A stretch of DNA of 64,000 nucleotides from Octopus vulgaris (lineage: Eukaryota): the NCBI GenBank assembly GCA_951406725.2, contig OX597818.1:67270001-67334000 (forward strand). The letters are read 5' to 3'. Positions within the stretch are counted from its first letter, which is position 1. Each line of letters opens with the position of its first letter. The position numbers and the translations under genes were made by a program. Positions 1 through 64,000 of the stretch are shown piece by piece. The notes beneath the pieces were generated by a model. The model was not told the origin of the DNA. It did no database searches and saw nothing but the letters and a program-made list of their open reading frames with translations.

Positions 1-187
1 GCGAGCAAAGAAGCATCTTTCACAACCATATGGATCGATGTCCCGTGTTACTGCGTGGGACCTTCGGAAAGTGTCTTCTGTTATAGCCTCGGAACGACCA
101 AAGCCCTGTGGATGTGTATTTTAAAGAAATAAATGAAAGAACTCATCGTGTATAAATACACAGAAACACACGAAGATACACACACAC

Positions 188-227
<40 letters not shown>

Positions 228-436
228 CTGTGTGTCTGTATGTTTGTGTGTTAGTATCTGTGTTTGGCCACTCGCAAACCACTTTTGAAACGGTGTTGGT
301 GTGTTTGTGTCCACGTAAATTAGTACTTCTGCGAAGAGAAAAACCATATAATAAATATCAGGGATTTAAAAAAATAAATACTGGGGCCGACTCATTGGAC
401 TGAAAATTCAAGCCGGTGCCCTAGCATGGCCGCAGT
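1..436 (+). mobile_element. tRNA-derived SINE family B (degenerate, 5' end cut by window edge)
   Basis: Matches the 59591-59996 copy (…gtgtcttctgttatagcctcgg…gaccaaagcc…, internal (TA)/(TG) tract, 3' tail ggtgccctagcatggccgcag). Confidence 0.7.
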
Positions 437-811
437 ATAATAAAGTTAGAGATTATATATGTTTTGCGCAAAGCTCTTTGTCAGAAACAGGAAACGGAGG
501 AAAATCCAAGAAAAAGGAAGATATTGATAGATAGATATATTCACATACACACCCACCCACCTATATATGCGCGTGTGTTCCGTGTGTGCGTATATACATA
601 TATAAATAGATTAAGACACATACACAAGCTTACATTCATACATATACACACACACGCATGAATATTTTAAAATAGACTGGGAGATTTTGCATAAGTTTTA
701 ATTTCATGTTAAATGTCTTCCAATAGACTAGAGGAAATGCATTTTGAATATAAATATTGAGTTTAGTAATGCTATAAGTATGATAATTTCATAATCCACC
801 CGCACACACAT

Positions 812-1105
<294 letters not shown>

Positions 1106-1899
1106 CAAAATATCTATTGGCTCTCCTTATCAGTTGATGATTTATATATAGTTCCTTACCTATCTGTCTGTCTATATATATGTGCCTATGTATTATGTAT
1201 GTATGTACGTGTGTGTATCCGTGCGTGTGTGTGTGTGTAAATGTGTTGGTGCGTGCTTGTGTGACTGCGTGTTACTTTACACATACAAAAACGTCCATAG
1301 TCCTGCTGAAGAGAATCCATCATACATACCGAGGTGCATTTGTGTCGTTGTTATTATATTACATTATAAATTTCTTCTATTTTGATCATCATCCTTATTT
1401 TCGAAGAAAACATTTATATGTTTTCCAAGATGGATATTTGATGGTTCTAATCAACTAATCACTCTCATGAATATGTCTACCCTGTTTCCTGAAATTTCTT
1501 CAAAATCTGTGACTATAATTAAGTATCGACGAGTGCTCGTTTGTTGTTCATTGGATAATAATACACACGATGTCTCTTCCTAGCAAACGGTACATAATTT
1601 GGAATCACATCATATCGGCCTGCAGTTTTTATCATGGATCAGGTTGCTTGCTGTACAGTGATGCGTTCTATTTCATTTTCTTTTATTATTAATTTTTTGT
1701 TTCCAGTGATCAAACATGATTACATCATCTATATTTGAAAAGTGTAGATTATGTCCCTACAAGTGTGTATTCTCTGGCCTATCATCCGACTGCTGTGCAA
1801 CTATATACGATGCTTTTATGGAGGCATTCATTTTCTATAGGACATGCTTAATTATGTGTACAGCCACATTTTTCATATCACCATCAATATAGATATATT

Positions 1900-3250
1900 A
1901 CATTAGTATTCTTCTTTCTACACTTTATAGTAACCCATGCACCTCCTCCCTTTCCTCCTACTCATTATTGATATTACTGTTGTTGATATTAACATTGTCC
2001 TCATAACTATTTCTATAAAATTATCTCTTTTCCTTCTTCTTCTTCTTCTTCTTCTTCTTCTTCTTCTTCTTCTTCTTCTTCTTCTTCTTCTTCTTCTTTT
2101 TCTCCTTCTTCTTCTTCTTCTTCTTCTTCTTCTTCTTCTTCTTCTTCTTCTTCTTCTTCTTCTTCTTCTTCGTCTTCTCCTTCTTCCACTTCTTGTTGCT
2201 GTTGTTGTTGTTATTGTTACTATTATTATTATTATCATCGTCACCATCATCATTTTTATTATTATTATGATTATTATTATAATCATCATCATTATTATTA
2301 ATAATAATGATAATATTGCTATTATTATGTCCAATCGGATTATTGTTATCATAACCGATCTCCGTATTGTTATTGCTTTAATAATTCCTGGATCTTATAT
2401 TAATATATTTATTATAGTTTATATCAACATCATTATATCCGTCTTCATTTTCTTGTATGTTCATAATGTAATTAATCCAATTACCATCAGTACTACGATT
2501 TCCATCATTTCTAGTATTCATATATTCATAACGGTAATTAATACCGCTAGCTACGCGTTCTCATTCATAGCCACACTCATCACCATCTACGTGCGCAATT
2601 GTTGCTTTTCCACCACAAATATTTGTATTGTTGTTATTTACGACTCTGTTATTGCCTCCCACTTTAACGTCCCTTTGCTTCGTTCCTTTATTCTTATTAT
2701 TACCAATCTTATCGTAAATATTTGTATTTATTTCATTAAATATCCCATCATTAAGTCTATAAATATAATATCGTCTATTATGCGATGTAGTATATGATAG
2801 ATTCAATTTGTGTCCGTTGGATATGTGGTGACATTTATTTTGGTTTTTGAAAGTATTTAATGAAAGTGATTACAATTGATACCTGGAAACCGAATACTGA
2901 GTTATTCCCCAATATACCCATTCTATCCGACTTATTATTAAGGCAATAGCGAATGCCATAATGATTTAAATATTCACTTAACTGGAATCTCCATTTTGGT
3001 TTAATATTAATTTGCTCAACTCACATTAGTTTTCTCCCTTTTATAATTCCTTATTGCTCGAAGACGATTTATTTTATACCATATTATTAGCATTTGTAAT
3101 AGTCCTTCATATTACACAATATTCATTATTATACGTATTATTAATATGGTTTCATATTGTTATTATTATAATTTGCTACAACACTATTATTAAGAATGTA
3201 TTTTATAATTTCTCTATTTTCTACTCTCGCTAAAGTTACCGTATAATTTG
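1900..3250. repeat. (CTT)n tract (about 2031-2172) within a degenerate (ATT/ATC)n low-complexity region
   Basis: Trinucleotide periodicity visible; explains the poly-L/I and poly-R ORFs. Confidence 0.85.
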
Positions 3251-3810
3251 CGTGCGAAGGAAAAATACTTTCAAGCGATGTGTATCGAGATTAGATACGC
3301 TATACATTCGTGCATTTATAATTAAGCGTGGGTGATTAGAGTTTTTATTACATATCTAAAAATTCCGTTTAATTTGTTATGCGCTTCGCAACGCCCATAT
3401 TCGAGTCTAAGGATACATTTGGGAAATTCGCTGAATAGTATTTAGTTCTATCGAAGCAGAAACTCAAAGCATTATAATTATATATTATTTCACTTCGATA
3501 TCGCCACCAGAGAATTAGAAATTATGGTTCATTATATTATTTTTTTTCGCTTAAGTATGTTATGCAAATGAAATGAGAAGACCATCACGGACAAAGGCTA
3601 AATGCTCCAGAAAATACGTGTTCATTTAGCCAACGGATTTTGTTCATAAACATGTTGTTCCTTTGCAGTACAAGAGAAATAAACGCTATGTAGGTGTAAC
3701 GTAACACATATTGTGCATAGATATTATAACATTGCTGATATAATGATGAAACAGCGGTAGATGTGTGGAATTGCAAACCGCAATCTTCTTAATATTTATA
3801 TAAAATCTTA

Positions 3811-4015
3811 GGCGGCGAGTTGACAAATTTATCAGGGCAGCGGGCAAAATGATTAGCATCAATTCGTCAGCCGTTACGTTCTTATTTCAAACTCCACCGA
3901 GGCTGAATTTGATTTCATACCTTAGAAAGGAGATCGATAAGATAAGTACCAATAGGCACTTCAGTCCATCTAACGAAACTCAGGCATTCGATGAAATTCG
4001 GGGCCTTGAAAGAAA
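3811..4015 (+). mobile_element. tRNA-derived CORE-type SINE family A (degenerate)
   Basis: Starts ggcggcgagttgaca; similar to 41876 and to the reverse complement of 18212-18436. Confidence 0.6.
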
Positions 4016-4479
4016 TGTTTATAAAAAAAACAATAACTACGGATATATCAATAAAAAATAATTATTACAATTTTAGAATCGCTTGATACACGCTGCCCGC
4101 GGTCATGATTAATGGAATTAAATTCACTGCTTAAACGGGAATGGAATTTACATAATTGTGAATGAGCATTTTTGTGTGAGTGTGTGTGCTTCTGTGTTTG
4201 CGTTTGTGTGTGTGTGTTTGTGCATGCGTGCATGTTTGTGAGTGTTGTGTTATAAGTTTCGAGAACGTATTCGACGCGTCGTGTTATATGTAGAACATAC
4301 GAACAGAAGAAAGCTGCACGGAAATTCCGTTGCCATAAAAATATATATCTATGTGAAATAATACGTTGACACGTTTTGCCCTTCTACTAATAAGTACAAG
4401 TAAATTAGTTGTATATTTTAATGGTTTTATTTATCCTTTTACATGTTTTAATTCCGCATTAGTAGGCAAGCACACATAC

Positions 4480-4538
<59 letters not shown>

Positions 4539-4659
4539 CGTGTGCGTGTGTGTGTGTATATATATATATGTATATATGTGTGTATATATATGCATATATA
4601 TATGCGTATATATATGTATATATATATGTATATATATATATATCCCTTTACACTTTCAC

Positions 4660-5770
4660 TTTAAGTGCGACAGCTCAGTCTAATTCACCCTCAGTCGAAA
4701 GACACCTGTTGTTATATTCTTGTTTTTTTTTATTTGTCACCGCGTACCATATTCTCCGTTGTTTGTCTTTGTTGTCGCACACATTCGCTAGGTTTCTTAC
4801 AAAAGACTAATGCTCTTAGCTTAAACTTTTTTTGGGTGGGGGCAACCACATCGAACAGCCTCAAGTGTAACTTCCCGAAACTGTAAGGACATCTAGTAAG
4901 TTGACTGACAAAAGAAAGCAACGAATGACACGCCATTTCGTTCTCTTATTGTTGTTTTTCCTATCCGCCTCTGTATCCTCTATCTGTTTCATTGTCTTCT
5001 TGTCCTCAATTGCATTTTCGTTCCATTTTTTATATTTATATATATACATGTAGCAGCGTGCATACACCTTTTCTCACCTTACAGTGAGTATGGATCTAAA
5101 TTTTGCAAGATTCTTTTACTCTGTCTTTTAGTCCCCTTCATTATTTCTTCCTCCTTTCTTTTTCTCCCTCACCGTTTCTGAAATTTCTTGGGGATCCATA
5201 TCTTTAGCTCCCACATTTCCTCCTCGTTAATCACCCATGTATCTTTTCCTCTGTCCCTTTGAATTTTTTTCTAATCCTTCCATGTCGCGGCCCCCTACAC
5301 CACTCTTCTCCTTCCACGTCGCCGGTGTTCGGCAATCCATGATCTTTCTTGGCCTGACTGCCAACCACCAATACCTCTTACGGCCATCACCTATGTTCCT
5401 GCCTTTAGGGTTTCACTTTATATACGTCAGCGCAATTTCGCTCGTCCTCAACCGAAAGATATGTTGTTTTACTCTTCTTATTTATGATTGTCTACAATGT
5501 TCTCCGTCATTTTTGTCTTTGTTGTCGCACACATTCGCTACCTTTCTTACAAAAAATCTAATGCTTTTTGCGTAGATTTTTGGGGGCCACCAGATCGCAC
5601 ATTCTCAAGTTTAACTGCCCGAAATTCAAAGACATCTGACAATTTAACTCAAGAAAGAAGGCCACGAATGACTCGTCCTGTTCTTGTTTCCTGACCGTCC
5701 AATTCTTGTTCTTCCTGTCCGTATTTGTATCGTCTATCTGTTCAGTTGTCTTATCTTTAGTTTCATACCA
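4660..5770 (+). repeat. two diverged direct copies (~4660-5030 and ~5425-5770) of a ~350-bp unclassified repeat
   Basis: Shared block tttgtctttgttgtcgcacacattcgcta..tttcttacaaaa…taatgct in both copies, with collinear flanks. Confidence 0.75.
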
Positions 5771-6403
5771 CACACGATAATATGCCGAGTAGCCAGTTTA
5801 TTGTGTTGAATTGAAGATAATTTAAGATATAATTTCATATTTTATTTCTCTTAGAATACTACACCCGTGCGTATACATATATACATACATACATGCATAC
5901 ATACGTATATACTCGCACACACACATGATTTAATTTGATATAGTTTCAGCTCATGAGCTGTCACCATGCTGTCACCATCATTTAAAATTAAATAAATTTG
6001 CATCGTCCGGGAGTATATCTATATCTATATCTATATCTATATCTATATATATATTTATTTATTTATTTGTGTATACGCATACACCCACATGTATGTATAT
6101 ATAATAAATGCATACCAAATTGCATAATGAATTATTTCAGGCACACCACTTAGTAACCTTCCTGATGAAGTTCCCGGCAGGAAGAAATTACTGTTTGTCA
6201 GAATATTCATCCATCATGGATTAAACATCATTTTATGCAATTGTGCCTTTTGTATATACTGTACATATACATACGTACATATATACATTCATACATGCAA
6301 TTTATCTATATACACACACACACATATATATATATATGTATACATACATTTACGCACATAATTATGTTCATAGATGTATGTGTGTGTAAGTCTGTGTTTC
6401 TTC

Positions 6404-6452
<49 letters not shown>

Positions 6453-7569
6453 GGTATGTATACTTGTTTGAGGGAGGGGTTTGCGCATGTGTTTGTATAT
6501 GTGTGCGTGTGTGTGCGCTCGCGTGTCTGTATGTTCGTAGGCGTACCTACATTCATTACCTGATTACTGGGCTCCATTGTTTGATGTGTATCTAAATTAG
6601 ATATTCTGAGGCAGGTTTTTTGTTTTAATATACAGTTTATGGCATATAACAAAGCATTAGGCACAATTAAGTGTGAGACAAATAGCCGAATTATGGATAT
6701 CTCACTATATTAGCATGTATTTGAATGCATCATTTCATTTAGAATATATTGCTAAAGTTATCAAAGTGATAATATATTGAAAAACCTATGTCTGACTGCC
6801 AGCAGAACAAAGGGAATACAAATTACGGAGAGGATTTGTGCAAATAGAATGTAAATCGCAAACGGTGTGATTTCAAATAACAAAAACATATTAGTAAAGA
6901 TATTATGCATTAATTACGACTACAGATATTCCCATAATCAGTTGTGCTTCGTGAAAATCCATTAGCTGCTCATTTACTCTGAGAGTGAAATAATATTTTT
7001 AAATGTTGCAATTTTTAGGTGACGCTGATATTTAAATAGTATAGCAATTAAAATGTGATATTTTGTAAAGAATATACGTTCAATTAACGTAGCACTTGAC
7101 TAATAAATACGACCATCTGAAACATTATGTTGCCGTTGTTGGTTTGTGAGAATTTTCATGAGTTTTAAATTCGTTTTCGTCTGGAAAGTTCTAAACAAAT
7201 GTATTCATTCCTAAGTATGGCTGCCTCGCTCTCCTTCTGATACCATTATGTTTCGTTTACACTCTAGACGAACTCAATGCTGTTTCTGAACATATGTCCA
7301 TAATTCATGTTATGCATTCAACTAATCTAACGATTCAGAGTTCTTTAATGGATGCACCATGTGGTAACTTAGATGAGAGCCGTCTACTGTAACCACGGGC
7401 AAATAAAGTCTTTGTCAATGGATACGCTGGACGGAAGCAGAAAAAATGTGTCCTATATATGTATATACCCTGTATATATACATACATATATAATTTTAAA
7501 AAAACACGAATATATATCTATTTGTATGATACATTTATGCGTATATAAACACACACACACATACACACA

Positions 7570-7655
<86 letters not shown>

Positions 7656-7853
7656 CACGCTCACACACATAACATATATAAATATATATATATATTCAGA
7701 TAAGAAAAGAAATAGAGTAACAATTAACAATTAGAAGTTGATCGTTTGTATTAAACTATCATAGTTTAATTGTAATTAAAACAACACTTACATATATATA
7801 TATATGTATATATATATATATTGATCAAAATAAAAACATGATGCGAAGGATTC

Positions 7854-7933
7854 AGCGGTACATATGTTTCGGGCCTTTATTAGACAGATTTATAACAATG
7901 CATAATGTATGTCTGTGGCCTTCTTCAGCCGCT
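7854..7933 (-). ncRNA. type I hammerhead ribozyme motif (inverted arm)
   Basis: AGCGG-CTGAAGA-A-GGCC…GGCC-C-GAAACATATGTA/CCGCT on the minus strand. Confidence 0.7.
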
Positions 7934-8179
7934 CACAACAGCTTCCACAAGGACATGTGTTACATCAAAAATTCTTGGTTGGGGATGCAAATCCTCCCAT
8001 TCTCGTACGACATAATGCGGCAGCAGCATAGAATTGAAGCGTCCATCTCTTGAGAGAAGAAAGATATGGACGCTTCAATTCTATGCTGCTGCCGCATTAT
8101 GTCGTACGAGAATGGGAGGATTTGCATCCCCAACCAAGAATTTTTGATGTAACACATGTCCTTGTGGAAGCTGTTGTGC

Positions 8180-8257
8180 GCGGCTGAAGAAGGCCACAGA
8201 CATACATTATGCATTGTTATAAATCTGTCTAATAAAGGCCCGAAACATATGTACCGC
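8180..8257 (+). ncRNA. type I hammerhead ribozyme motif
   Basis: Stem I GCGG/CCGC; core CTGAAGA 8184-8190; stem II GGCC/GGCC with inner ACAGA/TCTGT; GAAA; palindromic stem III ACATATGT; predicted cleavage after GTA at 8253. Confidence 0.7.
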
Positions 8258-8359
8258 TGAATCCTTCGCATCATGTTTTTATTTTGATCAATTTACTCCA
8301 CCACCTACACCACCAAACGGTATACACAGGTGCTTATAATTATCAAGTACTCACCCCGA

Positions 8360-8406
<47 letters not shown>

Positions 8407-8414
8407 CAGACATA

Positions 8415-8458
<44 letters not shown>

Positions 8459-8461
<3 letters not shown>

Positions 8462-8832
8462 ATATAAACGGCAGTTTGTCTGTGCGTGTTTCTGTGTGTC
8501 TGTTTGCTTGTACCCTCACCCTGACCACGGCTTTCAACCGATTCTGATGAAACTTGACACACAGATAGCCCAATGTCATAATTCAAAACTAACGCAGCGA
8601 AAATTTTGAAAAGTTCCCCCAGTTCTGAAAAAAATCGATAAATTCGACATGGGGTCGAGAATCAGAAACACAAACCGCAAACTGTCTAGGGGACGCAACT
8701 CCACCTTTTTTAACAAAAAAAATTTACCATCATTTTTTTCCATTTTTTTGCTATTTTTTGGCTATAACTCTCTAAAAATGCTTTATAGTTATTTCCCTTA
8801 CAAACCTGAGCAACGCCGGGCGAAACTGCTAG
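8459..8832 (+). mobile_element. non-autonomous Helitron
   Basis: 5' TC, 3' CTAG, subterminal GC-rich hairpin (cctgagcaacgccggg), A|T target, no TSD; 3' part shared with the 16166, 23464 and 28059 copies. Confidence 0.8.
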
Positions 8833-8908
8833 TATATATATATATATATAATTAGTGAATGGAAGAAATGGAGTTGAACGAAGATTGTACAGAATTCCTC
8901 TTATTACA

Positions 8909-8988
8909 TTCTACACATGTTTCAAAGGCCACAATTTTCCAAATTCTGATTAAATAAGGATACCATATTGCAGCTTTCTCTTCAGGAA
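8909..8988 (-). ncRNA. hammerhead ribozyme motif with long stem II (in PLE-like fragment ~8851-9015)
   Basis: TTC-CTGAAGA-GAAAGCTGCAAT…ATTGTGGCCTTT-GAAAC-ATGT-GTA/GAA; stem I only 3 bp; downstream tail also present at 44783-44836. Confidence 0.55.
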
Positions 8989-9029
8989 AAACCAGGAACT
9001 ACGTTGTCAGAACAACATACATATACATG

Positions 9030-9265
9030 TGCGTGAATATGTGGGTGAATCTGTCACGCTACAACACTTCACAACCGATGGTGTTGTGTCTACGTCAACG
9101 TAACTGTGCCGTTCGACAAAATGGATCCGATAGAATATGCAATTGGCTTAAACATAAAGTACATAAAGTAGTTGTATCAATCATTCGATTGAAAATTCAT
9201 CATTTTTGATGCTCCAGCTCGGCCGCTGGTCACAAACTGATGGAAATATGAGACAATAGAACCAA
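9030..9265 (+). mobile_element. SINE family B, 3' half (degenerate)
   Basis: Similar to 59800-59990 (cttcacaaccgatggtgttgtg…, gatgctccagc…). Confidence 0.5.
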
Positions 9266-10036
9266 ACCTATGTATTTCAAAATTACATGTTTTCAACGAT
9301 ATAAACTCCCGCCTCTTAGACGCCTCCATACTTTTAGTCTTTGATCCTCATTAAAGCTTCATTGAATTCACCTGCAATTAGAAAATTGTAGGAAATCCTT
9401 CATTATTTCCAAGAGAACAAAAATAAATATAAAATCTCCTTTGATCTCTTGAAGAAACCTGTGCATGGATGGCGAAATTTTTCCGTGATTTACAGAAGTG
9501 TTTTTGCAAAGATTATTTCATAATGGGTGTATGTTCTTCCACCCACGTCATTCCATTTTCTCCTACTTTATCCCTTCTTTTCCTTCTTTCTTTTCCTCTT
9601 TACCTTTGTTTTCCTTTTCTATTTCTTTCTATTTAGATGTTATAATTTAAAATATGGTTTGCTGTGTTATTCACTGCAGAAAAAAAAAAAGCTTCGAATG
9701 TTTCATATTTCCTAAATGAGCACACTGTCAGAAATTTCTTGGGAGGGAACTGTCGATTTTAGGGACTCCAGTATTTGACTACTACACATCACAAACTCAT
9801 GTACGCATGTACGAACGAATGCATGCGCGTGCACAGGCACACAAATATATACACAGATACACACACACATAACCCACGCAGATACATACATATATGCATA
9901 AGTATGTACATACAAACTTTCGGTTATTATTACATATAAATATATATACGAGAGTTAGATGGAACAAAAACAGTACTCGAATACAGGAGCTAAAGTAGTA
10001 TGCTTTATTAATAAAGTTGCCAAAACAACACCAAAA

Positions 10037-10074
10037 CTGTTACTCAGAGCTTCACGTTCCCGTTCGTCGGATAT
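10037..10074 (-). ncRNA. degenerate minimal hammerhead motif (C4 variant)
   Basis: CCGACGA-ACG-GGAA-CGT-GAAG-CTC-T-GAG-TA/ACAG; A15.1 appears mutated to G and stem I is imperfect. Confidence 0.4.
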
Positions 10075-10104
10075 CAGCATAATAAAGTGTATATATATAT
10101 ATAT

Positions 10105-10218
10105 AAAAGCATATAACGTAAAGACGTTTTCTATTCATGAGCGTTATACTAATACATCTGTTTGTTTTGTACACCACCAGTCTTCGTCTTTTGTTGTTTC
10201 TTTCGTATAGATTCCCTA
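10105..10218 (+). mobile_element. 3' tail fragment of the HHR-bearing family at 35172-35333
   Basis: Reverse complement of 35172-35275 (tatactaataca…cttcgtcttttgt); begins at the HHR 3' end (aacgtaaag); flanked by (TA)n. Confidence 0.7.
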
Positions 10219-10238
10219 TATATATGCATATATTGTTG

Positions 10239-10325
<87 letters not shown>

Positions 10326-10399
10326 GTATATATTACTATTATTATTACTAATTAGTCAGTCGTTGTTGATGATGACGAAGACATCCTATGAGAAAAGAA

Positions 10400-11720
10400 G
10401 GTGAGTCATGGTGTGCCGGTCCGGCCGTGGCCGATCATTCAGTTATATACTTTGAAGTCTCCGTCACAGTTCGGGGACTGATACTATGCTGGCACGGGGA
10501 AGAGTTTTCGCTACCGTTTATTTGTGCCTCTACAACCCAGTAACTTTCGGAGGATGTGGCACCTAAATTGATGCATTTTTGGCAGGCTGGACAGGCTTGT
10601 GATTGCATTCTCGAGGGGTCAAAGTTTATCTCGATGCACTTGAGCGAGGTTTCGAGTGTGTAGTTGTAACGTTCTCTCCCCCTTGCCTGCAAAAGCCTTC
10701 CACCGGTTAGTTGTAAAGCAGTATTTTGGAAAGTAACCTCACAGGCATTCGAAAAAGGTTGCCTGCCCATGCGACTAACCCTCTCCTCGATTTTGTACAT
10801 GCTTTACAGAACCGCCCAAGAAAGCACCTCCGTGACTGGTCCCTCCTCTTGTCAAGTGGTTTTCAGCAGCTTTAGCTGACTTTCCGTGTGGAAGCGGTTT
10901 AGATTAGTGGCGTGACGTTCGAAAAAGTTCAGGTCTCCCAGGCGTACAGTAACATCTTTAGTATAACTGCTTGATATACCTTCGACTTTGGAGTCAACTG
11001 AAAGCCTCTCCACTCACACACTGATTCACATAAACTCTTGAAGATATTGTGATGCTAAAGTCGTTGCATTTCATATGATGGAACATCGTTATTTTTCGGC
11101 GAACCCTGAGAACTGTCGGTTTTGACACTGGATCGCTATATTTCATAACGGCATCCACACGGTGGTCAAATTTACGGCCACATGTTGAAACGTTTCAGCT
11201 TCGAACGCTCAATCCGCGGGGAATGTTCCTTCTCCTTGCGTTTCCGTTGGAGCCTTTGCGACGAAAGCTGACTCTTTTCAATTGTTTACCTTCGAATCTC
11301 GTTCACAGAAGAATCGTATCTGCAGACGCTGACAATATTACAGTCATAGTGTCGGAGTCCTCGAATATAGAAGCGATTGACTCTATATTGACAAAACCCA
11401 AAAATCCGTGCGCATATCTGAGCAACCACCATCTGTGAAAGATTGATGGTCTTTCTACTATGATCTTGTGTAATTAAGTCTCTGTTAACTAGCGGCAATT
11501 CTTCTCAGCTGGTGAAAATGACCAGGTACTGTTTCGGACCATTCTTCTGAGACAATGGACACAACCTGCTGTACACCAAATTGACTCTGTAAATCAGTTC
11601 GATTCCTGGAATGCCGGATAACATATTTAAACTTCTGTATGGTTACCGCACCAGCCAAAATACATTGCAGATTTCCATCCTCGTTTACCTGCCAAAGTTC
11701 AAATGCCACCGACAATTCAA
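10400..11720 (+). pseudogene. Tx1/L1-clade LINE ORF2 relic (endonuclease remnant plus RT)
   Basis: Frameshifted translation AFHMMEHRY…FSFERSIRGECS…LLAFPLEPLRRKL…VSADADNITVIVS resembles KAFDRVDH…RSVRQGCPLS…LEPLLRKL…AYADDITV. Confidence 0.65.
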
Positions 11721-12040
11721 ATCAAGCAGGTGATAGAAAAAGCTTGTGCTATTCGCTTAAAAAAAGAAGGACAATACACCAAAGAAATATATCTTTTAAA
11801 ACATTTCTCATGACATAGACTTTTATTAAACTACACAATCTCGTTCCAATAGCACCAAGTATTTGTACCCTGTGGATTTAGTTACAAAGATATGTTAATC
11901 CAATTCTACTGTAATTTCTCTGAAACGTACAAATTGCAACTCAGCACTAAATCAGCAAAATATGGGCAGAATACACATGATGACATTGAGAATATAAAAT
12001 ATAACACAAAACACTTCTATATTTGAGAGATGAGGAATTA

Positions 12041-12320
12041 TATACATTATTTACATTTGATGGATATTTGTCAAATGTAAATAATTGTATGTTGTTAACA
12101 CAACGCTTCGGCTGGTAGACCCTTCAGTCTTCATCATCTCTCTTGGGGTAATTTCGAACATGGGTTCTCAATCCTAAGGTACTTTTCGATGATAGGAATG
12201 AGAACCCAGGTTCGAAATTTCCTCAAACACCTGATGAAGACTGGAAGGTATATCAGCCGAAACGTTGTGTTAACAACAAACAAGACGAGGACAAATATCC
12301 GTCAAATGTAAATAATGTAA
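12041..12320. mobile_element. PLE-like foldback insertion with diverged inverted arms and nested small inversion
   Basis: 12091-12176 is the reverse complement of 12193-12277; 12043-12060 is inverted against 12072-12089 and against 12302-12319. Confidence 0.75.
12226..12271 (+). ncRNA. minimal type I hammerhead ribozyme motif
   Basis: Stem I AACAC/GTGTT; CTGATGA 12231-12237; extra A; stem II GACTGG/TCAGCC (1 mismatch); GAAAC; palindromic stem III ACGT; cleavage after GTT at 12266. Confidence 0.75.
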
Positions 12321-13047
12321 TTAATGTTAAATATACAAGCGTGCAATTACATTTAACCCTCGTTTGTGATAAGTTCTTTCTGTGCAGGATTAGTTTTGGG
12401 AGTAAATTCTGCACAGAATCAATATCTGTGAAAAACATATTGTTAATATATTAATGATGCCATTGAAACGTACAACGCATGCGTTTCTTTTATATACATT
12501 TCGTCACCGACGAATGACAAATCCTTTGCTCACTGGCCTCAAAAAACAGCTGTTCGCAGTTATATTGTTTTCAGTGAAAGGTTTTGCAAGGTGTAGCCAA
12601 ATTATTTACTGTATTCGTTAAGTTATATCAGAAGCAGTATAGCATTCGATGTAGAGGCCATCGTCTTGCATCGCCTGGATGACCTTGTTCTCTCCGATTA
12701 TCTGTTGTTCACAGCCAAGTTTTCCTTCCTGCGCTAACGACACTTGATAACCCAAGGCATGTCGGAAGCTCTAGTGAAGCTCGAAGGACAAGCACAGGCC
12801 TCAGCGTAGGATAAAAATCTGGCACAAAGATCGCTTCAGACGTTGCAGTACGGTGACCTCTACTTTCAATGCTTCGCTGCTTTTGTTGTAATTTGACGAC
12901 TGAAGCAATTGTTTGACCAATATAGAAGAAAACCCTTGACTCAACACAGTAAAGGCAACACATATCACATTTGCTAATGCACGAAAGAGTTGTCAAAGTA
13001 CAACTACTCAGCTATAGGGAATCCATGTTGTTCTGAATAAAACATAT

Positions 13048-13340
13048 GCACATGGCTCAGTTGTTGGAGCGTCGGGCTTACGATCGTGAGGTTGTGAGTT
13101 CGAATCCCGGACCGGGTTGCGTGTTTTCTTCTTGAGCAAGACACTCTATTTCACGTTGCTCCAGTTCACTCAGTTATAGAAATGGGTTGCGACGTCGCCC
13201 CTTTGCTTTTCCCTTGGATAACACTGGTGGCGTGGAGAGTGGAGGCCGGTATGTATGGGCGACTGCTGGTCTTCCATAAACAACCTTGCCCGTCTTTTGC
13301 CTTGGGGGGTAGCTTTCTGGGGGTCTTAGAATATGCGGTA
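13048..13340 (+). mobile_element. tRNA-derived SINE family C
   Basis: A box (tggctcagttgttgg) and B box (gagttcgaatccc) followed by cttgagcaagacact…tttcacgttgctccagttcactcag; second copy at 39670-39970. Confidence 0.75.
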
Positions 13341-14239
13341 CTATCATTTATAGCATGATTATGTACTCTTGGAATGGGAATCACTTTCGCTGCAGAAATG
13401 GCATCAATCATGTTTTCACACACGTTGGGTGTTATGAGAATTTTCTCTGGAGTCTATTTCGAGCGCAAAAGTTGTTCTCACTTTCGATTATAAACATTAG
13501 CGTGTTAAATATGATTTTACATCTATATATATATTGCAAGATATGAAGTATTTATGATTCACTAATTTCAATAGTGAGCAACAAGTGAGGTTAATGTCGT
13601 CTTAAGACTAATTTAGTTGATGTTATTTTTTATTTTCTGTATTTTACATGTTTAAAAAAACCAGCTATATACAACCCATTACATTAAGACAAGTGATCAT
13701 AGCATATTTGATTTCTGATGTTTTTATTTGTAACACATTTCATTTTATGTCTGACAGATGATTTTCTAAATAGTTTTTAAAGTGTTTTCCAATATTTTGC
13801 TACTAAATTTATTCTAAGTTATTGCCGAAAATATAAAATAATTTCCCGGCTATACGAGTAATTACAGAAGAATTTTAACTGAATGTTTTTTCTTAATTGT
13901 TTTTTTTTTTATAATTTCTGGTTTTTATTTTTTGTTGCTTTAAAAATATTATTTTTTTCTTGAGTGTATAATTATGTGAAAATTATTTCAATTTATTAAT
14001 AGGAAATTGGTGTATGTCATTATTGCTTAATTGCTGTGTGTATTGTCAAATTTTGTATCGTTTTGATATGGACATGTAGGTATGTATATGTGTATACGTG
14101 TTTGCGTGAGCATGCCTGAATGTGTCTGAGTACATGTGCAGACATATATACAGACATGTATGTATGTATGTATGTATGTATCTATTTATGTATCAACGTA
14201 TAAATCTATAAATATATATATATGCATACATATACATGC

Positions 14240-14285
<46 letters not shown>

Positions 14286-14304
14286 TATATACATATATAT
14301 ATAC

Positions 14305-14363
<59 letters not shown>

Positions 14364-14388
14364 CATATACATATATACATACACGCAC

Positions 14389-14448
<60 letters not shown>

Positions 14449-14761
14449 CATAAGTGTGTAAGTTTGCATGTTTGTGAATATTTACATGTGTGTATGTGTG
14501 CCAGTATGTATTTGCGTTTCGTTTATTCACATTAAGTAAATTAATGTTTGACTGAAACTAAATTTTAGCTGATTATTGATTTACTAAAAAAAAAACAAAT
14601 AACAAATGTAATTCAAAAACAAGAACCATAAATACATTAGTACATCACTTTTCACCGTTATTTATGTCACATTTGCAGGCAAAAGAATCGCCTGCAACAA
14701 CTCTGCAGACGATGATAGGAATAAATATCGAAATTGCTTTTCACTCATTAAAAGCAAAATC

Positions 14762-14827
<66 letters not shown>

Positions 14828-16165
14828 CCGGTTCAATGTCTTCTTTTATTAGTAGTAGTGACTATATGACCACTGTTACTACTATTACTGCTTTCATTTT
14901 TCTCCTTCTTCTTCTCCTTCTCCTCCTCCTCCTTCTTCTTCTTCTTATTATTATTATTGTTGTTGCTGCTGCTGTTGTTATTCAGTCAGATAGCTGCGCA
15001 TGCCATCAAAGTGTCACGTGGGTAAACTATAAGAAACCTAATAAACTCACCATGACAACCAGTCTGATAAATGTACACCAGGCACATCAATCACACTCAT
15101 ATGTGTACGATATGGGTATATATCAAGGTAAATAGTGTGTTCAGGTGGGGCCCAGTTAGAATTTTCTTCAAACTTAGAAGCTCGTCCCGCTCAAAAGGTC
15201 CTTAAATAAGATTTCTTTAAAGATGATATACGAAACACCCATAATTCCTGAGATGAATTATTCAAACCGCAAATACTTCCTCTCAATACATCACTCTAAT
15301 GCTCCTCCTTTACTTCTCTGAGATGCACTTATTGTCAGCCGGCAAGGATCACGCTCAACTGGTTATGGTTCAGTAACTGACAAGCAAATCTGTAGTATTT
15401 GAACATACGTAAAATTATGAATGTATGATTCACATTCCGGTTGGTTTTGGTACCATCTTTCGATTACTCCATAATTCATTTTAAGTATGTGTCAACTTAA
15501 TGCCTTGGCAATACGAATATATTTCAATTGGCGTAGTTTATTGTTATGATTATTTTTCTTACGGCACCAAGTTGACATTCAATGACACACACACACAAAC
15601 ACTCAAGCACGCACCCACCTACTGGGAAATTTGAAGTCGAATGGCGCAGTGGTTTTTATATTCGGCAAGCAGTTGTTATGAAATTGTTAAATTCACCGAA
15701 ACTGGCGTTGCGTTGAGAGTGTAATAAAGCCACTGCACTTTACTCTCACTCCTTATTTATATCACACAGTGGATAAAGCGCTCAGTGGGATTGTGGGCAT
15801 ACTGCGAAATTATCTGTCGAGACGCGACATTTGGGAGGTCACCAAAATATGTTGGAAGTAACGAAAATACTGTAGAGGCCACCAGAACATGTTAGAGGCC
15901 ACCAATGAATACCTATTCGGATGTGCTTGTTTCCTTTGTAGATAATCATAACAATAATGTTAAATGCAATTAGAATTAATAATTGAAATATTTTAATGAC
16001 TTTCACAATTTGTAACGACATTTTCCTTGGAAAATTACCATTAATATTTAATTATATTAATTTAGAGGTAATTATATACATGTCTTCAAAGCAAAGATCA
16101 TATCTAAAATTGCCAACATTGTACGATGTTGTAACTAATAACGTTTATTGTTTTTTCATATACTA

Positions 16166-16562
16166 CTAGCAGTATTGCCCGGCGTTGCTCGGGTTTGTAA
16201 GGGAAATAACTATATAAGCATTTTTAGAGATGTAAAGTATAATAGTCATCTCAATATTGCTAACCACAAAGGGGGGAGTATTACTGTAGCTTTTTACGTT
16301 TTGAGATGTAATAATACATTTTTAGAGAGTTACTTCCCTTATATATGCCAAAAATGCATTAAAAATGGGAAAAATTGATGGTAATGTTTTTTTTAAATCG
16401 TAGACTCATCGTAGACGCGCGCTAATACCCATAAGGGCTCGATATGAATCACGACTATAAGATACCCGGTTTTGGTTAAACTGCACCGCAAAATGTGGGA
16501 GTAGTTAGGAATCTAAATCGTAGGAGACAGACAGCACGCAACCTCACTTTTATATATAAAGA
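16166..16562 (-). mobile_element. non-autonomous Helitron
   Basis: Minus strand TC…CTAG, hairpin cccgagcaacgccggg, A|T target. Confidence 0.85.
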
Positions 16563-16863
16563 TATAACGGTCATATTTTTTCTAAAAGTCTTTGCTATAT
16601 TTACTAAATGGTTAAGTAATTGTCTAGACGAAATGTCCATGTTTCTAATTGTCGTAGAATTCATATGTATATTTGTTGTTCTTTCCTCATCCACCGATGT
16701 CGCCAAAGATATCAATAAAAATTATTTTTCTTCGACGGTATTTTTCTTAAAGCTCTTTTTGTATTGCGTTCGTGTACTGGAAATATTTCCTTGGAGCACT
16801 TTGAATTTACATAATTTTGGATCACCTTCAATATCTAGAGTTAACATTATCTTTGTATATATT

Positions 16864-17267
16864 TATTTCTTTATTGCCCGCAGGGGTGTAAACATAGAGA
16901 GGATAAACGAAGCGATTAAGTTGATTACATCTACCCCAGAGGATAACTGGTAATTATATAATAGACACGGAAAGGATGAAAGGCAAAGTCGACCCCAGCA
17001 GAATTTGCACTCAGAACGTAACGACAGACGAAATACCTATTTCTTTACTACCCACAAGGGGCTAAACACAGAGAGGACAAACAAGGACAGAAAAACGGAT
17101 TAAGTCGATTATATCGACCCCAGTGCATAAAGGTACTTATATAATCGACACAGAAAGGATGAAAGGCAAAGTGGACTTCGGCGGAATTTGAACTCAGAAC
17201 GTAACGGCAGACGAAATACTGCTAAGCATTTCGCCTGGCGTGCTAACGACTGTGTCAGATCGCTGCC
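16864..17267 (-). mobile_element. dimeric SINE family A
   Basis: Full monomer followed by a 5'-truncated monomer; CORE-like gtcgactttgcctttcatcctttc…gtcgat. Confidence 0.8.
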
Positions 17268-17340
17268 CTTTCTATATATTAATATATTTTTTTTTGTATC
17301 TAAATATATATTGATACAACAGAAACGAAAGTCCTCGTTG

Positions 17341-17715
17341 TAAACTTAGACTTAGACTTAGATAAACTTAGATATGTTTCGAGCAATGATTGGTCCAGGC
17401 CATGTCTAACTTAATAGCACCACCTGATAGGATTATTCGAATCCTGTTTAACTCAAGTTTTGTTTGAGTCAAGTTTTGTTCAAGTAGTGAGTTCTTGTTG
17501 GGTGAGTTGTATCCAATTATGGGTGGCTTATCTGGTATTCTTTGAAGGAATCTATCCAGACACTGTTTAAAGTTGATGGGATCTTTTTCCTCTTTGATCT
17601 CCCTCGGGACAATGTTAAATACGGCAGGGCCTGTTGAGGAAAAGAAATTATGTTGCAGTGTACATGTATGGTGAAGTTAACACCTAATGATGTGATTTTC
17701 TCTCTCTGTATTTTT
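17341..17715 (-). mobile_element. CR1/L2-group LINE 3' end
   Basis: Translation TLQHNFFSSTGPAVFNIVPREIKEEKDPINFKQCLDRFLQRIPDKP resembles a CR1-type ORF2 C-terminus; (CTAAGT)n tail. Confidence 0.65.
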
Positions 17716-18211
17716 GTTATGTGTGTGTGTGTGTGTGCGTGTGTGTGTGTTTGTGTGTGTGTGTGCGTGCGTGCGAGTGCACGCATATTTTAGAGTTAAC
17801 TGGGGATGTTGTTAGTGCATTGATTTTCACGCTAATTGTTTAATTATTCGTACATTAAAAAGGGGCGCTCGCGATTCATTTATGTACATCATATAAGAGA
17901 TTTGCCAGAAAACATTTGCAGCTAATTAGTGAATAGATTAAAGAAATGGATTAACTGCATGTTCTCATTCATACCTTTATGGATCACTTATCAATCAATG
18001 TCAAAATAGTTTGGAACGAGATCGAAAACGGTGAATGAGGGAGAATTAGAGAAACAGAGAATTGAACTTATACTAAGCAACAGATTTTATAACTACACAA
18101 ACATTGATATACCTGCGTTAGTATACCCGTGTGTGTGTTTACCTGTATTATACATGGACGTTCTTTCATACGACACAGTCGCACACACGCATGTATATTC
18201 CTATATATATA

Positions 18212-18436
18212 TATTTCTTTATTGCCCACAAGGGGCTAAACATAGAAGGGACAAACATGGATAGACAAAGGGATTAAATCGATTACATCGACCCCAGTGC
18301 GAAACTGGTACTTTATTTAATCGACCCCGAAAGGATAAAAGGCAAAGTCGAACTCAGCAGAATTTGAACTCAGAACGTAACGGCAGACGAAATACCACTA
18401 CGCCCGTCGCGCTAACGTGTCTGCCAGCTCGCCGCC
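18212..18436 (-). mobile_element. SINE family A monomer
   Basis: ggcggcgagctggcaga… head, B-box-like gttctgagttcaaattc, CORE-like block. Confidence 0.85.
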
Positions 18437-19673
18437 TTACTCATACATATTCCTATACAAGTGTATGAATGTATTTACGCAAGCAATTACCTATCCTCAT
18501 GTATGTACTTCTATTTATTCGTGCCATATTCTTTATATGCATACTTTCGTTTGCCTTCAATTTCTTAAATTCTATTTTGATAATAATGTGTTAAAAGTCA
18601 ATAGTTTCTTCAGAAATTACAAACATAATATGAGCTCTAGTACTTCACCATTCGCCTGTCTCTCTTTTTCTCCCTCTCTTCTACTGCCACTCCGTCTCTT
18701 TCCAAATAATATTCACTTATATACAAATGCATGCAAATATCAACTTCAGCATACAACTCAATAAAACATTTCATTCGACTTTAATTTAGCCATAAATAAT
18801 TGCCTTACTGTGCCTTCAACCATATCTTGATTCATCCTACGCAGAATAAATATTTGAGTTTCCAACCCAGTTCCTATTCGTTCGGATTTCATAGAGAAAA
18901 CCAAATGTTATTTCGTAGAGAAATGGGAAAGAACCATGTGGTCCTGTTTAATTTTGATTGATTGCCATACAACAATGCAGTATGGATTTAGCTCTCAATT
19001 AATAACCAGATATAATTCCTTGCTTGTATCCAATCATTGTTGCTCTGTTGACTGTAAGTATGATAAATATACTGTGTACATTCAGGATCGCTAGACTCCT
19101 AAACGCTATTTATTGAGGGAGCGATCAATTAAGTGCAAACGCCACTACGGCCATTGTATTTCTCCTTTGATGAACTACACTCCTCTCTTTCCTTCAGAAT
19201 GGTTTTCTCTCTCTCTCTCTCTCTCTTTAACTCTCTCTCCCTTTCTCCTCTTCAGTGTTATAGCGTCTTCGATTTTAACATTGCAGTAGATATGGCACGC
19301 AATTGTTGCGAACTCGGGCATTTAGTGCAGTTTTCAAGGTAAATGTCAATATAGATTCAGACGTATGGAAAATTTACTCTACTCGCCACGTTCACCGACT
19401 GAGGTTTCATTCTCAAATTATTGGAGATGAAAAGACAAGCATCTACGTAAATAAACTTGTTCAGAAAGTTGAGCATAGGAAATACATAAAATTCAGAGAG
19501 AATATGATGTTCACACACAGACATGCACACTCATAATGTGGCACATAAATATATGCATGTATTCATATATATTATCTTTGTGTATCTATCTATCTATCTA
19601 TCTGTCTGTCTGCATATCTATATGTCTGACTCACTGTCTATCTATCTACCTATCTATCTACCTATCTATCTAC

Positions 19674-19802
<129 letters not shown>

Positions 19803-19817
19803 GCTAGCTAGCTATCT

Positions 19818-20036
19818 AACTTCCTTTTCCTTTTCTTTTTTTATTTCTATTTTCTATTTTTTATTTTATTCTTCATTTTTTTGTTCTTTTCTTCCCTTTT
19901 CTTGATCGAAAACCTAAGCTACCCCTTTTTTTCTTTTTTGTTTCTTTTGTTTTTTTTTTTTCAACCCCCAAAAGAAAAGCTCTACTTTGTAACTTGTCCC
20001 ATCTGTGTGCAGCCCTGTGTGGCCAATAAAGAAACA
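19818..20036 (+). mobile_element. probable L1/Tx1-like 3' UTR inserted in (TATC)n
   Basis: T-rich stretch ending in AATAAA (20025-20030) immediately before (TATC)n; class assignment is inference. Confidence 0.4.
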
Positions 20037-20058
20037 TATCTATCTATCTATCAATATA

Positions 20059-20115
<57 letters not shown>

Positions 20116-20198
20116 GTCTGTCTGTCTGTCTGCATATCTATCTGTCTGACTCTCTGTCTATCTATCTATCTATCGATCTAACACAGGTATATATATAT

Positions 20199-20590
20199 AT
20201 TTTATTTATCACAGGAAAGTAAACATAGAGGGGACAAACAAGAACAGACAAAGTATTTAAATCGATTACATCGACCCCAGTTAGGCACTGGTTCATATTT
20301 TTTCGACCCTGAAAGGATGAAGAGAAAAGTCGACCTCGGTGGAATTTGAACTCAGAACGTAGCGCCAGATGGAATACCTATTTCTTTACTACCCTCAAGG
20401 GGCTAAACACAGAGAGGACAAACAAGCACAGACAAACGGATTAAGTCGATTATATCGACCCCAGTGCGTAGCTGGTACTTAATTTATCGACCCCGAAAAG
20501 ATGAAAGGCAAAGTCGACCTCGGCGGAATTTGAAATGAGAACGAAATGCGGCTACGCATTTCGCCTGGCGTGCTAACGTTTCTGCCAGCT
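20199..20590 (-). mobile_element. dimeric SINE family A
   Basis: Same two-monomer layout and internal junction as 16864-17267. Confidence 0.8.
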
Positions 20591-21756
20591 CATGTCAGAG
20601 TATGTTTCTTCAGAACAAACTTACATGACACGATACTAAAATTGATAGTTGCGGTTCTGAATATAAGACTAGAACGGATAGAATGACAATCATGTTTTTC
20701 ATGATATCTGTTCTGTAGAAAAGGACAGGTACACGGAATGTAGGTGTAGATGTGACCATGACAGAATTTATGTGAGGTATGTAAATTGTAAAATTGTAAA
20801 AATAAAAGAGACACAGTGCAATGAGCATGAGTACAATATACACAGGAGGTCGACAGAGAATTTAAGAACAATTCCACATCCACTTACATCTTCCTGTTAG
20901 TGAACCTATGTGTTCATGAGTGAGAGTGTGTGTATTAATGCATGTGCGTGCGTGAATATATGTGTGTGCATGCCTGTCTGTGCGTCTGTGCTGCAAATTT
21001 AACCTACACCATTAAGCTAACAAGAAAAGTCATAACTCAGACCCAAATGTGTCTTCGTCCAATTATATAACCCAAAGCTATAAGGAGGAAACGAACACAG
21101 GACAATCAACTGACACATACACACATTCCTACATACAGACACACACATATGTATAAAATATAGCTAGATATGTATAACATAAACATATATATATATATAT
21201 TTATATATATATTTATATATATATAGAGAGAGAGAGAGTTGGATAGATAGATAGATATAGATATATATGTGTGTGTATATGTATTTATGAGTGTGTGTGC
21301 GTGTGTGTGTGTGTACATAGAACTAACTGGATAGATGCGTCAAAATGTTGCAAACCAAAATACTGACAGTTCGCCTTCCGACATTCCTTTGCAGGTCATT
21401 CTCTAAGTTTCCCTTTCAAATCCACAACTTCATTTAATTGCAATTTCATCTATTACCTGTCAGGAATGAATAGTTTATTGGAACGATACATACTTTGTAT
21501 CATATTATTTGATCTCTATTTGTTTATGTGAGATACGGTTATTTCGTTTCTTAATCGTTTTGCTCAACATTTGACACTGTGCTGTAATAGCTACTAAATA
21601 TAAACGGTATGCCTGTAAATCTTGTCATGTCAGAAAGTAACCGTTTGAAGAATATAGATTGTAGCAGAGCTAATAAAAGCAGCTGTATATAACTCTTCCT
21701 ACTGTAATTCTTGCTGCCAATGAGTGAATTCTTTGAAGTTGCAGTCAGAGAGAGAA

Positions 21757-21814
<58 letters not shown>

Positions 21815-21977
21815 ACAAAAAGCAGCAACGCAGATACTGTTATAACTGCAAATCATGTTGTCAGTACTTTAACTCTTTCGGGAACACAGGGAATTAGTAG
21901 GGCCACTAAACCACAAACATAAAATTTACATCTGTAAATTCCTACACCTTTGTTGAAATCATTTTAGGCTCTAAGAT

Positions 21978-22020
<43 letters not shown>

Positions 22021-22075
22021 CTGTGTATACATACATATATACGAAGATATATATATCCGTATGTGTATGTCTCTA

Positions 22076-22133
<58 letters not shown>

Positions 22134-22184
22134 AATCTATCTGTCTACCATTCCATCTCTCTATCTCTCTATCTCTCTATCTAT

Positions 22185-22230
<46 letters not shown>

Positions 22231-22241
22231 CTCTATCTATC

Positions 22242-22274
<33 letters not shown>

Positions 22275-23463
22275 GTATATGTCTGTGTGTGTGTGCGCGC
22301 GCGTGTGTGTGTGTGTGTATGTGTACTGAATTAATCTTCTGAACAGTATGGTATTCAAAGAAACACTGTATAAACGAATAAAAGTATATAATGTGGAAGA
22401 ACGGAGAACATTTAGTGAATTCGGGTTTTGCCTAATGATTGATAATGGCAGCAGATCCATAAGTAACGCCGCATCGATACATATCAATGTTAAGGTTAAA
22501 TACTATTTTGTGGTGGGACAATGATTTTTAATGTAAAATTATGTGGAACCTGAGTAGAATAGGGATATCTGTCGAAAGATGATGGCTGTATTGCAAATAG
22601 GGAAAAAGGTTTCTCTGCTGATGCATTCAGATTTGATTTGGTGCCTGGGTTACAAATGGAATATATAATAAGAAGAATGACATGCAGTGTCCGGTGTGGA
22701 ATAATGAGAGTGATGAATGCGATTCTAGGTAAGTCATCTGTGTATAGAAGGACGAGAATGAGAAGACATGAAAACTCTGAGCATGCAGGACTCGATGGAA
22801 TGAGGGCTAGATAAATATCCGTCAACTGTAGCGGCATTAGGTGTGATCTAAGAAGGAATTGCCCATCGAAAAGTTAAGAGATGGTTTGGTCTCGAAGGTA
22901 GGATGTTTCGAAAGGAGATCTGCATATCGTACGCGGTCGAATTCTTGGTAATGTCTAAAATGAGATCTCATTTGTCGATGTATTTCTCCAAGGTTACAGA
23001 TATTGGATGAGAGTAGGAGAAAGGATTAACAGTGGGTATAGCTGTAGGCCAACATCATTATTGGTCCTTTACAGGAAGGAGAGAAAGCAGGAGAAGAGAA
23101 TCAGTGGAGAAGAAACAGATGAAAAGGGCGAGGGTGAGAAGGGTTCAAGGTTTTGCAGGATATCGATGATAACTGACACGTACCTTAGAATTTTCATAAC
23201 TGAATGCGAAAAAGCAAAACGGTGTAGGGTCAGGTAGGTTGGAAGTTTGAAATATACTCTCTAAAACTCAGGTACATGTAGAGATAGATGGGTAGCAATA
23301 GATAGTAATTGAGTAAGAGTATTCGCTTGAGAGAGAAAGAGACAGACTGATGCGCTTGGTGAGTATAGGGATTACATGGTGAGTATAGTAGCTTACGTGT
23401 ATACAGTAATGTGCATAGAGAGAATCGTCATACTTGTTTTACCGTGATAGGAAGTATATTCAA

Positions 23464-23858
23464 CTGGCAGTATCGCCCGGCGTTGCTCGAGTTTGTAAGG
23501 GAAATAACTATATAAGCATTTTTAGAGAGTTATAGCCAAAAAATAGCAAAAACATGCATTAAAAATGGAAAAACAATTATTGTAATTTGTTTTTTATCAT
23601 TGACTCATCGTAGACATTTTTAAAGAGTTACTTCCCTTATATAATAGCGAAAAAAATGCATTAAAATGGAAAAAATGATGGTAATTTTTTTTAAAATCGT
23701 AGACTCATCGTAGACGCGCGCTAATACCCAGAAGGACTCGATATGAATCACGACTATAAGATACCCAGTTTCGGTTAAACTGCACCGCAAAATGTGGGAG
23801 GAGTTAGGAATCTAAATCGTAGGAGACAGACACACAACCTTACTTTTATATATAAAGA
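23464..23858 (-). mobile_element. non-autonomous Helitron
   Basis: Highly similar to 16166-16562 at both ends; 3' terminus CCAG (mutated CTAG), 5' TC. Confidence 0.8.
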
Positions 23859-25122
23859 TTTCGCGGACATGTGGGTATGTGTGTGCTCGCGCACGTACAC
23901 GTTCGCATAAGTTTCAAGAGAATTTAAAAGGAAACTTATAATCTAAAGAAAGGCGTTTCACGTGGATGCAGACGTGCGTCTATGTGTGTGTGTGTGCGTG
24001 TGCGTGTGTGAGTGTGTGTGTATGCGTGCATGTGCATATTTGTATGCACGTATGTATGTATGTATGTATGTGTGTGTTTCTTTGTGCCACCCACCACAGG
24101 TTGGCAAACAGTATTTTCAATACATCGACATTTCCATCTGTACACACCCACGCACACACATACACAAACACACAAACACGACCATACACACACACACACA
24201 CACACAAACACATACACAGACTCACATACGTGTATTGATTGCAATCTAGATAAATTTTCATATATATAGATTCTTTGTGCATGGCAGTCACAGGATTTGG
24301 CCAAGCTGGTGCATCGACTTTACAATGTAATCTATCTGGTGCACTGACGATTTTGATACTTCACAAATATGTTATAAACAAACACCTCCCACCACCAAAC
24401 ACACATACTTACATACACACACCACACACACAAACACGAAATGAATAATCAATAGCATCCACAACACCTAAGCACCAAATACACCTCAACTGGTCTCCTT
24501 ATCTATTTACTTACATTCTCTGGTGAACCAAAGAGCCTTAGATCACACGATAAGCAAATTTCTATATCACAACATGGTGGCCTGAAGCTGAAACATCTAA
24601 ATAGACACACCTGTAAACAAACATTTACCCTCATGACTGAACTCTGACAAAAATATTTCTACTAAACCAATAAAAAGAGGTTTAACATAATAAATAGTGT
24701 TTAAATAACATGAACGTCACTTGAGCGGCAGCTCGACATCTGCTGCCCAACTAAACATTTAACCAACCTATAATATGTATTGAACCCTAAAAATGAATCC
24801 CGCAACCTGAAGCTAACACACCTATATAAGCACAAGTGAGCTTGTAAATTTCACGCTAGCTAAACTCTGAACCGCGTTACACTTACAACGTTAAACAATA
24901 GTTCCCCACGAGAAGCCACGCTTCAATCTAAACTTTATTCATCAAAGATCCACCAAGCACAGTGAAAATGCACACCAGAGATTATACAATCCCAGTTCAG
25001 TGTAGGTTAGCAGGTCAGAATTTCGAAGCTACTTCTCTAACAGTATAATAAATATTTTTTCTACAAATCTATTGAGTAATTCTTCAGTTTAAGGTTAAAA
25101 ATGCTTTTAATTATAATTCAAC

Positions 25123-26440
25123 TTCGTCGTCGACTCCAGCTCGCATTCGAGCATTGGATTCGTTAGTATCTATCCAGTCCCCTCGTCTGATGTTGGTGAC
25201 GAATGTGACTTTGGAGTAGAAGTCGGTGGTGAAAGGGATGTGAGCTGAATTCGCACAGAATGATCACTGCGGGTCGAGGATTTTAAAGACACCCCTTTTT
25301 CTCCTACGTTGTAGCTCCTCAATCTCTTGTCTGTCCTTCGCGAAGGAGCCATTGTGGATAGCTGTTCTCCAAACTGTTCTATCCATAGCAATATGTCCCC
25401 ATGAAGAATGGCTGGATGTTAGTTTGAGCCAGGGTCCATTTGATCTAGTCTTTAAAACGGGATTTCGGACTTCCTCTGCGTCTTGTCTCGATTGCAAGCT
25501 CTCTGCAGAGCACGATCTTTGGGTGACGAAAGGACTCCATACGCCGGACATGACCTGCCCAGCAGAGACGATGGCGAAGAACGCTTGGTAGTGAGGCGCG
25601 GCGAAGTACCTTGTGTTTGTATGGTGATATTCCCATCGTATGTTGAGGATCTGTCGTATCATGGATTGCCGGAAGCATTCAAAGCGATTGAAGTCACGAT
25701 GGTACAGAGTTCAAGTCACACAACCGTAGAGGAGAGTTGACAGGACAGTGGCACAAGAGACCATGATCTTTCTCCGAATGGTCAGTGCGTGATTGAAGAA
25801 TACACGTCGGCAGAGTCTACTAAAGGTGGAGTGGGCTACTTTTATCCGGTTCTCTACATCCTTTTCACACATAAGGGTCTTCAACAAGATACTCTCAAGG
25901 ACTGAGAAGTGTTCAACTTCTTCTAGGGATTAACCGTCGATACTAATGTTCGTGGGTGTTCTCTTCTGGCCTGGTGCGGGTTTTTAATGTGTTTTAATGT
26001 GTTTACCTGTATCCCGAATAGTTCGTAAGCTGCGTTGTAAAGATCAGCAGTCTTTTGTAGGACATGTGCCGTCCGGCTAAGAGTGGCATTATCGTCAACA
26101 TACTGCATCTCATGGAATGAGATGGCGGAGGTCTTCGTCTTTGCGCGAAAAGTGCGAGATTGAAGAATCCGCCATGAAAGTGGTGGCGCATGTTGATGGA
26201 AAGCGAGTGTTGTGTGATTTCGTTGAACGCGGCGGCCATATAGAAAAATAAACAGGTTGGTGCCAGGACGCATCCTTGCTTGAGATCCCCAATGATGAGA
26301 AACGGGTGTTTGAGGGCATTGTGATGGTACACTCTACCCACCATGACGTCATGAAGGGAATAGACCTGGGCAATGAAGTCTTCCGGACATTCAAACCGTG
26401 CAAGGACGGCCAACATTTCAGGATGGGGGTCCTATATGGG
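25123..26440 (-). pseudogene. RTE-clade LINE reverse transcriptase relic, 5'-truncated
   Basis: ORF pieces LKQGCVLAPT, QYVDD…FGIQVNTLK and WAGHVRRM…PKIVL..EL…R.RG.PK.RFKD are typical RTE motifs; frameshifted. Confidence 0.85.
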
Positions 26441-27438
26441 TTCATCATACTTAGGTAAATCTAATAAAACTTTTATGTGAACATAATTCTCTTTTAAGTG
26501 CAAAGAGCGACCAATGAGAAGCGCACGAAACAAGTTTCCATTGTGGAGTAATATATATTTTAGATCCCTCTTCGGACTATCTATAAGGAGTCTCCATTCT
26601 CTAGGATCATTCTGTTCACATCCCCCCACGTTTAACACTTCCACCACACCATAGCAGTAAGCATAATCTTTTCCATTTGTAAAGAATGCCAAGAGATCTT
26701 TTTCCTTGTTCTGGTAAAATATCATGTTTGTTTCTTTCTGCAAAAAATTCTTCTCTTTAAGTCTAGAAGTTAACAATTCTGAGAACTCTTTTGACAGTTC
26801 TAGGTATCTAACTAAATCATTAAGTTCTGCCTGGTTGAAGTTTTCACGTTCTTTGCTTGATGTTTCTACAAAGTCTATATCACTGTCATGTTCATCTTGC
26901 AGTGAAGGTAAATCCTTGAAAACGGGTACGGGTATGCCATCTGAGGGAAGCACTTGATGAATTGCTGAATCTAGATTTCGGTAACTTATTTTCCCTCACG
27001 TTATCTTGCTATAACTAGAAGATTTTTTGAGACAAAAACAGCACTCGTTTACATGGTTCTTTGGCACCAACCATATCATAGAAATACCAAATGTTAGTCG
27101 TTTCCTTGTGCTCTTTGTCCATTGGTGTAGTGTTTCGACATTGTGCATGTCCACAATTAATCCTCATTACCAACATCGCTCTTTAAGTAAGCCAAGCAGG
27201 ATTTTTCGCAATCTCACTAACATTCATTATTTGACTTGGAACAGTGAAACACCCACATATATAATAAGAGAAATCAGGGAAATCCATGCGTTTCAAACAT
27301 GGAAGTATGGGTGGGGCCAATATGGACCAGCCAATAGAAAAAGACGTGATAGAAAGGAAATATTGCCACTTTTAAACTCAGTAACCCCAGGTCTCAAACT
27401 TAGGTCAGCAGATAGAAGATAGAATTTGTTGGCCAGTG
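26441..27438 (-). mobile_element. Chapaev3-like (CMC superfamily) DNA transposon, 5' part with transposase relic
   Basis: 173-aa ORF FNQAELNDLVR.L.LSKE.SELL.SRLKEKN…EWRLLIDS.KR.LK.ILLHNGN; 5' terminus CACTG at 27438. Confidence 0.75.
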
Positions 27439-27485
27439 TTTTACATTCACATACATATATCTCGATATACATATATCTCGATATA

Positions 27486-28370
27486 TATATATTATATTAA
27501 ATTAGAGATAAAACCACTATTAGGCAAATCAAAGAGTGAGAATCATAAGCCAATAGATAGAAATAAAATTAATTAAAAAATATATAAAAAATATAAAATA
27601 TAAAATATAAAATTCCAATTAAAATATTTAAATTAAAGTTAAAATTTTAAAAAAATTATTTAAATTAATAATTTAAATTTATAAATTATAAATATATATA
27701 TATTTTTATATTTTTATATTTTTATTTTTGTTAATATTTTTTTAAAATATTTTTTATTTCTTATTTCTTATTTTTTATTTTTATATATTTATTATTTTTA
27801 TATTTTCTATATTTTTATATTTTTATATTTATTTATTTATTTATTTATTTATAAACTATCAAAAAGTATTAAAAGTTTAATAAGATAAATTATTAATTTA
27901 AATAATTTTTTTAAAAAATTAATTTTAATTTAAATATTTTAATTGAATTTTTATATTTTATATTTTATATTTTTTATATATTTTTAATTAATTTTATTTC
28001 TATCTATTGGCTTATGATTTTCACTGTTTGATTTGCCTAATACTGGTTTTATCTCTAATCTTTTTTTCTCTAATCAATTTTTCCCATTTTTAATGCATTT
28101 TTGGCATATATAATGGAAGTAACTCTCTAAAAAATTATTATCAAATCTCAGAACGTAAAAAGCAACAGTATCACTCCCCTTTGTGGTTAACCATATTGAG
28201 ATGGCTATTATACTTTACATCTCTAAAAATGCTTATATAGTTATTTCCCTTACAAACCCGAGCAACGCCGGGCGATATTGCTAGTTTAATATAATATATA
28301 TTTATACTATAACATTTGATTTAATCCTAAATCCAATTGTTCCCTGTAAGTTTGGATTTACTCCCTAATA
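27486..28370. repeat. AT-rich foldback (arms ~27486-27675 / 27886-28058+28285-28300) interrupted by a Helitron
   Basis: attagagataaaaccactattaggcaaatcaaa… versus …tttgatttgcctaatactggttttatctctaa. Confidence 0.8.
28059..28284 (+). mobile_element. non-autonomous Helitron, 5'-deleted
   Basis: 3' hairpin plus CTAG at 28281-28284; removing it restores ctctaa|tttaatataat, which matches the opposite palindrome arm. Confidence 0.85.
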
Positions 28371-28419
28371 TTATTATTATTATTAATTAATATATATATA
28401 AGTATTTATATATATATAT

Positions 28420-28705
28420 AACAATTGCATCGTGGAAGGTGTTTATAAGCCATTTAAGAAATACACAAAAGCCGTTCGATTCACTTCAACATTTAAGTTT
28501 AATTTGTCAAAATATTTTCGTCGCTAAAATCCGCGACCTGTTCACTGACGAAAATATTTTGACAAATTAAACTTAAATGTTGAAGTGAATCGAACGGCTT
28601 TTGTGTGTTTCTTAAATGGCTTATAAACACCTCCCACGCTGCAATTGTTTTCGTTTCAGCACACGATCTCAGATCAAATTCTTGCTATGCGAGTACATCT
28701 CCGTA
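28420..28705. mobile_element. PLE-like foldback insertion in (TA)n (arms 28420-28522 / 28547-28649, tail to ~28705)
   Basis: ~103-bp inverted arms with about 3 mismatches, flanked by (TA)n. Confidence 0.8.
28506..28549 (-). ncRNA. minimal hammerhead-like motif with G3-C8 swapped core
   Basis: GTCA-GTGAACA-G-GTCGC-GGATTTTA-GCGAC-GAA-AATATT-T/TGAC. Confidence 0.55.
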
Positions 28706-31043
28706 ATATATATATATATATATATGTATATATAACGCAATTAAAATCCTGTTTGTATTAGTAAATCTGTATGTGGCAAAACATCAGGTTTTATTGAACG
28801 AAGAAACTGTTTAAATATTGCTTCATTAGCGTGCAACTCTGGGTATTCCAATCACTTCCAACTGTCGACAATCATTCTGCATGCATTTATTCCAAATACC
28901 TTCTCCGGCCATTCGCGAATCGCGGTGATTTCAATGCACAAAGCGTCTTTCTCTAACAATCTTATCACACCAAGACTTCTGACAATGGACCACTCGGATA
29001 ATTTAATTTTAAACTAACTCTCTGCCATTTCATCATCCTCACTTGTTTCATTTGGGATTGAAACCAAATTCGAACGTGACAGTCACTACGTTTTCGCTCA
29101 AACTCTTTCAAACAATTCCCATTCATCCCTCACATAAAATTCTATCATTTCCAAAATAGGTTAAACTGCCTCATATTACATGATCCTACGAGTAGTGTTT
29201 GAGGACTTCAATAAATGTAATGATAGATTTAAAACTAGGGTATTGAACTGAGGCTAACTAATCAACAACATTAGCAAACAACTTAATGTCCGTTTTATTG
29301 TAAAATTAATGTGGAATTTCTAAGGCTGCCCCTTCCTACTAGTAGAGATATGCTATTCTCCACTTACATCGGGGCATACAGTTTTGCATAGAGGGAATTA
29401 TATTTGACGATGAACACTTGATTGCTAGGCATGGCGCTCCAGGCCTGACATTGGATGATTCTGGAATGCACAAGAACTACAATGAAACGCGAAGGTGACA
29501 GGTTTGTATTTCTAGGAATTTCTACACTGCTATAAACCCAATTTCGCCCACGCACTTAAGTGTTGTGTACAGTCATCAGATTGATCCATTCAAAATGCTA
29601 TAAATAACATTATTGTTCTGTGTAACATCTGACTTACTGTACCACATTGAATGGGTTAAATTCTTCAAACTAAAATGTACAGGTTTAAAAGTCTAAGAAA
29701 CTGCATTAAATAAACTCGCAATTAATTCTCCTCAATTTTTCCCCATTAGTTGTCCTTGAATAGTTTTTTTTGTGGCATACGGGTGGACCCTAATGTAATA
29801 AATGCTAATAAGCTACAAATTTAATACACTTCAGTCATTCAGTAGTTCTTTTATTACGCGTTACGTGTAGCCTGTTTATAAAAAAAATCAACGGTCTGTG
29901 ATAGCAGTTGCGACGATGATAGGTAAAGAATACATTATCTGTATATTGCAGTGATAATATGAAGAGTGAGTGGTTACTATATTAAACTATTGATCCATGT
30001 CTAATTGGTAATGTGCAGAGAGATAACGAAAAATAGTAAATGTCATTATGTCACCTGCAAGTAGGTGAAAATAAATAGCATTTGAGTTTGTTTTCACAGT
30101 TGATTACCTGATTGTAATAAGATGATTTACGCACACATTAACACTGTAGCACAACTGTTGAATGTAAAAAGAGATAAAATTTAATGGTAAATCATATCAC
30201 GAGAGACATCAACTGATTTTCTTCAAAGTAAGTGGAAATATTGCCATTATATTCTGAAAATTCATGTCATCGACTTTATGGTCTAATTACATCGTATTAG
30301 ATCAAAATTACGTAAAACCATTTCAGAGAATATGATGTTTTTCGCATGTCTTTTGTAGATCTACCATTCCTCATCGTATTAACACAGAGCTATATTTATA
30401 GAACGTTCGTCTGCTTCAACTGTGATAGTTGTAACTTTTTATCATGCCCCAGTGTCATCGTTCCCTAATAAATGTTTCGTTTTCTACATTGCTGATATAT
30501 ACTTTAAAGAAACGTTATGGATTGAAGAACCCATATACAGATATACCCCCATTTTTACTGTTGTGATGCAAAGTGCTGTTCTCTACGACTGATAAGGCAA
30601 ACAAATCAAAAACAGACAAAAAACGCGCAAAACAGAATTGCGGTACCCGTTTCTGCATGCGCAACTTGATTATAGAGAAATGAGCAAAGGCGACCGGATG
30701 AAATATGAGTAATATTTCAAATTTCATCCCAACTTAAAAGCTTGAAAGTTTTATGGATAACTAAAGTTATCACAACTTAAACTTTGCTTGAACCGATCCT
30801 CAATGCCAATGGTGAAGATGTTAATACAGAATGTGGAATGGATGATATTCCATTGTATATCACTATTACCACTTAAGACAGATGGCGGTCTTCAGTAATC
30901 AACTCTCAGCACTTTATATGTTACAGGTGTACAGCAACTTTCGAAATATTTTCAGAATATTATGTACATTGATGTTTTGAACAATATCCTTATGACTTTG
31001 AAATATACATATATAGCAGCAATTATGGAGATGAAAAATTTAG

Positions 31044-31085
<42 letters not shown>

Positions 31086-31225
31086 GTTAATGAAGAAAAT
31101 GCTGACAAAATAATTTAAGTAATTTAATTAGGTGAAGTTCTTTTTACCGGTTGCACATTTGTTATGCTTATCAAAATATATTTTTTAAAGAGAGATTAGA
31201 GTTCCTTTCTGATAGATTTTTTCCT

Positions 31226-31306
<81 letters not shown>

Positions 31307-31350
31307 CATTATTACCCAGAGGCAGGCGTTTGATAAAACGTGACTCAAAT

Positions 31351-31736
31351 GTTATACTCTTTACTTTTACTCTTTTACTTAATTCAGTAATTTGACTGCG
31401 GCCATGCTGGAGCACCGCCTTTAAACGAGCAACGCGACCCCGGGACTTATTCTTTGTAAGCCCAGTATTTATTCTATCGGTCTTTTTTGCCGAACCGCGA
31501 AGTAACAGGGACATAAACACACCACCATCGGTTGTCAAGCAATGCTAGGGGGGCAAGCAGCACAGACACAAAAACACACATATATATACATATATACGAC
31601 GAGCTTCTTTCAGTTTCCGTCTACCAAATCCACTCACAAGGCTTTGGTGGGCCCGAGGCTATAGTACTAGACACAAGGTGCCCCGCAGTGGGACTGAACC
31701 CGGAACCATGTGGTTGATAAGCAAGCTACTTACCAC
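31351..31736 (-). mobile_element. SINE family B, full length
   Basis: Reverse complement of 59591-59996; tRNA-like head (gtggtaagtagcttgc…ggttccgggttcagtccc) and (GTAAAAGA) tail. Confidence 0.85.
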
Positions 31737-32555
31737 TAGAAAAATGTTTTGAAATATACAATGGGGTCGTAGTCACCCAGTGATATCGCAACAGTAGCAG
31801 AACAATTCTAATTCCACACTTATGATTAGTTAAAATCCATTCTTTAATATAAGTATCTTAGTTTATCGATTTAGTTAACCTTCTGGTACATGTCATTGCT
31901 ACAGCGTTTCGGTACCTTCTTGTGTCTGTTTGCATTTAAAATTTGTGGATATTTTATTGCATCGTGGTGCTGAAGTGATATAATTCTGTGGAGAATTTAT
32001 CGTCAGGTATTTCATGTATTTAAACCACACAGATTGAGGAATATATAAGTGGTGGATACATAAATAGGCAGATTGATAAGTATAAGAGAGAGAGAGAGAG
32101 TGATGGATGAGAGTTAGAGAAGACGGGTCTTATTTTTCATACGTTTAATGCTACATAATAATTAATTAAGTTGCAGAAATTTGTCTTCTGAGATAAATTA
32201 TTAATTTTTTCCAAACTTTACCGCATATAAATCTATTCAACCCTGACATATTCATTGATGTATTGGGTATAATTAATTGCAGGTTAATTGCCGTTACCTA
32301 AACTCATTTATTCATTGCCTGATAAAGAAAAGTGTTAAATATATGGCCACATTTAGATTTACACCACTATTTCCAAATTTGGATACATTCTCACAATAGA
32401 TTGAGACAATCTCCATGTGTAAAACACCAGGCAAAGAAACAAACATCTTATTAGAACGACGCCCTTTCGACGTCGTTCTAATAAGGCATCAGTCAATCTC
32501 TTCACATTAGGATATCGTTTAACGTGCATCCCTATATTTTAGGCCCTGGGCTTTG

Positions 32556-32597
<42 letters not shown>

Positions 32598-32604
<7 letters not shown>

Positions 32605-32940
32605 CCAATATTCGTTATAAATATCACCACCAGTGGCCTAGCATGTATAAATAGTCAATAAACAACATATACATATTTTAAAATAGTGTACATTTAAACA
32701 CAAAAGAAAACTACCGTTTAGCACGTAGTTTTTACATGATATAAATAGCAGCCAACACGGCAAAATAAAAATAAAAATAAAAATCACAAGGTAAAAATGT
32801 TTATTTTTTACTTTTCATTTACTTCGAAAATTGCTATTAAATCGTGGTCTTGGCCGTGTTGGCTGCTATTTCTAGCATGTAAAAAGTACCTGCTAAAGGG
32901 TAGTTTTCATTCGTGTTTAATGAACACTATTTTAAAATAT
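32598..32940. mobile_element. diverged foldback insertion in (TA)n (arms ~32673-32761 / ~32853-32940)
   Basis: atattttaaaatagtgt…aaatagcagccaacacggc versus gccgtgttggctgctattt…acactattttaaaatat. Confidence 0.7.
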
Positions 32941-33426
32941 ATATATATATATATATATTTGTCACGAATTTTGACCCTCCGCAAGATCGAAAATTTTATT
33001 CAATTTGCTTTGCGGGGCAACTGTTTTGTCGAAGGTGTATCTTGTCCTGAATTGCTCGAAATACGAAGTAGAAAAAAACCCCGACCGTCTGAGAGAGGAG
33101 GTAATCTTAAGATCTATACGCCTTCAAACCCACATAACCGCAAACACTCTTCATACCATACATAACATTGTTTAGGACAAAATACTTTTCAGCTTGACAA
33201 TCCTGAAATTATTTTTCAGGGATGTTATAAAGAATTTCGAGCTGACCCAAGTGCTTTCAGTAAGCTTCTGTTTACTGCACACATCACAGTTCTCGGATAT
33301 AATTTGTCTTGGATTTTTTATGCGATTCTACTAAAACCACGGATTCCATTCTTGTATTCATTTCCAAAACCCACCTTGTTTATTTGACGAAAACTATATA
33401 TGAAACAAAGTGCTCTTCAAAGAGAA

Positions 33427-33492
<66 letters not shown>

Positions 33493-33524
33493 ATGACGTC
33501 ATCGATATAAATATAAATATACAA

Positions 33525-33587
<63 letters not shown>

Positions 33588-34870
33588 TATGTGGGTGTGG
33601 GCGTGTGTGTGTATGAGTGTGTAAGCGGAATAGGTCGAGACAAAGCTGTAGAAAATGGCATTTGTCCAGATGTTACTGCGTGAAATGGAACTCAAACCCA
33701 TCCCGCTTCGCAGCGAACTATTTCACTCTTCGGCCATGCGCACGCACACAAATACCATAAACATAGAGACAAAATAACTAAATGCAAAAAAACAATTGTA
33801 CAAAGAAATACAATGATAGACCACACTACAGAAGCACATTTTTGCAGGAATTATTTCTTGCGACGGAATTGGTTAAGATGAAATGCGTTTCCGCGTCCTA
33901 CTCCTTGGAACATAGCATTGCGTAAAAATTGTTTTTTTGCGCTGTCAAATTCTACATCGCGTCAAAAATAACAGGAACCCAAGTCTCCTGTATTGCGGCA
34001 GACATCTATATTATAGACTACACATGACCACTATATTAAGAGATTCGTAGATTTTTGAACAATTAATATCGTGTAATCATAACAGTCAGTTTTATATATA
34101 CATTCATTTAATAGAAGTCCATAATACTGTAGCAGTGATTTGCAAATTATAGCTACTAAATACACGAAGTTTGCCAAGACTATGACGAATAGCGAGAAAC
34201 AGAAACAAGAAGGAAGCGGAGAGGGAAGAAAGATATTTATGATTATCAGATTTAGCATATCTTGCAGCGAGTTTATTACAGAAGTCAACGAGATAAACAA
34301 TGTGCCAGTGTAGGTATATTACCTTCAGACAAGAGCTATTAACTCTCTAGCAACGGCAATACAAATAACAATTAAATTTCATCACATGTTTGCTGCAGTG
34401 CAGCACACGTTAGTATCATAAAATTAATGTGAGGACAAATATGTAATATGTTGCGATACGGACACATATATAAATATATAAAACAATCCATTTATACATA
34501 TATGCATCCATACATTCACGCACATATATATATATATATTAAAATACAAATAAATATATAATTATATATATATATATATATATATGCATATATATATATA
34601 TATTTTTTTTTTATATTTATATAGATGACGTCATATTGAATATACATATATATTCTGTATACGCATATGTTGGCGCAAAAACACAAGCAAATTTAGATAT
34701 GTGTAGATAAAGTGAAAGGAAAAAAAAACATTCTTATCACCAATATTCATTTAGATTATTATTTTTTCCATGAATACAAGTATATAATTATGATTGTATG
34801 ACCATATATTTATTCATGCCTTTCAATATACTTATGTATGCACAAGCATACGCACGCACCCACCCACTTA

Positions 34871-34918
<48 letters not shown>

Positions 34919-34988
34919 CATATATATACATATATATATGTATACATATATATATATATATAGATAGATATATATATATTTGTATATA

Positions 34989-35044
<56 letters not shown>

Positions 35045-35049
<5 letters not shown>

Positions 35050-35159
35050 CCGTGACCGACGAGGCTATCAGATTTTGCTACATATCGCTGGTCACAATGC
35101 GCTTCGCATTGTTTTAACCTTCAAATGACGCCACCCCGCTGGCTAAGCGAGCAGGCCAA
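35045..35159 (-). mobile_element. short LINE 3'-end fragment (probably RTE-like) in (TA)n
   Basis: GC-richer 115-bp island between TA tracts; class assignment from recall only. Confidence 0.35.
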
Positions 35160-35171
35160 TATATATATATA

Positions 35172-35333
35172 AAGGGAAAGTTTACGAAAATAAACAAAAG
35201 ACGAAGGCAGGTGGAGTACAAACAAACAAATGTATTAGTATAGCGCTCAGGAATAGAAAAAATTATTTTACGTTTCGAGCCTACGCTCTTCGACAGAAAG
35301 ATACACAGAAAAAAACAAGGAGAGAAAAATAAA
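35172..35333 (-). mobile_element. PLE-like short insertion carrying a minimal HHR
   Basis: Second copy at 10105-10218; 3' end abuts (TA)n. Confidence 0.65.
35266..35299 (-). ncRNA. minimal hammerhead-like motif with CUGUCGA core
   Basis: TTT-CTGTCGA-A-GAGC-GTAG-GCTC-GAAAC-GTA/AAA; palindromic stem III ACGT. Confidence 0.5.
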
Positions 35334-35427
35334 GTGAAAACGAAAGGGACGTTTTTTACGAACAGTTCAAAAGTTTGTAGAAGTCGCGGTGTATTTCAAG
35401 GATTTCACATCAATAACAAAGTCACTT

Positions 35428-35485
<58 letters not shown>

Positions 35486-35489
<4 letters not shown>

Positions 35490-35637
35490 TACGACGGGCT
35501 TCTTCCAGTTTCTGTCTACCAAATCCACTCACAAGTCTTTGGTCTGCCCGAGGCTATAGTAGAAGACATTTGCCCAAGGTGCCATGCAGTGGGACGGAAC
35601 CCAGAACCATGTGGTTCATAAGCAAGCCACTCCTGCG

Positions 35638-35639
<2 letters not shown>
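35486..35639 (-). mobile_element. SINE family B, 5' half
   Basis: Matches 31590-31736. Confidence 0.8.
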
Positions 35640-35681
<42 letters not shown>

Positions 35682-35759
35682 CATACATACATTCATACAC
35701 ACACATACATGAATGTGATGCCGGTTAGAACCATTTCATTGCAACTTTACAGAAAGTTT

Positions 35760-36430
35760 CACTATCGCTGGATATAATCAGTGTCATCGAACAAAACATA
35801 TAGGAAGAAAGCCAATTTCTCCCATGTTTCGTGGTTTGCTACCTCAACAGCCCCTCTATAGGATCCAGTGGTTAAAGACATCATAAGGAGGAAACATGTC
35901 CGGGTTCGATGTGGCAATCCCTCCTCCCTTTCGGAGGTGTCTTCAGCTCTGGTGTTGAGTGCATTTCTTCTTTCTCCTTTTTTCACCTGTTCCTTGGCCT
36001 CTTCGATGCAGTGTGAATAAATGTTAGCAGGCGAATGGCCATCCTGCCAAATTCCCCTTCAAATAATGACCGGGCGAACGACCATCCTGCCAATTTTCCT
36101 TCAGAAGGCTCCAGCACCAGCTAGTTGTCACGCGACACTGTCTAAACTTCAACTGACCAATGACGGGGATGGGCGTGTAATCTTAGCCCGCGCCCACTCT
36201 ATACTTGCCTTCAAACAGTGTCGTGTTAGTTTCAGTTCCAGCAGCCATAGCCGATCAGCTGTTTGCTGGTACAAGCCTTCAAACCAGGCGGACGGGGCGT
36301 CATGAACGAGACCCGTCAACGTCAATCAGCGATGCTGCTTAAATGTTGGCTAGTCTCACCTATTGATGTTATTTCCCAGTTGGCATGCTATGGCTTTCAA
36401 ACCACTTTTGGCCTTCTCGCTTCAGCCATA
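35760..36430 (-). pseudogene. RLE-type non-LTR retrotransposon relic (HERO/NeSL-like), second fragment
   Basis: Degenerate IAT..PDM…LT….AVEVAN resembles the RPD…ELTVPWE…EEA.ERK restriction-like endonuclease motif. Confidence 0.4.
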
Positions 36431-36879
36431 TATAGATGTTGACTTTTTCGACTGCCTCATGTCGTCCTTATTACTTTTCTCATCTCTGAACTCGAAAATG
36501 AAAACCATCTTTTGAATAACGCTGTTATTTTCCTTTCAAGGAAGGAAATGAAGGAAAAAAATTGTTGAATGAACGTCTTTAAAAAAAAAAAAAAATTGGT
36601 AATACGGCAGTCAATTAAAAAATGCAACAACTCACACAAGCTTGTATGCATACATATTTGTATACATATATTTGCATACACACTCATATATACACAGAAA
36701 TGCGTATATGCACAGTTTATTTTCAAGATACATCCTGCGGATAATCTTGAGTGCGTTGTCGGTAATGTTTCTTGTGCACATGGGATTTCGTTTCTTTCCC
36801 CATCTGATTCTCTCTCCCTTTTGACCCAGGTATTGTTGACAGTGATCCAATTTGCATCCTAATAGCAGCAAACCTCTGG

Positions 36880-37860
36880 TCAGCCCTCGTTTCCGGAGTC
36901 CTGTAGAAGCTTTCTTCGCAGGTTCGGGGGTGGAAATATCCTCCCTTTTTGTTGCACCAATACATTAGAGCCGAAATAAAGCTTCGGAGAATGAACGATC
37001 CCAACCCAGAAAAACTCGAAAACCTTCTACATGTGTCTTACCACTTACTTGTCAACCCAATTTCTGCACCGCTCTAACATTCTTATGATATCAGAAAAAA
37101 CTTCCTTTCTTCTGGTCCTTCCATATGTTTCCCCCATCACCTCACAGTTTGTTACCACAGGATCATCTTTTTGGTGGAATTTGGAAAACATCATTTTGCC
37201 TGGATGGAGTGTTTTTAATGAGATATGATCTAGAAATTTTTAACCGTTTTGCAAGATCTGGTCTCAGCAGCAAATCTAGGGCCGAAGATAATAGGAACGA
37301 CGCCCCTAAAGTTTCAATAAATCGGATTCCTCTCCATCTCTGACAAAATTGATGGCTTCTTCCTGGGCGGATATATCGGATGTGAATATCTATTGATATT
37401 ACACCTGCAAACATCCTCAGGACGTACTCATGCCTCCATCGGTAGCGACCATCAGCTAAGACTCTCGGACAGCCACTGAGGGAAGTTGTTGAAAGTATCC
37501 TCCTTTGGGACACAAACGCCCAGCGCGGTGTTTCACTTCTGTCCAATGAGTGATGGGTTGTAGGATTAGTAAACTATTTAGATTACAAATCTGTTGCATA
37601 TGTGGAAAACTCCCCAGGGAATCCGATAAGGTAAAGTGCCGCTGCTAATACTAGCCAATATTCTCCAGGTTTCTTATATGCGAAGACCGACCATTCTGCT
37701 AGGCTTAGCCTCTTCAGCACCCTTGCAAACTTCTTGGAGTAGTTATTTACATTAATTCCCTTTGGTGCATCGGTTCGCACGACAGCAGGACACAAGGAGC
37801 GAGAATGAGTAAAGGCAAAATACGGGCAGCTTACAGTTTCAACCATTTCGTCTTCATCAA
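36880..37860 (-). pseudogene. RLE-type non-LTR retrotransposon relic (HERO/NeSL-like)
   Basis: ORF contains LSGCPRVLADGRYRWRHEYVLR (CCHC knuckle signature C…GRYRWRHD.VL). Confidence 0.75.
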
Positions 37861-38317
37861 GTAGCTGCTTTGAGATATGTAAAATGAAAACCTTTACTGT
37901 TTAGGGCAAGAAATAAATACTTTCAATACGTAATATATTCTCAGAAGTAATACTGTTATGTAAAGACACGTTATACTCATCATTTGCGCATTTTGTCAAA
38001 TCTGTGCTATACACAGAAGCATCTATACTCAAAATTAACCTTGAGATATGAGAAGAGCAGCCTACCAGCTTACTATTTTAGATAACACTTCCCTACTAGC
38101 TGGCCTCGTGCTGTCAAGAATGACGGTTAATTGTAGTATTTTTAAATATAAAATAAGGTACAAAACAACCTAGGTAATAATCACAGATAGTAACGTTCAC
38201 ATACTTCCATTTTACGCGCACATCCCTACACACATATACTCACACAGAATTGAAACGCTGTTTGATTTTTCTTTTCAGCGTTGAACGTTCACCATCTAAT
38301 TTCCGTTGCACACATAG

Positions 38318-38381
<64 letters not shown>

Positions 38382-39469
38382 ACACATTCACATACCTCCC
38401 TTTTACATACACACAGATATACTCACGCAGACTTTAAACACTGTTTGATTTAGATTTCACCGTAGAACTTCCATCATCTGGCTACCATGTTTGCCATCCC
38501 CGCTCCTTTCCTTATTTATTTATTACTCCTTCCTTTCTCATTCCTATATTGTTACGCAGAAAAGCACAAGAGTATTATTATAGTAAATTCTTTCTCATTG
38601 TTACATTTTTCATATTCCTCTCACTCATTATATCCCACCACCCTCATGACCTCACCCACCCCCGAAAGTGGTCTCCTCTCATTCCTCTAACCTTTGAACC
38701 ACTTATGCACTCTTTATTCTCTTCCCCTTATTCAATTTCATACACCTCTGCATGGCAAATATATCTTCCTCCAATACCAAGCCACATTCACTATCCAAAT
38801 AACCACTGCTATTTTCACCACCAACTTACCCCACTCTGTCCACCCCTCTATCTTGTCTCATAGCCTTCTACATACCTTAACAGTCTCCTCCTCTCTCCGA
38901 ACTAGACGTCTGATTTCCCTCAAATATTTACCGTTCCTTTTCTCACTACCTCAACAACAAATAGTTCTTCAGATTTATACTCAACACAATAGACTGCCAT
39001 TCAGATACTATCTACACCCACCCTACTACTCACCTGCCTACACCCCGCATCTCTTCGTCGTCCTCCTCCTACTACTACTACTATTGCTATTACTACTACT
39101 ACTACGACTACCTTGCTAGTCTCTATTGAACCCTCACGCTTTTTGAACTATAGTTCCACCTCTCATCATTCCCTGTCTCAATGTCCCTTAGTTACTCCGC
39201 TATTACACTTCGCTCTCCACCTCTAACCATACACTTTTTGAGCTTTAATGGATTAAATTTTGAACTGTAAGATCTTTTCTACCCAGATGAAGCAGACACG
39301 TCTCTTCCTATGTTAAATGCAATCTTACGGAGGCATTTTATGAAGGACAACATATACCCAAATTATTATGCAACGCCGAGCCCCCAGACACAGTTGTTGG
39401 TCTCATAACACCTTTCACCACTTGAAATCTCTCTATCATGTGCATTCTGTGTAAGTTGGACTTACATAT

Positions 39470-39584
<115 letters not shown>

Positions 39585-39669
39585 AATTCCTCATCTGAAA
39601 GCTAAATTTTTTTGCTTACTCTCGCTTTGCATGTATACACACATACATATTCTGAAACTAATGTACTTA

Positions 39670-39970
39670 GTATATTTAATATATCGTAAGGTCGAGAGTT
39701 CAATTACCTGTGACGCGTTGTGTTCTTGAGCAAGATACTTTATTTTCACGTTGCTCCAGTCCATTCAGCTGGCAAAAGTGAGTTGCTCCTATATTTCAAA
39801 GGGCAAGCCTTGTCAATCTCTGTGTCACGCTGAATCTCCCTGAGACATATGTTAGAGGTAAATATGTCTGGGGATTGCTCGGCCATTTGCACGTTAATTT
39901 CACAAGCAAGCTGTTCCGTTGATCGTATCTGCTATGACCCACGTCGCCGCAACAAACGAAGTGCTCCTTT
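39670..39970 (+). mobile_element. SINE family C (degenerate)
   Basis: ttcttgagcaagatacttt…ttttcacgttgctccagtccattcag shared with 13048-13340. Confidence 0.65.
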
Positions 39971-40018
39971 TTAATTTTTAACATACATGATGTGTCTAAT
40001 TTGCTTATCACCATAATC

Positions 40019-40075
<57 letters not shown>

Positions 40076-40414
40076 TGTGTGTGTGTGTGTTCGTATTCAC
40101 AAACAGATGTATATGTATCTTAGTTGTTTTGTGTTTTATGTTTGTGCAGAGGTGGGTATTGGTCTTTCCTTTCCACTTCATAAAAGTCTAACATTTCATA
40201 ATACTGATCTTATATTACAGTTGACTAATTATTTACGAATTATCTTTGAACCCAGATATTCTTGGCAACACGATATTTTCACTCACGATAATCATACAGA
40301 ACAAATCTAACAAAAAAACACTAACAAGCTACTAATCGACCGCAAACGGTTTATATCTAAATGTCGTGAGCTATGACGTAATTTTCTCACTTGTGGTATG
40401 AATAGAGTCTTTGC

Positions 40415-41090
40415 CTTCAGCCAACTCGAAGAACAAGAAGCTTTGAAATGGTTTGCGACAAGTAACCTCTTATATGTTCTGAAGCAAGTTATATAGAATC
40501 GTGGAGATTATACACAACCATTTTGTTCTGCAGCCATTGATAATGAGGTAGCTTTTGATAACAATGGAAACCCAGCTGTGCTTCAGGATTATTAGTTAGG
40601 GAATACTTCAAACTTGCATACAAATTCTTAATAAACTCCAGCATCAGGAAGCATCATCTATAAGATTTCACACTGAAAGCAAATCAGTAAATATTGAAAG
40701 AGGTGTAAGAGAATAAGTTTTAATATCGCTCAACCTCTGTAAGGTTGCATTTGAAGGCAGCATTTACAAGCGTTACTGGAATGAGAAAAGGAATAAACAT
40801 GGTTATTAAGGAATTTTGCGCTTTGTTGAGAGCGTAGTCCACTTTGCAAATGGCAGTCAAGATATGGAATAAATGTTAAATGAACTGAAGTGAGAAGGAA
40901 AAGAGTTGGGAGGGAGAAATAAATGTGTAGAAAACGCGTGTCGTATTCAAAAGTCATATAACAACATCAACGAAAATACACTAAAAGACTCTGATAAATA
41001 TATGTATCTTGGAATAAAACATTACAGCGGAAGAAAATAGAAGAATCGAAGATGAATATTATGATTGGGGTAAATTACTTTGTACGTCCA
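40415..41090 (+). pseudogene. RTE-clade RT relic
   Basis: QLEEQEA…VLKQVI…DYTQP…IDNEVAFD…NIERGVRE…LRFVESVV resembles QP.EQAGF…EY..P…IDYEKAFD…I.RGVRQGD…LRFADDIV. Confidence 0.7.
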
Positions 41091-41169
41091 AAAATTGCAG
41101 GACAACAAATTCATAGTGGTGTACATGTGGAACCAGAGACCTAAAAACTCAAACCTTTTCCCTTCTGCA

Positions 41170-41860
41170 CGGGGTTCAGCAATACCAAACTTCTTTGTCT
41201 AATGAGTCGGCAGCCTCACCAGCTCCACCACCACATGCAAATCGTTTTGGGCCTTCAGACTCGCAGATAATGCTGCTATGAATCTCACTGTCGACGTAAA
41301 ATAATTATATTTAGCAGAACTTCTATGTCCTCCCCCACAACAGTGTCAGACGACTAGCAAGGAAACAAACAAATGATTGGATTTTTGTTTTGCGGCATGT
41401 GGTTCCCCTTCCTCAATGACTGAAAGGAGAGCGCTCTTTAACACATCCAGACACACTTTAAGAGTGACTGCATCATTAGTAAAATCTAAGTCAGTAATCT
41501 TAATTTTACCAATGAATGCACCACGACACGAACGATCTACCATTCTGATAAGTATACAATCCATGCACAATGTGAATCAAGGCACATCCCAAACTGACCC
41601 TTGGTCTAAATGGGAAAACAGACTGATGCCGATACCCAATCAGAACACCACATATATGCCACGGAATCCTCCACGTAGACATCTCTGTCCAACGAGTTGA
41701 AAGTCTGGCAGGGCCCGAAGCAATATGCAATGTAGATATCCATCCATTTTACGCGGCCTGATACAGTTGCTGCATGCTTGCCACTCTCACAAATCTTAAT
41801 ATAGTAAAAGGGATGATGGCGGTGAACTGGAAAAATCATTAACACTATCGGCAACATTAT
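41170..41860 (-). pseudogene. RTE-like RT relic
   Basis: GAFIGKIKITDLDFTNDAV resembles G..IG..KVTDLDFADDAV; upstream FP…V..GC.L. Confidence 0.65.
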
Positions 41861-41875
41861 TTTTCGCATCTCGAA

Positions 41876-42260
41876 GGCGGTGGGCTGGTAGAAACGTTAG
41901 CACGCTGGACGAAATTCTTTGGAGTATCTCGCCCGTCTCTACGTTCTGAGTTCAAATTTTGCTGAGGTTGACTTTGCCTTTCACCCTTCCGGGGTCGATA
42001 AAATAAATACCAGTTACGCGCTGACGTCGATGTAATCAACTTCCCCTTCCCATCAAATTTTCAGGCCTACTGCTTACAGTAGAAAGGATTATTAGTCGCA
42101 TCTCCTCTTCGTGTTCTGAGTTCAAATTCCATAGATGTATACATTTTTTTCATCCTTTCGATTACAATAATTAAGTAGCAATCAAACACTGGACTTGATG
42201 TAATCAACTTAACCCCGACAAGAAAATTACTGGTCTTGTACCAAAACTTGAAACCAATAT
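41876..42260 (+). mobile_element. SINE family A (one full copy plus one truncated copy)
   Basis: ggcggtgggctggtagaaacgttagcacgc…gttctgagttcaaatt…ttgactttgcctttcaccc. Confidence 0.8.
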
Positions 42261-42942
42261 ATTAATGATAATAACCATCGGTTTTATTCGAGGTTCTGTT
42301 TCTCACGTTACGGTGTATTGTATCATAATTAAAAGTATAATGAGTCATACAAGATGTAATCGGATATCTCCGTGTTGAAGTAATTTGGTCAGTTCAAACT
42401 ACTTGTAGTATAAACAAAATTGCACCAAAATATGTTATATCTAATACTCTACGTCATCAAGCTATGAATCTGCCAGAATTCTTATGACCAGCATTTTGAA
42501 TACGCCAATAGGCAATTCTTTCGTTATTCAGTTCAGAGAAATTGGTCATTCACAATTCATTATCTTGCTACTTTACATACTGGCGTAACATAGTCCGTTT
42601 TGCTGCCCGTAATGGTGAAGGGACTATTAATTATATATATATATTTATATATATACATATATATATATATATATGCCTGTGTGTGTATGTGTGTGGCACT
42701 TGCGTGCGTGAATGTACGCATGTATATATATACATACATATATTTAGACACACAGACGTATATATATATATATACATACAAATATTTAAAGGAAAATACA
42801 CACACACATAGAGATAAGTATATATTTGTAAAATGTATACACAGAGGCATCTATATTAGTGGTGTGAGTTTGTCTGTGTATGTGTGCGTGTGTGGACGTC
42901 TATAATGTTGCAAACCACATTCGCATTTACACACACACACAC

Positions 42943-42990
<48 letters not shown>

Positions 42991-43061
42991 GTATGCCCAT
43001 ATATATGAATATATATTTGTATATATTGACGTGTGTACGTATATACATGAATATACATTCA

Positions 43062-43096
<35 letters not shown>

Positions 43097-43550
43097 CACA
43101 CATATATATGTATGTATGTATATGTATAAACGTGTGTACGTGGGCATAAATATCATGTATGTAACTATGTATGTATGTATGCATTCTCTATGCATATATC
43201 AGTGTGTATGTAAGTATATCTCACAATCGCCAACGCACAAACGTACACGCGTATGTACATACGTAAATAGATATAAAAGTGAATTGTAATATGTTTCAAT
43301 ACAATCAATAGATGATATTAATATGCTTCCTTTGATGTCTGTACGGTGTGAGTGAAAAGTGTTATTACAGCATATAAATCATGTCCATAGTTAATATAGA
43401 GGGACAAGTAGCGGTTGCGAGACAGGGACGACTGGTTATTATTTTTACCCTGTGACCAACCAATACACGGCTCAAACATTGTCTGCGAGTAAGATATTAT
43501 TTTCAAGTGTATCTCTGTATTACTTTCTCTCTCTTCACCCTTTTTGTTTT

Positions 43551-43596
<46 letters not shown>

Positions 43597-43739
43597 CTAT
43601 ATATATATATGTGAGGGTGTGTGTGTGTGTGTGTGTATGTATGTATATATATATATATTCATATATATATATATATGTATGTACATATATATATGTGTAT
43701 ATATATATACACATATATGTGTGTGTATATATATGTATA

Positions 43740-43823
<84 letters not shown>

Positions 43824-43861
43824 TAAAATCTATCTATTTTTTCATAGCGTTTTTTCAGATT

Positions 43862-43930
43862 GCCAGATAACCGAGTAGATGGTGTTGTGGATTTCCACTT
43901 CGGCATCCGAAACTCAGAGTTTTATCTTGG
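43862..43930 (+). ncRNA. degenerate hammerhead motif (C4 variant)
   Basis: Stem I AGATAA/TTATCT extendable by GCC/GGC; core CCGAGTA (degenerate); stem II GATG…GTGGA-TT-TCCAC…CATC; GAA-ACTC-A-GAGT-T cleavage triplet GTT. Confidence 0.45.
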
Positions 43931-43953
43931 CTATTGAATAATGGTAACATATT

Positions 43954-44040
<87 letters not shown>

Positions 44041-44124
44041 ACATACATTTACATATATCTATCTATACAAATATATATATCTACATATATTTATATAAGC
44101 ACACATACACGTATAATCTATTTT

Positions 44125-44161
<37 letters not shown>

Positions 44162-44570
44162 ATATAGAGAGAGACAGTGAGAGAGGTAAATGGATAGATA
44201 GATAGATAGAGAGAGAGATAGATAGAGAGAGAGATACATGAATTTGCATATTGAATATGCAAAGAATTATCATCATTCTGTGGTGTCGAATGTCGGCCAT
44301 CTTGATAGCAGCAAGGGTCTTTGGGCGGAAGGTTCAAACGATAATTCTAACTCTTTAACTTTAAGTGTTACCTACCGATTCCGAAATTTCATTCCTTTGA
44401 GTTGAGGCTTTCTTACTCTGTTGCTTCCCTTTAGTCCCTCCTACCATTTACTAAATGTTGCTTGCCCTCTCCCTCAACTTATGTATGAATTACCGATTTA
44501 AATGTAAGTTTCCGTGCTCCTGTTCAAGGAATTGAAGCAACAAGTTTTACAATGGGGCTGGACCTCAAAT

Positions 44571-44625
<55 letters not shown>

Positions 44626-44632
<7 letters not shown>

Positions 44633-44867
44633 AAATGGAAAGATGAATTATCTCGTTACGGATTATTCAAAAGTTTAACCGATACCTGGGTAGCAAAAAT
44701 CACAGCAGAAACAACACGGTTGGAGTTATGACCATAGGGTGTTGCAACCGTGCGTTGGCGCGGATAATTGAAGTTTAATATAATTAGTGAATGGAAGAAA
44801 TGGAGCTGAACGAAGATTCTACAGAATTCCTTTTATTCTTTATAAAAGGAATTCTGTAGAATCTTCG

Positions 44868-44871
<4 letters not shown>
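44626..44871 (-). mobile_element. PLE-like tail (same family as 8851-9015) with short inverted 5' end
   Basis: 44783-44836 matches 8851-8905; 44807-44836 is inverted at 44841-44871; flanked by (TA)n. Confidence 0.7.
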
Positions 44872-44919
<48 letters not shown>

Positions 44920-45000
44920 TACATACATATATACATATATACATATATATATACATATATATACCTACATATATACATACATATATATACATACATACAT

Positions 45001-45048
<48 letters not shown>

Positions 45049-45459
45049 AATGTAGGATAAAAGCCTTTCGAAAAAAATTTTTATCAATGGCCAGCATATT
45101 AAAAAATTCCTTTAAAGGTTAAATTATAAACAACTTATAAATAAGGGCAAACGAAAAAATTTCTAATATCAAATATGCCGAAAATTGGACATATTGTCCA
45201 TTTACCATATAATTTTTTTTTCCCAGTACGCACGCTACCCGAAAAAAGGTCGACAGAAATCTCTAAAAATATTCCATTATTACCATATCGGACCGATTTC
45301 AGGGTTAGTTCAAAAAGAACCCCCGCTTTGTCAGTGATACATGTGGCAAAGAAGTAAATGAGATACTTACTCATATCCATGGAAGAAGCAAACACTAAGT
45401 CATGAGCACAACTAAGTACCCCAAATAAATCCAAAATAGAAATTTTCCAGCCCATTCAA

Positions 45460-45970
45460 GACACGTGCGAGTTGTTGAAGATGACAATGAACAGTTGTAT
45501 GGTTTGAACTAAGCTTTATTGCCAATTCTTCAACTGATAATGCAAGATTTTCTTCAAGTAATGCCTCAAGGAGCTTATCATCCAACTCAAATTGACGTCC
45601 TTTTCGATCTTCACCTTCAAGGCTGAAATCTTCACTTCTGAATTTTGCAAACCATCTTCTGCAAGTTCTTTCTTTCAAGCATTCTTTCCCTTAAACTGAG
45701 TGTATATTTCGAGTCGCTTCGGCTGCAGACTTCCCTTTTTTATACTCATAAAGCATTATGTGCCTCAAATGCTCATTGGATACTTCCATGTTAGAATGGG
45801 ATTTAATCAAAGACATTTTAATTCTGTTATTCTGTAAAATAATATTTAATTTCTTTAAATCTACACACATCCATACAAATAATTTTTAATTCCATCAGAC
45901 ATTCTAAAATTCTTTTAAATTTCATTCCATTTAAAAAAAAGGTAAAATCGGTCTGAACCAATTGGATGAC

Positions 45971-45974
<4 letters not shown>
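45460..45974 (-). mobile_element. mariner (Tc1/mariner) transposon 5' half, transposase pseudogene
   Basis: TA + TCAGGTCATCCAAT terminus; ATG at 45789 (MEVSNEHLRHIMLYEY…), frameshifted to ERTCRRWFAKFRSEDFSLE…R.GR…L..LLEEN…S.EELA.KL…TV..HL.QL. Confidence 0.85.
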
Positions 45975-46039
<65 letters not shown>

Positions 46040-46161
46040 TCACAATCAAGGAACGGCCATAATAGGCCATTCACCCACTAGAAATAACAGCCAAAAGCTT
46101 TAACCGCAAAATAACATTAATACCGTAAACCAGGAGAAAATTGAAAAACTTTTACCCTGTA

Positions 46162-46268
46162 ATTTCTTAGACGATGCACCGTTTCATCTACCGTTTAATG
46201 GTAAACTAACCTGATTAAATTAAATCAAGCCAATCCACCATAGGCCCTTAGACTCATCAGTAAGAAAT
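46162..46268 (-). ncRNA. type I hammerhead ribozyme (inverted unit)
   Basis: Reverse complement of 47327-47433. Confidence 0.8.
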
Positions 46269-46840
46269 AGCCAAATCGGGACAGATATTTTTCACGAGGC
46301 ATTCCTCTTGCTGCCTCGGCAGTATCTGACCTAAAATTTTCAAATCGTCGCACTCGCGCCAAATTTATCGGCAGCAAAAGAACCACCGATTCCGTTACGG
46401 AACTAACCAGAAAATTCATAATTAATCAATATAGGGTGGCAAAAAAATTTTGTAGAATTCTTTTGCCACCAGCGGCCTAGTAGGAAAAAATTAAATAGTC
46501 ATAAACCATTTTTTACGTTCAACATCAGCTTTTGGCTGTTATTTCTAGTGGGTGAATGGCCTATTATGGCCGTTCCTTGATTGTGATGTTGAACGTAAAA
46601 ATGGTTTATGACTATTTAATTTTTTCCTACTAGGCCGCTGGTGGCAAAAGAATTCTACAAAATTTTTTGCCACCCTATATTGATTAATTATGAATTTTCT
46701 GGTTAGTTCCGTAACGGAATCGGTGGTTCTTTTGCTGCCGATAAATTTGGCGCGAGTGCGACGATTTGAAAATTTTAGGTCAGATACTGCCGAGGCAGCA
46801 AGAGGAATGCCTCGTGAAAAATATCTGTCCCGATTTGGCT

Positions 46841-46948
46841 ATTTCTTACTGATGAGTCTAAGGGCCTATGGTTGGATTGGCTTGATTTAATTTAATCAGG
46901 TTAGTTTACCATTAAACGGTAGATGAAACGGTGCATCGTCTAAGAAAT
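46841..46948 (+). ncRNA. type I hammerhead ribozyme, tandem unit 1
   Basis: Stem I ATTTCTTA/TAAGAAAT (8 bp); CTGATGA 46849-46855; stem II GTCTA/TAGAT with long insertion; GAAAC; stem III ACGGT-GC-ATCGT; cleavage after GTC at 46940. Confidence 0.85.
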
Positions 46949-47326
46949 TACAGGGTAAAAGTTTTTCAATTTTCTCCTGGTTTACGGTATTAATGTTATT
47001 TTGCGGTTAAAGCTTTTGGCTGTTATTTCTAGTGGGTGAATGGCCTATTATGGCCGTTCCTTGATTGTGATGTTGAACGTAAAAATGGTTTATGACTATT
47101 TAATTTTTTCCTACTAGGCCGCTGGTGGCAAAAGAATTCTACAAAATTTTTTTTGCCACCCTATATTGATTAATTATGAATTTTCTGGTTAGTTCCGTAA
47201 CGGAATCGGTGGTTCTTTTGCTGCCGATAAATTTGGCGCGAGTGCGACGATTTGAAAATTTTAGGTCAGATACTGCCGAGGCAGCAAGAGGAATGCCTCG
47301 TGAAAAATATCTGTCCCGATTTGGCT

Positions 47327-47433
47327 ATTTCTTACTGATGAGTCTAAGGGCCTATGGTGGATTGGCTTGATTTAATTTAATCAGGTTAGTTTACCATTAA
47401 ACGGTAGATGAAACGGTGCATCGTCTAAGAAAT
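47327..47433 (+). ncRNA. type I hammerhead ribozyme, tandem unit 2
   Basis: Same fold; CTGATGA 47335-47341; cleavage after GTC at 47425. Confidence 0.85.
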
Positions 47434-47654
47434 TACAGGGTAAAAGTTTTTCAATTTTCTCCTGGTTTACGGTATTAATGTTATTTTGCGGTTAAAGCTT
47501 TTGGCTGTTATTTCTAGTGGGTGAATGGCCTATTATGGCCGTTCCTTGATTGTGATGTTGAACGTAAAAATGGTTTATGACTATTTAATTTTTTCCTACT
47601 AGGCCGCTGGTGGCAAAAAGAATTCTACAAAATTTTTTTGCCACCCTATATTGA

Positions 47655-47707
<53 letters not shown>

Positions 47708-47759
47708 CACACTGACGTAAATCATGCAGTTAGCTTGCCATATAATATGCATCGATTTT

Positions 47760-48790
47760 ATGAAACCTCAAGATTTGCTGGTTAATCACATAATCGTTTT
47801 AATCTATAAAAATGCTGCATTCATAGCAAGGCAAGAAAGGAGGAATGTATTTTCCTGGTAAAACAGAAGTAAAAGTGTCTTTTTAATATTGAGTTCCCAT
47901 CAGATGAATGCAGCTTTACTCTTTTGCTTGTAGAGAGTATCATTACTGTTTCAATCTTAAAGCTCCGTAGAGCAGAATAATTTGTTCCATTCTACTTCTG
48001 TGAAGTGAGTCACAATGTTTCTCGGAGTCGGAGAGGATCAGCATAACTGAAAGATAGTTTTCCTGAAACACATTTATAAAACGTTGTTAATATTTGACAA
48101 GCTGTCAAGTGTTTCTCTCCGAAGTCTATCAGGTTTCTACGAAAAACTTTCTCCTTCTTCGTCTCTAAAACATTGTCTCTGTTTATGTAATGTATCATAG
48201 CTGCCATAGCTGTGAGTGATATACCTTAGTAATTCTGCACTCATATTAAGTCACATTCTTTTTAAGAAAGAAAGAATGCAGCCTTCTCATCAATTACTGA
48301 CAGATTTTATGGTAAACTGCTCATTTGCAAATGTATATTATTAAATGCTTTAAATTTCCAGATGCTGGAGGACCGTTGTACGCACCAGATGCCATCCTCA
48401 TTTAGAGTTGAGTTTGAATCTCGGAAAATTAATCTGATGCGTGAAGTTATTGACTTTGGTAATATGTTAATCTGAACAAGTTTCTAGTTAATGATGAGAG
48501 CTCCCTAATCCATAGATAGACACCCGAGGCTTTTTATTCTGTCTAATTTTAATTTTCTAGTCACTGATTTCATTAACACACTGTTGATTGTCAGTGCAAA
48601 GAGTAATGAGATGGATTTTAACTTGAACGTAGTTTTCTTCCTTTAATGTGGATCTGGTAATGAATTCACCGCTTTGTTTTCTTTCCAATGGGTAGTAGTT
48701 TCTTCTGGAAGGATTCAGTGTTCTAAATCGGCTGTTGCATAGTTATTACCGAGTTTGTCATTATCTGTTTTAGATTACCATCTTGCTTTT
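47760..48790 (-). pseudogene. highly degenerate CR1/L2-like RT relic
   Basis: Weak motifs (SYADP; NY..L…K.ET.MIL…K..KL); many stops. Confidence 0.3.
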
Positions 48791-50132
48791 CTCAATACGA
48801 TTTTGAAAAAAAAAATATTATTACACAAAAATATCACGTAAAACAAGTTTTATAAGTCGTATGAGGACAGTTGATTCCGATTTCTGCTTCAATCCGTTCA
48901 ATCGCTTTTTTTTAACCGGTTACGATTTAAAATATTTTGGTTCCTCTATGTCAGGCACTGGAGTCTTGTCGTGTGGTTGATCCTATTGCTGACCAGTGAA
49001 GGTTTCGTGTTTATTGGAGAACAGATAACAAAGTGAGTTAACGGAAGGTCAGTTAACACACGCATACACACACAAACATTAACACACACACAAACATAGA
49101 CGCTGACGTGTGCTTATATTCCTGTACGTTTGTAACGTTGTGCGTTTTCTGATATGTTTGGAACCGATTGTTGTTGTTGGCCAGAATATTTGCAGTGGGT
49201 GCTGGGCGCGTGGGACTGAAACCGGAACCGTGTATTTGGGAAGCAAGCTTCTAAGCTCAAAAGTGCATTGAAGAAAGAGAGATATGAGCAGCGTCGGTTG
49301 GTCCATTTGCATGCGAATTAACAATGGTTGGTTTATGTAATTCAACACAAAAGGGTTAAAATTTGTGAGGCCCCATGTATAATGCGGAGATGAAAACATT
49401 AATTTCTCCAGATGCTTACAACTTGTGAAAGTTTAAGATCTATAATTGAGTCGGGTGAATTCTTAGATTTAAAAGAGACATGCGACCTTTCGTCCATACA
49501 CTTCCGACACATTCTTGACCCATTCATGTGTAAAGTGAAGCTTCGTAAGATGATTTCCTTGGTGGATTTTGAGGCTGTTGTTGACTGAGAAGTACGGCAT
49601 ATGGCTAGTTAAATTAGTGGATTTCTTCTTGTTTACGTATCAGTAAGAAGACAGGTGCTTGGCTCCTTTGACTTATACAATAACTTTCGAATTTACATAT
49701 TCATTTGAATTTCTTTATTTTGTTGGGTTGTTATAATACGAACATCTTAAACCACAAACCTATCAATACATCCTCGGTCGAGGTGGCAGATATCTGCTTC
49801 TCTACAGTTACAGAGTAAGTATTTTATGTTGTGCTTTGAGTTAGAAGTGTCGACCAGTGCAGGCTGATAAAAACATTCTCTTGCCTATTGCTATACAGTA
49901 TATGCTTACCTATTCACCCAAGGTATTTACTACATTATTATGCACTTTATATATATATATATGTATATGTATATATATGTGTATATATATATACATATAT
50001 ATACATATATATACATATATATATGCATGTATGTATGTATATATATGCATGTATGTATATATATATATACATATATATATATGTATATATATGTATATAT
50101 ATGCATATATATATATGTATATATATATATGC

Positions 50133-50163
<31 letters not shown>

Positions 50164-50977
50164 CATCTGTATATATACATATATATATGTAAATATATAT
50201 AATCGTTTAGGTCACCAGTGAATTAAACCCATACTTTGTATATATATATATATATATATACATAACAGAGCAAAATACGTATACAGATTGATATGATTAC
50301 CAAGAAACATATGGACATAGGCATATAATACCCACCTGTCCATTATTTCATGATTCTATGATAATTTAATTAAATTCCTGTTAAAAAAAGAATGATGTCT
50401 ATTTCTTCCGCCGTGAAACATACAGTTAATTGAGGTATAGGCGCATATATTTTTTTATATATGTGTATCTGCGTGTACACGTGTATACAAACATGCACTT
50501 TTAGGATCTTTGGTTCGTTTAATGATGCTCGATCTAATGTCAGTGTTTTTTGTGTCTATATACACACCAATACATTCAGAATTTTTATGTTTATTCATAC
50601 ATGTGCTGCTATTTTAAATGTCAAAATATGTTGCTTATTTATGTGGAGGCGTCAATCTTTGTATGTGAACATTCAAAAGTGTATTTAAAATAACGAATGC
50701 AAATATCTACGCATTTGTATAACTTTCAATGGAAATACGAAGCATTTTATGAGTGTTCACATATACACACATACGTATCTATATTCCGATAGAAATGTGT
50801 GGGAGTGTGTGATAATATATTGCCTTAATACCTGACATATTCTCCAAGGACAATAATATTGCAGGTGTGTTTATACCTGTATATCCCAGCGTTTGTGAGT
50901 AATTCATTTTATATATGTTCAACTGGAATGTTTCTGCATGTAATAATATATAAATATAAATAAATATATATATATGT

Positions 50978-51027
<50 letters not shown>

Positions 51028-51122
51028 CTCGGTGTCTGTATGTGACTAAATATTTGCTTCTATGAATGGAAGAAAATGTATATATAGACAAATAAATATG
51101 TACAGCCATACAAGCAACATAT

Positions 51123-51194
<72 letters not shown>

Positions 51195-52102
51195 ATGTTT
51201 ATGTGTATATATATGTATATATGTTTAGAAACGTATCAAACATACAGAGTCGTGCACCTATATAAACAAACACATACTCTACTTTCATTAGTTCTCTCAC
51301 TCATGTGTATGCAAATGTGTGTGTGTGTATATGTGTGTATGTATTTGTGTATATATATGAATGCCAGGCAATGTGAATATGGGTTTCGTTGCTCTAACAA
51401 AATGTGTACAGTTAGCAAAAGTCTGTCTTCGATTTCGCATGAATATTTGTATCTGTCTATGAGGATGCCTTAATGCACTTATATTTATTTAGATGTTTAC
51501 TTGCTGGTGCGTTCATTTCTGTGATTGTTTGTGTACACATAGAATGCATTCACAATAAAACCACGGAGAAATCTAAAACTCTTACATCGAGGATTCCTTT
51601 CCATTGAATTAGTTAAACAAAGACATTTAATAGGCGATACGTATTGTTGTTTTATTGTTTTAACAGCCTGTGTTGTGGTTTGGCTCATGAAAATACTCTG
51701 GCTTCTGTATTTCGCTTTCACATTTCTAAGATGTGTCAAGTAAATAGGTGTAAGTTTTAATTGACATTCACATCAGAACACACAAAAGAATTTCAAATTA
51801 ATTAATCTGTTCAGTTTGCTGAAGCAATAAGTTTTGTTTTTACAGAATGCGTGTGAGATTCTGCAACTAAATAATTCTCGCATACAAACACGACCATCGA
51901 CACCCAACACACACTCACTCACACACACACACTCACACACAAAAACACACACATACACATGCACACACAGAAACAATAAATATTCTCGCATGGACATATT
52001 AAAGCCTATACGCTAATACGCTTATATAAATATACAATCACACCTTTCATGGCTCCACATACATTCCTACACATATTCGAGGAAGAAGGATTTGGGATAT
52101 GA

Positions 52103-52283
<181 letters not shown>

Positions 52284-52454
52284 TATACATACATACACAC
52301 AAAAATAGGTGAATCGATAAATAAATAGAAAGATACAGAGAAATAAATAGAGAGATCAATTATGCTAATTTCATACATGTCTCGTCTTAATGTTGGATCC
52401 ACACGTGTGTAAATATGCATATGTATTTCTGTTCTATGTTTTAAATATTATAGA

Positions 52455-53060
52455 TCTTCTACTGACCAGGAAGCCGCTTTCAAACAAAGATGCGAGGCTC
52501 CATCTTTTGGATGTAGTTAACACAGAAAAATTCACATTTGTAACTTGAGAAATGTCTTGCGTATTTCTGCTGTTCCACTCACAGATAGATTTTCCAATGT
52601 ACGAATCAGCCAGTCAGTTTCTCTTTCTGAATATCCCATCTGATCCAGATTTTCCATTAAGCATTTACTAAAAAAGGGTAGTACTTATGTAAGTATGTAT
52701 GTATTTGTGTGTTTGTGTGTGTGTGTGTATGTGTGTGTGTGTGTGTATGTATAAAACTATTTTTTCTAGTTATTATAAATCTTCCACTGAGGAGGGAGCC
52801 CGTTTCCAACAAAGAGTCAAGGCTCCATCTTTGTGATGTAGTTAATACAGACAATTTCACATCAGGAACTTGCATATTTTTACTGATCCGTTCATAGATT
52901 GTACTTGTAATGTACGAATCCGCCAGTCAATTTCTCTTTCTGAAAATCCCAATTTATCCAGATTCTCATTTAAGCATTTACTATCAAAACCTAGTGCTCC
53001 AATTATTATTGGTATGAATATGAGCCTATAGTCTGGATGCAGAAGCTGGGGTTTCGAAGC
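52455..53060 (-). mobile_element. two tandem 3' ends of an R4/Dong-like RLE non-LTR element (52455-52670; 52755-53060)
   Basis: IPIIIGALGFDSKCLNENLDKLG…LQ…GSVKICK resembles the PV.IGALG…GT.KIL C-terminus; 3' UTR duplicated with divergence. Confidence 0.6.
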
Positions 53061-53134
53061 AGTTATATGTATGTGCATTTGTATCTTTGTACATTGCCGT
53101 TAATATATATTGCTAATTATAATTGCCATACTAA

Positions 53135-53343
53135 TATTGGTTTCAAATTTTGGTTCAAGGCCTGCAATTTTGTGGGTGGCATGAATCGATTTCATGGACC
53201 CAATGCCCACTTATTATATATAGATCTCGAAAGTCTAAAAGTCAAAGACGACCACGGTAGAACTTCAACTCAGAACCTCCGGACGGATCAAGTACGGCTA
53301 TGCATTTTGCCTGGCGTGCTAACGATTCTGCCAGCTTGCCGGC
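53135..53343 (-). mobile_element. SINE family A (degenerate)
   Basis: cctggcgtgctaacgattctgccagct head on the minus strand. Confidence 0.65.
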
Positions 53344-53714
53344 ATAAGTGGCGTAACTAATATTACTCCCCTAACCCCCACCGGGTTTGTCACAATACAA
53401 CATCATTACCATCGCCTTCGTTATCAACGACAAAAAGATTCCGCGTAGTTGCTGATTTGATGCAACGCCAGTCTGGTTGCTTAACTGCATCCAGCCAGTT
53501 TCTGAGTTCAAATCTTATCATGTCAGAAAAAATATCAATACATTTCTTTAAACAAGGGAAATCTTGATTACGAATAGATTCAATGGTTGTTGCATATGGA
53601 TTGTAAAAGATGGACGGGCAAACGAGTTGCACAAGTATGTATTTAGGTCATGTTATATCCTAGATTTAATAGTTCATAACGTTTCATATTCTGGTTTATC
53701 CAATGTTGGTTGTA

Positions 53715-53916
53715 GTTAAAAATGTAAGTGGGAGTATCGGAAGAGGAGTAAGTCGATTACATCAACCATAGTGTTCAACTAGTACTTATTTTATCGACCC
53801 CTAAAAGACGAAAGACAAAGCTCACATCGGCAGGCTTTGAGGTGGGAACGTAAAGACGGACGATCGGCGACTAAGCATTATGTCCAGCGCGGTAACGATT
53901 CTGCCAGCTCATCGTC
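53715..53916 (-). mobile_element. SINE family A (degenerate)
   Basis: aagtcgattacatc…ttatcgacccc…taacgattctgccagctc. Confidence 0.65.
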
Positions 53917-55843
53917 TTAATTTGACATAGATTATTGTGAACATGAAATTGATTTGATTTTGACTTAAACGAAGCGGAGTGAGGCTGATTCTATGGTCAC
54001 TTAACCTACTAGGTAGAAAGAGCATCCAACGTTCCCGCAAACGACAAATTAAGCTTTGAAGAGGAAAGAACACTATATTTAAGATATTGTTAGATTGCCT
54101 AAGAAAACAACCGAATTGTCGTGCCTTCAACATCTTTGATCTTAGTTCAGTGATCAAAGATGTTCAAACATCAAAAGCTGAACGAGATGCTTCGAGCTGT
54201 AAAGATTCTGTCAACTTTCCGCCTAAGTTTGTTAATTCATTTATCAGTCCTTGGAGGGAAAACATCAAATTCGACTTCGGCAGGTTGGAACACTGCGAGC
54301 AAAGACCAGAAGCAAATACGAAAATACATATATATGATGGTCACACGGCTTTACTGATTCAAATCATGATTTAATTTAGATTTTTCCTGGTGAATTAATT
54401 TTTATCATCACGATGTTTATCTGACCAGAAGACTAACCAGCGATCGTCAAACTTCCACCTAAACAGCAGTTTTACAGCGTTTACATTTAAATTTACAATT
54501 TGAAGTAATATGGCGTCTAATGATATTCAGTAGTCGGTAGTATTCGACTGAATAGAAACAGGTGCCATAATATGTTAACGTAGGACTACAAATAAGGAGA
54601 AAGATAGGAAGTATTTATATTCCTAGATCATAACACATTCACTATCTCTTTCACGGATTATTTGAACTCACCTCGATAGAGTTGGCAGCGTTTAAGAAGG
54701 CATGCAGTGAAATATTCACGTGATTAAATTTAATTTCTTCCGGCATTTTATGATCACATTTTGTTTGAATGGTTCATAATATTGTACACTCACGAGATTC
54801 TAGGTTCGATTTAACATCGTTACCTTTACGCCAAATGTATTTTAAAATAAAGTGAGATTTGTAAAAGCCATTTGAGTGAGAATAAATGTTAAACAGAATG
54901 GCTGAATATCAGAACTTGGAGACTCGTTAAGAGCATATGTCTGCGGAATGTTTGACTAATTACGCATTCTATCAATAATGAGTAGCTCCTTTGAACATGC
55001 ACTGAACCTCCACACTCTAAACCTTTCAAAGTATACCTATTTATTATGCTTGTCTGAAAACACGTAGGGTCAAATACCAGATCACTGTAATTGCAAATGC
55101 CGTGTTACAGACTATGTGAAACCTTGCCAATATTAGACTCTTTGGTGTGTTTTACTTGCGTCGGATTCGCAAAATATGTTGTTCTCTATTATATTTTTGT
55201 GGTTGCGTTATGTAATTAATATTCGAAATTACAGAACTTTTTTGCGTCAGCTTCAGTTCCGTCAAAAACATATACAAATGATTCTGTTTACGGAATTGCG
55301 AAAGATCGGCTGATGCACGAGATTCGCTGATAAGTTATAAATACACCCGAATTTTTTTGCAGAATTGCTTAGCATAATTTCAAACCAATTAGACATTGAA
55401 TTATGGTTTTCTTTACTTCCGTTTTCTTTATTGTTGTCTTTGTAAAAACATTGGTAATTTGTTTAAATGGATAAGTTTAATGACTAATTGAACAACACCT
55501 CTCTGTTGTGATTAGGCGATGTGATCGAGGAAGATGTGCAGCAAAGGTGAACAGTGGGCGACTGGAAGAAATTAGGCGTGTTCAGGGTGTGGGTCAATAG
55601 AATGTTCCGGTGAGACTTTGTTTTTATTTGGCATTTTATTATTGTCAAGTGTGAAAATATGTAAAAAAAGTGACAAATTCAGATCACAACATTGTTTCAT
55701 AGAGTTGTTTTTGTTGCTTATAATGTTGCCAAGAGAATGTTTGTACATGTATTAGTTGCTGACAAGTAATTTTAGGATTGACTTCGATGTCACTGTCAAA
55801 ATTTTCCCTGTAAAAGTTTTATAAACATGTATTCTACGAAATA

Positions 55844-55935
<92 letters not shown>

Positions 55936-56490
55936 GTGTCTGTGTGTGTGTCTGTGTAATACATGTAATGACCTAAACACATTAACGCAAAAACACTCAG
56001 AAAAAGGAAGGAAGAAACAAAGAAAGAAAGAGTGAGAGAGAGAAATATTCCCTCGTGCTGAAAGAAATATTTTACGCGTGATGCTTTGCTAGAAAACTAT
56101 TAAGAAATTTGCCACGTACAGGGTTCACACCAAGAATCACGTGAATGAGATGCGAAATTCTTGATACACCAAATAAATCCCGTAATTATTTTTAAGTTTG
56201 CTGTCGAGCAATTTCAAAATATTTCCTATATAACCAAAAACGAAGAAATTTTCTGCTATAATTGCTTTTCGAAATTTCATGATTATAGACTGCTATCCAC
56301 TTGATGCTGCTCGTTTCAGGAATAAGTCTTCACTAATGAGATAGTAGAGAAGATATCTCGATGCATTGAGTAATGACACCTCTGTTTGTTCTGCCATGTC
56401 TATTAGATTTCACACAACGAAATTATACTTTAACATTGTACGTCTCTTAAAGCAGGGAACGAGGACACACTCCCAGCAGCAAAGCGCATA

Positions 56491-56533
<43 letters not shown>

Positions 56534-56799
56534 GCGCACACATATATACATGCATATACGCACTCGCACAAACTTTTCTAAGTAGTTTGTATATTCCGAG
56601 ATACATGTCTGTCACTATTTTCAACATCACGAGCATGTCAATATATGCATATATGAATATACATAACTATATCTATATCTATATACATATATATAAATGT
56701 GTGTGTATGTAGTTTTCTCTTACGTATATATACGTATATATGTATGTATGTATATATATATACATTTATATATGATGTAAGTATATGCATAATTATATA

Positions 56800-56838
<39 letters not shown>

Positions 56839-57085
56839 TCACATATATATATATATATACAATTATATATATAATCGTCTCTCTCACTCTCTCCCTTTAC
56901 AAACATATGTGTGTGTATATCTATGTGTATATTACACGCACCCACAATCACAATCGCACACACACTCATAAAACTCTCGCATCCCTATATACATTGCATT
57001 TTGGGAAATACATGTCGATATATTTCAAACTGCTGTGCATATCGGTATATAAAGACAAATATTGAAACATACTCACACATGCACA

Positions 57086-57137
<52 letters not shown>

Positions 57138-57207
57138 CATGTATATATATATACATATATGATTTTGGGATATATATATAGACACACACCTATATATATA
57201 TATATAG

Positions 57208-57243
<36 letters not shown>

Positions 57244-57412
57244 GTGTGTCTGTGTGTATACGCACAAACACGGGTGTCCGTATATGTGCTTGTATATATC
57301 TGTCTATGTAGATGTTTGTGACTGCAAATACATGAGTCCATAAATATATATGTTTTGTGTATGTATACGTGTAAATTTTGGTATATATATTCATTGTATG
57401 TATGTGTGTATG

Positions 57413-57447
<35 letters not shown>

Positions 57448-57799
57448 GTATTTCTAAATATCGATACAACTTCACGTAAGAAATATTATGAAAAGCATTC
57501 AAAGGGAGAAAAGGAGGAAAAAACATAAAACCGGAAAGATTTAGATAAGATGTGCACTACAAATTCTTGGTCGTTGGGATGGTGTTTATTTGTATGTATG
57601 TGCGTATGTGCATCCATGTGTGTGTGTTTCTCCGTGTGTTGTGATGATGTACTTTTCTGTACGCGTCAGCGTTTCACATCAGAATGTATAAGCATGATTT
57701 ACACATCCAATTTAAATTTGATTCAAGTACACACAGCGAAAGTTATATTACGTATACTTAAACACACACATATGTATATATATGTGTGTGTGTGGAGTA

Positions 57800-57899
<100 letters not shown>

Positions 57900-57996
57900 T
57901 TTGTGTATAAATACATATGTATATATGTATATTTATATATATATGTGTGTGCTGGACACATATACAGATACACACATACACGCACATGTATTTATG

Positions 57997-58039
<43 letters not shown>

Positions 58040-58642
58040 ATAAACACATGCACACACATGAATATTCATACATATAACCACTTCCATATCCACACATATA
58101 GGTGTGTGTGTGTGTGTATACATGTATATATGTGCGTGCCTCGTGTATGTATGTAAAGTCTTATGTTCGAAGGAGATGAAACGATAGCCACTGACAATTG
58201 CTGACGTCCGCGTATCTCTCAACGACACACAATCACTATTATATGTGAAACGATATCAAGAATAATTGCATGGCGTAAACTCGTACACATTGTGGCTTGA
58301 GTCGATGCTAAACGATTCGATCTAATTAAGATAAGTTATATATCCTGCTATGAATAGCAGTTTGCTCCACTGTAACAGCAGTGAAGAAGACATTTTCATT
58401 GGTCATAAGAAACGCTTGGAATATAACTGCTCGTATTCAGACAGCTGAATATTGATTCTACCTTTGTACTGCCACCTATTGGAGTATTTAGCCTTTAATT
58501 AGTCGTGATATCTGTTTATATGCTTCTTCTGCTTAAATTGGAGTCAGTGATCGGTGCTGGCTGCTTGATTGTCTTCTATTTATAGAGACACAGGAAATGT
58601 TTAATTCTAAATGGGGCCGAGCGTTTGATTAACAAATAGGTG

Positions 58643-58678
<36 letters not shown>

Positions 58679-59010
58679 AACACATACAAACACACGGATA
58701 ACAAACATGTGGTCATGCATACAAATGCGAACACACAGAGATGTCTGCTGTTTGGGTTTCCAAAGAAGAGTGACGAAAGGAACTTCGAAGTGTAACAAAC
58801 ATAGTCAGTGAAGATAATGAGCATTTCTATAGTTTGATGTAAAATTGCCTTAACCTAACATGAATAAAATCGAAAATAAAGAGATATGCTTCTATGAATG
58901 CAAGCGAATGACTGAATATACATGTGTGTGTGTGTGTGGGGGCTTATATATATATATATATATATGTGCGTCTGTATGTATATATATGCATGTATTTGTG
59001 TGTATATACG

Positions 59011-59432
<422 letters not shown>

Positions 59433-59463
59433 GTATTACTATGTTATATATACATACATACAT

Positions 59464-59557
<94 letters not shown>

Positions 59558-59590
59558 TAATATAAATACATGTACATATATATAAATATT

Positions 59591-59995
59591 GTGGCTGTGT
59601 GGTAAGTAATTTGTTTACCGATCACATGTTTCCGGGTTCAGTCCCACTGCGTGACACCTTGCGCAAGTATTTTCTACTATAGCCCCGGGTCGACTAAGGC
59701 CTTGTGTGGGGATCTGGTAGATGGAAACTGAAAGAAGCCCGTCGTATATATGTATGTATATGTGTGTGTGTGTGTGTGTGTATGTTTTTGTGTCTGTGTT
59801 TGTCCCCCCCAACATCGCTTGACAACCGATGCTGGTGTGTTTACGTCACTGTAATTTAGTGGTTCGGCAAAAGAGACCGGTAGAATAAGTAGTAGGCTTA
59901 CAAAGAATAAGTCAAGGGATCGATTTTCTCGACTAAAGGCGGTGCTCCAGCATGGCGACAGTTCAATAACTGAAACAAGTAAAAGAGTAAAGAGA

Positions 59996-59996
<1 letters not shown>
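59591..59996 (+). mobile_element. SINE family B, full length
   Basis: tRNA-like head gtggctgtgtggtaag…ccgggttcagtccc, internal (TG)n, tail ctgaaacaagtaaaagagtaaagag. Confidence 0.85.
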
Positions 59997-60037
<41 letters not shown>

Positions 60038-60579
60038 ATAAATGATGTAGCGTCCGCTTGTTTGTGATATATGCTTGTGTATATGCTTGTGTGTATATGC
60101 TTGTGTGTATATATATGTATATATACGAGTGTGTGTTTGTCTCTGTGTATATTTTGAATTATATATCCAAAGGAAGAAATGTCTGACGTTTGATATTTCG
60201 TGTCTGATTAAACTGGTGAAGAAAGAATTTGTTCCAAGAAAATGAAGACCTGTATATTACATGTTTCTGTATGCAGAATTAAACAATAATGTCAAATACT
60301 TTGTATCATCTACAGTTTCTCTGTTCCACGTTATCACTCTCAATTCCTGCTACGTGGGTTAAATTTCAGTTAAGCTGTGGAAATGCGAAGCTAACGTTTT
60401 AAGAAATACTCCTAATTTAAAAGTTTTATGAATAGAATTAACTTACTGAAATCATAAATTTAGCCAATAAGTCAACGTGACACCGAAGCTTGGCAACACT
60501 GAGTCGATGAGTCACCGATGGTTTGTCTGCCGTGTGCATGACGTGCAGGCGTGCGGACGTATACTAAGTTCACATATTC

Positions 60580-61460
60580 CATTCAAATTCATAACGCCAG
60601 GAAACTGTATAAACATCGTAAGCAACTTATACTATATTTACGCTGACTTAACATTCACGTCACAAAGACGGCGTTTCACGCCATTGATTAATTATTTTGA
60701 CTGCGAAGTGAATGACCAGGATAAAAGCTTTGCCCCCGTGTGTGTTGTGTAATCTGTGTCAGTCTTCTCACTGAATGATCCAAAGATTCAAGCAATATGC
60801 ATTTGTGCCATCCCTATTACTTGGAGATAGCCCAAAGATTACTACTTCTGCATGACGAATATATTAAGTACAACATCAACATCGAAGCATACTGTAGAAT
60901 ATCCTAATTTACAATCTGTTATGAGACCAGAACTTCACAGAAACAACTTACTTGTACCTAACTCTCCAAAACAAACGAAACTTAGTGATGATGAGTCAAG
61001 TGATAAAGATGTGGAAAAAAAAAACAAAGGACATGGTCTTTGAGCCAAATTGTTCTTTGAGTGAACCACATTTTTTGAGTCTGAGAGATTTAAACTTGTC
61101 GAAAATACAAGCGGAACTTCTTGGTTCAAGGTTAAAGGGCTGAAATCTATTCCAGAATAGTTTGTATTGTACTCGGCATTGAGATTTTTCAAATGTTTTC
61201 TTACTTGAGAATGGTATGGTGCTTTCTAATGATTTATATTCTGTTATGGACGAACTTCGCCTCAAATATAACACGAATGAATGGCTTTTCTTTACTGACT
61301 CCTCAAAAGTAAGCCTGAAAGCAATTTTACTCTATAATGGAAATAAGTTAACTCCTGTTCGGTTGGCCCATGCAGCTAACATGAAAGAAATGTATGAGAC
61401 TATGAAGCTTCTGTTTTAAATAAGTATGAGGAACGTAAGTGGAATGTTTGTAGTGAAAGA
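60580..61460 (+). pseudogene. Chapaev3-like transposase relic
   Basis: NYFDCEVNDQDKSFAP…WR.PKDYYFCMTN…VEYPNLQS.MRP…NLSKIQAELLGSRLKG…EW.FFTDSSKVSLKAILLYNGNK…LAHAANMKE.YE.MKLL; homologous to 26441-27438. Confidence 0.8.
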
Positions 61461-62419
61461 CGTAGATGTACGCTTCTGTGCGTATGACTGAGTATATATA
61501 AATATTGTTATTATATGACTGAGCACCTCGCGTCGTTTCTTATCCTCCAAGTAAGTTTTTATATATATATATATACAGAAAGCGAGAGAGGGAGAGAGAG
61601 AGAGAAGGAGAAATAGAGAGAGGAAGAAGAAAGATATAGAGTATTTCTTACAGAAAAAAAAAATCATATCCGTCTGTAATTTTTCCATTATTTCTGTATC
61701 ATTTAATTCAACAAACGATTGTTCTCGTATAATTTCCTGTGACTATCCATTTAGAATTTTGATAAATCTTTGTATATTTCTATTAACGAAATAAGAATAA
61801 TTATTTCAAGCACAAATACGTTGCAAGTGAAATGTCACCTGCTCTACCTCTCCCTGTGGTCGTTTGAACAGTTACTAGTAGATATTTCGAAGTTTACGAC
61901 AACGTATCTCTATCATTTGAATGCAGTTAAGTATTTAATTAAGGTTTCAAGTTTCCTCTCGTTTCAGATAAGTTTATACTCCCCGGAGGAGGGAATTAAT
62001 GTGAAACACAGCAATAAACACGCCCAAAACCTAATGTATGCATAAAAGCGTCATAAATATGATTTGTAGTATCGAATGGGTTTCTCTAAATGTAGCCAGT
62101 GACATATACTCTGTACAAGATTTACTCTCTTTCCGAGCAGAACTGAGAGAAAGATAAATGTACGATTTGTATATTAGAAGGAATTCCTCAAGGAATTATC
62201 ATAAATTTCTGTCACATTTCGAAATGGTTTTGAAATATCAACCAACGAATATGTTTATAGTAAATGAATTAATTAATAATTAATGCAGTAATAAAAGGTA
62301 GTATTGATATAGAGCACTTAGAGAAATAGTAGAGGAAAGTCCATGATTTTATATACTGAATACAAAAGTGAAATGTTACATAAATACATACACAAATACA
62401 TACATACATACAGAGAGCG

Positions 62420-63250
62420 TATGAAAATTTACCATCAAACCTGGACGGGAAAGAAGATATTTATGGAGAGATAATGCAGAACTTACAGCTCTTGTGCTCT
62501 GGTTATAGATTCACCTTAGTAACTACATGAGGCTACATACCTACAAATTTGCAGAAAAATCTAGAAATATTAGTTTTTTCGAAGAAGGGTCGAAACAAAT
62601 TAATCTCCAAGTTCAATCTATTAATAGCAAAGTGGAGAATTATAAAACATTACAAATATTCTACATCTGAGCTTCAGAAGCATGGACTTTGGAGCTTGCA
62701 TCGGCAGTTCAAGCAACGCCTTAACTCAACGCATCTTTATAAGCACAATGGACTCCAACTCAAAATTCGTGTTGCTTTGCTTGCGACCGGTTCGATATCT
62801 CTCGTGAAGACCTTAAGCCTAACTCAAGAAATATACATACATGGTGTAATCACATTTGATCGTTAAGAAGCAATGGTCATGCATAACGCCAGCCATGCCT
62901 GCGCAAAATTTTAGGTCAAATAAGATTTTCTCGAGACTTCAAAAGATGCATATTTAGTGCTAAAAGGAGTTCGAGAATGTATAGAGAGTCGTTAGAATTC
63001 AGTGAATAGTCTGCTTTCTAACCTTTAAAAAAGTGACAGCCTTCTTTCTGAGGTGATATTAACGACATTAATGTCTGAAGTACCTATCCTGTAGCCTGAA
63101 GTGCAGGTCTAAAATGGATTTGGAAATTGTAGTTGGTGAAGTTTGGATATATGGCTTGGTTTTCTGTCGGTTTCGACAACGAGTATTGCAGTTGATCCGG
63201 TCAACGGAACAGCTTGCTCGTGAAAAGAAATTGGAAGTTGCTGAATACTC
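62420..63250 (+). pseudogene. possible Penelope-like RT relic
   Basis: Weak, frameshifted motifs in PLE order: TIKP..G; PTNLQKNL; LY…GL…ATGS..L.K.L; LVL.GV; FDNEY. Confidence 0.3.
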
Positions 63251-63282
63251 CCCAGACACGCGTCACATTAACGTGACTCTGA

Positions 63283-63364
63283 GCGACATTCAGTTTAACA
63301 CAGTATTATAAATTCAGCCCTTTATACATCCGGGTTTATAATACTGTGTTAAACCGAATGTCGC
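63283..63364. repeat. 30-bp inverted repeat (63283-63312 / 63335-63364)
   Basis: gcgacattcagtttaacacagtattataaa versus tttataatactgtgttaaaccgaatgtcgc, 1 mismatch. Confidence 0.9.
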
Positions 63365-63379
63365 ATGTACAGCTCATTT

Positions 63380-63750
63380 TAAAACTGAGAGATAATGAGC
63401 CTGGGAATCGAACACACAATCTGTATAATCTTGAACCAACCACAATAACTACTAAGCCACATTCTAAATGAATTCTGATGCAGCACACATGAAAGTGCTT
63501 TACTCCTGCTCAAAGTTTGGAAGACTTTTGAGATTGCTGAAGTCCAGCAAATCACAAATGATAAATTGTCATGGGTAACTGACATTTGAAATGTGATGAT
63601 CTGGATCTCGGCTCGCAAGTGATCCGATCCGATGAAGTACCGCCGCTGCATGCTGATCCAGCTTGACTAGAATTCATTTTGGTCAAGTCCTTCCATCCTA
63701 GTAACCCCTGCCCCCACTACCCGAGCTTCATGGAGGGGAGGTTTTCGCGC
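63380..63750 (-). pseudogene. degenerate Tx1/L1-like RT fragment
   Basis: IGSDHLRAEIQII…ISKVFQTLS…VL…F..WL loosely resembles I.DNL..IR.II…QSKAFDRV…VL…F..WI. Confidence 0.3.
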
Positions 63751-64000
63751 TTTTCGTTGGATATATATGAATGTAAAGCGAAAGAAAATTTAAATAACAC
63801 TTAGCACTAAATTCTTTGATGAACCTAAGTATTTTAGATAAAAGTAGGATAATACATATAACATACCATAGAGAGCAGTTAACTTCAAGGAATGTGGCGC
63901 AACTAAAATGTCACTTGGCAAAATGAACAATAAAAGCAACATAACACATTGAGTTTCACACAAAGTAGAAGAATATTTATTTATAGTAAATCAAAACAGG

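Follow-up and report, generated by a model that had tools for sequence, protein, structure and literature searches.

Animal non-LTR retrozymes are, like the octopus family described here, made up of tandem non-coding units of low GC content, each with a type I hammerhead motif, and they likewise have a self-paired monomer, target duplications longer than 4 bp and coexistence with Penelope-like elements (PLEs) (PMC7229834; bioRxiv 10.64898/2026.07.22.740005, in the passages cited here). They yield circular RNAs in vivo, and PLEs have been named as their candidate helpers (PMC7229834). Retrozymes have also been linked to pLTRs, and their mechanism of mobilisation is called open (bioRxiv 10.64898/2026.07.22.740005). 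The tail of PLEs is often present at one end only, and the mechanism that generates inverted ends with such a one-sided tail is itself named as open (PMC8557442, PMC3846280). A PLE protein nicks both AT-rich strands of the target, starts at two internal RNA sites, which define the tail, and extends both strands; in these in vitro experiments with the anole PLE, uncleaved RNA was used, cleavage was unnecessary and the start sites were alike between strands (PMC11167929). It has been proposed in print that PLEs mobilise animal retrozymes via circular RNA.

The window analysed here is a stretch of 64,000 nucleotides of Octopus vulgaris DNA (GCA_951406725.2, contig OX597818.1, positions 67,270,001 to 67,334,000). 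The initial annotation had placed within a (TA)n tract one minus-strand unit abutting about 2.3 plus-strand units, and this layout was reproduced with its coordinates. The insertion lies between two (TA)n target tracts, on the left 45974..46037, which is pure TA, and on the right 47660..47703; the target duplication is unreadable at this locus. Unit phases are counted from window position 47011 (phase 1), which places the predicted cleavage after phase 415. Arm A (46038..46527, minus strand) is one full unit plus 4-5 nt, and its 3′ end in the RNA sense, at 46038, is at a fixed site called A (phase 62). Arm B (46527..47659, plus strand) comprises 2.3 tandem copies with a period of 485 and 99% matches; its 3′-terminal segment (47557..47659, from end mapping) finishes at 47659, at a fixed site called B (phase 164). 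The two arms meet head to head at 46526..46527, phase 58 against phase 1, with a 1-nt overlap. As had been claimed, short indels are the sole differences between the window units: these are of 1-2 nt and of homopolymer type, with 0 substitutions and a divergence of 0.0000.

There are three type I hammerhead motifs in the insertion, marked by CTGATGAG at 46849 and 47335 on the plus strand and at 46260 on the minus strand. Motif 1 (46841..46948, plus) has an extra T in the helix II hairpin and a predicted cleavage site after 46940; motif 2 (47327..47433, plus), which is the family's commonest haplotype, has its predicted site after 47425; and the motif of arm A (46162..46268, minus), identical in sequence to the plus copy at 47327-47433, would be cleaved between 46170 and 46169. 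Between the GTC|TAAG sites that follow 46940 and 47425 lie 485 nt, a predicted monomer running from cleavage site to cleavage site (46941..47425, plus), so that the motif positions agree with the monomer boundaries annotated initially. The fold of this monomer is hairpin-rich and self-paired, as had also been noticed, and is more stable than 100 of 100 shuffles (z -4.63). Protein-coding sequence is absent, the longest stop-free frame within the window tandem being 97 codons. Next to the insertion, a decayed mariner-type transposon (45047-45973), with a match to the Mos1 transposase HTH at 45415-45690 on the minus strand (PF17906, E 1.5e-5), borders the TA tract that holds it. On the other side, a short open stretch between AG and GT (48362-48461, plus) is exon-like, with 0 Pfam matches, and given this stretch the insertion may be intronic.

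The window motif has the core CUGANGA...GAAA...UH together with stems I-III, which defines type I. Stem I has 8 bp (ATTTCTTA/TAAGAAAT), helix II is built from a base of 4-5 bp, an internal loop and a hairpin of 19 bp (an extension of about 65 nt), and stem III has 4 bp and a palindromic loop. The claim of a canonical type I hammerhead can thus be kept for the 8-bp stem I and the core motif, whereas the word canonical goes too far in view of the extended helix II, the palindromic loop III and a sub-threshold Rfam score: with Hammerhead_1 (RF00163), both plus copies reach 22 bits, under the gathering score of 34, and the minus copy is unlisted. The long helix II falls outside the 45 positions of that model. 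Rfam matches to microRNAs were rejected as TA-repeat noise.

Across full units, 11 positions of the core vary by less than 1% in the 349-355 family pieces that span the motif; for scale, 78 of the 469 unit positions have a minor allele at 3% or more. In these pieces N7 can be any of T, A, C and G and the cleavage base is restricted to C and A, while the pair 2.1-1.1 has switched from A-U to G-C in 19 of 349 and loop III alternates between two palindromes, TGCA and TATA. For 11 haplotypes, hand-chosen from two families and related in sequence, pairing is found in 95.4% of cells, compared with 29-45% in slid controls; seven pairs have changed on both sides, a number that 73 of 500 shuffles of these related haplotypes equalled. 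As far as sequence comparison can speak to function, the conservation of the core and the pattern of pairing are good indirect evidence of selection for cleavage. In the minimum-energy fold of the commonest haplotype, the core is paired with the cleavage strand (-34.7 kcal/mol, against -30.9 for the hammerhead-compatible fold, a gap of 3.8), and because this fold blocks the core, the commonest haplotype may cleave poorly. A palindromic loop III is described as a hallmark of those PLE hammerheads that are believed to cleave in dimeric form (PMC6765202), and 8 of 9 predicted Xenopus retrozyme dimers failed to cleave in vitro (bioRxiv 10.64898/2026.07.22.740005). The long helix II is conserved and may serve for ligation or for the binding of a protein.

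The repeat is a dispersed, multi-copy family with target duplications longer than 4 bp, by which a retrozyme is recognised. An exact 27-nt pattern from the 3′ core of the hammerhead has 955 hits in the genome (control, 0), the core pattern of a sister subfamily has 1040 and an exact end pattern 422; searching the genome with the unit gave 236 matches, from the 40 of 933 candidates that were scored. Subfamilies are about 12% apart, and the median divergence within an arm is 0.4%. The earlier description of a young, non-coding tandem element is supported; array units diverge by 0-0.4%. A second young family, of about 72% identity and with a unit of about 475 nt, has the tandem and inverted layout likewise (L233:5240-5700, L302-L331), as well as the same two ends (judged by eye); its stem III is palindromic throughout, and the base of its helix II contains a mismatch. 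A 447-nt contig from another organism (run X19, organism D) matches the unit (window 46776-47260), with a period of about 485, and the retrozyme family likely extends beyond Octopus vulgaris. The contigs of four sequencing runs cover 29, 29, 29 and 24 of the 29 bins of one monomer, although the RNA label of these runs is a guess, and contigs cannot reveal ends, strand or circles, so that this coverage counts neither in favour of expression nor against it; 20 runs contain part of the window stretch, none of them recorded as RNA. An unrelated fold-back element in TA (L119:2800-3370, L077:1-130) has another type I hammerhead motif, also with a long helix II. Small fold-back insertions in TA (L077, L096, L106, L110, L153, L155, L174) share a short motif with unit phases 4-21, and some of them have B-like ends; these insertions and the retrozyme possibly form a wider group using one helper.

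Parsing of 132 regions gave 133 insertions in which the ends were mapped; the regions were the window, 39 best hits, 32 with the core pattern (in genome order), 40 with the A-end pattern and 20 with the sister pattern. Clusters shorter than 60 nt, clusters at a region edge and relatives below 80% were excluded, and the sampling is biased, with 39 regions being best hits and 40 having been selected for the A end. The arbitrary start and end points that had been proposed are at odds with the outer ends, for which the whole family uses two fixed positions: site A (phase 55-68, mostly 61) or site B (154-179, mostly 162-167), about 103 nt apart. Two arms are present in 99 of the 133 insertions, with the 3′ ends outward in all, and 93 of these pair an A end with a B end (among them L046, which borders on Ns); the combinations A/A and B/B number 0 each, and the other 6 have one end unclear each. 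The 34 one-armed insertions end at A in 17 cases, at B in 16 and at neither in 1, and several carry, by eye, a stub of the other end. At least one flank is TA-rich in 127 of 133 insertions. Flanking direct repeats that are not pure TA were found for 23 of the 99 two-armed insertions: 7 are informative (13-15 nt; that of L211 is in non-repeat DNA), 2 are shorter (8 and 11 nt) and 14 are near-pure TA.

The inner 5′ ends are scattered round the unit, with an excess at phases 416-427, just 3′ of the cleavage site (15 starts against 5.4 expected; nominal p 5e-4, scan-corrected 0.07). The start phases of the two arms are within 3 nt of each other in 12 of the 99 two-armed insertions, and identical in 7. 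At 77 arm junctions, 43 overlap by 1-6 nt, 11 are blunt and 23 are gapped, these being bare counts. Stubs of 57-79 nt that end at A or B, and patchworks of short pieces, occur at L047:3970-4030, L072:341-397, L246 and L275; very short stubs and patchworks look like aborted priming events.

Arms of the same insertion disagree at 27 of 4124 polymorphic-site comparisons over 65 loci, 46 of which show no disagreement, whereas arms from different loci disagree at 24% of such comparisons. Among sample-private variants covered at least 3 times, 93 are single, 16 are fixed (14 across both arms) and 12 are partial, and these partial variants are unexplained by one circle. The median arm length is 639 nt and the maximum 6976 nt; the cleavage site is crossed by 177 of 207 arms, by 98 of them at least twice, with 384 passes, and a single arm of the 207 starts exactly there. 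B arms run past site A in 83 of the 93 A/B insertions, and both arms exceed 485 nt in 34 of the 93. Because the arms are identical to this extent and read through the site, both would share one RNA haplotype, continuous across the selected cleavage site. Such a continuous single-haplotype template is explained most simply by a ligated circle, a reading of the DNA copies which leaves room for some templates that may be linear, given the excess of starts at 416-427. For the earlier suggestion of a possibly circular template there are genomic signs of copying from a single monomer; the arbitrary start and end points that went with it are not supported, the outer ends being fixed and paired. The junction GTC|TAAGAAAT, which had been put forward as a marker of the circle, is also present in the genomic tandem and alone is no proof of a circle. 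At L298:2223-2787, one arm repeats in tandem a unit of about 239 nt with an internal deletion, which keeps the hammerhead and site A and is without site B; the other arm consists of full units. The deleted-unit arm may be a mini-circle product or a copied donor array. The A arm at L234:3493-3781 has a damaged hammerhead and resembles the unit at 73-81%, against 91-98% for the B arm; mixed templates, error-prone synthesis or an assembly error would each account for the difference.

Candidate helpers are at hand in the same genome. GIY-YIG candidates number in the thousands (6136 in a family search, 150 of them scored), and the protein searches for a partner scored 76 of 30322 and 83 of 32015 candidates. 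At least three young coding PLE families (L103, L169 and L051) have many near-identical intact frames with RT and GIY-YIG (RVT_1 + GIY-YIG), the frames being of 781, 775 and 776 aa. In two of these three families GIY-YIG is preceded by a cysteine motif, one that is attributed to Neptune and Nematis in PMC8557442. Upstream in the 781-aa family there is a 479-aa frame whose Pfam matches are unconvincing, and a pattern scan of the family's pLTR found no canonical hammerhead. The coding PLEs insert in (TA)n and have two end sites 32-40 nt apart; among 10 inverted copies, a short end is paired with a long end in all 6 that were evaluable, the third family having an internal TA run in the UTR (3 loci) and one further locus a single resolved arm. 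The copying by a PLE RT that the initial annotation had suggested is consistent with the Penelope-type footprints of the octopus repeat, i.e., TA targets, a one-end tail in inverted pairs and long target duplications.

Homology to the unit was found neither in the three young families nor in scattered other coding PLEs among the scored candidates, and because coding PLEs share no detectable sequence with the unit, PLE dependence rests on the matching footprints. As initially annotated, the window insertion lacks an RT or endonuclease ORF, its longest frame being the one of 97 codons, and no PLE protein match was found inside the parsed insertions; to the question whether copies are joined to an RT/GIY-YIG ORF, the answer is that none of the 133 parsed insertions contains or directly adjoins one. 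PLE hits are present in the flanks of 12 family loci, always with a TA tract between PLE and insertion, and these frames were rejected as attached partners for that reason. A 53-nt match near a GIY-YIG fragment at L072 was likewise rejected as a partner link, as it belongs to a 57-nt stub that stands apart, in a TA tract of its own. The interpretation of the locus as a PLE-copied retrozyme is, on balance, partly supported.

The reading that we consider probable, if by no means certain, is that of a non-coding hammerhead family inserted in trans by a PLE enzyme, which copies one probably circular 485-nt RNA from both nicked TA strands. A tandem array would be transcribed, its hammerheads would release monomers and a host ligase would circularise them, by analogy with the coral, mussel and axolotl retrozymes. 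The PLE enzyme would then nick both AT-rich strands about 13-15 nt apart, as the target duplications suggest, and one DNA end would prime at A and the other at B on the same RNA, as the A/B pairing and the identity of the arms suggest. Each enzyme would circle the template with strand displacement for a variable distance, and the two cDNA ends would be joined head to head, with homology slight or absent, in keeping with the junctions observed. A more far-reaching proposal, which we advance tentatively and would not quite call probable, is that the arrays record, in the genome, how a circular RNA made by the ribozyme was reverse transcribed in rolling-circle fashion by a PLE enzyme that primes both target strands, obligately at two different sites. 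If true, this would give a single account of the movement of animal retrozymes and of PLE inverted pLTRs with a one-end tail, and it would describe a parasite that is recognised through RNA structure, without sequence common to its helper.

Two-strand priming by a PLE could also have used an uncleaved or partly cleaved linear multimer as template, with the hammerhead merely trimming transcript ends. This is unlikely but deserves real weight, as it fits the excess of arm starts 3′ of the cleavage site, the 12 private variants that are only partly shared, the blocked minimum-energy fold and the 239-nt deleted-unit tandem of L298, which a copied donor array would explain; in addition, the anole PLE in vitro mainly used uncleaved RNA (PMC11167929). 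However, arrays are homogeneous (0.4% median) despite the gap of about 12% between subfamilies, and 16 private variants are fixed insertion-wide, and a linear template would therefore demand repeated one-unit bottlenecks, after each of which an arm could grow back to up to 14 units; exact starts at the cleavage site, at 1 in 207 arms against 384 passes, also speak against such a template. If, instead, a single priming event were followed by fold-back or self-priming to make the inverted arm, with an endonuclease trimming one tail (a self-priming model is given in PMC3846280, and 'EN-mediated resolution' in PMC8557442), the arms should be mirror images. The hairpin-rich RNA and the 12 two-armed insertions with nearly the same start phase, 7 of them identical, would suit this course, but the other 87 show unrelated start phases and either arm can be much the longer (in L297 the B arm is 1.3 kb and the A arm 6.9 kb; L035 has a long A arm and L276 a long B arm), so that neither arm mirrors the other. 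Self-priming is thus already contradicted for most copies, and as the general explanation it is improbable.

It is very improbable, too, that the unit belongs to an unseen coding PLE as its pLTR, with arrays that expanded locally as a satellite via unequal crossover. Xenopus retrozymes are described as pLTR-related, with local expansion proposed for them (bioRxiv 10.64898/2026.07.22.740005), and 133 insertions are a sample of a family with about 2000 hammerhead hits; in that sample, however, no insertion holds or directly adjoins an RT/endonuclease frame, the 12 PLE hits in flanks are all separated from the insertions by TA, and the precise A/B ends, target duplications and 0-0.4% divergence imply that multi-unit arrays were inserted ready-made. 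As for the inverted structure being an assembly chimera, microsatellite-flanked palindromes do assemble poorly and the locus is known from assembled contigs, but a chimera would mirror one end, whereas the A/B rule is seen at 93 loci on many contigs and target duplications are present, which makes an error of this kind exceedingly improbable. What makes the family valuable is its clean mechanistic footprint. Both the use of a circle and the origin of the one-sided tail can be tested in the tube, because there are about 100 scored young insertions, an end rule of 93:0 and a 485-nt candidate template, and because the start sites are mapped and intact candidate helper enzymes are present in the same genome.

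Compared with described retrozymes, the 485-nt unit is above the range of 170-400 nt given in PMC7229834 and within that of 51-972 nt given in bioRxiv 10.64898/2026.07.22.740005. Unlike the retrozymes in the cited passages of these two texts, the octopus family has mostly head-to-head inverted insertions, two fixed paired ends and a helix II extension of about 65 nt; and whereas circles have been demonstrated for coral, mussel and axolotl retrozymes (PMC7229834), for the octopus family a circle is predicted. With EN+ PLEs it has in common partial tandems, an inverted 5′-truncated arm and a one-end tail, and also (TA)n targets, target duplications, a hammerhead with palindromic loop III and a cleavage site upstream of both start sites; it differs from them, as they are portrayed in the same passages, in having no ORF, a tail of about 103 nt rather than 30-40 nt, and many-unit arms (PMC8557442, PMC3846280, PMC11167929), as well as in matching none of the checked coding PLE families in sequence. 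Non-autonomous Chlamys PLEs such as MRC1 likewise depend on PLEs, are non-coding and have pLTRs and multicopy insertions arranged head to tail, but their 3′ ends are similar to those of their autonomous partners, and the Chlamys clade is described as being without canonical hammerheads (PMC8557442); the octopus family has a constrained hammerhead and no partner match in the PLE families checked.

The octopus repeat lacks the RT + GIY-YIG ORF of an autonomous EN+ PLE and is a real, young animal non-LTR retrozyme, distinguished by inverted paired ends, a long tail and an extended helix II. In L1 twin priming, two target strands prime on one RNA, which results in an inversion with 3′ ends outward and a join at microhomology; there the position of the second site varies and the first cDNA ends in its vicinity, whereas in the octopus family both sites are fixed and both arms can overrun each other by several units. 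Among the papers that literature searches listed, none reports a hammerhead repeat from octopus or describes twin priming for PLEs. The retrozyme class and the one-sided tail were already known, while the paired-end footprint and the long helix II are new to the retrozyme texts compared, in the passages cited.
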